Part shown: one piece after another, positions 1 through 34,798 of the stretch
Layout of the letters: the number at the start of each line of letters is the position of its first letter
Position numbering within the stretch: the stretch's first letter is position 1
From: a bacterium
GTDB lineage: Bacteria > Patescibacteriota > Minisyncoccia > Phycocordibacterales > Phycocordibacteraceae
Length of the DNA: 34,798 bases
Direction of reading: 5' to 3'
Assembly (NCBI GenBank): GCA_023264495.1
Contig: JAHFMM010000002.1
Span: 21,177 to 55,974 of the forward strand
Made by a program: the position numbers and the translations under genes
The notes under the pieces: model-generated
Told to the model about the DNA's origin: nothing
What the model saw: only the letters and a program-made list of their open reading frames with translations
The model's database searches: none

Positions 1-965
1 GATGCTTCCATCGCGCGCTTGGTGATCGCCATCGCACGGTCGATAAATTCGCCTGAGAGCTCTTCAAGCTTCGCGCGGCTCATCTTTATGAGGAGGTGGC
101 GCGGGCCAGAGGCATCTGATGTGAGGAATGGGATGTTAATCTCGGTTTCCATCGCGCTTGAGAGCTCGATCTTGGCCTTCTCCGCGGCTTCATCGAGGCG
201 CTGGCGCGCGAGCGCGTCAGTGCGCACATCGATACCGCTCTCCTTCTTAAACTCATCGGCGAGCCAATTGATAATCTTCTGGTCGATATCTTTGCCGCCC
301 AGGTGTGCATCGCCATCAGTCGATTTAACCTCGATAACATCGCCGCCCACTTCAAGCACCGAGATGTCAAAGGTCCCGCCGCCGAAGTCGAATACGGCAA
401 TCTTCTCGTCCTTTTTTTTATTAAATCCATAGGCGAGCGCAGCCGCGGTCGGTTCATTGATGATGCGCTTCACGTCGAGACCGGCAATTTGCCCAGCAGC
501 TTTGGTTGCGCTGCGCTGGTCGTCGTTGAAGTAGGCGGGAACGGTAATGACTGCCTCGGTAATCTTCTCGCCGAGCTTCGCTTCAGCATCGGCCTTCAGT
601 TTGCCCAAGATCATCGCCGAGACTTCTTCTGAGCGGTACCAGGCGTCGTTCATCTTAACCTCGATGCCGCCGTTATCGGCCTTGCGCATCTCAAAGGGGA
701 CAACAGACTTATCCTTCTGCACCTCGGCTTCGTCAAACGAGTGGCCGATGAAGCGCTTAATCTGATAGATCGTATTGAGCGGATTCGTTACCGATTGCCG
801 CTTCGCGAGCGTGCCGACAATGCGCTCGCCATTCTTCCCGACCGCAACGATAGACGGCGTTGTGCGTGCGCCTTCGGCGTTCTCAAGAACGCGCGGCTCA
901 CCGCCCTCGACAATTGCCATCGCGGAGTTTGTCGTGCCCAAATCGATACCAAGAATCTTTGCCAT
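1..965 (-). CDS. dnaK: Chaperone DnaK (Hsp70), 5' part; runs off the window start
   Basis: Manual translation from the ATG at 965 gives [22 protein letters not shown]...TTPSIVA...[10 protein letters not shown]...[10 protein letters not shown]...DFGGGTFD. It is absent from the ORF track because its stop lies outside the window. Confidence 0.98.
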
Positions 966-1019
966 AATTAAAATTGGTTAGGTGTGAATAATCTTACGGA
1001 AACACGCGCATTGATGCAA

Positions 1020-1574
1020 CTATTTTTCGAAATGCCCGACACGCACCTTGGCAGGTCGAATGATTTTGTCGCCGATACGCCACCCTCTCTCGAGTATGAC
1101 TGTAATCATATCATCTTTCTCTTCTGAGTCAGCAACATCTTGCCCAAGCGCTTCATGCAGAGCGGGATCAAATTTCTCGCCGACTTCGCCGAGCGCTTCG
1201 AGTCCGAGCGAAGCGAAGGCGCCCTCAAGCTGCTTTGCGATAGCCGCGAAGCCCTCGGGGATCTCACCATGGTCTTTTGCCCGCTCGAGAGCGTCAAAGG
1301 CAGGCAGAAGGGTCTCGATAGCCTGTATCTTCCCTCTTTGTAGCGAAGACTTCGACTCCTCTTCGAATCGCTTTAAGAGATTCACATAGTCGGCCTTAGA
1401 GCGTTGCCAGCCGTCCATGTATTCTTGTTTTTCAGTGCGGCAGGCTTTAAGCTCCTCGCGCATCTTCGCAAACTTCATTTCCATATCAGAAGTATCGAAG
1501 TCTGACTTCGATACTTCTGATTCGTCAAGCTCAATGACGCTCGCCTCTTCGATATCGTCGCTTTTCCAATCCAT
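1020..1574 (-). CDS. grpE: Nucleotide exchange factor GrpE
   Basis: Motifs RSKADYVN, LLPAFDALERA, FDPALHEAL and GWRIGDKIIRPAKVRV; directly upstream of dnaK. Confidence 0.96.
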   Translation of the reverse strand: MDWKSDDIEEASVIELDESEVSKSDFDTSDMEMKFAKMREELKACRTEKQEYMDGWQRSKADYVNLLKRFEEESKSSLQRGKIQAIETLLPAFDALERAKDHGEIPEGFAAIAKQLEGAFASLGLEALGEVGEKFDPALHEALGQDVADSEEKDDMITVILERGWRIGDKIIRPAKVRVGHFEK

Positions 1575-1582
1575 ATTCCTCT

Positions 1583-1611
1583 ATTATGCCTGAAGTGATG
1601 CGTGGAGTCAA
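1583..1611 (-). promoter_or_regulatory. Sigma70-type promoter of grpE-dnaK, likely near-leaderless
   Basis: TTGACT-N17-CATAAT, ending 8 nt before the grpE ATG. Confidence 0.7.
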
Positions 1612-1663
1612 AAAATGAAAATCCCGCTCCTCCAAACGGGGTTTCCGTTGATTGAGCGGGATT
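1610..1663 (-). terminator. Rho-independent terminator after the hypothetical ORF
   Basis: Stem aatcccgctc...gagcgggatt with an inner aacgg/ccgtt pairing, followed by a T-rich tract on the minus strand. Confidence 0.7.
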
Positions 1664-2033
1664 AGTGCACTCCAAGCCGATTGCGGACATGATAGGGCCC
1701 GGAGCGACGCAAGATGATAATCGACGGGTGTCCAAACTCGTTGGTTGCCCATGTGGCGAGTTCTTGTGCATGCTGGTCCAAATCCTCATGTCCTCGTACG
1801 TCCGTAAGGAGGAACGGGACAATGATATCGGTACCGCGTATCGCCGGTTCATACCTTGCACCGCCAAAAGCTTCGGCAATGGCCTGTATGTCGCCAAGCG
1901 AACGGTTACCGACAGGGATCTGGAGCACAATGAATCCGTGTCCCGGCCGACACCATGCCGGCTTATGGACGCGAATCGGCGTTTCCTTCCTTGCCTCTTC
2001 CGGGGTGCGGAAGAACCTGAAAAGGTTGTTCAT
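1662..2033 (-). CDS. Hypothetical protein (~123 aa; alternative GTG start at 2138)
   Basis: ORF with SD-like GAGGAAGG before the ATG at 2033 and a terminator right after the stop; no family recognised. Confidence 0.55.
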   Translation of the reverse strand: MNNLFRFFRTPEEARKETPIRVHKPAWCRPGHGFIVLQIPVGNRSLGDIQAIAEAFGGARYEPAIRGTDIIVPFLLTDVRGHEDLDQHAQELATWATNEFGHPSIIILRRSGPYHVRNRLGVH

Positions 2034-2226
2034 AGATGTTACCTTCCTCTTCAGTTGGCCAAGCAGGCCTTCTGTAATTTCACCCGCTAGGTTCCAGCAT
2101 GTTTGCGACACCTTCTTTTTACCTCTGTCCTTTTTCACGATACATCCCCTTTTCTGTTCAATGGCGTTAAAGAATCAGAACAAAAGTGCTACTTGCTCCG
2201 CCTTTAATCAAACCATGTAAACATAT

Positions 2227-2255
2227 AAAAAGCAAGGCACTCGAGAGTGCCTTGC
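2227..2255 (-). terminator. Rho-independent terminator after the purC-purE fusion
   Basis: Inverted repeat gcaaggcactc/gagtgccttgc followed by TTTTT on the minus strand. Confidence 0.75.
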
Positions 2256-2280
2256 GGGTTGATCTGCAGCTTGCCTATAA

Positions 2281-3759
2281 TTACATAGCAAGGACAGAAA
2301 GATCGACATCAAATACGGGCGGTTTTGTGACACGCTTCACGACCGGGAATTCCCCAGTCGCGGCACGATCGATCGCTAAGGCAATACCTTGGATACCCGT
2401 ATAAACGCCGAGCATCTCATCCATCACCACCGGTTGACCCGGGAGCTCGGAGATCGAGAGTTTAGCTGCCTCAAGTGCCGTACTGTCAGACACGCCGAGC
2501 GCAACGCCGATGACTGGCGTGGTATGACCGTTTTCATGCAGTAAAGCATCGAGTACCCCTGGCAAAGCAAACGCTTTCCCTCCAGCCGCAATAACAACAT
2601 CGGCACCGTAGCATCCATGCACTGCGAAGTGATGGAGTGCAGCGGGATTGCGATGGCAGCTTACGACATGTACCTCGACCTGATCAAATCCGTGCGGGAG
2701 ATGCTTAAGCACAGGAATCATCGAATGGATATCGGTCATGCTGCCGAAGATGATAGCAAGATTTCGCTTCTTATCTTCTACATCAATGTCCATACGCTCC
2801 CGCTGATACTCCTCGAGCCGCATCCAGGTGAGCCGCCAGAAAATGTAGCGGTACGTCTGAGTTGTGGCTTCAAGCAGTTCATTCGGAACGTGCAGAGCAT
2901 GCACCTTGGCGACGTCTTCGCTCAGGAGCGGGTCAAGCTTGTTGATGCCTTGCTCAATACCCCATTCGCGCACGAGCTGTTTGTCGTTTGGCGGTGGTGC
3001 TTTCCGCGCCTCCTTTTTTCTGCCAGCGAGCCACTCGTTGCGGTCCCAGAAGCGGCTTGAATCGGGTGTGCCGACTTCATCTGCCAGATAGAGGATACCG
3101 TCTTGATCGCGGCCGAACTCCATCTTGGTATCGGCGAGGACAATGCCAGACTCGAATGCCCGCTCGGCGATATGAGCGAAGGCCTCAAACAACGTAGTGG
3201 TTTCTTCCGGATATTGCGTCCGGATTTCATCTGCATCGAGGGGCATGTCATGCCCCTCTTCTGCCTTCGTTGTCGGAGTGTCAATCGCGGCCGGCAATGC
3301 ATCACTGTCTTGAATGCCGAGCGGGAGCTTATGGCCGCAGACCTCACCGTTTTTCTGGTAGTCTTTGAAACCTGAGCCAGTCAGACATTGGCGAGCGATG
3401 AACTCAATCGGAGCCATCTTTAGTTGGCGAACCACGAGCGCGCGCGATTGAAGCTCGGGATTGCCCCGGAGCTCTTCGGGCAGATAAGCGTCGATTGCCG
3501 ACCCCGCCGCGATCAGGTGCGTCTTGATGCCGATCTCTTCAAGCTGTGTGAGCCAGAAGTGATTCAGTGCTGTGAGGATAGCACCCTTCTCGTCAACCAT
3601 CGCATTCAGCACGAAGTCGAAGATGCTAAGCCCGTTGCTCGCGACGACGAGCAGGAGCCTGTTACCAAGATCGTAGGTGTCGCGAACTTTCCCGCGATGG
3701 AGCAAGTGGAGTCCCGAGAGTGTCGGAACAGCGAGTCGTTTTGGTGATAATGCTGGCAT
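2281..3759 (-). CDS. purC: SAICAR synthetase (PurC) fused to a C-terminal PurE/AIR-carboxylase-like domain
   Basis: N-terminal HRGKVRDTY, SIFDFVL, PTTKAEEGHD, LADTKMEFG, LADEVGTPDSSRFW and DKQLVREW; C-terminal IIFGSMTD, VVSCHRNP, VIAAGGKAFALPGVL and PVIGV are PurE-fold motifs. SD AAGGAGG at 3764-3770. Confidence 0.9.
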   Translation of the reverse strand: MPALSPKRLAVPTLSGLHLLHRGKVRDTYDLGNRLLLVVASNGLSIFDFVLNAMVDEKGAILTALNHFWLTQLEEIGIKTHLIAAGSAIDAYLPEELRGNPELQSRALVVRQLKMAPIEFIARQCLTGSGFKDYQKNGEVCGHKLPLGIQDSDALPAAIDTPTTKAEEGHDMPLDADEIRTQYPEETTTLFEAFAHIAERAFESGIVLADTKMEFGRDQDGILYLADEVGTPDSSRFWDRNEWLAGRKKEARKAPPPNDKQLVREWGIEQGINKLDPLLSEDVAKVHALHVPNELLEATTQTYRYIFWRLTWMRLEEYQRERMDIDVEDKKRNLAIIFGSMTDIHSMIPVLKHLPHGFDQVEVHVVSCHRNPAALHHFAVHGCYGADVVIAAGGKAFALPGVLDALLHENGHTTPVIGVALGVSDSTALEAAKLSISELPGQPVVMDEMLGVYTGIQGIALAIDRAATGEFPVVKRVTKPPVFDVDLSVLAM

Positions 3760-3838
3760 GATGCCTCCTTGTCTATGTCAATCATTAGCGCCGCGATGCG
3801 GCGTTCGGGGAGAATCCCCACTGCATACTTCCGCTCGG

Positions 3839-3867
3839 AATCTACCACGGACAGAGGTGCAAAGCAA
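3839..3867 (-). promoter_or_regulatory. Putative sigma70 promoter of purC-purE
   Basis: TTGCTT-N17-TAGATT with an extended TG. Confidence 0.5.
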
Positions 3868-3870
3868 TGA

Positions 3871-3899
3871 AATTGGCCAAAGCCTGGCTTTGGCCAATT
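3871..3899. repeat. Palindrome with 13-bp arms and a 3-nt loop, REP-like or terminator
   Basis: aattggccaaagc-ctg-gctttggccaatt. Confidence 0.85.
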
Positions 3900-3967
3900 C
3901 GCTTCGGCGGTTTTGCGAGGAGTCGTTGCTTAACGCTTGCTTCCTTCGAGAAGAATCAGGATCTCCG

Positions 3968-4372
3968 CTAACGCTTCGACCACTGCTTTGCCTTACGGGC
4001 TTTGACGAGACCCGGCTTCTTACGCTCCTTTGCGCGCGGGTCGCGGCGCATGAGGCCAGCGGTCTTAAGCACAGCGCGCGTCTTCGGCTCCACTTTGGTA
4101 ATCGCGCGACTGATCGCGTGGCGAAGCGCTTCGGCTTGCGCGGCGACACCACCGCCCTCGACATGGGCGACTATCGTATAGTTCTGTGCGCTCTCGGCAA
4201 TTGTGAGTGCCTCTTCAGCAATCTTTGCACGCTCATCAGTCTTAAAATATTCTTTTGCGCTTTTACCGTTGACCTGGACACTGTTCTTGTCAGCCGGATA
4301 GATGCGTACATTTGCAATAGCGGTCTTGCGGCGTCCAACAGCGGTCGTATGTGTTGTTTTTTTGTTGGTCAT
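3968..4372 (-). CDS. rpsI: 30S ribosomal protein S9
   Basis: VGRRKTAIANVR, GGGVAAQAEALRHAISRA, RDPRAKERKKPGL...QWSKR. Confidence 0.98.
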   Translation of the reverse strand: MTNKKTTHTTAVGRRKTAIANVRIYPADKNSVQVNGKSAKEYFKTDERAKIAEEALTIAESAQNYTIVAHVEGGGVAAQAEALRHAISRAITKVEPKTRAVLKTAGLMRRDPRAKERKKPGLVKARKAKQWSKR

Positions 4373-4373
4373 A

Positions 4374-4745
4374 TTATGCGTTAACGATGAGATTCTTCAT
4401 GCGCGGTGTGCGGAGCTTGTTGCGCGGGATCATGCCGTCAACCGTCTTCTTGACAACATCAGCGATGCCTTTCTTGTCGATCATCACGTCCATACGTATC
4501 TCACGGAGGCCGGCTGGGTAGCCGGTATAGTGGGTGTAGACTTTGCCTTTGGTGCGGCGCTCAGGGAGGTGCAGCTTGCTCGCGTTCTCAATGACGACCG
4601 TGATCGGGAGCGTCATGTTCTTGGCGAATTGAACCGAGCGCTTGCCGAGGAGCGCGTGCGCCGCCTCGCTGGCTACGCGGCCAAGTGTGCGATCAGTCGC
4701 ATCGATGGTGTATACGGTCGGTTCTGGTTTTGTTGTGCGGGTCAT
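4374..4745 (-). CDS. rplM: 50S ribosomal protein L13
   Basis: IDATDRTLGRVASEAA, YTHYTGYPAGLR, VDGMIPRNKL. Confidence 0.97.
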   Translation of the reverse strand: MTRTTKPEPTVYTIDATDRTLGRVASEAAHALLGKRSVQFAKNMTLPITVVIENASKLHLPERRTKGKVYTHYTGYPAGLREIRMDVMIDKKGIADVVKKTVDGMIPRNKLRTPRMKNLIVNA

Positions 4746-4763
4746 AGTACAGAGTTATGCATA

Positions 4764-5117
4764 CTAGACAAATGCGATATATGCAAGCTTGCGGGCATCG
4801 TTCGATCCGCGGAGCGTACGCTTCACTATGCGCGTATATCCGCCGGCGCGCTTCTCATACCGCGGCCCGATCGACTCGAAGAGCTTCTTCACAGCAGTAA
4901 CATCACCGAGGTGAGTCTTTGCGAGTCGGCGACTCGCAAGAGTATTTGTCTTCGCATAGGTTACGAGGCGTTCTACGAATGGGCGCAGAGCCTTTGCCTT
5001 TGCCTCGGTCGTGGAGATGCGTTCCTCGAGGACGAGCGAACGCGCCAGAGAACGCATCAGTGCGCGGCGCTGATTTCTGGGGCGGGCGAATGTATGTGCT
5101 TTCTTAGTAAATGCCAT
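4764..5117 (-). CDS. rplQ: 50S ribosomal protein L17
   Basis: RRALMRSLARSL, ISTTEAKAKALRPFVERLVT, RAGGYTRIVK. Confidence 0.98.
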   Translation of the reverse strand: MAFTKKAHTFARPRNQRRALMRSLARSLVLEERISTTEAKAKALRPFVERLVTYAKTNTLASRRLAKTHLGDVTAVKKLFESIGPRYEKRAGGYTRIVKRTLRGSNDARKLAYIAFV

Positions 5118-5127
5118 AGTGAGTGCG

Positions 5128-6072
5128 TTATTCGCTCCTCAGCGTGAGCCCGAAGCGTGCGAGTGCGACTGCAATCTCCTCGACTGCTTTATCGCCGATG
5201 CCATCGAGCTCCTTAAGGGCGCTTGCCGACTTGCGTGCGAGACCTGCAGCGCTCTTGATGCCTGCTTCTTCGAGCGCCGAAGCGACGCGCGTTGAGAGTT
5301 CAAGATCGGCGATCTTCACCTTCGCAACATCGATCGAGCTCTCTTGCTCATCTGAGGCACGCGCGCCTGATGCAGACGATACGTTCTCTTGGAAGCCGAT
5401 AATCGCCTTGAGCTGGTGAATCATCGTTTCGATTGATTGTTCGAGCGCGAGGCGTGGCGCGAGAGTGCCGTTCGTCTCGATAAGGATGCGGAGACGATTG
5501 AAGTCGGTGCGATCGCCGACACGCATGTTTTCGACCTCGTAATTAACGCGGCGGATCGGCGTGAAAGTCGCGTCGAGCGCGATGGTGCCGATATCGACCT
5601 TGTCCTTCGTGAGGACTTCGCGCGATACGTAGCCGAGACCGCGCTCAATGGTCGCTTCGATCTCAAGCGACGCCTTGCCTGAGAGGTCGGCGATGTGCTG
5701 GTCAGGGTTCTTGATCTCGACCTGGCTCGGGAGCTTGAAGTCCTTGGCAGTAATGGCACCCGTACCCTTTGCCGAGAGTGAAATAGTTTGCGATTCCTCT
5801 CCGTGCAAAACGAAATGAACGCGCTTCAAGTTAAGGAGGAGCTCCATGACGGTCTCGCGGACGCCGTCAATCGTAGCGAACTCGTGCGGCACGCCATCAA
5901 TCTTTACCTGAGTAATCGCGGCACCCGGGAGTGACGAGAGGATGATGCGGCGCAAGCTGTTGCCGAGCGTGTGGCCATAGCCTGGATAGAGAGAATCGAT
6001 CTCATAAACGCCCTGAACGCCTTCTTCTGAAACAATTCTTGGCTTACTCGGAAGTGTAATGTGGTATTCCAT
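5128..6072 (-). CDS. rpoA: RNA polymerase alpha subunit
   Basis: PGYGHTLGNSLRRIILSSLPGAAIT, HEFATIDGVRE, VENMRVGDRTDF and an alpha-CTD. Confidence 0.98.
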   Translation of the reverse strand: MEYHITLPSKPRIVSEEGVQGVYEIDSLYPGYGHTLGNSLRRIILSSLPGAAITQVKIDGVPHEFATIDGVRETVMELLLNLKRVHFVLHGEESQTISLSAKGTGAITAKDFKLPSQVEIKNPDQHIADLSGKASLEIEATIERGLGYVSREVLTKDKVDIGTIALDATFTPIRRVNYEVENMRVGDRTDFNRLRILIETNGTLAPRLALEQSIETMIHQLKAIIGFQENVSSASGARASDEQESSIDVAKVKIADLELSTRVASALEEAGIKSAAGLARKSASALKELDGIGDKAVEEIAVALARFGLTLRSE

Positions 6073-6100
6073 AACGCAATCGTAATTACCGTTTAATAAA

Positions 6101-6712
6101 TTATCTCGTGTAGAACGAGAGCACTGCGACCAAGTCGCCTGCCGGATCGGCAGAGACGGCAGTCGGACGCTCGTTCACGCTCCCGGCCATCGACTTCGCA
6201 TCCCACGAGAGCCATGACGGCAGCGTGCGTTCTGCGAAGCGCTCTGCAAAGCCAACAAACGCGCCATGGCTCTTTGAACCATCCCGCACGCTGATGCGAT
6301 CGCCGACTGACAAGGTGTGCGATGGCACGCGCACCTTCTTGTCGCCGACCATCACGTGTCCGTGAGCAACCATCTGCCGCGCGGCGCGGCGCGTTGCTGC
6401 GAGACCGATTCGCCAGACGACATTGTCGAGCCGGAGCTCGAGAAGCTCGTGGAGCCGGTCAGACGGCTTCGCGCTGTGCGCGGCGAGCGCCTTGTTCACA
6501 TAGCTGCGGAACTGACGCTCCGGCAAGCCGTAGGTAACACGCACTTTCTGCTTCTCAAGCATCTGCTTGCCGTACTCGCTTTGCCGGCCGCGCCCGCGGC
6601 GCTTGTTCTTCGCAGAGCGTTCAGCAGAAATAGCGAATTTCTGCGTCTGAGCTTTCTCAAAGACGGTTGCGCCGAGGCGTTTTGCTATTTTATATCGCGG
6701 TCCAGTTTTCAT
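6101..6712 (-). CDS. rpsD: 30S ribosomal protein S4
   Basis: Start taken at MKTGPRYKIAKRLG; SEYGKQMLEKQKVR, LELRLDNVVWR, ARQMVAHGHV. Confidence 0.97.
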   Translation of the reverse strand: MKTGPRYKIAKRLGATVFEKAQTQKFAISAERSAKNKRRGRGRQSEYGKQMLEKQKVRVTYGLPERQFRSYVNKALAAHSAKPSDRLHELLELRLDNVVWRIGLAATRRAARQMVAHGHVMVGDKKVRVPSHTLSVGDRISVRDGSKSHGAFVGFAERFAERTLPSWLSWDAKSMAGSVNERPTAVSADPAGDLVAVLSFYTR

Positions 6713-6731
6713 AGTGATATATATCGGGTCA

Positions 6732-7166
6732 TTATATTCGTCGCGGCTTTGGCGGACGCGGACCATTGTGCGGCACCGGCGTCATATCTTTAATCGAACG
6801 GATCTGGACGCCCTTGCCTGAGAAAGCTCGCAAGACCGATTCGCGTCCGGCACCGACACCTCGAATAATCACCGAGGCTTCCTTCAAGCCGATCATCATG
6901 CCCTTCTCGCCGAGGAATTCTCCGACCTTTGCGGCAGCATACGGAGTCGACTTGCGCGCGCCCGAGAACCCGAGTGCGCCAGCTGACGATGAGATGATGG
7001 CATTTCCGCTCTCGTCGGTGATAAGCGCCTTGGTATTGTTGAAGGTCGCATCGATATGCAAGACGCCGCGCTCGATATGCCGCTTGGTTGCCTTGCCGAG
7101 TGCGCGCTCTTTCCGCCCCTGATCGAGACCTTTTCCGCTTTTCTTAATGATTCGTTTCTTTCCCAT
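6732..7166 (-). CDS. rpsK: 30S ribosomal protein S11
   Basis: ATFNNT, RKSTPYAA, GVGAGRES, DMTPVPHNGPRPPKPRR. Confidence 0.98.
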   Translation of the reverse strand: MGKKRIIKKSGKGLDQGRKERALGKATKRHIERGVLHIDATFNNTKALITDESGNAIISSSAGALGFSGARKSTPYAAAKVGEFLGEKGMMIGLKEASVIIRGVGAGRESVLRAFSGKGVQIRSIKDMTPVPHNGPRPPKPRRI

Positions 7167-7170
7167 ATGA

Positions 7171-7551
7171 TTATGTCTTTTCGAGCGTACGACGACCTGA
7201 AGTCATGGTCTTTCGAACATTACCGCGCCGCGTCCGCGAATTTGTCTTCGTGCGCTGGCCGCGTACCGGGAGTCCGCGCGCATGACGATCGCCGCGAATC
7301 GAGCGAATATCTTTCAGTCGTTTTATATTCTGTCCAATCTCACGGCGCAATTCTCCCTCGATAAGATAAGCCTCGGCTAGAGAGCGGATCTTCTGCTCCT
7401 CATCAGCAGAGAGTTCGCCTCCTTTCTTGGTCTCTGGAACGCCGGCGGTCTTGAGGATGTCGCGAGCGCGCGCAGGGCCAATACCGAAAATAATCGGGAG
7501 TGAATACGCAAGTTGTTTAGTATCAGGAATGGTAACGCCGGCAATACGCAT
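7171..7551 (-). CDS. rpsM: 30S ribosomal protein S13
   Basis: MRIAGVTIP, IFGIG, RGLPVRGQRTKTNSRTR. Confidence 0.98.
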   Translation of the reverse strand: MRIAGVTIPDTKQLAYSLPIIFGIGPARARDILKTAGVPETKKGGELSADEEQKIRSLAEAYLIEGELRREIGQNIKRLKDIRSIRGDRHARGLPVRGQRTKTNSRTRRGNVRKTMTSGRRTLEKT

Positions 7552-7562
7552 ACGAAAATAGA

Positions 7563-7679
7563 TTAGCCCTGACGAGCCTTACGACGAGGATCTTTCTTGT
7601 TGATGCGATACAGGCGCCCGCCACGGCGGACGAGCTGGTCTCCAGGTTGCTGTATTCGGATCGAAGCACGAACTTTCAT
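7563..7679 (-). CDS. rpmJ: 50S ribosomal protein L36, Zn-free (C-minus) type
   Basis: Manual translation [38 protein letters not shown], located between infA and rpsM; below the ORF-track size cutoff. Confidence 0.95.
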
Positions 7680-7700
7680 CGTAGATTTCTTTTAATTACA

Positions 7701-7937
7701 TTAAGTTAATCGGCGCACGATTCTTGCACGACCCCCATAGGGATCAAGCACCATCTCGACCTGATCGCCCATAAGAACGCGAATGCGGTGCAGACGCATC
7801 TTGCCTGCGAGGTATGCGAGCACAAGCTCGCCATCCTCCCCTTCTGTTTCAGATGGGATTCGGACACGGAATAGAGAGTTCGGCAATACCTCTTCGACAG
7901 ACCCGGCTGTCGGTGCAACTGGTTCGCTATCGCTCAT
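7701..7937 (-). CDS. infA: Translation initiation factor IF-1
   Basis: VEEVLPNSLFRV, LAYLAGKMRLHRIRVLMGDQV; promoter TTGACG-N17-TAGATT upstream. Confidence 0.96.
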   Translation of the reverse strand: MSDSEPVAPTAGSVEEVLPNSLFRVRIPSETEGEDGELVLAYLAGKMRLHRIRVLMGDQVEMVLDPYGGRARIVRRLT

Positions 7938-8002
7938 CTCTTACGCATTACTCATATCAGGTACTCCAATAATCTAGCAGGTGACGAAGAAATCGTCAAA
8001 TC

Positions 8003-9220
8003 CTACTGTGGGAGTACGGTCGTTACCGTGATTGTTGACGGGTCTTGCGGGAACGCTTGCCGCCAGAATGGCCGCAAGATGATAACCGCCTGCTTCACTT
8101 CGACATAGTTGCTGAGCGCTACTTCGGCTTCGGCCCGCGTCTTTCCTGCGACTGCAGCCGCAATGCGAGACTGGTCAATGGTATAGCGGAACGGGGCTGT
8201 CCCGGTGAGCGTGAATGAGAATGTCGTAGCGTCCGCATTTGGCAATCCGACCGCAGAAAGGCGGAGATCTGCTGTCGAGGTGAGGATAAGCGATACCCCG
8301 TCATACGCAGTACCATTGGTGACTGATTTTGCTATTGCGCTCGCGAGCGCGCTGTTCGGGAACACGACCGCAGTGATAGTTCCCTGCTCTTTCACGTCAG
8401 CCATAGCATTCGTTGCTGAGGTCGCGGTGACGAGACTTTCATAGGTGGTAGTTGCCGCGTTCGGAACGAGGACATAGCCGGACGGAATCTGTTCCTGAAG
8501 GCTCGCGCTGAGATCTGCGGCGAGTGTCTGCATGAGCGCTGCGCGCGCTTTTGACTCAAGCGCGGTATCGACAACGGGAACCTCTCCCGAAGCGCCTCCG
8601 GTCATAGCGTTTGTTGAGCGCGCGTATACGAGAGTCTCTTGCGGGGTCCCGGCAAACCCCGGGATGGTGAAGGAGGTCGGTCCGACATTGTAAGAATCAC
8701 CCGGCTTATCGGCATAGACGGTAACGGCGATGCTGCCCGGCTTTGCCGCTGTACCGCCCGGGATAGTCACTGGCGCGTGGATGCGGAAGATGAGACCAGC
8801 AGTCGTTGCGAAGCGGGTGTTCGTGATGAGTCGCTGCGCTTTTGATTGCGTGTTGTAGATCGTAATCGGCCCCGATGCCGAGGTGCTCACGGTCTTGGTG
8901 CCGGTAGATGCCACGCTTTGCGAAGCGACTTTCTGTGCCGTGACGATCTCGTATGTGAGGTCTCCCGTATTTCTATCAACCGTAAATGAGGATTGTACTG
9001 CTGCCGAGAAGGTGTTTGGCGTTACCTCTATGCTGGTTGTAGAGAAATAATACAAAGCGCCGATCGCGGCGATAATGACGACAAGCGCCGCGCCCAGCAC
9101 TCCCCAATGAGATCGAGAAGGCGGTCTTGCTGATTCGGTGCGATGAATAGAATTATTAGTAGGTGATTCGTTCTCTTTCCGGCGCGAAGGCGGGACAATG
9201 ATGTCATCAAATGTACGCAT
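8003..9220 (-). CDS. Membrane-anchored, Thr/Ala-rich, beta-rich protein (baseplate J-like region; a type I recall from CPR genomes)
   Basis: One N-terminal TM helix; GPITIYN...TRFATTAGLIFR...VYADKPGDSYNVGP...MTGG pattern. The family assignment is from memory. Confidence 0.6.
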   Translation of the reverse strand: MRTFDDIIVPPSRRKENESPTNNSIHRTESARPPSRSHWGVLGAALVVIIAAIGALYYFSTTSIEVTPNTFSAAVQSSFTVDRNTGDLTYEIVTAQKVASQSVASTGTKTVSTSASGPITIYNTQSKAQRLITNTRFATTAGLIFRIHAPVTIPGGTAAKPGSIAVTVYADKPGDSYNVGPTSFTIPGFAGTPQETLVYARSTNAMTGGASGEVPVVDTALESKARAALMQTLAADLSASLQEQIPSGYVLVPNAATTTYESLVTATSATNAMADVKEQGTITAVVFPNSALASAIAKSVTNGTAYDGVSLILTSTADLRLSAVGLPNADATTFSFTLTGTAPFRYTIDQSRIAAAVAGKTRAEAEVALSNYVEVKQAVIILRPFWRQAFPQDPSTITVTTVLPQ

Positions 9221-9226
9221 GATGGG

Positions 9227-9251
9227 AGTATATCACTTTGTGCCGTATACT
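9227..9251. promoter_or_regulatory. Back-to-back TATACT -10 boxes for the two divergent genes
   Basis: Minus-strand TATACT at 9227-9232 lies 6 nt from the ATG at 9220; plus-strand TATACT at 9246-9251 lies 8 nt from the ATG at 9260. Confidence 0.65.
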
Positions 9252-9259
9252 GTGCACAT

Positions 9260-11227
9260 ATGCAGAAGGAACATTGGGGATTTGATACGCGCGACCTTGA
9301 TGCGAGCGTCCGGCCGCAGGACGATCTGTACCGCTATGCTGGCGGCAACTGGCTGAAGAAGAACGAGATACCGGCGGCTGAATCGCGCTGGGGTACGTTC
9401 ATCATGCTGCGATATGAGACGGAGAAGAAGTTGCAGAATCTTGTTAAGGAGATTGGAGCGACCCGCAGAGTCGCGCTCGGCTCTCCAGAACAGATGGTGC
9501 GCGACCTCTATCGCTCGGGGATGGATATGCGCACTCGCGTGAAGCGCGGATTACAGCCGCTCGCGCCGTACCAGAAGATGATCGAAACTGTTCAGACAAC
9601 CGACGATCTCGTCCGGTGCATCGCGGAGCTGCATACGATCGGCATCGGTGCCGTATGGGATGTCGGCATCGATCAAGACATGAAAGACAGCACGAAGAAT
9701 ATTCTCTACCTGAGCCAGGGCGGGCTCGGCATGCCGGACCGCGACTATTATCTAAACGATGATGCGGAGTCGCGGCGCGTGCGTACCGCGTACCGCCCGC
9801 ATGTCGCGCGTATGCTCACGCTCACCGGAATGACGAAGACAGAAGCGGCAGCTGCGGCAGAAACGGTGTTTACCATCGAATACAAACTCGCACAAGCCTC
9901 GATGAGGAAGGAGGATGCGCGCGACATGGACAAGATCTATCACAAGAAGACGGTTGCCGGGCTCGCTCGCATAGCGCCAAAGATCGCATGGAAGAAATAT
10001 TTCTCTCTCATCGGGGCCGGCAAGCCATCTTCGCTCATCGTGTGCCAGCCGGATTTCTTTGCCGCTGTAGGACGAGAGATGGCGGAGCTCTCAATAGCTC
10101 AGTGGCGCACCTATCTTTCGTGGCACCTGCTCGCAAGCTTTGCAAGCTTCCTTACTCCCGAGATCGAGAAGCAAAACTTCAGATTCTACGGCACGGTAAT
10201 GGCCGGCGTGAAGACGATGCGCCCGCCTTGGCGGCGCGTCCTCTCAGTAACCAATGCCGGCCTCGGGGAACTTATTGGCAAGGTGTATGTCGCAAGATAT
10301 TTTACTCCTGAGACGAAACGCCGCGTGAATGCGATGGTTGACGACATAAGTGTCGCGTATGAAGCGCGTCTCAGGCGGCTTGGCTGGATGAGTCCGGCAA
10401 CCAAGAAGCAGGCGCTCAAGAAATTACATAGCATGATACGGAAGATCGGCTACCCTGCGCGCTGGAAGTCGTATACAGGGCTCCGCATCACGCAAAACGA
10501 TTACGCAGGAAACGTATTGCGCACGACCCGTTTTGAACATCGCCGCGCGATGCGCAAACTCACGAAACCGGTTAACCGAAGCGAGTGGTATATGAACCCG
10601 CAATCGGTCAATGCCTACTACAGTTTCGGGTTGAACGATATCGTCTTCCCCGCCGCCATCCTGCAACCGCCATTCTTCGATCCTGCCGCTGACGATGCGG
10701 TGAATTACGGCGCGATAGGTATGACGATCGGCCATGAGATGACGCACGGCTTTGATGATCAAGGATCGAAGTTTGATGCGCAGGGCAATATGAAAAACTG
10801 GTGGACCGTCACCGACCGCAAACGTTTTATGCAGAAGGCACAGCCTCTTATAAAACAATTTAATACCTACACCGTCGCGCATGGCGTCCGCGTGAATGGC
10901 AAGCTCACGCTCGGCGAGAATATCGCCGACCTCGGCGGACTCTCGATTGCCTATGATGCCTACCAGCGCTGTCTCGCGCGCACGGGGCGCCGCGATATAG
11001 GCGGCTTCACGCCCGAGCAACGATTCTTCCTCGGCTTCACGCTCTTCGAACGCGAGAAGGCGCGGCCCGAGATCGAGAAGATGCTCGCGATCAACGATCC
11101 TCACTCACCAGCGGTCTTCCGCATCAATGGCCCCGTCTCAAACCTCCCCGAGTTCTATGCTGCCTTCGGCGTGAAGAAGGGCGACAAGCTCTACCGCGCC
11201 CCTAAAGACCGCATCAAGATCTGGTAA
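9260..11227 (+). CDS. M13 family zinc metallopeptidase (PepO/neprilysin-like), no signal peptide
   Basis: QGGLGMPDRDYY, VNAYY, FPAAILQPPFF, GHEMTHGFDDQG (HExxH), GENIADLGG, DPHSP. Confidence 0.96.
   Translation: MQKEHWGFDTRDLDASVRPQDDLYRYAGGNWLKKNEIPAAESRWGTFIMLRYETEKKLQNLVKEIGATRRVALGSPEQMVRDLYRSGMDMRTRVKRGLQPLAPYQKMIETVQTTDDLVRCIAELHTIGIGAVWDVGIDQDMKDSTKNILYLSQGGLGMPDRDYYLNDDAESRRVRTAYRPHVARMLTLTGMTKTEAAAAAETVFTIEYKLAQASMRKEDARDMDKIYHKKTVAGLARIAPKIAWKKYFSLIGAGKPSSLIVCQPDFFAAVGREMAELSIAQWRTYLSWHLLASFASFLTPEIEKQNFRFYGTVMAGVKTMRPPWRRVLSVTNAGLGELIGKVYVARYFTPETKRRVNAMVDDISVAYEARLRRLGWMSPATKKQALKKLHSMIRKIGYPARWKSYTGLRITQNDYAGNVLRTTRFEHRRAMRKLTKPVNRSEWYMNPQSVNAYYSFGLNDIVFPAAILQPPFFDPAADDAVNYGAIGMTIGHEMTHGFDDQGSKFDAQGNMKNWWTVTDRKRFMQKAQPLIKQFNTYTVAHGVRVNGKLTLGENIADLGGLSIAYDAYQRCLARTGRRDIGGFTPEQRFFLGFTLFEREKARPEIEKMLAINDPHSPAVFRINGPVSNLPEFYAAFGVKKGDKLYRAPKDRIKIW
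11204..11227 (+). repeat. 24-bp direct repeat, copy 1 (last 8 codons of the M13 peptidase gene)
   Basis: aaagaccgcatcaagatctggtaa, identical to 13586-13609. Confidence 0.97.
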
Positions 11228-11286
11228 AAGAAAACGCCACCCGCAGCCGAAGCGTTGGGTGGCAGTTGAAGATGGAGTATGGGGAT
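11226..11286 (-). terminator. Cassette 3' module and terminator, purH-like copy
   Basis: After TGA: atccccatactccatcttcaact-gccaccc...gggtggc-gttttctttt; homologous to 12014-12063. Confidence 0.75.
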
Positions 11287-11877
11287 TCAGTTGCTGCTAT
11301 ACAGATACGCCGATGAAATCTGACAGTACCGTGCGACAACTGCTTCTGCCATAGCGGCGTATTGAGATACGAACTTCTTTGCCTGTGTCGGATCAACCGC
11401 CCCACGTTCGACATCATAGATGTGGCGTAACACTTCGTCGAGTTGATCATTGGAGCTGACCACAATCCGCCGTCCTTTTGCTGCAGAACGGAGCATCGTC
11501 GGTCCGCCAATATCAGTCTTCGCACGAACTGATTCAGGAGTGTGATCCAGTTTCGCGATTTCTTCCTTGAGTGGGTAGAGATCAACGTATACCAGATCAA
11601 TGCGTGGGATACCGATACGGTTGAGCTCCTCCTGCTCCTCGGGTGAATCATCGGCGAGAAGAGCGGCATGCACCTCGCGCGACAAGGTCACAACTTTGTG
11701 CCCAAGGATCGGTTGGCCGACGATCTCGGCAACGTCCTGAATCGGTATTCCGTGTTCCGTAAGATGTTTTGCCGTACCCGCTGAACCAAGCAGGTGCCAT
11801 CCCAGTTGGTGAAGGCTTCTTGCGAAGTCCGCCAAGCCTGTCTTATCGTAGGCCGATAGTAACGCTGTCTTCCTCAT
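11287..11877 (-). CDS. Stand-alone PurH N-terminal (IMP cyclohydrolase/MGS-like) domain protein
   Basis: ALLSAYDKTGL, GTAKHL, IDLVYVDLYP, DIGGPTMLRSAAK; it ends at 196 aa with no AICAR transformylase domain. Confidence 0.85.
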   Translation of the reverse strand: MRKTALLSAYDKTGLADFARSLHQLGWHLLGSAGTAKHLTEHGIPIQDVAEIVGQPILGHKVVTLSREVHAALLADDSPEEQEELNRIGIPRIDLVYVDLYPLKEEIAKLDHTPESVRAKTDIGGPTMLRSAAKGRRIVVSSNDQLDEVLRHIYDVERGAVDPTQAKKFVSQYAAMAEAVVARYCQISSAYLYSSN

Positions 11878-11932
11878 GGTATTTCCCCCATTCGTATTTC
11901 AGAAACGCCGGATGGCACTCCTGTACATCTGG

Positions 11933-12008
11933 GCGGATAGTACCTAACTTTTTCAACTCACACAAGCCAGCGAGGCGAGGCCTTGATATCAAGGCCTCGC
12001 CTCGCTGG
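11933..12008 (-). promoter_or_regulatory. Cassette 5' module, copy A: 42-bp perfect palindrome plus promoter TTGTGT-N17-TACTAT
   Basis: 11933-12007 matches 13506-13580 at 74 of 75 nt; palindrome 11967-12008; -35 at 11960-11965; -10 at 11937-11942. Confidence 0.85.
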
Positions 12009-12013
12009 GTTTG

Positions 12014-12063
12014 AAAAACTAACGCCACCGGGGAGGTGGCGTTGGAGGGTGGAGCATGGGGAT
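12014..12063 (-). terminator. Cassette 3' module and terminator, thrC copy
   Basis: After TGA: atccccatgctccaccctcc-aacgccacc-tcccc-ggtggcgtt-agttttt. Confidence 0.75.
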
Positions 12064-13449
12064 TCAGACATGCTCCATAATGTACTGCTTGATTACCGCC
12101 GGGTCTGCTGGCACGCGCGTGATGTGCTCTGGCAGGGTGCCGAACATCTCATACCCTTTCGGGATAGGAGGTTCGACCTCAAGCGCCTCACGGATAGTAT
12201 CGGCAAATTTCGCCGGATGAGCCGTTTCTGCGACGATGAGTGGCACATCCGTATGTGTGTACTGGTAGTCGAATGCCACCTTCATCCCCACGGCGGTGTG
12301 CGGGTCTATGGTTGCGCCATATCCCGTGTATACCGTGCGAATCGTACGGATGACTTCTTCGTCGGTTGCCGAGCCAGAACAGAATCCGTCCAAGGATTGG
12401 CTTTTGTCGCTCATCACGAATCTTCCTATGAGCTGAAGCGTATCCAAGAGAAGCCGGAGACGGTATGCATCGCGATCGACACAGTCGAACATGAGCCGTT
12501 CGAAGTTCGATGCCGAGGCGATATCCATCGACGGGCTGGAGGTGATCTTCACATCATCTCCCGCACGTATGCGGTAGAAACCATAACGGAAGAATTCGTG
12601 CAACACGTCGTTTTCATTCGTTGCAACGATGATATTCCTTATCGGGAATCCCATCCGCTTGGCAATGTACGCCGACAATGCATTGCCGAAGTTGCCCGAA
12701 GGCACCGACACGTCAATCACGTCTCCCGGTTTCTTGGTCGCTTGCAATGAAGCATATGCCCAATACACCACCTGTGCCGCGATGCGGGCCCAATTGATCG
12801 AGTTTACGGCACCGATCCGATGCTTCTCCTTGAAGCAGGCATCAGCATTCACTGCCTTCACTATCGCTTGGCAGTCATCGAAGTTTCCGTCTACCACGAG
12901 GTTGTGGATTGATGGATCGTTCAAGCTGTACATCTGCTGCTGTTGGAACCTGCTCATACGGCCATACGGAGAGAGCATGAAGACTTGCATGCCTTCTCTC
13001 CCCCTGTACGCATATTCAGCGGCCGAACCCGTATCGCCAGACGTTGCGCCGAGAATATTGAGCTTCTCGTCCTTCTCGCGCAGCACGTACTCCATCAAGC
13101 GGCCGAGCAATTGCAATGCCTGATCTTTGAATGAAAGCGTAGGACCATTCGAAAGGGCAAGCAACGCAAGGTCTTCGTCCAACCACTTGAGATGTGGAGC
13201 CATATTTGGTGTATAGGTTCTTGCAATGATCTTGTTCAGCTCAACCGTGGGGATATCGTCGATGAAATCCGCAAGGATGATCTGTGCGGCCTGGGTGTAA
13301 TTCAGGCCACGCATAGTATCTATCGTGCCCTCATGGTATTGCGGGTATTCTTCAGGAACGAACAGTCCGCCGTCAGGCGCGAGGCCTGCGAGCAGAACAT
13401 CCTTGAAACTTTGGGGCGGCGTAAGGCCGCGAGTCGATACATATCGCAT
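12064..13449 (-). CDS. thrC: Threonine synthase
   Basis: MRYVSTRG, GLAPDGGLFVP, GPTLSFKD (PLP lysine), ATSGDTGSAA, NSINWARI, VPSGNFGN, SPSMDI, ETAHPAKF; SD GAGGAG. Confidence 0.96.
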   Translation of the reverse strand: MRYVSTRGLTPPQSFKDVLLAGLAPDGGLFVPEEYPQYHEGTIDTMRGLNYTQAAQIILADFIDDIPTVELNKIIARTYTPNMAPHLKWLDEDLALLALSNGPTLSFKDQALQLLGRLMEYVLREKDEKLNILGATSGDTGSAAEYAYRGREGMQVFMLSPYGRMSRFQQQQMYSLNDPSIHNLVVDGNFDDCQAIVKAVNADACFKEKHRIGAVNSINWARIAAQVVYWAYASLQATKKPGDVIDVSVPSGNFGNALSAYIAKRMGFPIRNIIVATNENDVLHEFFRYGFYRIRAGDDVKITSSPSMDIASASNFERLMFDCVDRDAYRLRLLLDTLQLIGRFVMSDKSQSLDGFCSGSATDEEVIRTIRTVYTGYGATIDPHTAVGMKVAFDYQYTHTDVPLIVAETAHPAKFADTIREALEVEPPIPKGYEMFGTLPEHITRVPADPAVIKQYIMEHV

Positions 13450-13505
13450 AATCCATACTCCTCAAGTCATTTCAGGAACGCGGGATCGCGTTCCTGTACA
13501 TCCAT

Positions 13506-13580
13506 GCGGATAGTACCTAACTTTTTCAACTCACACAAGCCAGCGAGGCGAGGCCTTGATATCGAGGCCTCGCCTCGCTG
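13506..13580 (-). promoter_or_regulatory. Cassette 5' module, copy B: palindrome plus promoter
   Basis: Near-identical to 11933-12007, with a single a/g difference in the palindrome. Confidence 0.85.
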
Positions 13581-13585
13581 AGTTC

Positions 13586-13609
13586 AAAGACCGCATCAAG
13601 ATCTGGTAA
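13586..13609 (+). repeat. 24-bp direct repeat, copy 2
   Basis: aaagaccgcatcaagatctggtaa, identical to 11204-11227. Confidence 0.97.
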
Positions 13610-13634
13610 GTATATACATATATGTACGCTTAGG

Positions 13635-14324
13635 CTAAAGCCAATCAATCGGGCTTTTGCCGTGGGCGGTGAGATAATCGTTTGCCTGGCTGAAGTGCTT
13701 GCAACCGAAGAAGCCGGAATGTGCTGAAAGGGGCGAGGGGTGCGAAGCTTCAAGAACAAGATGCTTCGAGCGGTCTATGTGCGCTCCCTTAGTGCGGGCG
13801 TAGTTTCCCCACAGCATGAAGACAAGATGTTCGCGCTTCTCGGAGAGCGCGCGGATCACCGCATCGGTAAATATTTCCCACCCGCGACCCTGATGCGAGC
13901 CGGCGGCGTGCGCACGAACGGTAAGCGTTGCGTTGAGGAGAAGGACGCCCTGCTTCGCCCATCGCGTCAAATCTCCATCGGTGTGTACGAGCGCCTGTCT
14001 GCCAGCAGGCAGAGCTTGTCCGAGGTCAGTTTCGATTTCTTTGAAGATATTCTGGAGCGATGGCGGGACTCGGACATCTTCTTGCACTGCAAAGGCGAGG
14101 CCATTCGCTTGTCCGGCGCCGTGATACGGGTCTTGTCCGAGAATAACGACCTTCACAGCATCAAACGGACAAAGATCAAAAGTGCGGAAGATATTTTTCG
14201 GCGCCGGATAAACGATAGTTTCTTTGTATTCCTTCTTTACGAAGGCAGTGAGCTCAGTGAAATAGGGTTGCGAAAATGTGTCTCTCAATTCCCTTTTCCA
14301 TGACGACTCGATAACAACGTTCAT
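13635..14324 (-). CDS. ung: Uracil-DNA glycosylase (family 1)
   Basis: VVILGQDPYHG, PPSLQNI, QGVLLLNATLTV, HPSPLSA. Confidence 0.97.
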   Translation of the reverse strand: MNVVIESSWKRELRDTFSQPYFTELTAFVKKEYKETIVYPAPKNIFRTFDLCPFDAVKVVILGQDPYHGAGQANGLAFAVQEDVRVPPSLQNIFKEIETDLGQALPAGRQALVHTDGDLTRWAKQGVLLLNATLTVRAHAAGSHQGRGWEIFTDAVIRALSEKREHLVFMLWGNYARTKGAHIDRSKHLVLEASHPSPLSAHSGFFGCKHFSQANDYLTAHGKSPIDWL

Positions 14325-15103
14325 TTCTGCTGCTCGCGATGGAGTTCGAGGAGTTTCTTCCCCGCATGTTCACGGTAGGGGCAATATTCACACCGCTCTC
14401 CGCTCGCAGGAATATGATCAGATATGAGGCATGCTTTCAATTTCTGTAAGGCTCCAAATATCCATGCGTCATCGCCATCATATGGGAGAATGGTAATATC
14501 AAATTCCAGTTTGCCGTCAAAGGCTTCTTTGTCATTTCGGCCGTTCGCGTAGACGAAATAAGCGGTTGGTGAGACGGTAAAGCCATTTTGCCGGAAGAGC
14601 CATTGATAAATCTCGACTTGCCGCTTGTATTGGATCTTCCACTCGTCATCGAGCGTTATCTCCTTCTTCCCGGCGGTGGCTTTGTAGTCAACGATATGGA
14701 GTTCGCCAGCCGAGTTCACCCACACATCGTCGATGCCGCCACGGAGAGCGATATTCGTCTCAGGATCGTGGTACTTGATGCCGCGCCGCAGCGCATCGCG
14801 CCATTCTTCAAGCCGTTCGTGCGCATACGGGATCGCGTCGATGCCGTAACGCTTCATGAGCGGATGCGCCTCGCCTTTCGCGCGGCGGACATCAAACTCC
14901 CGCTTGAAGAGCACGTCGACCGCGTTATTGAGGGTGAAAGGCGGCGTGTCAGGCCGGCCGATGCCGTGACGTGCTTCTATCCAGAAGCAGCGCGGGCATT
15001 CGAGAAACCGATCAAGCTTCGACCGAGAGATAGTATACGGTTCGTTTGAAGCAGGATCGAATCTCACTCGCACCCCTTTCAGTTTGTATCCGGCGAAGGG
15101 CAT
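14321..15103 (-). CDS. PD-(D/E)XK nuclease family protein (RecB/Cas4-like, 4 Cys)
   Basis: SRSKLDRFLECPRCF, GGIDD...IVDYK, QVEIY, CEYCPY. Confidence 0.85.
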   Translation of the reverse strand: MPFAGYKLKGVRVRFDPASNEPYTISRSKLDRFLECPRCFWIEARHGIGRPDTPPFTLNNAVDVLFKREFDVRRAKGEAHPLMKRYGIDAIPYAHERLEEWRDALRRGIKYHDPETNIALRGGIDDVWVNSAGELHIVDYKATAGKKEITLDDEWKIQYKRQVEIYQWLFRQNGFTVSPTAYFVYANGRNDKEAFDGKLEFDITILPYDGDDAWIFGALQKLKACLISDHIPASGERCEYCPYREHAGKKLLELHREQQK

Positions 15104-15105
15104 GA

Positions 15106-15582
15106 TTAGTCGGTCGTGGTGAAGTGCGCGATGGCCGGACGGCTTGTCATGAAGTCGATATAGACACTGTCACTTGAGAGATCGAAAACGTTGTCGCCGT
15201 CATCACGATACAGTTCCACTGCATAGGTGAGTCCCGGTTCGGTTGCACGAAGGAGAGAGACGGTGAATTGGCTCCGCGGACCTGTTGCGCGAGCCGCACC
15301 AAGCACATTGCCGAGCATGTCGCCATTCATCTCGCGGACCGCAATCCAGACTCCCGGCGGCGGTACGGTAACCGACTCAATAGCGACAGCAGATCCCGCC
15401 GGCTGATTGGCAACGGAAACGGCCCCGCTCTCAGAGGATTGCTGCGATTCGTTTGCTGATATGTTCTGAGGAAGTTGAGAAAACAGCGAGAAAGATGTCC
15501 CGTCAAGGAACCATGCCCCCGCAAGAAGCATGCCGAGCATAGTACCGGCGACAAACGAGTATAGGGAGAAGCTCTTTGTCAT
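15106..15582 (-). CDS. Hypothetical exported or membrane-anchored protein
   Basis: N-terminal hydrophobic segment followed by a beta-rich domain (GVWIAV, GNVLGAA, LYRDDGDNVFD); ATGA-coupled within the operon. Confidence 0.75.
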   Translation of the reverse strand: MTKSFSLYSFVAGTMLGMLLAGAWFLDGTSFSLFSQLPQNISANESQQSSESGAVSVANQPAGSAVAIESVTVPPPGVWIAVREMNGDMLGNVLGAARATGPRSQFTVSLLRATEPGLTYAVELYRDDGDNVFDLSSDSVYIDFMTSRPAIAHFTTTD

Positions 15583-16448
15583 ACCGACATACTACTATGA
15601 ACAATGTCTGGAAGCGACAAGAGCCCGTCTGCCTCAGCAAGGAGCTCCCCGACCCGCTCCGGCGAGAGATGCAGCAGGTCGAGCTTCCTCCGATCCTTCA
15701 GGATCTCATCTACCGCAATGACGCCAGCATCAACTAAGAGATGTTTCTCCGCTCCCGATATCCCAGTCAAGGTTGTTATGGGATACACTTTCGCACGGCT
15801 CATACGGATGAGGAGTGATTCGTGATGCGGGTACCCCCATCCGAGGAGCTCAACGCCGGCGCACTCGGCGTACGCGATCGCTTCAGAAGTGAATTTCGTA
15901 TTCGTGATCAGGATGCCGCGGTCGATCGGACATGCGCGACTATCTGATGCGCACGAGAAAATATCGTCGAACCGGCTCTTCACATACAGCGCGACCTTGA
16001 GGTCAGTCTTATAATTCGGATCGTTATGGTACTTGAGTTCAGCCGCAAGGAACATGTTTTGCTCGGGATGCGATGCATAAAAATCAACTTCGTGTGTTAC
16101 GCATGCTCCGCGCATCATCTTGCGGGTCTCAACCTGCCACCCTTCGGCCCGATAGAGATGAGAGATGAAATCTTCGAAAGGGTGTCCTGACGGCCCGAAC
16201 TCAAGAAGCGCGCGGCGGAGCAGGTAACGGGCGGCAACCGGACGTGCCTCTTTGCGCAGGAGGGTGAAAGCGCGGCGATAGATCTCTCGAGAGGACGTAC
16301 CCGGGACAATGGTCGCAGCGACCGCTTCAGTGATGCGCTCGGCGGTGTGCTGACCGGCACCTGCTTGCTCAAGCGAGATGGTGAGTCGCATTGGGTTGAA
16401 TGGCTGGTGCGATCCGTCACCGGTAACGATGTCGGGTGTCGGTATCAT
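15579..16448 (-). CDS. ATP-cone domain fused to a restriction-endonuclease-like (Mrr-type) domain
   Basis: N-terminal GDGSHQPFNP...SLEQAGA (degenerate ATP cone); GHPFEDFI, HEVD, AELKYHN, LITNTKFTSEAIAYAEC. Confidence 0.75.
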   Translation of the reverse strand: MIPTPDIVTGDGSHQPFNPMRLTISLEQAGAGQHTAERITEAVAATIVPGTSSREIYRRAFTLLRKEARPVAARYLLRRALLEFGPSGHPFEDFISHLYRAEGWQVETRKMMRGACVTHEVDFYASHPEQNMFLAAELKYHNDPNYKTDLKVALYVKSRFDDIFSCASDSRACPIDRGILITNTKFTSEAIAYAECAGVELLGWGYPHHESLLIRMSRAKVYPITTLTGISGAEKHLLVDAGVIAVDEILKDRRKLDLLHLSPERVGELLAEADGLLSLPDIVHSSMSV

Positions 16449-16855
16449 GGCGTCGTTGTCGCGACACGCTCATTCACGCTCACATCGATGGGGAGATGCG
16501 CCGGCGCCTCGATGCTTGTCGTGAATGGAAGAATGGCCACTCGCTTTAGGCAGACGCCAGTCGTATCGGGCATCGAGAGCGCTACCACGATGCGTTCGGT
16601 GCTTGAAGCGTTTCCCGCAAGAGTTGCTGTTGCGGTAATTGAGGCGCAGGCATCTGGCGCGCGCACTGTCCCGGTAATCGTGTGGACACCCTTCTTGAAG
16701 CTGTCGCTCAGTCTGACTTCTGGCATCAATGCTGTTGTGGTCTCAGGAGAGCGTGTGAGCGGGACCTCGTGCGTATGTGGCACCAAGAAGATAAAGCTCG
16801 CGAGGATAATGATGGCGATAATAGTCGCAGCAGCCCAAAGACGCGAAGAATTCAT
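16445..16855 (-). CDS. Hypothetical membrane-anchored protein
   Basis: N-terminal TM helix and two Cys; ATGA overlaps with both neighbours. Confidence 0.7.
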   Translation of the reverse strand: MNSSRLWAAATIIAIIILASFIFLVPHTHEVPLTRSPETTTALMPEVRLSDSFKKGVHTITGTVRAPDACASITATATLAGNASSTERIVVALSMPDTTGVCLKRVAILPFTTSIEAPAHLPIDVSVNERVATTTP

Positions 16856-17847
16856 GCTTCTATCATACCACCACCTATTAATTCAGCATTTCGATAAAAG
16901 ACGATCGATTGACCGGGCGCCGGAGGCTCAGGGAGAGCGTCTGCGCTCTTGAATACATCTCCCTCGATTCTTCCGCGCACCCGAGGCCCGCGATAGCGAT
17001 ATTGCGCATGCGTTGCAGCGCGAGTGTCAGCCAACCAATTTGGTGCCGTGAACGAGATGGAAGTACCGATTGTCTGCGATACGCGCTTCTTCCCTACCAC
17101 AAGCTCATTTTTTGCAATATCCTTTGCGAGGACGAACCACGGACCGGGCTCGATCGCATCGTGAAGCGTAACGCGCTCGCCGAGCGTGACAGGGAGCGCT
17201 CCTTCGTGTTCCCCGACCACCGTTCCCACTTCGTTCAATGCGCGTCCAGGAGCTATCTCGAACTCATCACGCAAGAATTCATCGAGGGAAATATCCCCAA
17301 GGAAGCATACGCCCTGACTGTCTCGTTTGCGGGCAACCGGCAGATTGAATCGCTCTGCAAGGGTGCGCACCTCGCCCTTTGCCATCTCAGCAACCGGGAA
17401 GATCGTTGCTTCGAGGATCGCGCGCGGCACTGCCCAGAGGAAATAACTCTGATCCTTCTCGCCGCTCCGATAATGTCCGGTCGCAATCGCATCGGCTCCT
17501 GCAGATTTTGCGAAACGGTAGAATGCGCCGAACTTCACCTCCCGATTGCACATCACATCCGGGTTCGGCGTCCGCCCCGCGCCATATTCAGCAAGAAGAT
17601 AGTCGATAACGCCCGCCTTGTATTCGGCGCTCGCGTCAAGCGTATGGAACGGGATATGAAGCCGCGCGGCAACGCGCATCGCATCTCTCCGGTCTGCCGC
17701 CCAGGTGCAGGGCATCCCGGACGGATACCATCCCTTGATAAACACGCCGGTTACCTCTGCGCCCGCGCGCTTGAGCAATGCCGCCGACACTGCCGAATCA
17801 ACGCCTCCCGACAGTCCGACAAATATCTTCTTCCCTTTCAGATCCAT
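16852..17847 (-). CDS. mnmA: tRNA-specific 2-thiouridylase MnmA (compact)
   Basis: SGGVDSAV, GRTPNPDVMCNREVKF, ATGHY, KDQSYFL, DSQGVCF, APGQSIVFY. Confidence 0.96.
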   Translation of the reverse strand: MDLKGKKIFVGLSGGVDSAVSAALLKRAGAEVTGVFIKGWYPSGMPCTWAADRRDAMRVAARLHIPFHTLDASAEYKAGVIDYLLAEYGAGRTPNPDVMCNREVKFGAFYRFAKSAGADAIATGHYRSGEKDQSYFLWAVPRAILEATIFPVAEMAKGEVRTLAERFNLPVARKRDSQGVCFLGDISLDEFLRDEFEIAPGRALNEVGTVVGEHEGALPVTLGERVTLHDAIEPGPWFVLAKDIAKNELVVGKKRVSQTIGTSISFTAPNWLADTRAATHAQYRYRGPRVRGRIEGDVFKSADALPEPPAPGQSIVFYRNAELIGGGMIEA

Positions 17848-17870
17848 TCCCCTAGCTTACTACCAATGCA

Positions 17871-18806
17871 TCAGTAAAGATATTTCTTGAGATTGGCTTG
17901 GTGCTCGGTGTAGGTTGCTGCGTAGTGCATCAGGCCGTCGTTGCCGGTGAGATAGTAGAGGTACTTTGTCGCTGTAGAACTTGCGGCTGCTTGGAGCGCA
18001 TCGAGTCCCGGGTTGCCGATCGGTCCCGGCGGGAGCCCTCGATGCGCGTAAGTGTTGTAGGGCGAATCGACTTTCAGATCCTTTGGAGAAGGAGAATAGG
18101 TACTGCGGTTGAAGATGTAGCCGAACACCGCATCGACCTGGAGCGGCATGTTGCGCGCAAGACGGTTCCAGAGGATACCTGCCACGATGCGGCGATCAGC
18201 GGCGGTGCTTGCCTCCTTCTCGACAAGCGAAGCCATAGTAACAATCTCTGAGAGCGAATGTCCCGATCGGCGTATGTCATCTTGGATCGTTGTGATTTTC
18301 TTCTCGAAGTTGTCTCGGAGCGCGTTCCGTATACCGGGAGCGTCAGTCGATAGCGAGAAGAGATAGGTGTCGGGGAATAAATACCCTTCGTCAGCATTCG
18401 CGAGCGCTATGAACTCTTCTTGCGTGACGGTCGGGATGAGTTCATTAATCTGTGCCGCCATCTCGCGTACGGTACTTCCCTCAATGAAGGTGATGCGTGC
18501 AGGCGGCACGCCATAGTCGCCGACAATCATCCGGCGAGCAACGACAAAAGCGTTTTCCGCTGCAGTGAAGCGATACGCCCCTGCTTGGATGCCGCGCCCC
18601 TCGCCAAAGAAAGTAACGATATATTTAAAGGAAGCCGCGTGCGTAATGATATGTTCCGCACGCAGTTTCTCGGCGATGCTGGTGAGCGATTCTCCGCGGG
18701 CGATCGTGAGAGTCGTCCCGGGGACAAAAGAGAGCGGCGGCGCAGCGACATACGCATAGCCGAGAATGAGCAGGAGACTGATACCGAAGAGTCTCGTATA
18801 CATCAA
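17871..18806 (-). CDS. mltG: Endolytic transglycosylase MltG (YceG)
   Basis: ITFIEG, EGYLFPDTY, MASLVEKEA, NRL...MPLQVD, SPYNTY...GLPPGPIGNPG. Confidence 0.95.
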   Translation of the reverse strand: MMYTRLFGISLLLILGYAYVAAPPLSFVPGTTLTIARGESLTSIAEKLRAEHIITHAASFKYIVTFFGEGRGIQAGAYRFTAAENAFVVARRMIVGDYGVPPARITFIEGSTVREMAAQINELIPTVTQEEFIALANADEGYLFPDTYLFSLSTDAPGIRNALRDNFEKKITTIQDDIRRSGHSLSEIVTMASLVEKEASTAADRRIVAGILWNRLARNMPLQVDAVFGYIFNRSTYSPSPKDLKVDSPYNTYAHRGLPPGPIGNPGLDALQAAASSTATKYLYYLTGNDGLMHYAATYTEHQANLKKYLY

Positions 18807-20179
18807 ACAGGCAGATTATGAGGCGCTTCAGCGGTCGAAGAAGCGACCCGATCAAGACTTGGCGACTCGATAGCGCGCGAAGGGATATGGAATACGGTCG
18901 CCAGCTCTTCAGTGCTCATGACCATCGTGTCGTCCGGGTGCAATCCGCCCTCGAAGAAGGGATCATAGAAGAACTGTCGGCGGCGATAGGCCTCGACGAG
19001 CTCTTTGCGGAAGTGCTCCTTCCGTTTCTCGACGCCGATTTCCCACGGATAATCGTCAAAGGTCTTCATCCACTTCAACGAGTTAATACCGTTCCACCCT
19101 TCGGTGCTGAAGGGTTTAAAGAGACCGATGAGGTGCGCGATCGTAACGGGAACGAAATCGTTCGTTCGTCCGATATATATGCCGCGCGCGCCGACATCGA
19201 AAGCGAGTTTCGAGACGTTGCGCTCGATGGCCGCCATTTTTTCTGCTTGGCCTTTTGTCGGGTTCGGGAACCCTTCGGTTTCGCGCATCTCTCCAGTGAA
19301 GACATCCCGATACTGCACCTTGTTGACAGTCTGGGCGCGGATGTGCTGAACGAGATTCTCCCCCTCATCCTTCCAGGTATACGGTTTGCCCTGCTCATTG
19401 AGCCTGCGGTATCGCTCGCCCTTGTGAACGCGGATGACAAACTGGAGCCAGACATATTCGCCCTTCCCGATTGAGGCCATGAATTCGATGAGGTTTGCAA
19501 GCGGGTCGATCTGTTCCGGCTCTTTCTGCACCTGATCAAGCCCGTACTCGACATAGGTCTTTATCGGGAGCGGTGCCGCCGCCGTGTGCGTGAAGTCGCA
19601 TCCCCACATGCTCCAACCTTCAGAAGGGATCGGGATAGTGCGCGTATAGTCAGGCACCTCGACCAGCTGTACTCCCGGATATTGCGCATACATCTGCGAC
19701 TCGACAATTCGCCTGAAGCTCGCGCGCGTCCAGATGAAGAAATGAACGCGTCCTTCAAACGAAGCGATCTCAAGCGACCAGAAGGGGCGGATACCGCCCA
19801 AGAAACGCGCCCACCACGTCGCCTCTCCCCCGGAGAGGTGGATGCCGGAGAGGAACGTCTCCATAGCGAGCGGCGTCTTTACCAGATTGCGCGGGGGCTT
19901 TATCTCAAGAAGGAGATATTCATGGGAAGCGATAAACTCAGAACGTTTCAGGATGTACCACATCGTGTATGCGCCGCCGACACAGAGGACCGCTAACCAC
20001 AGCGGGGCAAGAAAGAGAGCCATGGAAAACGCCAGAGAGACCTCATAAGGCATGAAGAGATACGAGAGTACAATGAGTACAATGCCGAGTATGAAAAGCG
20101 GCCACGCTTCGAATCGAAGACCGATCTTATTCGTGATTGCCTTTTGAGCTCCTTCAAGCTCGTGTAAGAACGGGACCAT
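18803..20179 (-). CDS. Conserved hypothetical membrane protein
   Basis: 458-aa ORF with two N-terminal TM segments; LLEIKPPR, SLEIAS, YAQYP, EELATVFHIP. Function unknown. Confidence 0.75.
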   Translation of the reverse strand: MVPFLHELEGAQKAITNKIGLRFEAWPLFILGIVLIVLSYLFMPYEVSLAFSMALFLAPLWLAVLCVGGAYTMWYILKRSEFIASHEYLLLEIKPPRNLVKTPLAMETFLSGIHLSGGEATWWARFLGGIRPFWSLEIASFEGRVHFFIWTRASFRRIVESQMYAQYPGVQLVEVPDYTRTIPIPSEGWSMWGCDFTHTAAAPLPIKTYVEYGLDQVQKEPEQIDPLANLIEFMASIGKGEYVWLQFVIRVHKGERYRRLNEQGKPYTWKDEGENLVQHIRAQTVNKVQYRDVFTGEMRETEGFPNPTKGQAEKMAAIERNVSKLAFDVGARGIYIGRTNDFVPVTIAHLIGLFKPFSTEGWNGINSLKWMKTFDDYPWEIGVEKRKEHFRKELVEAYRRRQFFYDPFFEGGLHPDDTMVMSTEELATVFHIPSRAIESPSLDRVASSTAEAPHNLPV

Positions 20180-20199
20180 GATGTTCAGTATAGCAAAAC

Positions 20200-20237
20200 A
20201 AACAGAGACACTCGCCTTCGAGCGAGCGTCTCTGTTT
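20200..20237 (-). terminator. Rho-independent terminator
   Basis: Stem aaacagagac-actcgc...gcgagc-gtctctgttt, with a T-rich tail on the minus strand. Confidence 0.7.
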
Positions 20238-20247
20238 ATAGGAGAGG

Positions 20248-21348
20248 TTATACGGCAGCGTAGCGGCCATCCTTCATCCTCTTGAAATATCGGGCGTCAT
20301 TCAGGTTTACGAGGATCGTATTATCCTTCACGAAGCGCGCCTCCTTCACCTGCTTGATGACCGCATCTTTCGTCAGAGGACCGGATTTCTCGATAACATC
20401 CTTGATGATGTCGCGCACTACGCCTGGCTTGTAACCCCATTCGGCGAGCGCATAGAGCCCCCGACCGACAAGCACGAATCGCGAGTCCTTGATCAACTCA
20501 TTGTGCGTTGTCGCGACATGAGCTTTCTTGGTGAAGACATTGCTGATAGCTTTTGCGACTTCTGAGAAGTGCATCGGCGAACCGTGGCGCTTGATAGCGA
20601 GGTAGGCATAATCGCGGATCCCTTTGATCCTGATCGCCGGCGAGGTAACCCGACCCCACTCAGCGAGCGGATTGCTGCCGATATGCTTTGAGAGCGAGAG
20701 CCAGCGCTTCAATACTTCCTCATTCTTGTACGCATCATTCACTTCTTTAAGCTCATCAAGGAACCGATCGAGGAGCTCTCCCTCTGAAAGAACGTCATCA
20801 TCAGGAAGCGAGGTGTAGAGCCGTGAGAGCGCGTTGTGGATGGCAGTGGCGGTCTTCATATCGACATGCCAGCGCGCCAAGAAGTCGTTTGTCTCGCGCT
20901 CGCGGAAGAATGAGGAATCGAGAACGAGCAAGAAGCGGAAACGGTTGCGGCTCTTCTCATCTTTGCCGAGAGCCGAGAGCAGAGCGTCCTCGGGTACGAT
21001 AGCCCCGAGCTTCTCGATGAATGTAGCAATTTCCTCGAATAGAGGTGCTGATTCTTTGAAGATCTTACTTGCACGTATAGAGTCAAGGCCAGCCGCCTCT
21101 ATTTGGCGGACACGTTCACGAGTAATATGCGAGTGGTCGCCGATCGCTTCGAGCGTTTCTCGCTCAGGATTCGTCCCGAGACCGAAGCGGCGGACGAGCA
21201 CCTCTCGGGCGCGCTCAGGCGCGGCGACAAGAAGACGCTTCACAAAGGTTGCGCTATCAAACGAAAAAGATGCTGCTGCAGAGGAGCGAGCGCCAGCTCG
21301 GCTGCCTTTCCCTGCTGATTTCTGTACCGTTTTCGTACTTCTTTTCAT
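20248..21348 (-). CDS. Sigma70 region-4 HTH protein with C-terminal winged-helix (HARE-HTH/RpoE-delta-like) domains
   Basis: RRFGL...ETLEAIG...ITRERVRQIE (sigma region 4); PMHFSEVA...HNELIKDSRFVLVGRGLYALAEWG. No sigma region 2. Confidence 0.8.
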   Translation of the reverse strand: MKRSTKTVQKSAGKGSRAGARSSAAASFSFDSATFVKRLLVAAPERAREVLVRRFGLGTNPERETLEAIGDHSHITRERVRQIEAAGLDSIRASKIFKESAPLFEEIATFIEKLGAIVPEDALLSALGKDEKSRNRFRFLLVLDSSFFRERETNDFLARWHVDMKTATAIHNALSRLYTSLPDDDVLSEGELLDRFLDELKEVNDAYKNEEVLKRWLSLSKHIGSNPLAEWGRVTSPAIRIKGIRDYAYLAIKRHGSPMHFSEVAKAISNVFTKKAHVATTHNELIKDSRFVLVGRGLYALAEWGYKPGVVRDIIKDVIEKSGPLTKDAVIKQVKEARFVKDNTILVNLNDARYFKRMKDGRYAAV

Positions 21349-21394
21349 GTGGTGTATTTATATCAAACGCTTGATATATAGTCAATATTGCCGA

Positions 21395-23704
21395 TTATAC
21401 AACAAGATTCATGATCTTGTTGGGGACATAAATCACCCGCTCAGGACTCTTCCCGCCAAGCGCAGCGGTAACTGACGAGAGCTCGTATGAGGCGGCCAAC
21501 GCCGCCTCTTGAGAAACATCGCGCGGGAGTGTCATGGAGCCGCGCCGTTTGCCGTTGACCTGCACCACGATCGTTTCATTGGCCGCCGCAACGATGGTCG
21601 CGAGAGGCCATGTCTGCTGATGTACGCTTCCTTCCCCGCCAAGCTTCTCCCAAAGATGTTCGGCGAGGTGCGGCGCGAACGGCGCGAGCATGATGACGAA
21701 TTCCCTGAAGACATCCCTGCTGAGCAGAGGTGTCGTTTCAAATTCATTCAAGAGTGTCATGAGCGCCGCAATCCCCGTATTGAATTTGAACCGATCGCTA
21801 TCTTCGGCTATCTTCATGTTCGTTCTGGCTACTGTCTGTTGAAGAGCCTCTGTCGAAGCGGCATCAGCGGCGACACGTTCGGAGGCGCGCACGATCCGAT
21901 CAAGGAATTTGCGCATACTCGCGACCCCGTCAAGATTCCAGGGATAGTTCCCCGGCTCGTTATAGGGGCCGATGAAGGCGAGGTAGATACGCACCGCATC
22001 AGCGCCATACCTCCCGACGAACTCATCAGGGTTTATCACATTCCCTTTCGACTTGCTCATCTTCTGTCCGTCGGGACCCATGATGAGCCCCCGATTGAAT
22101 CGCTCGATGAACGGTTCGTCGATCTGCACCAATGCCAGATCATGGAGCGCCTTGGTAAAAAATCGCGCATAGAGAAGGTGCATGGTGGTGTGTTCGCTGC
22201 CGCCCGAGTAGCGATCGACCGGCATCCACTTCTTCATCAGCGATTGATCGGAGAAATCGTGCGGATCCTTCGGGTCGAGGTACCGCAAGAAGTACCATGA
22301 TGAATCAACGAACGTATCGAGCGTATCGTATTCGGGCGTCCATCCCTCGCCGAATATTTTCGTAACGCGCTCTCGCAATTCTTTTGATGATGCGAGCGGT
22401 GATTTGCCAGTCGGGGTGAAATCAACATCAGCCGGCAGGAGCCACGGCAAGTGCTCGGCAGGGATCATATGCGGCTTCCCTTCTGGGTCGTACACAATCG
22501 GTATGGGGCAACCCCAATATCGCTGACGGCTCACGAGCCAGTCGCGCAAACGATACTGGGTTGTCTTCTGTCCGCCTATGCTTGCGATTTCATCCCATTC
22601 TGCGAATGTAGTTTCGACTATCGGCAGATTGAACTTCACGGCAAAATCATGGTCGCGCTCGTCGTGCGCGGGGACGGCCATGACGGCACCGGTGCCGTAG
22701 GAGGCGAGTACGTAGTCGGCGATGTAGACAGGGATTTTTTCTTTCGTTGCCGGGTTAATCGCCATAATACCTTCGAGCAGTACACCTGTCTTCTCTTTAT
22801 TCTCGCTCCGCTCGCGCTCGGTCTTGCGTTTGGTTGCCGTGATATATCCCTCGGCCTCGCTCTTGTTTGATACATGAGATAGAAGCTGTGCGACGAGAGC
22901 GTGTTCAGGCGCAAGCACGACATAGGTTGCGCCGAAAATAGTGTCGGGACGAGTCGTGAACACCTTGATTGATTCCAAGGTCGAACCTTGGAAATCGAGT
23001 GCGAGGTCGAACTTTAGGTACGCGCCTTCAGACTTGCCGATCCAGGCGCGTTGCGCCTCCTTGATCTCTTCGCGCCACGGGAGCGTGTCGAGACCGGCGA
23101 TAAGCCGATCGGCATAATCGGTGATCTTGAGGAACCATTGCGTGAGCCGCTTCTCCTCGACCGTCGTGCCGCAACGCTCGCAGCACCCGTCGATGACCTG
23201 CTCGTTGGCGAGGACGGTCTGATCCTTAGGACACCACTTTACCGCCGCCTCGCGGCGCTCCGCGAGATCATGCTCAAAGAGCTTGGTGAAGAGCCACTGC
23301 GTCCACTGGTAGTAGCTCGGGTCGCATGTAATCACCTCCTTCGACCAATCAAACGAGGCGCCCATCGAGGAGAGCTGGGCGCGCATCCGCTCGATATTCT
23401 TATACGTCCACTCCTTAGGGTCGACCCCATGCTTGATCGCCGCGTTTTCAGCCGGCAAGCCGAAGGCGTCAAACCCGATCGGGAAGAGGACGTTCTTGCC
23501 GCGCGCGCGCAGGAGGCGCGCGTAGATGTCGGTTACCGCGAAGGCGTACCAATGCCCGCTATGGAGATCGCCCGAGGGATACGGGAACTCGACGAGCAGA
23601 TAGTACGGCTCCTTTGATTCATCCGTCAGATCAGTGTGATAGAGATCGAGCGTCGCCCATTTCTCTTGCGCCTTCTTTTCTATCGCCTGATGATTGTAGG
23701 ACAT
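21395..23704 (-). CDS. leuS: Leucine--tRNA ligase
   Basis: Start taken at MSYNHQAIEKK; FPYPSGDLHSGH, FTTRPDT, GTGAVMAVPAHDERD, RDWLVSRQRYWG, KMSKS. Confidence 0.97.
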   Translation of the reverse strand: MSYNHQAIEKKAQEKWATLDLYHTDLTDESKEPYYLLVEFPYPSGDLHSGHWYAFAVTDIYARLLRARGKNVLFPIGFDAFGLPAENAAIKHGVDPKEWTYKNIERMRAQLSSMGASFDWSKEVITCDPSYYQWTQWLFTKLFEHDLAERREAAVKWCPKDQTVLANEQVIDGCCERCGTTVEEKRLTQWFLKITDYADRLIAGLDTLPWREEIKEAQRAWIGKSEGAYLKFDLALDFQGSTLESIKVFTTRPDTIFGATYVVLAPEHALVAQLLSHVSNKSEAEGYITATKRKTERERSENKEKTGVLLEGIMAINPATKEKIPVYIADYVLASYGTGAVMAVPAHDERDHDFAVKFNLPIVETTFAEWDEIASIGGQKTTQYRLRDWLVSRQRYWGCPIPIVYDPEGKPHMIPAEHLPWLLPADVDFTPTGKSPLASSKELRERVTKIFGEGWTPEYDTLDTFVDSSWYFLRYLDPKDPHDFSDQSLMKKWMPVDRYSGGSEHTTMHLLYARFFTKALHDLALVQIDEPFIERFNRGLIMGPDGQKMSKSKGNVINPDEFVGRYGADAVRIYLAFIGPYNEPGNYPWNLDGVASMRKFLDRIVRASERVAADAASTEALQQTVARTNMKIAEDSDRFKFNTGIAALMTLLNEFETTPLLSRDVFREFVIMLAPFAPHLAEHLWEKLGGEGSVHQQTWPLATIVAAANETIVVQVNGKRRGSMTLPRDVSQEAALAASYELSSVTAALGGKSPERVIYVPNKIMNLVV

Positions 23705-23712
23705 CGTGAGAG

Positions 23713-24264
23713 CTAATCGCGGAATCGACGCCAGCCGATGTAGAGAAGAGCGACAAGACCGATAGTCGCGATAGCAAGACGGAGCCAGTTCCCTGCAGTA
23801 CCCCAATACTCGGCCGAGCCGATGACGAGTGCAATGACGCCGCCATAGGAGAGACCAGTCGAGACAATCGAGGATCCGATTGGCATGAAGCCCGCAACCA
23901 GAGCGACGAGACCGAGCGCGATCATGAGGAGGAATGCGTAGAGCGCATGCTGATCAGACGCTTCTTGATACGGCTTCTGGCACTTCGCATACATGTCGCA
24001 ATAGCCGGTCATTTTGGGTGATGACGGATCGGCATAAGCCGGAACAGGAGCGTACGCTGTCCACTCGCCTCCCTGCGCATCGCAGGTTGCCGCATCGGTC
24101 GGTGAGACGTTCACGCGCGGACAGAAATCGTCATAGACCGGAGCTGGGAACGCGAGCGCGAGCACGACTGAGAAAAATACATTAAGGATAACGACAATGC
24201 CGATCATGAGCGCCCAACGGACGAACTTAGGGTGATTCTGCACAGGTGTTTGTATTGTTTCCAT
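23713..24264 (-). CDS. Hypothetical membrane protein with a Cys-containing external loop
   Basis: Four TM segments and a 4-Cys loop; TGGTATAAT 8 nt upstream of the ATG. Confidence 0.8.
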   Translation of the reverse strand: METIQTPVQNHPKFVRWALMIGIVVILNVFFSVVLALAFPAPVYDDFCPRVNVSPTDAATCDAQGGEWTAYAPVPAYADPSSPKMTGYCDMYAKCQKPYQEASDQHALYAFLLMIALGLVALVAGFMPIGSSIVSTGLSYGGVIALVIGSAEYWGTAGNWLRLAIATIGLVALLYIGWRRFRD

Positions 24265-24284
24265 AGAGGTGCATTATACCACAA

Positions 24285-24325
24285 GAACAACCCCTCGCGT
24301 ACTTGAAGTACGCGAGGGGTTGTTC
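24285..24325. repeat. Perfect palindrome with 20-bp arms and a 1-nt spacer
   Basis: gaacaacccctcgcgtactt-g-aagtacgcgaggggttgttc. Confidence 0.92.
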
Positions 24326-24350
24326 ACTAACCAGCTAATTCCCCTGCTTG

Positions 24351-24381
24351 TAACTTGCCAGGGAAGTCAGACTTCCCTGGC
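24351..24381 (+). repeat. 31-bp direct repeat, copy 1 (truncated palindrome)
   Basis: taacttgccagggaagtcagacttccctggc, identical to 25445-25475. Confidence 0.95.
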
Positions 24382-24396
24382 TTGCTCCTCGTTCTG

Positions 24397-25371
24397 CTAA
24401 ATTCCAACAGCGATCCATTTTGCAGGTGTTCTATCTTGGCAATGACCCGCTGTATCGCCTATCCAATAACTAAAGTTTGAAGTAGTGAAACTAGGAACAG
24501 TAAATACTCCGTCAATGTAATTAAGCGTACCTGTTATACTGAAAACGCTGTTATTAAATGGCATCGGAAAAGTAATGGTAGACGCGCATCCATTACCTGC
24601 CGGTATAGAACCCCACTGCATAACGAGACCTCCAGGCATAACTACATAACCATTTGCAGTGAGTGACATTTGACCTCCTGTTCCGATAGGAGTCCCCAAA
24701 GACACACAAGCAAGCAGTGCAACATTGCGAGGACGAGTTTCAATACCGCCTGCCGAATTTGTTACGACTAAACCCTGGTCATATCCAGTATTTTGTACAT
24801 TTGCATAGTATGTGCCTCCAGATGGACCGCCTAGAGACGATTGAGATGGAACGCCATGGCTATGACTCTTAAACATATCGGCTTGCCAGCTTCCAAGGGT
24901 ACGTCCAACATCAACACCTCTCCCACTATCTAGACCACGAACAAACTCTCCTCGCAGATCTGGCGTTCCGTTTGTTCCGTCAGCAGGGATCCATCCAGAG
25001 GGGCAGGTGCTAGCTTTGAAATATGCGATGGCTCCCGCTGAAGTAGCCGATCCGCCAGTGCCTCCGCTCGGCGCGAGCCAACTAGCCTTCCCCGTGCCGT
25101 TCGTCGTGAGGACGTAGCCGGCAGGAGCGGTACTCGCGATCTGGAACGTGGATGCGGCGATAAGGTTCCAACCGGAGATTGCTCCCGTAGAAGTGAAGTT
25201 GCCAGACTTTGCCTGCGCCGTGCCGCTCGTGTTGATAGGCGCTGAGGCGTTCCCGTCAGGGGGGGGTAGTTTCGGTACGGTCCAGGCATAGACCGAGGAG
25301 ATGCCGAAGAGGAGGACGAGGGCCGTGGTGAGCGCTGAGATATTGAAGGCTTGAGAGAGTTTGGTGAGCAT
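24397..25371 (-). CDS. Secreted protein with a phage tail-collar domain and a tail-fibre-tip-like C-terminus
   Basis: Signal peptide; GAIAYF...CPSGW...DG...PDLRGEFVRGLD.GRGVD.GR.LGSWQ...ETRPRNVALLAC (collar); NGYVVMPGGLVMQWG...ITFPMPF...WIAVG (tip). Confidence 0.85.
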   Translation of the reverse strand: MLTKLSQAFNISALTTALVLLFGISSVYAWTVPKLPPPDGNASAPINTSGTAQAKSGNFTSTGAISGWNLIAASTFQIASTAPAGYVLTTNGTGKASWLAPSGGTGGSATSAGAIAYFKASTCPSGWIPADGTNGTPDLRGEFVRGLDSGRGVDVGRTLGSWQADMFKSHSHGVPSQSSLGGPSGGTYYANVQNTGYDQGLVVTNSAGGIETRPRNVALLACVSLGTPIGTGGQMSLTANGYVVMPGGLVMQWGSIPAGNGCASTITFPMPFNNSVFSITGTLNYIDGVFTVPSFTTSNFSYWIGDTAGHCQDRTPAKWIAVGI

Positions 25372-25442
25372 GGTGAGTATTGGCGAATATGCGTACAGTA
25401 TACTCTCGGAACAGGTCTTGATATGCGTTTAGGTGTGGATAA

Positions 25443-25483
25443 CATAACTTGCCAGGGAAGTCAGACTTCCCTGGCAAGTTATG
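25443..25483. repeat. Perfect palindrome with 20-bp arms; contains direct repeat copy 2 and overlaps the ychF stop
   Basis: cataacttgccagggaagtc-a-gacttccctggcaagttatg. Confidence 0.95.
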
Positions 25484-26576
25484 CGTGCAAGAAGACGATT
25501 ACATCGCCATCTTGGACAATATATTCTTTGCCTTCGACACGGACGAGGCCTTTCTCTCTCGCGGCGGCATAGGAGCCGAGTTCGAGAAGCTTGTCCCACT
25601 CGATCACTTCGGCGCGGATAAACTTGTCTTTGAAATCATTGTGAATCGCGGCGCCCGCGACTGGCGCAGTGCTCTCGCGCAGTATCGTCCATGCGCGCGT
25701 TTCTTGGATACCAGTGGTGAAGAATGAGATAAGCCCGAGCGTGTCATACGCGCCCTGGATAAGGTCGGCAAGACCATCCCCGCTCACACCGAGCTCCTGG
25801 CGGAAGCTGTCGCGGTCGGTATCGGCGACATCATTGAGCTCCCGTTCGGTCGCCGCATCGACAAAGACATAGCGCGAGCCGAGTGTCTCAATAAGCTCAT
25901 AGGCGCGCTCGGCGCGGCCATCATTCACTTCATCGAGATTGTGGCCGCCGCTCTTCTTGTTGAGCGCATAGAGGATCGGCTTCATCGTAAGGAGATTCAA
26001 GCTCTGGACGAGCTTCTTCTCATCCGCAGTGAGCCCCGCATGCAGTGCGAGCTTCCCCGCCATGAATGCCTGCTCGATCTTCGCTAGCGCGGCATCTTCG
26101 GCCGCCGCGTCCTTCGATCCGGTCTTGATATCGCGCACGAGCTTGTCGCGGCGCTTCCTGACCTGCTCGCCATCGGCAAGGGCGAGTTCCATGTTGATGA
26201 TCTCGATATCCTTATACGGCTCGACTGCGCCCTCGACATGATGCACGTCCGTATCGTCAAAAAAGCGGACGACCTGAAGGATCGCATCAGTCTCGCGAAT
26301 GTTTGCAAGAAATTGGTTGCCGAGCCCTTCGCCCTCGGCCGCACCCTTCACGAGCCCCGCAATATCGACAAACTCGATTGCTGCGGGAATGATTGTGGCC
26401 GTCCCCGAGAACTGCGCGAGTGCGCCGAGCCGTGCATCGGGTACGCCGACCACGCCGACCGAAGGGTCGATGGTACAGAAGGGATAATTCTCTGCCGGCA
26501 CGCTCGCCTTGGTGAGCGCATTAAAAAGCGTGGACTTCCCCACGTTCGGCAGGCCGACGATCCCTATCTTCAACAT
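25479..26576 (-). CDS. ychF: Ribosome-binding ATPase YchF
   Basis: [60 protein letters not shown]. Confidence 0.98.
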
Positions 26577-26615
26577 CTCTCTAACCTATCGCGCTTTGTA
26601 CTAAAAAGGAAGAGG

Positions 26616-27119
26616 TTATGCGCGCGGACGAACGAGAGATCGGGCGTAGTGGAGGAGCGCATAGAATATGGCGGTCGCAACGACAAAGAAGAAGATCATG
26701 CCGCCGAAGGAGAGCGGTGGGAGAAGGTCGAAGGTGAGATAGGCGAGGAACCACCACGCAGTGAAGGCGAGCGCCGACCCGAGCGCGAAGGAGATCCGCT
26801 TGCGTGAGAGCGCCCATGAGACGTAGATGATAAGGAGCGAGATCAGCATAAGCGTCCAATAAGCAACCACAAAGACCGGCTGTACGGGCGCCTGTATGGC
26901 ATACGCGACAACGACGAGCGCGAACGAGGCAAGGAGAAGGAGCGTCATGCCCCAGCGGAGCCCGCGTGCAAGAGCATCGAGATGTGCGCGCTCCGCGCGA
27001 TCGATCCGTCCGTCATGCATCGCTTTGAAGTAGGCGAGCTCGCCCCACACGACCATGCAGGCGCCGATACCAGCGCCAAGACCCTGGCAGAAGAGGACGA
27101 ATGAGACGAGTGCCGTCAT
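26616..27119 (-). CDS. Hypothetical multi-pass membrane protein
   Basis: About five hydrophobic segments; ATGA-coupled to the upstream ORF. Confidence 0.75.
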   Translation of the reverse strand: MTALVSFVLFCQGLGAGIGACMVVWGELAYFKAMHDGRIDRAERAHLDALARGLRWGMTLLLLASFALVVVAYAIQAPVQPVFVVAYWTLMLISLLIIYVSWALSRKRISFALGSALAFTAWWFLAYLTFDLLPPLSFGGMIFFFVVATAIFYALLHYARSLVRPRA

Positions 27120-27346
27120 CGTTGCATGAGCGCGGCAAGCTCGGCGCGATATTTCTTCATCACCTCCATCGCCGCTTTCGTCTCGCCTTCCCCGCCCTTC
27201 TTGCGGCGCTCGATCTCGTCGCCGATCTTCTTAAAGAGTTCCGGTTTCTTCGAGACAAGCGCGGTCATCTGCTCGCGCTGCGACTCGGGCAGGTCTTTAA
27301 GCTTCCACTTTGCGTATTGACTGAGGAGGAATCCTTGGACGGACAT
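27116..27346 (-). CDS. Small helical hypothetical protein
   Basis: 76 aa with KKPELFKKIGDEI and AAMEVMKKYRAEL; tight packing with its neighbours. Confidence 0.7.
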   Translation of the reverse strand: MSVQGFLLSQYAKWKLKDLPESQREQMTALVSKKPELFKKIGDEIERRKKGGEGETKAAMEVMKKYRAELAALMQR

Positions 27347-27349
27347 ACG

Positions 27350-27772
27350 TTATTGCAGGGTTGGCCGTTGGATGATGCCGCGAATGGTGCGCGTCGTGAA
27401 ATAAAGTGAGAGGAGTGAAAGGAGTGAAAGAGCCTCGATTGAAGCAAATGATGAGTCAAAGATGCTGAGTCCTGCGCGGTAATGATCTACCGCAGAGGTG
27501 CCGAAGATGAGCGTTCCTACGATGGCGATGAGCGCGTTGAACCAATGGATGCCGAATTGCGCCGGATTCGTGATCCCTGCGGTGATTACCAGTATGATCG
27601 CGGCGATGACCGCATTCGTGGTCGAGAGGGGCAGGTCGGCACCGATCGATTCGGCGACGACAAGAACAAGCGCAGAGACAAGGAAGAGGACGCGCACTTC
27701 GTCTCCATGATAGTGGGCGGTTTTCCGGCGGCGCGGTACCATCTCTCCATCGCTAACATTATCGTATGACAT
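27350..27772 (-). CDS. Hypothetical 4-TM membrane protein
   Basis: Start taken at the ATG at 27772 (TATACT 6 nt upstream); HYHGDEVRVLF, AGITNP. Confidence 0.7.
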   Translation of the reverse strand: MSYDNVSDGEMVPRRRKTAHYHGDEVRVLFLVSALVLVVAESIGADLPLSTTNAVIAAIILVITAGITNPAQFGIHWFNALIAIVGTLIFGTSAVDHYRAGLSIFDSSFASIEALSLLSLLSLYFTTRTIRGIIQRPTLQ

Positions 27773-27808
27773 ATCTGTAGTATACGCCTTCTGCGAATTC
27801 TGCAACTC

Positions 27809-28057
27809 TTAGATAAGGATAGTCGCCTGGTTATGCGAGACCTCGGCGATGCTGTCGTTCGGGACGCTGAAACTCAGCGATTCTCCGCTTGGCGTCTTCA
27901 CGCGCGCTTGCCCCTGACCGAGCCGCGAGATAAACGCCTCATGGTCTGCCAAGATTTCGAAGACACCCTCGATGCCCGGGAGCGTGATAGATATCGCTTC
28001 TCCCTCGAAGAGGTGTTCGCCTACTTTTGCGATCGTGAGATGAAATGCTTTCGCCAT
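27809..28057 (-). CDS. atpC: ATP synthase epsilon subunit (N-terminal beta domain only)
   Basis: LFEGEAISITLPGIEGVFEILADHEAFIS; last gene of the atp operon. Confidence 0.88.
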   Translation of the reverse strand: MAKAFHLTIAKVGEHLFEGEAISITLPGIEGVFEILADHEAFISRLGQGQARVKTPSGESLSFSVPNDSIAEVSHNQATILI

Positions 28058-28065
28058 GGAGATGA

Positions 28066-30368
<2,303 letters not shown>

Positions 30369-30371
30369 AGG

Positions 30372-31928
30372 TTATGCGCTTTGATGCGCCACGAAGGCGT
30401 CAAGCTTCTCGCGAAGCGTCTTTTCGGTTTCCTCGCGGATCTCCTTCGATTCTCTGATAGCGGTGAGTATGCCGCCTGCCTCGCGCGAGAGATATGCGCG
30501 CAGCTTCTCTTCGGCAATTCCGATCTGCGCCGGAGCGATAGTGTCAAGATAACCGTTTGTCGCGGCGAAGATGACCGCCGCCTCCATCTCGAACGAGAGC
30601 GGTACGCCGCGGCCCTGATTCAGGACTTCAGTCATGCGGCGGCCGGTATCGATCCGCTTCTTGGTGTCCGCATCAAGGTCGGACGAGAACTGCATGAACG
30701 CCTCAAGCTCGCGGAACTGGGCGAGTTCGAGCTTGATCTTCCCCGAGACCTTTTTCATCGCTTTCGTCTGTGCCGAGCTTCCCACGCGCGAGACCGAGAT
30801 GCCGACATTGATCGCCGGACGCTGACCTTTGTTAAAGAGGTTCGCTTCAAGATAGATCTGCCCGTCAGTAATCGAGATGACGTTTGTCGGGATATACGCG
30901 GACACATCGCCCTCCTGCGTCTCGATGATCGGCAATGCGGTGAGCGACCCGCCGCCCTTCTCCTTCGAGAGCTTCGCGGCGCGCTCAAGGAGGCGCGAAT
31001 GCAAGTAGAAGATGTCGCCCGGGTATGCCTCGCGGCCCGGCGGACGGCGCAGGAGAAGCGACATCTGCCGATACGCCACCGCCTGTTTCGAGAGATCATC
31101 ATAGATCACGAGCGCGTCCTTCCCCTGCTCCATGAAATATTCGCCGATCGTTGCTCCGGCGAACGGCGCGAGGAACTGGAGCGCGGCTGGTGCCGAAGCG
31201 GGTGCTGTCACTATGATCGAGTACTCCATCGCGCCGCGAGCCGCGAGCTCAGCGACGAGTTTCGCCGTCTTCGATTCCTTTTGGCCGATGGCGACATAAA
31301 TGCAGATAGGGCGAGTCGCGTCCGGTTCATTCTTCTGATTGATGATGGTGTCGATGGCGATACTCGTCTTGCCAGTGCCGCGATCACCGATGATGAGCTC
31401 GCGCTGTCCGCGACCGATCGGGATCATCGCATCGATCGCCTTGATGCCGGTATGGAGCGGGACATTTACTGAAGAACGATCAATGACGCCATACGCTTGC
31501 CGTTCGATCGGGCGATCTTCTTTCGCTTTAGTCGGACCTTTGCCATCAACCGGTTCGCCGAGCGGGTTGACGACCCGCCCAAGGAGCGAATCGCCGACCG
31601 AGATCGAGAGCGGTTTCCCGAGCCGCCGCACCAGCATCCCCTCATGCACGCGGGTCGAGTCGCCAAGGATGACGGCGCGCACCCCGTCTTCTTCAAGATT
31701 GAGGATAAGACCGTAGATTGGCGACGTATCCTTAAGCGCGTCCTCGAGCGTCCGATCAAAGACCGCATCGAAGAGCACCATCTCAGACATCATCGCCTGC
31801 GCAAGCCCGTCAATCTCGGCGATACCGTCACCCGCGGCGCGCACGATGCCGGTCTCCAGGGACGCGCCGCCGCTCGTGGGATCCCACGCAGCGATTTCTT
31901 TCTCAATTCTCTCGATAATGCTCTGCAT
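30372..31928 (-). CDS. atpA: ATP synthase F1 alpha subunit
   Basis: [42 protein letters not shown]. Confidence 0.99.
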
Positions 31929-31931
31929 ATG

Positions 31932-32303
31932 CTATGCGGTTACCTTCTGATAAATCTGGATGAGCGCCTGTTTCGCGCTACGGTCGATGAGCCGCCCTCG
32001 GCTCTGCGCGCGCCAGCCGCGGATGAGTGACGGGTTTATCTCTACCTGCTCTACCGCAATGCCCAGCGTCTTGGCATCTTTGAGGGCTGCCGGAACTTCC
32101 TTAGCCGAGGCAACTTCGAGACGCGGATGCAGAGCGTTCCGGCGCGCTGCAATCGTGCGCAGTTCGCGCACGATCTGCGGGAGCATCTTCATGCGTCCCA
32201 TGCTCTTCAGGTGTCGTACGAGTTTCGTTACCGCGACATCAGCGACTGCCGTCTCTCCCGTGTCCGCAACCGCCTTGAGCAATCTCGTGTAAGAATCAAT
32301 CAT
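31932..32303 (-). CDS. atpH: ATP synthase delta subunit (short)
   Basis: Lies between atpF and atpA; INPSLIRGW...LIDRS matches the OSCP C-terminal pattern; start MIDSY overlaps the end of atpF. Confidence 0.8.
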   Translation of the reverse strand: MIDSYTRLLKAVADTGETAVADVAVTKLVRHLKSMGRMKMLPQIVRELRTIAARRNALHPRLEVASAKEVPAALKDAKTLGIAVEQVEINPSLIRGWRAQSRGRLIDRSAKQALIQIYQKVTA

Positions 32304-32745
32304 GATTGGTACGCAAGATCTTCTCGGCGGCAAGCGTTGCGATCCGCGCGATTTCCCCCTCGCTCTCTCGGAGCGACCTGGCCGCCTCCTCATGCGCGCG
32401 GTCTTCAGCATCGCGAGCGATGCGAACCGCCTGCGTCTCGGCCTCGGTGAGCATGCGCGTCTTGTCAGCTTGTGCAGAGCTCCGCGCGCGCTTGACGATA
32501 TCTTCTGCTTCATGCTCGGCAGCGCTCAAAAGCTGCTGCGCTTCGGTACCGGCACGCGAGAGTTTCTCGGTCGATGCTTCGGCATCCGCGATGCCCTGAG
32601 CGATGACCCGCTCGCGTTCGCGCACCATCTTCAGCACCGGCTTATAGAGGAACCACGTGAGTGCAACGACGAGAAGCACGAAGTTTACCGTCTGCGCGAT
32701 GAGCAGATGCCAGTCGATGCCGAAAGTGGTGAAAAGCGCGGTCAT
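32296..32745 (-). CDS. atpF: ATP synthase Fo subunit b
   Basis: FGIDWHLLIAQTVNF...FLYKPVLKMVRERE followed by a coiled coil. Confidence 0.95.
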   Translation of the reverse strand: MTALFTTFGIDWHLLIAQTVNFVLLVVALTWFLYKPVLKMVRERERVIAQGIADAEASTEKLSRAGTEAQQLLSAAEHEAEDIVKRARSSAQADKTRMLTEAETQAVRIARDAEDRAHEEAARSLRESEGEIARIATLAAEKILRTNHD

Positions 32746-32752
32746 GCGGAGG

Positions 32753-32989
<237 letters not shown>

Positions 32990-32993
32990 TTAA

Positions 32994-33812
32994 TTACGTT
33001 ACTAAAGACACCCTTCGTTCAGAATCATCGAGGAACTCTTCCTCGATCTTCTCAACTTCTTCGTCATGCAATTCTACCGCAATCTTGGTGAAAAAGAGAG
33101 TGAGGAGCGCGAAGATCGCCGCCTGGATGAACCCCACAAAGGTCTCAAACGCGAGAAACGGCACGGGTACGATAAACGGGACGAATAGCATGATGACGAG
33201 CACCAGCACTTTGCCGGCGAAGATATTCCCGAAGAGACGGAAGGAGAACGATACGAGGCGCACCAGCTCAGAAACGAATTCGATGAGCCCCACCATGAAT
33301 GCGAGCGGTGATGAGAAGGTGATGAACTTTCCCGCATACTTCATCACGCCCAAGGTCGTGATACCGGCAATCTCGATGGCAAAGAAAGCAATCAGAGCGA
33401 GCGCGAGCGTCATATTGAGATCCGTTGCGCCCGGATAGAAGAACGGAACGACCTCTGTGACGCCCTTGACCTCTTCGACAATGCCGACCGAGGCGACGAA
33501 TGGCAGAAGTCCGAACCAATTGATCGAGAGAATGAAGAGGAAGATCGTCATGATGAGCGGGAACATCCGATCAGCAAGATCCTCATTGCCCAGCGTCTCG
33601 CGGACGAGATTGTAAGGATACATGATGAGCAACTCGAGAACTGCCTGCGCACCAGTCGGCCTGAGCTTCAATGACCGTCCGACAATAAAAGCGCCTATGA
33701 TGCATACGAGCGATACGACGATCGCCGTAACGAGCGTATTCGGAATCGGGACCGATCCGATATGAAAAAGCGCCAGAGGCGCCAGATGGATTGCTATCCC
33801 GCCATCGTGCAT
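32994..33812 (-). CDS. atpB: ATP synthase Fo subunit a
   Basis: NWFGLLP, TDLNMTLALAL, SFSFRLFGNIFAG, FVGFIQAAIF. Confidence 0.97.
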   Translation of the reverse strand: MHDGGIAIHLAPLALFHIGSVPIPNTLVTAIVVSLVCIIGAFIVGRSLKLRPTGAQAVLELLIMYPYNLVRETLGNEDLADRMFPLIMTIFLFILSINWFGLLPFVASVGIVEEVKGVTEVVPFFYPGATDLNMTLALALIAFFAIEIAGITTLGVMKYAGKFITFSSPLAFMVGLIEFVSELVRLVSFSFRLFGNIFAGKVLVLVIMLFVPFIVPVPFLAFETFVGFIQAAIFALLTLFFTKIAVELHDEEVEKIEEEFLDDSERRVSLVT

Positions 33813-33889
33813 AATGCCTATTGTAGCAGATTGCCATAGTGTATGCTATATACGAGGCAGTGATTACTAATAATAGATACTGATTCATC

Positions 33890-34135
33890 ATGGTAAATGC
33901 AGCATTGTCAAAACCTCTAACCCTCTCGCCCGAACTCGAGGCCGTTATCGGCGCTGGCCCGCTCCCGAGAACAGAGGTTGTGAAGAAACTTTGGGAATAC
34001 ATCAAGAAGCACGATCTCCAGAATCCGGCTAACAAGCGCAATATTCTTGCAGATGAAAAGCTTCGTGTTGTCTTCGGCAAAGATGAAGTAACGATGTTCG
34101 AGATGACGAAGCTCGTCTCAGCACACTTGAAGTAA
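33890..34135 (+). CDS. Stand-alone SWIB/MDM2 domain protein
   Basis: LSPELEAVIG...RTEVVKKLWEYIKKHDLQNPANKRNILADEKL..VFG...MFEMTKLVSAHL. Confidence 0.93.
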   Translation: MVNAALSKPLTLSPELEAVIGAGPLPRTEVVKKLWEYIKKHDLQNPANKRNILADEKLRVVFGKDEVTMFEMTKLVSAHLK

Positions 34136-34159
34136 CACAGGGTGTCCTGTTTGCTCGCT

Positions 34160-34195
34160 ATACGACCCGCCTCACGGCGGGTCGTATCATTTTTT
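34160..34195 (+). terminator. Rho-independent terminator
   Basis: atacgacccgcc-tcac-ggcgggtcgtat followed by a T tract. Confidence 0.85.
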
Positions 34196-34284
34196 CCCTC
34201 TATCACTGTGAACAATCGATTTACTGCTATACGAGCGTGATACATTGAGAAGAGTGGCGTTAGTCACGGGCAATATTTCAAACG

Positions 34285-34798
34285 ATGGCAGAGCCAATCA
34301 TTACCGTCAAAGATCTCAACTTCTACTACGACTATAAAACGCCGTTGCAGATGCTCGCACTCAAGAATGTCAATCTCGAGATTGATCGCGGACAGTATGT
34401 CGTCTTCTTCGGCCCCTCTGGCTGTGGCAAGACGACCCTCGTCTATCTTGTCTCGGGTATCACGACTGGAGACAATGGCACGGGCAAGATAACCGTCAAC
34501 GGCCAGGATATCCTCGGCCTTTCTCGAGACGAGCTTTCGGTATTCCGCCAGACCGGTATCGGCATCATCTTCCAACAATTCAACCTGGTTCCCTCTCTGA
34601 CCGTGCTCGACAACGTTGCGCTCCCGATGACCTTCATCGGCGTGCCGCAGGACAAGCGCCGAAAAGATGCGTATGAGATCTTGAAGCGCTTGAATATGGA
34701 AAAGTATGCCGACCGGTACCCGAGCGAACTCTCGGGAGGACAGCAGCAACGTGTCGGCATCGCACGCGCACTCGCCAACAACCCTCCTATCATCATCG
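34285..34798 (+). CDS. ABC transporter ATP-binding protein (LolD/MacB family), truncated by the window end
   Basis: Manual translation MAEPIITVKDLNF...GPSGCGKTT...IFQQFNL...LSGGQQQRVGIARALAN. Confidence 0.92.
   Translation, partial: MAEPIITVKDLNFYYDYKTPLQMLALKNVNLEIDRGQYVVFFGPSGCGKTTLVYLVSGITTGDNGTGKITVNGQDILGLSRDELSVFRQTGIGIIFQQFNLVPSLTVLDNVALPMTFIGVPQDKRRKDAYEILKRLNMEKYADRYPSELSGGQQQRVGIARALANNPPIII

Follow-up and report, generated by a model that had tools for sequence, protein, structure and literature searches.

The window, a stretch of bacterial DNA 34,798 nt in length, contains an M13 peptidase gene and a uracil-DNA glycosylase gene (ung) that converge on each other, with the ung reading frame ending at position 13635. 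The 24-mer AAAGACCGCATCAAGATCTGGTAA closes the peptidase gene and is found again beyond two further genes (Table 1); the two plus-strand copies lie 2382 nt apart, start to start, are identical at 24/24 positions and equal the target sequence. No third site is present in the window at up to two mismatches, none of 100 dinucleotide shuffles gave two matches of the 24-mer, and the whole 559,921-bp assembly (a genome of 560 kb) holds only these two copies when up to three mismatches are allowed. Copy 2 begins 5 nt (AGTTC) past a palindrome at 13541–13580. The 2,358 bp between the copies (11228–13585) are occupied by two minus-strand units, one encoding an IMP-cyclohydrolase/MGS domain and the other threonine synthase (ThrC). 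If the insert and one copy of the 24-mer are deleted, the converging stop codons of peptidase and ung come to lie 25 nt apart. The two copies thus border a 2,358-bp insertion placed just past the peptidase stop codon, in the former 25-nt spacer. A sequence-only reading of this DNA had described the exact duplication of the peptidase 3′ end, the distance to the second copy and its position 5 nt past the thrC palindrome, and the tidy convergent junction left on removal of the insert; all of this was borne out, with 0 mismatches and two genomic copies.

Table 1. Features of the peptidase–ung locus (positions in the window)
Feature	Position	Strand	Details
M13 peptidase gene, 655 aa, target gene	9260..11227	+	PF05649 2.4e-116; PF01431 1.6e-70
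Direct repeat copy 1	11204..11227	+	last 7 codons of peptidase (KDRIKIW) plus TAA stop
Unit A 3′ flank	11228..11286	-	shared motif TGAATCCCCATnCTCCA supplying the stop codon, terminator-like hairpin, T-run abutting repeat copy 1
Unit A gene, stand-alone IMP cyclohydrolase/MGS-like domain (PurH N-terminal), 196 aa	11287..11877	-	PF02142 6.9e-13
Unit A 5′ flank	11878..11963	-	10-bp 5′-UTR hairpin 11900-11923, loop AUCC, plus shared upstream segment
Unit A palindrome	11964..12011	.	24-nt arms, 96% complementary, perfect 42-nt core; C12:33143-33184
Unit B 3′ flank	12012..12063	-	same stop-codon motif; intrinsic-terminator-like hairpin 12021-12043, then AGTTTTTC
Unit B gene, threonine synthase ThrC, 461 aa	12064..13449	-	PF14821, PF00291, PF24857
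Unit B 5′ flank	13450..13540	-	5′-UTR hairpin 13463-13486 plus shared upstream segment
Unit B palindrome plus AGTTC	13541..13585	.	match to C12:20352-20396, minus strand, 98%
Direct repeat copy 2, orphan copy	13586..13609	+	exact 24-mer match
Original peptidase/ung intergenic spacer, 25 nt	13610..13634	.	contains AT-rich palindromic stretch GTATATACATATATGTAC
Uracil-DNA glycosylase gene (ung), 229 aa, converging on peptidase	13635..14324	-	PF03167 1.2e-17

Two transcription units in tandem make up the insert; they share one chassis, which comprises, in order, a palindrome, a shared upstream segment, a conserved 5′-UTR hairpin, the gene, a motif supplying the stop codon and a terminator hairpin. 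Unit A carries the IMP-cyclohydrolase domain and unit B carries ThrC. For the 5′ flank of unit A there is a repeat of 116 nt (D1, 91%) and a hairpin with a z-score of -3.7; the hairpin stem differs between units A and B on both sides in the alignment. Since a scan for sigma-70 promoters missed the shared upstream segment, it is called only promoter-like. The 3′ flank of unit A contains a shared repeat of 33 nt (D2, 82%) and folds at -17.1 kcal/mol (z -2.3); that of unit B, with repeats D2 and D6, was matched by the terminator scan (-15.8 kcal/mol, z -4.4). An inverted copy of either insert end was not found, and an Rfam search of positions 11000–13800 gave no match at E values up to 1. The protein of unit A aligns with positions 5–193 of the 510 in the PurH model NF002049; the label purH in the sequence-only reading is thus right for the N-terminal IMP-cyclohydrolase/MGS-like domain, but this 196-aa protein is not a whole PurH. 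No match to the AICAR formyltransferase domain (AICARFT, PF01808) is present elsewhere in the genome. ThrC scores 239.8 bits against TIGR00260 (cut-off 167.1) and its codon usage is typical of the genome (46th percentile); thrB was not found in a search of the whole genome.

Support for the assembly came from Logan contigs of two metagenome runs of one study (X1 and X2), which may include the source sample. Contigs of both runs span positions 10700–11962, across copy 1, and 13506–14100, across copy 2. As the 24-nt repeat is shorter than the 31-letter words used by Logan, it cannot create a false join. Depth over the peptidase gene, thrC and ung is 6.8/7.8/6.0 in X1 and 18.8/19.7/19.3 in X2. 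The order of unit A followed by unit B rests on the original assembly, because the run contigs break only inside the 58-nt flank shared by the units. An assembly artefact or a strain chimera might be suspected from this break, which leaves the order of the units without independent confirmation, from the nature of the source, a metagenome-assembled genome with scaffold gaps, and from four clustered positions at which both runs differ from the assembly (11231, 11248, 11254 and 11264, in the 3′ flank of unit A). However, each repeat-bearing junction is spanned by a single contig in both runs and the depth over the three parts is equal, which makes this explanation scarcely credible.

Loci of six relatives were compared with the window, and the gaps between peptidase and ung in them measure 0, 663, 1239, 1288, 1477 and 5659 nt. 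The two genes abut in a congener (G022), corresponding to the empty site for which the sequence-only reading proposed to search relatives; the other five loci carry unrelated DNA. Neither a thrC gene nor an IMP-cyclohydrolase domain is present at the site in any of the six, so the ancestral presence of thrC/purH there, which would speak against an insertion, was not seen (0/6), and no peptidase-tail repeat of at least 10 nt was found in these loci. The insertion between peptidase and ung is very probably real. Among 221 species of the genus, ThrC is encoded in nine, each time in a different neighbourhood, and the IMP-cyclohydrolase domain in 16, mostly within full-length PurH of about 530 aa. 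Around thrC in nine relatives there are no flanking repeats of at least 15 nt, the best being 14 nt. The 186-nt region between the units matched the genus only over 18–26 nt of the palindrome core, in six of the 221 species other than the source; in one relative (G187) the half-palindrome corresponds to the 3′ end of an orthologous RAYT gene. Searches for the full palindrome in genome, metagenome and viral contig collections and for a 23-nt stretch of the shared flank in genome and metagenome contig collections gave 0 matches, with the proviso that records of the source genome itself may be left out of these collections.

The sequence-only reading overlooked the link of the insert to a RAYT/IS200-like Y1 (HUH) transposase and to its palindrome. 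The gene is located at C12:19692-20375, 12 kb upstream and outside the insert. A perfect 40-nt palindrome ends each unit and occurs elsewhere in the genome only at the 3′ end of this Y1 gene, giving three genomic copies; together with the adjoining 5 nt it is the inverted 3′ end of the gene. The palindrome of unit A is identical to C12:20353-20396, and the final 27 nt of the RAYT-like reading frame recur in reverse complement at positions 13559–13585. In the alignment, the homology with the 3′ end of RAYT breaks off precisely at the start of repeat copy 2. The chassis of the insert belongs to the REP/RAYT-like system of this genome. The palindrome is complete downstream of the Y1 gene but only half present upstream of it, and the RAYT unit is bracketed by a perfect 19-bp repeat, ACTTTTCTGTATGCAAAAT, which matches its own target upstream of dnaJ. 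The unit sits between dnaJ and a conserved neighbour gene and is an insertion, because in eight relatives about 10–270 nt separate the matched end of dnaJ from that of the following gene, versus 1,000–1,300 nt here. By eye, the region upstream of RAYT had seemed homologous to the upstream segment of the units; alignment gave no support for this.

Of the 26 aligned Y1 homologues, 25 match PF01797 (best 5.4e-11). Residues N84, H85, H87 and Y145 are invariant in the alignment; H85 and H87 are taken by us to be the HUH motif and Y145 the catalytic tyrosine. The protein encoded here scores under the curated cut-offs, with 20.1 bits against PF01797 (cut-off 23, E 7e-4) and 28 bits against NF047646 (cut-off 80). 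As regards membership of the Y1 family, the sole PDB match is TnpArep (4ER8, E 0.77); when the sequence of the RAYT-like protein was searched against PDB chains, only a chance-level match to pyruvate kinase came up. Nine Y1 genes are present in the genome, and every one of them has a palindrome family to itself, dispersed over intergenic DNA and partly arranged as REPIN-like doublets. The other eight have no such flanking repeats, and none of 29 RAYT-like units in relatives has a non-palindromic flanking repeat of at least 15 nt; one of these 29 has a 14-nt repeat, which may be due to chance. The genome contains 179 palindromes, some with longer arms than those of the three-copy family. The distribution of repeats within 45 nt of them is that of random positions, except for a tRNA-Asn site, where the repeat is about 28 nt long.

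The sequence-only reading had left two options for the 24-bp repeat, attL/attR-like or TSD-like, and had pointed to an element lacking an integrase; indeed, no recombinase reading frame lies between the repeats. An att reading supposes that the 24-bp repeat is an att core of such an element, served in trans by a site-specific recombinase, with the target 3′ end restored. A perfect repeat by which the target gene regains its 3′ end, and a site that is empty in the congener, are in agreement with it, as they are with integrative islands (attL/attR, typically in tRNA or tmRNA genes), where a direct repeat of the 3′ end keeps the target intact and relatives have the empty site. Differences from such islands are the lack of an integrase in element and genome, a protein-coding target, a size of 2.4 kb and a related element with a different repeat. 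Profile searches gave no match to PF00589, PF00239, PF01867, PF00665 or PF01609 in the genome. With a completeness of 91.5%, the assembly may lack an integrase, or one may reside on an unbinned replicon; in the controls, however, PF00589 was matched in 14/14 reference genomes and PF00239 in 12/14. Moreover, the 19-bp repeat of the sister insertion, which shares the palindrome, is unrelated and derives from that insertion's own target, and the peptidase-tail repeat is present at the site in 0/6 relatives. Given the missing tyrosine or serine recombinase and the different repeat of the sister insertion, the att reading is improbable. Because this second insertion has a repeat of its own target, the repeat follows the target and not the element; the TSD-like option fits two insertions that share a palindrome and differ in repeat sequence, and the 24-bp repeat is probably not an att core but a target duplication.

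Both repeats, 24 and 19 bp, thus appear to be target duplications of variable length made at insertion, as judged from sequence. The best explanation as a whole is the insertion of RAYT-linked modules with target duplications, with the Y1 enzyme as the candidate for joining; its probability is put at about 40%. The hairpin-proximal 3′ ends of a double-stranded module copy would be joined to the two target strands, which would be nicked at short pyrimidine-rich sites 19–24 nt apart, or about two helical turns. Gap filling would then duplicate the stretch between the nicks, leaving the C-terminus of the peptidase and the promoter region of dnaJ intact. As the nuclease, the cognate Y1 enzyme is a candidate; it would act in trans and beyond the canonical activity of Y1 transposases. 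A pyrimidine is found at -1 in 8/8 inferred joining points (four target nicks and four element 3′ ends), a regularity noted post hoc. Staggered joining mediated by the Y1 enzyme is a tentative proposal: a dedicated transposase would not usually leave repeats of differing length (19 vs 24 nt), no tetranucleotide is common to the junctions of both events, and there are only two events, on the same contig of one genome.

As in IS200/IS605 and REP/RAYT (REPIN-RAYT) systems, a gene of a Y1 HUH homologue is flanked here by its own palindrome, hairpins cognate to the enzyme gene lie at or near the ends, which follow a few nt past the hairpin, and non-autonomous relatives carry the end sequence of the enzyme gene. 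Unlike the insertions with perfect 19- and 24-bp repeats considered here, Y1-transposase elements are described, in passages of two papers, as integrating without target-site duplications and 3′ of a fixed target of 4–5 nt, which was not found here (PMC4810608; PMC2817692). Further differences from REP/RAYT are that the cargo consists of complete transcription units (ThrC and the IMP-cyclohydrolase domain), and that the palindrome has three copies, not hundreds, and is a perfect 40-mer composed of the gene's own 3′ end plus its mirror image. For RAYTs, the Discussion of the RAYT paper proposes a gammaproteobacterial origin, whereas the host here is a Kaiserbacteria-like CPR bacterium.

The main rival of Y1 joining is template switching (MMBIR/FoSTeS-like) or homology-facilitated illegitimate recombination after DNA uptake, which is possible, if rather doubtful. 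Here a nascent or incoming strand would stall or end at the hairpin foot in a donor copy of the module and be rejoined to the target 24 (or 19) nt upstream of its departure point, leaving a flanking duplication with no dedicated enzyme involved. In line with this, the junctions are situated at hairpin feet or close to them: on the right sides the palindrome is followed by 5 or 8 nt, and on the left a terminator hairpin is 9 nt away from the edge of the insert and a half-palindrome 11 nt away from that of the RAYT unit. The varying repeat length (19, 24 and, at tRNA-Asn, ~28 nt), the lack of such repeats in the ordinary RAYT units of relatives (0/29), the finding of no recombinase besides Y1 in the genome and the codon usage of ThrC, which fits a within-lineage donor, also favour it. 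Against it, both clean events involve one three-copy palindrome family out of 179 genomic palindromes, the right junction has no visible microhomology if the donor continued like the RAYT gene, and a donor copy was not found. Secondary spread by RecA has little probability. A circle with one 24-mer, excised in a sibling cell, would re-integrate by a single crossover of the Campbell type; the topology fits, DNA uptake by the lineage is presumed likely, and the shortest homology reported to allow exchange by RecA in E. coli is close to 19–24 bp. This route leaves the origin of the first repeat unexplained, however, and the same story is needed twice, with two different repeats. Neither an empty-site nor a circle junction occurs among the contig joints of X1 and X2, which says little, since contigs drop rare variants.

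Integron cassettes resemble the insert in their tandem single-gene units of the same orientation, palindromic boundaries and accessory metabolic genes. They differ in that no IntI is present here (no match to PF00589), and attC sites are imperfect and lie downstream of the gene, whereas the palindrome here is perfect and upstream. The attC core has the consensus GTTRRRY, to which the junctions here, GTTTGAA and GTTCAAA, are a misfit; the units also appear to own an upstream control region and a terminator, and the insert is bordered by a long repeat. Casposons and CRISPR spacer integration by Cas1 likewise produce a long target duplication, the strands being attacked many bp apart, but Cas1 (PF01867, 0 matches) and terminal inverted repeats are absent here and the duplication varies in length. 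DDE transposons leave a short duplication of fixed length, in contrast to the 19 and 24 bp found here; the two DDE families searched, rve (PF00665) and DDE_Tnp_1 (PF01609), gave no match.

CPR bacteria have minimal genomes, and their gain and loss of accessory genes is poorly understood. The locus combines two orphan last-step enzymes on a shared chassis, ThrC without ThrB and an IMP cyclohydrolase without the AICAR formyltransferase domain, and long perfect target duplications mark both the insertion of the gene pair and that of the Y1 gene itself. If the Y1 enzyme is responsible, the known repertoire of HUH transposases widens and there is a testable route for gene-cassette traffic in organisms seemingly lacking integrases. 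If the insert is a product of repair or template switching, it represents a clean natural case of palindrome-associated templated insertion. A broader and quite speculative possibility is that, in this CPR lineage, hairpin-ended modules derived from an IS200/RAYT-like element shuttle complete single-gene transcription units as dsDNA by an undescribed chemistry associated with Y1/HUH enzymes, with variable target duplications of about two helical turns; last-step enzymes would in this way be added at gene ends with the neighbours undamaged.

The source bacterium is tiny and comes from groundwater. A loose contig end at position 11233 in run X2 runs on into unlike sequence and probably represents a related population with different DNA past the peptidase gene.

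The module of a ThrC gene and an IMP-cyclohydrolase-domain (IMPCH) gene between the convergent M13 peptidase and ung genes is an insertion. It is bracketed by two perfect copies of the 24-mer AAAGACCGCATCAAGATCTGGTAA, both on the plus strand (11204–11227 and 13586–13609, 0 mismatches). Allowing up to 2 mismatches reveals no further site in the window, and two matches to the 24-mer arose in 0 of 100 shuffles; the whole assembly (559,921 bp, 31 contigs, 91.5% complete, with the window at C12:21177–55974) contains these two copies alone when up to 3 mismatches are tolerated. The peptidase ORF (9260–11227) ends with copy 1, and copy 2 lies 5 nt past the palindrome at 13541–13580 and 25 nt short of the stop codon of the convergent ung ORF (13635–14324). 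The sequence search in window and assembly thus confirmed the exact duplication of the peptidase 3′ end noted in the sequence-only reading, with its positional details.

A comparison of the locus in relatives, proposed in the same reading, covered the six genomes of the genus (about 70% DNA identity) with both flanking genes on one contig within 7 kb. The empty site was found in one of them (G022), where the stop codons of the two genes abut with a gap of 0 nt. The gaps in the other five measure 663, 1239, 1288, 1477 and 5659 nt and hold unrelated genes, among them a transposase and ones for HD-domain proteins. Neither thrC nor the IMPCH domain stands between peptidase and ung in any of the six, and none carries a repeat of the peptidase tail of at least 10 nt at the locus. 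In another genome of the genus (G009), about 134 kb separates the two genes. The site is, therefore, variable in content, and its empty state is demonstrable.

Two minus-strand units built on one chassis lie between the repeat copies. ThrC was correctly named beforehand as one member of the cassette pair; the supposed purH, however, comprises only the N-terminal IMP-cyclohydrolase/MGS-like domain, 196 aa long. Within the limits of a 91.5%-complete genome, both cargo enzymes (11287–13449) are last-step orphans of their pathways, because neither an AICAR formyltransferase domain nor thrB was found in it. The codon usage of the ThrC gene is ordinary for the genome (46th percentile); the IMPCH gene is at the 13th percentile. 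The best ThrC relatives in a large protein collection are 57–68% identical, the named ones being Candidatus Kaiserbacteria and then Burkholderiales (53–55%). ThrC is present in 9 of 221 other species of the genus, at 45–57% identity and in a different neighbourhood every time, and the IMPCH domain in 16 of 221, mostly within a PurH of about 530 aa. Past ung, three more minus-strand ORFs occupy 14321–16448.

Features of the two units (parts in gene sense), ORFs beyond ung and the tRNA-linked unit; positions are those of the window unless a contig or locus is named
Feature	Location	Strand	Content
Unit A	11228 to ~12012	minus	IMPCH domain
Unit B	~12013 to 13585	minus	ThrC (TIGR00260, 239.8 bits)
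Unit part 1			palindrome, perfect 40–42-nt core, arms up to 24 nt
Unit part 2			upstream segment common to the units, 116 nt including palindrome, 91% identity A vs B
Unit part 3			10-bp 5′-UTR hairpin, loop AUCC, stem changes on both sides A vs B, z −3.7 and −3.3
Unit part 4			gene
Unit part 5			common motif TGAATCCCCATnCTCCA, provides stop codon
Unit part 6			terminator-like hairpin, then T-run
ORF beyond ung		minus	PD-(D/E)XK nuclease family protein, 260 aa
ORF beyond ung		minus	DUF7282 protein, 158 aa
ORF beyond ung		minus	289 aa, weak Mrr_cat (E 3.8e-05) and ATP-cone (E 0.00033) matches
~85-nt tRNA-linked unit, this genome (G000)	C11:71043–71240, C12:14571–14798, C15:1735–1929, C30:48–255		outside the window
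~85-nt tRNA-linked unit, relatives	loci L101, L102, L103, L105, L106, L114		

Elsewhere in the genome, the cassette palindrome is found only at C12:20353–20396, on the same contig and about 800 nt before the window, with a half copy at C12:19657–19676. An ORF of 227 aa (C12:19692–20375) lies between half and full palindrome, and its last codons form the left palindrome arm. This ORF itself scores below the cut-offs (PF01797, E 7e-4; REP-associated tyrosine transposase NF047646, 28 bits vs 80); PF01797 matches 25 of the 26 aligned homologues, and N84, H85, H87 and Y145 are invariant in their alignment. The sole PDB match of the profile was E. coli TnpArep 4ER8 (E 0.77). The genome holds nine such Y1 genes, every one with its own palindrome, and also REP-like and REPIN-like palindrome families of 4–14 copies. 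The outer end of unit B (13541–13585) has a 98% match on the opposite strand at C12:20352–20396; this homology continues past the palindrome for 5 nt of transposase coding sequence and ends exactly where repeat copy 2 starts. Unit A starts likewise, apart from one or two differences. The 3′ end of this Y1 gene is, therefore, the source of the chassis. Separately, a 324-aa minus-strand ORF (window 24357–25483, C12:45533–46659) lies between two copies of palindrome GCCAGGGAAGTCAGACTTCCCTGGC, whose family is associated with another Y1 gene, located on contig C6, and the small palindrome GTATCAAGGCCTCGCCTTGATA, of the same family as the cassette palindrome, flanks two ORFs (175 and 255 aa) at C30:2238–3740.

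The Y1 transposase unit is bracketed in turn by a perfect 19-bp repeat, ACTTTTCTGTATGCAAAAT (C12:19627 and 20405), with the right copy 7–8 nt past the palindrome. Measured between matched gene ends, dnaJ and its neighbour are about 10–270 nt apart in eight relatives, with no transposase gene between them; here the distance is 1,000–1,300 nt. Two insertions thus share one palindrome but carry repeats unrelated to each other (24 bp and 19 bp), in each case duplicating the insertion's own target, which is a pattern of target duplication and not of an att core. The TSD-like option of the sequence-only reading agrees with this pattern.

Canonical Y1 elements, according to excerpts of two papers (PMC4810608, PMC2817692), insert as a single strand 3′ of a short target, without duplication. 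Non-palindromic flanking repeats of at least 15 nt accompany 0 of 29 ordinary units of the Y1 family in relatives (one 14-mer may be chance), and no flanking repeats were found at the other eight Y1 genes of this genome. The event here was, therefore, not the standard Y1 reaction. The structure is solid; the basis for the mechanism is two events of a single genome. The favoured reading, offered tentatively (probability about 0.3), is that element 3′ ends were joined to staggered target sites, followed by gap filling. A double-stranded copy would have its 3′ ends, each a few nt past the hairpin, joined to both target strands 19–24 nt apart, and the gaps would then be filled. On the elements, joining would occur after ...GAGTTC and ...CTCTC, and on the target after pyrimidine runs at both edges of each repeat; nick positions set by sequence, not geometry, would explain the variable repeat length. 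In HUH enzyme chemistry a 5′-phosphotyrosine on the target is attacked by the element 3′-OH, which gives the right polarity for the proposed joining. A pyrimidine precedes all eight presumed joining points, a regularity noticed after the fact and in two events only.

The main rival, template switching or illegitimate joining of ends stalled at hairpins, is possible though rather doubtful: it would likewise place junctions at the feet of hairpins and give duplications of variable length, but both events fall within the same 3-copy palindrome family, of 179 palindromes. The attL/attR reading suggested earlier is not supported, given the different, target-derived repeat of the sister insertion and the failure to find tyrosine or serine recombinase domains in the 91.5%-complete genome; with no tyrosine recombinase domain at all, no Xer was found either. 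Cas1, rve and DDE_Tnp_1 domains were likewise not found in it, and an integrase acting in trans is judged improbable. A similarly low probability is given to RecA-mediated Campbell integration of a circle; neither a circle junction nor the empty-site junction (...CTGGTAA joined to GTATATAC) occurs in the Logan contigs of two metagenome runs, which says little since such contigs drop rare variants.

An artefact is very improbable. Sampled words of 10700–14100 are present at 95–96% in two groundwater-metagenome runs of one study, one of which may be the source sample. Logan contigs cover 10700–11962 (peptidase, repeat copy 1 and unit A), 11979–13535 (thrC) and 13506–14100 (palindrome, repeat copy 2 and ung), at similar depth over the three parts (6.8/7.8/6.0 in one run, 18.8/19.7/19.3 in the other). 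A false join by the 24-bp repeat is impossible because the repeat is shorter than the 31-letter words; the contig breaks are confined to a 58-nt stretch common to both units, so the A-then-B order rests on the original assembly. Four substitutions within 34 nt of the unit A terminator hairpin (11231, 11248, 11254 and 11264) set the assembly apart from both runs, whose contigs show the differences at full depth; the remainder of the 1,263-nt stretch of the first contig is identical in both. One contig of run X2 follows the peptidase 3′ end to 11233 and then continues as unlike sequence, probably representing a related population with other DNA downstream of the peptidase gene.

Among known systems, the module works most like a non-autonomous IS200/RAYT relative carrying cargo, although without a defining feature of that family. 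Its units are arranged like an integron array, but a defining integron feature is missing; the duplication is reminiscent of Cas1-type integration, yet it too lacks a defining feature. No description of such repeats was found in the excerpts consulted of literature on RAYT/REPIN and target-site duplication, Candidate Phyla Radiation IS200/palindromes, IS605 passenger genes and Y1 transposases. The genome also has one reverse transcriptase (C18:33357–33968), whose adjoining repeats of 23–26 nt, 459 nt apart, suggest a diversity-generating retroelement.

Other duplications in this genome are linked to tRNA genes. A conserved unit of about 85 nt lies 45–70 nt downstream of tRNA genes (Met, Tyr, Phe, Gln) and consists, in order, of GGATTCGAACCGCGGGCCGCAG, a 6-bp hairpin with loop GAAGA, and GTAGGTTTCGAGC..AGCA..GCGAGAGG. 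After it comes a perfect copy of the final 19–22 nt of the same tRNA, from C56 of the T loop. Part of this tRNA stretch recurs as its reverse complement on the 5′ side of the unit in several copies: the T-loop 7-mer as a minimum (GGATTCG pairing with CGAATCC), and more than that in some (Gln, Ser). The unit occurs in 12 of 221 other species (E ≤1e-3) and has no Rfam match at E ≤1; RNAalifold gave 25 pairs for eight copies, nine with compensatory changes. The tRNA-Tyr copies co-vary with their tRNA in three species, and the unit is, therefore, a maintained element and not a fresh scar. A different arrangement is seen at tRNA-Asn(GTT) (C3:12040–12115; locus L091 340–412, minus strand; outside the window), where the first 23 nt of the gene, together with 4–5 nt upstream of it, are perfectly duplicated ahead of the gene. 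The 20-nt perfect palindrome CCTGCCTGCCGGCAGGCAGG, of a 4-copy family, interrupts this 5′ copy, and a 7-nt filler separates the two copies; with this site, the genome has three instances of a gene end duplicated next to a palindrome.

Follow-up and report, generated by a model that had tools for sequence, protein, structure and literature searches.

Two unrelated metabolic genes that lie side by side in a reduced bacterial genome, wrapped in the same non-coding frame, raise the question of whether the frame belongs to a reusable gene-capture system or records a single event. The stretch concerned covers 2,358 bp (11228-13585) of the window, the whole 34,798-nt piece of DNA analysed here. Bare coordinates are window positions, G000 denotes the window's own genome and C-numbers denote contigs of G000. 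The host is a tiny groundwater bacterium with a candidate-phyla-type genome of 0.56 Mb (assembly 91.5% complete). Because the palindrome beside each gene proved to be the repeat of a nearby HUH gene, the island looks like a one-off, built by a mobile element, and not like part of a general capture system. The reading that we favour, with a probability of roughly one half, is a one-off accessory island that is linked to REP/RAYT and comprises two circularly permuted expression units.

The repeat search revealed a perfect 24-bp direct repeat (100% identity) at either side of the stretch, which the earlier note had overlooked, and its left copy completes the ORF of an M13 peptidase (Table 1). The island may have inserted at the very end of the peptidase gene, duplicating the last 24 bp of that gene, and it would be this duplication that keeps the peptidase ORF whole. 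An empty site would read ...TGGTAA, followed directly by GTATATAC. In four relatives (G007, G012, G033 and G015), the gap between the peptidase and UDG genes is filled by other, mutually different genes, and is therefore a variable spot. The two minus-strand genes do share one non-coding frame, as the earlier note had claimed. They can be viewed as two head-to-tail, self-contained units, each comprising a REP doublet, a weak sigma-70-like promoter, a 5' stem-loop, an SD stretch, an ORF and a terminator-like 3' block, and both frames probably descend from one ancestral frame.

Table 1. Anatomy of the two-gene island and its borders, in window positions
Feature	Position	Strand	Remarks
Left 24-bp direct repeat AAAGACCGCATCAAGATCTGGTAA	11204-11227	+	final 24 nt, stop included, of the M13 peptidase ORF 9260-11227
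3' block of the IMP-cyclohydrolase unit	11228-11286	-	conserved ATCCCCATACTCCA..., terminator-like hairpin 11236-11263, T tract into the repeat
Cargo 1, 196-aa stand-alone IMP cyclohydrolase (MGS-like) domain of PurH	11287-11877	-	
5' UTR of cargo 1	11878-11936	-	unit-specific SD stretch and conserved stem-loop 11900-11923
Putative promoter of cargo 1	11937-11965	-	TACTAT 11937-11942, TTGTGT 11960-11965, 17-nt spacer; weak consensus match
REP doublet palindrome separating both units	11964-12011	none	perfect 40-nt core 11968-12007
3' block of the thrC unit	12012-12063	-	ATCCCCATGCTCCACCCTCCAAC, terminator-like hairpin 12021-12043, T tract
Cargo 2, threonine synthase thrC, 461 aa	12064-13449	-	
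5' UTR of thrC	13450-13509	-	unit-specific SD stretch and stem-loop 13473-13496
Putative promoter of thrC	13510-13538	-	TACTAT 13510-13515, TTGTGT 13533-13538
REP doublet palindrome (13541-13580) plus 5 nt	13541-13585	none	5 nt = AGTTC on +, GAACT on -
Right 24-bp direct repeat	13586-13609	+	native sequence restarts here, toward the UDG gene 13635-14324

The cargo genes lack coding homology, as had been proposed, and their proteins are unrelated. The thrC product scored 239.8 bits against TIGR00260 (cut-off 167.1) and contains the Thr_synth_N, PALP and THR4_C domains. The 196-aa protein aligns to positions 5-193 of the 510 in the PurH profile alone, which correspond to the MGS/IMP cyclohydrolase domain, and with 137 bits against a cut-off of 402 it is not a bifunctional PurH. 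Short open frames of 203-231 aa are also found in 5 of 16 other genomes matching PurH. Neither the AICAR transformylase domain (PF01808) nor thrB was found anywhere in the G000 assembly, at its 91.5% completeness, and thrC and the cyclohydrolase gene are therefore orphan pathway steps. This makes it doubtful that the units supply biosynthetic genes to a reduced genome, as the earlier note had suggested. The GC and GC3 of the cargo resemble those of the host. We found thrC beside a purH-type gene in none of nine loci of the genus and none of 80 metagenome loci; the thrC relatives in the metagenomes (80 loci kept) are at most 55% identical, have no modules and no cyclohydrolase neighbour, and yielded no donor. 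A 9-nt match upstream of thrC in G183 was set aside as too short.

The two units share a 116-nt 5' block (11896-12011 versus 13469-13584) with 91% identity. Within it, the 75-nt module described in the earlier note (11933-12007 versus 13506-13580) was recovered as exact runs of 58 nt and 16 nt around a single mismatch. Its palindrome of about 40 bp is likewise real, with 24-nt arms (96%) in the copy between the units and 20-nt arms (95%) in the other, and its RNA fold reaches -43.1 kcal/mol (z = -9.5). The TTGTGT-N17-TACTAT promoter stood as a sequence present in both units, but it fits the sigma-70-like consensus at 7 of 12 positions and was not called by a promoter scan. Similarly, the claim of a related 5' UTR and SD holds for the UTR stem-loop, which is common to both units, but not for the SD stretches, which lie about 17 nt ahead of each ATG and fail to align. 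The stem-loop of cargo 1 has 10 pairs, three G-U among them, and that of thrC has 10 Watson-Crick pairs; both close on the loop AUCC. The stems differ at 5 of 20 stem positions with pairing kept in all, one pair being changed on both sides (C-G to G-C), and the three G-U pairs are possible solely in the sense RNA. An Rfam scan of 11100-13750 at E <= 1 gave no match, so the hairpin corresponds to no described RNA family. Identity between the units is uneven, at 74/75 for palindrome plus promoter versus about 80% for the UTR and 3' block. At the level of sequence comparison, this unevenness is consistent with recombination or conversion in the palindrome-plus-promoter block.

The related 3' module at the stop codon was also borne out. 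The 3' blocks are 82% identical (11258-11290 versus 12035-12067), both start one base ahead of the respective TGA, and each contains a GCCACC..GGTGGC hairpin and a T tract. The promoter and the terminators would act as such, as would the stem-loop, whose role may be to protect the mRNA 5' end or to bind protein. We dropped a genome-wide family of ATCCCCA-type blocks, for which the 10-nt motif gives 10 matches, two at the island and three in an array at C11:48074-49582. This array carries a two-hairpin block of about 85 nt three times between toxin-antitoxin-like pairs. The best match of the 3' block among relatives (G226, 23 nt) is antisense within a 66-aa ORF and was rejected as well.

A HUH/RAYT nuclease, for which the earlier note had proposed to look, is present and bears the same palindrome as the island. 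This RAYT-like Y1/HUH gene (C12:19692-20375) is located 12 kb upstream of the island, outside the window. It is flanked in the manner of RAYT genes, with a half palindrome directly upstream of the 227-aa Y1-like ORF (C12:19655-19676) and a full copy over its stop (C12:20357-20396; the protein ends in AELSEARP). The thrC-proximal palindrome plus its 5 nt equals the 3' end of this gene over 45 nt (97.8% to C12:20352-20396), the 5 nt at the island end matching the last 5 nt before the gene's own 3' palindrome, where they are coding. The island palindrome is thus a REP doublet (REPIN-like) of the C12 gene. Systems of this type are reportedly also linked with Nunvar 2010 and with Bertels and Rainey 2011. 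The C12 protein stays under the cut-offs (20.1-21.3 bits versus 23 for Pfam; 28 versus 80 for NCBIfam REP_Tyr_transpos), keeps HLHIV and YVHLNP, and is 48% identical to a paralogue that exceeds the cut-off. The Y1_Tnp profile has nine matches in G000, eight of them over the cut-off. All nine RAYT-like paralogues keep the HUH and Tyr motifs; they are divergent (at most about 48% identity to the query copy) and each has a private hairpin within the 0.56 Mb. Five orthologues (G193, G199, G006, G172 and G036; 60-68% aa identity) are likewise flanked by a short hairpin, TATCAAGG[CT]GAG[GA]CCTTGATA, from which the 40-nt palindrome appears to derive. Five relatives contain 2-9 hairpin copies. In three relatives, REP copies of the same family share 21-30 nt only, without the promoter or 3' block. 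REP hairpins are often found at gene ends in G000 and its relatives, some of them over stop codons.

The RAYT-like unit has itself moved in the G000 lineage. The orthologue in G193, G199 and G006 adjoins genes homologous to C5:9821-11386, and in G199 and G006 the genes on both sides of it map to either side of C5:11020-11063. The corresponding C5 site of G000 is empty, with a 12-nt spacer, and G000's own unit resides in the dnaJ promoter between 19-bp repeats, with a GC content of 43% versus 55.3 +/- 3.6% for the genome. Flanking repeats are absent around the other eight RAYT units of G000, and none of the 17 RAYT units examined in relatives has an exact repeat of at least 15 nt outside the hairpins (25 loci were taken and 7 without an ORF under the filter were left out). 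The RAYT unit of G010 has a 14-nt GC-rich repeat. A template-switch origin of the 19- and 24-bp repeats was dropped, since reading the sequences of the four junctions revealed no microhomology. Known Y1/HUH transposition (IS200/IS605) produces no target duplication, and we know of no HUH mechanism that yields 19- and 24-bp duplications of unrelated sequence.

Read end to end, the island gives GGTGGCGTT-TTCTT joined to GAACT-palindrome, which is similar to the inter-unit junction GGTGGCGTT-AGTTTTTCAAACC-palindrome. The island therefore looks circularly permuted, opened 5 nt upstream of the palindrome. Recombination within the palindrome-plus-promoter block, which is nearly identical in the two units, may have joined them, and the cutting could have been performed by the RAYT-like protein or by host recombination acting on its hairpins. 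We infer the mobility of gene units from one array, since neither a second locus nor other cargo turned up.

Among the alternatives, the one that survives best, though we consider it unlikely, is that the array arose in situ: an ancestral unit would have been duplicated in tandem, one ORF replaced by illegitimate recombination, and the palindrome plus promoter kept alike by conversion. A genome search placed the promoter/UTR and 3' blocks at the two island genes exclusively, and a frame confined to adjacent genes, the host-like composition of the cargo and the uneven identity, as neighbour conversion would give, all suit this scenario. However, for the ORF swap both breaks would have to fall only a few bases from the SD and from the stop codon. 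The scenario also leaves unexplained the 24-bp repeat around the gene pair, the 5 RAYT-coding nucleotides at the island end and the likeness of the island ends to the inter-unit junction.

Somewhat more doubtful is the idea that the genes are not cargo, and that a REP-derived promoter/stem-loop element and a terminator block settled beside genes that were already neighbours. The 24-bp repeat encloses genes and blocks together, and such genes are never adjacent in the nine genus and 80 metagenome loci; both observations argue against it, although REP hairpins are common at gene ends, even over stop codons, and the C11 array is made of repeated two-hairpin blocks. The 8-mer TTAGGTAC, which occurs near the -10 box in the frame and likewise upstream of the RAYT-like gene, would also agree with mobile blocks. 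The stretch is present in two runs (X1 and X2) of one study, which we examined as Logan contigs. In X2, one 58-nt contig (promoter plus palindrome arm) has twice the flank depth, and none is listed for X1. The doubled depth fits two copies per genome, contig depth being a weak measure, and neither the promoter/UTR block nor the 3' block occurs a third time in the genome or in run X2, which counts against independently settling elements.

In a bolder and rather improbable reading, the REP doublet and the RAYT-like HUH enzyme would together make up a cassette platform that parallels the integron but works on single-strand hairpins. One-gene units, each expressing itself, would circularise and re-insert 5 nt from the palindrome, and arrays as well as the RAYT unit would enter sites with target duplications of about 20 bp. 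Such duplications would keep a disrupted host gene or promoter intact, so that a very compact genome could accept the insertions.

We find still less probable the standing capture platform of the earlier note, that is, a cassette array recruiting many ORFs into one frame and feeding biosynthesis to a reduced genome. Homology that ends near the start codon and at the stop codon, the integron-like logic of a hairpin site between units and the presence of a HUH gene of the hairpin-recognising type are as it would predict, but there are two units only, both genes are orphan steps, and the searches found no other unit. The 189-nt inter-unit junction disclosed no second unit by BLAST against 221 other species of the genus; 18 of them matched at E <= 0.1, all over 16-37 nt, through palindrome pieces or by chance. 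Covariance models R1 (promoter plus UTR) and R2 (3' block), run on 150 other genomes each, gave chance-level matches (best E-values 0.056 and 0.0031, the latter a pyrG terminator). Exact-pattern searches, which demand full identity and may have excluded records of the window's own genome, returned no match for the 24-nt promoter in metagenome contigs, for the 32-nt and 26-nt palindrome in GTDB contigs, or for the palindrome and 3' block in viral contigs. A reusable system is thus not supported, the modules occurring at this locus alone and never with other cargo in every search made. A reverse transcriptase on C18 might have made the units by retro-copying, but this idea was dropped: the promoter is part of the shared block and lies upstream of any transcript.

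The Logan contigs of both runs stop at the palindromes and none covers the whole stretch; it is the original assembly, together with equal depth, that gives the order of the three pieces. Contig depth is even over the flanks and island (6.0-7.8 in X1 and 18.8-19.7 in X2, three pieces), and both outer junctions (11227/11228 and 13585/13586) lie within single Logan contigs. No joint across an empty site is among those listed, which is weak evidence where contigs end at palindromes. At 11231, 11248, 11254 and 11264, the contigs of both runs disagree with the window sequence. The contigs of G000 overlap at their ends by 120-121 nt, as is typical of a fragmented graph, and long k-mers can separate the two 116-nt blocks by the roughly 10 positions at which they differ. 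An artefact in which repeats joined pieces of different molecules or strains, at which the contig breaks and end overlaps might hint, is very improbable in view of the intact outer junctions, the even depth, the lack of a listed empty-site joint and the separable blocks.

Integrons have an IntI tyrosine recombinase by the array, an imperfect attC hairpin downstream of each cassette and a GTTRRRY core. The island resembles integron arrays in its tandem single-gene units with a hairpin-forming site between them, in its apparently circular units opened at the site, and in its unrelated cargo with homology stopping near the ORF borders. The earlier note was nevertheless right to distinguish it from an integron. 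Phage_integrase (PF00589) had no match in the whole assembly (91.5% complete), whereas the control genomes all matched, and Resolvase had none either; no tyrosine or serine recombinase, IntI included, turned up, and an attC-like site is likewise missing. The site here is a perfect 40-nt palindrome 5' of each promoter, reading the island borders revealed no GTTRRRY core, each unit has its own putative promoter, and the units number two only. IS200/IS605 elements insert beside a fixed tetra- or pentanucleotide as near-identical copies; PATEs are their transposase-less derivatives, and non-autonomous derivatives can carry other genes. The Y1/HUH enzyme family and the hairpins near element ends are shared with them, but not the 19- and 24-bp flanking repeats of unrelated sequence or the divergent paralogues. 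Neisseria Correia elements are high-copy, with terminal inverted repeats and a TA duplication. Like the island, they are short palindromic intergenic repeats that bring promoter and terminator activity (putative here) to neighbours, but the present block occurs twice only and reaches the stop codon of the upstream gene.

The closest counterparts are the REP/REPIN-RAYT systems, as far as the part of Bertels et al. 2017 (PMC5581495) used here describes them. In both cases, a Y1/HUH transposase-like gene has its own extragenic palindrome at its flanks, this palindrome forms an inverted doublet that is also found at a few other intergenic sites, and orthologues in relatives occupy a conserved site with the same hairpin. 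However, REP/RAYT systems have tens to hundreds of extragenic copies, whereas the 0.56-Mb G000 has three full copies, one half copy and two short related hairpins. Moreover, G000 has nine distinct RAYT-like genes instead of one, its doublet has no spacer, and its RAYT unit has moved, with a 19-bp flanking repeat. Most distinctively, the doublets bracket whole genes with a common promoter/UTR/terminator frame, of which the literature searched offered no description; nor did it hold an account of RAYTs in candidate phyla radiation bacteria or of REP-bounded gene units.

The usual description of RAYTs and their REP/REPIN repeats, at least in the part of that source used here (PMC5581495), is that they are domesticated, single-copy and cargo-free. 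At this locus, one hairpin family encloses two complete genes, each in a frame of its own, within an insertion that restores the target it entered, and the island identifies the gap between the peptidase and UDG genes as a variable spot in the genus. If the RAYT link is not causal, the locus is still an example of how a reduced genome packages accessory metabolic genes as insulated expression units. Should the link prove causal, the island would be a first case of REP/RAYT machinery moving genes, and would present a new kind of long target duplication.

The threonine synthase gene (thrC) and the stand-alone IMP cyclohydrolase gene, both on the minus strand, are flanked by an M13 peptidase gene and a uracil-DNA glycosylase (UDG) gene in a groundwater genome (G000; 31 contigs, 559,921 bp, completeness 91.5%), and the stretch is present in two sequencing runs (X1 and X2) of one study. 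A perfect 24-bp direct repeat brackets the pair: its left copy closes the peptidase ORF, and past its right copy native sequence resumes. The pair thus appears to be an insertion of 2,358 bp. The peptidase-UDG gap (window 11228-13634) was compared with the corresponding loci (L012, L013, L014 and L016) of four relatives of the same genus (G015, G007, G012 and G033); the gene content of these gaps differs from that of G000 and from one relative to the next, the peptidase tail is not repeated in them, and the gap is a variable spot of the genus.

Positions of the features discussed (plain numbers, window, which spans C12:21177-55974 of G000; Cn, contigs of G000, all such entries lying outside the window)
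Feature	Position	Strand
M13 peptidase gene	9260-11227	+
24-bp repeat, left	11204-11227	
Putative insertion	11228-13585	
IMP cyclohydrolase gene	11287-11877	-
5′ block, cyclohydrolase unit	11896-12011	-
Inner 75 nt	11933-12007	-
thrC	12064-13449	-
5′ block, thrC unit	13469-13584	-
Inner 75 nt	13506-13580	-
24-bp repeat, right	13586-13609	
UDG gene	13635-14324	-
C24-type REP hairpin	3874-3896	
Long ORF	21395-23806	
C9-type REP hairpin	22974-22992	
C6-type REP hairpins	24358-24380, 25452-25474	
Tail-fibre-like ORF	24397-25371	-
19-bp repeats, dnaJ promoter	C12:19627-19645, C12:20405-20423	
Palindrome, half copy	C12:19655-19676	
RAYT-like 227-aa ORF	C12:19692-20375	
Palindrome	C12:20357-20396	
RAYT-like Y1/HUH match	C12:19911-20132	
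RAYT-like Y1/HUH match	C12:9738-9974	
RAYT-like Y1/HUH match	C9:11996-12256	
RAYT-like Y1/HUH match	C6:15606-15827	
RAYT-like Y1/HUH match	C5:818-994	
RAYT-like Y1/HUH match	C24:9193-9453	
RAYT-like Y1/HUH match	C30:10391-10621	
RAYT-like Y1/HUH match	C22:5363-5581	
RAYT-like Y1/HUH match	C8:3459-3629	
C5 genes matching orthologue neighbours	C5:9821-11386	
Toxin-antitoxin-like array	C11:48074-49582	
Reverse transcriptase gene	C18:33357-33968	
130-nt repeats	C18:34598-34727, C18:35057-35186	
Paralogous ORFs	C13:11949-13479	
Small gene near G199 orthologue	L147 (G199:C29), 2145-2806	

Logan contigs of both runs end at the palindromes and form three pieces (10900-11962, 11979-13535, and 13506 or 13534 onward) of equal depth (6.0-7.8 in X1, 18.8-19.7 in X2). 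Each outer junction of the island is contained in a single contig, and the joints listed for X1 and X2 include none that crosses an empty site. We take the order of the pieces, which rests on the assembly and on equal depth, to be probably correct. Within 34 nt of the cyclohydrolase-unit 3′ block, contigs of both runs have four differences from the window (11231, 11248, 11254 and 11264), X2 showing one other difference in 3 kb; these could reflect a conversion tract or an allele of the strain. Many contig ends of G000 share exact 120-121-nt overlaps at 100% identity (e.g. C10/C8, C23/C5, C1/C15, C3/C6, C19/C31, C19/C2 and C25/C30), and the assembly graph can probably be joined further.

Each gene is enclosed in a related frame. 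On the minus strand, the 5′ block runs from a 40-48-nt palindrome (predicted fold -43.1 kcal/mol, z -9.5) through TTGTGT-N17-TACTAT and a 10-pair stem-loop to ~17 unit-specific nt with an SD, then ATG. The two 5′ blocks are 91% identical over 116 nt, and the common 75-nt module described in the earlier note is indeed there, with a single mismatch separating exact runs of 58 and 16 nt. The related 3′ modules it placed at the stop codons were likewise recovered: they begin 1 base before each TGA, are 82% identical over 33 nt and comprise a GCCACC..GGTGGC hairpin followed by Ts, an 11-nt loop indel separating the copies. The proposed promoter sequence is present in both blocks, but it matches the consensus at only 7 of 12 positions and was not called by a promoter scan; that it works as a promoter is what we infer. 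Between the UTR stems, 5 of 20 stem positions differ and all 10 pairs are kept, one pair being altered on both sides and three having G-U in one copy where the other has a Watson-Crick pair. Because G-U pairs turn into C-A on the opposite strand, the constraint would act on the sense RNA, a comparison of two sequences that is suggestive only. The two frames are not equally alike throughout: the palindrome-plus-promoter block matches at 74/75 positions, the UTR and 3′ block at ~80%, which would fit recombination or conversion in the former over an older divergence of the frames.

The 461-aa product is a threonine synthase (TIGR00260, 239.8 bits against a cut-off of 167). Of the PurH profile, the 196-aa product matches positions 5-193 of 510 only, the IMP cyclohydrolase (MGS-like) domain, and its homology to the full-length PurH of relatives stops 5-6 residues short of its stop. 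Both are patchy across the genus: thrC was found in 10 of 222 genomes, G000 counted (identity 45-57%), and the cyclohydrolase domain in 17 of 222, with open frames in the other 16 of 527-537 aa (n=10), 443 aa (n=1) and 203-231 aa (n=5). The genes were adjacent at none of 9 genus loci (1.5 kb per side, less at contig ends) and none of the 80 metagenome loci kept of 191 (flanks up to 4 kb). Given that neither thrB nor an AICAR transformylase domain was found in G000 (91.5% complete), the two genes encode orphan steps. Their base composition is host-like (GC 53%, GC3 0.54 and 0.63; genome GC 0.553 ± 0.036, GC3 0.624 ± 0.075).

The earlier note proposed a gene-capture or cassette-array system with the ORF as swappable cargo, and suggested a module search of the genome and its relatives. 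That search revealed no locus beyond these two units. The promoter/UTR block and the 3′ block each have two copies in G000; a lone 58-nt X2 contig (promoter plus palindrome arm) has a depth of 39.5 versus 18.8-19.7 in the flanks, which, contig depth being a weak measure, fits two copies per genome there. With the inter-unit junction as BLAST query, matches in 221 other species spanned only 16-37 nt. On the true copies, covariance models of promoter-plus-UTR and 3′ block reached 105-109 and 74-85 bits; across 150 other genomes per model their maxima were 19 and 25.5 bits, the top match being a pyrG terminator, and exact patterns of frame parts had 0 matches in metagenome, GTDB and viral collections. 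These searches comprised one genome per species and exact-match scans, for a species known from one study; by every one of them the frame is private to the thrC/cyclohydrolase locus. With the frame at one locus only, a capture system is not demonstrated.

The palindrome is also present elsewhere in G000. Outside the two units, a full and a half copy on contig C12 flank a 227-aa ORF whose final codons (...AELSEARP-stop) extend into the palindrome, and the 16-nt core of the palindrome is part of two short C30 hairpins. The ORF is related to Y1/HUH transposases, with Pfam scores of 21.3 and 20.1 just below the cut-off of 23 and a weak REP_Tyr_transpos match (28 versus 80); it retains the HUH and Tyr motifs and is 48% identical to a paralogue above cut-off. 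The HUH/RAYT nuclease that had been thought worth seeking is thus represented by a RAYT-like gene bearing the same palindrome. Its orthologues in G193, G199, G006, G172 and G036 (60-68% aa identity) are flanked by a short hairpin, TATCAAGG[CT]GAG[GA]CCTTGATA, found upstream beside a -10-like box and downstream at the stop or overlapping it. The 40-nt palindrome is an inverted doublet made from the arm of this hairpin, and a REP element of the RAYT-like gene. Members of this REP family in G172, G036 and G006 match over just 21-30 nt. Palindrome and gene agree with how RAYTs and REP doublets have been described (PMC5581495), apart from the palindrome's very low copy number. Beside the G199 orthologue, two cognate REP hairpins enclose a small gene that has its own terminator and is apparently frameshifted.

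G000 has nine RAYT-like Y1/HUH genes in 0.56 Mb; each lies at a hairpin private to it, or between copies of that hairpin, which turns up 3-10 times more elsewhere in the genome. Of 222 genus genomes, 74 contain relatives of one copy, often several each. Within the window, the C6-type hairpin (CCAGGGAAGTC[AT]GACTTCCCTGG), one that flanks the C6 RAYT-like gene, brackets a tail-fibre-like ORF (Gp53-like_C, Collar) whose 5′ 430 nt recur on C3 at 98.8% and partly on C6. The C9-type and C24-type hairpins occur in the window as single copies, the former apparently inside a long ORF. Elsewhere in G000, three ~85-nt blocks on C11, with two GC-rich hairpins each, separate a HepT/MNT-like pair and a HicB/HicA-like pair (named by eye), so that here too unrelated gene units stand in tandem around a common intergenic block. 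A reverse transcriptase gene on C18 (RVT_1, 88.5 bits) adjoins two 130-nt repeats (88% identity, 459 nt between them), as would be expected in a diversity-generating retroelement. On C13, tandem paralogous ORFs (191 and 181 aa) are conserved upstream (93%) and in their 3′ parts (98.6%), with differing middles.

The C12 RAYT unit has itself changed place. Its orthologues in G193, G199 and G006 adjoin genes homologous to a stretch of C5, on both sides in G199 and G006, and the matching C5 genes are 12 nt apart without a hairpin. The C12 unit (GC 43%, ~3 SD below the genome) lies within the dnaJ promoter, a 19-bp direct repeat on either side; the repeats contain the TTGCAT box, and the promoter therefore stays whole. 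Both duplications, of 24 and 19 bp, restore the interrupted host feature. No outer repeat was found around the other eight RAYT-like units of G000, and no exact repeat of at least 15 nt outside the hairpins in 17 examined units of relatives (seven further loci, with no ORF under the filter used, were left out; the G010 unit has one 14-nt repeat). Thus the only two seen belong to the two insertions carrying the C12-type palindrome. Long, sequence-unrelated flanking repeats and divergent single copies led us to reject an IS200/IS605 element, by what is generally held of HUH transposition.

An integron, as commonly understood, is excluded by the lack of IntI and attC, as the earlier note had argued; moreover, neither a tyrosine nor a serine recombinase was found in G000, with no match to Phage_integrase (PF00589), not even Xer-type, or to Resolvase in the whole assembly (91.5% complete).

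The best-supported reading, to which we give about even odds, is a one-off accessory island made up of two insulated expression units. The thrC-proximal palindrome with its preceding 5 nt (GAACT) matches the RAYT gene 3′ end over 45 nt at 97.8%. Joined head to tail, the island ends (GGTGGCGTT-TTCTT, then GAACT-palindrome) resemble the inter-unit junction (GGTGGCGTT-AGTTTTTCAAACC-palindrome), and thus the island looks like a two-unit circle or tandem array that would have opened 5 nt from the palindrome. Such an island may have been built and placed through the REP doublets of the RAYT-like element.
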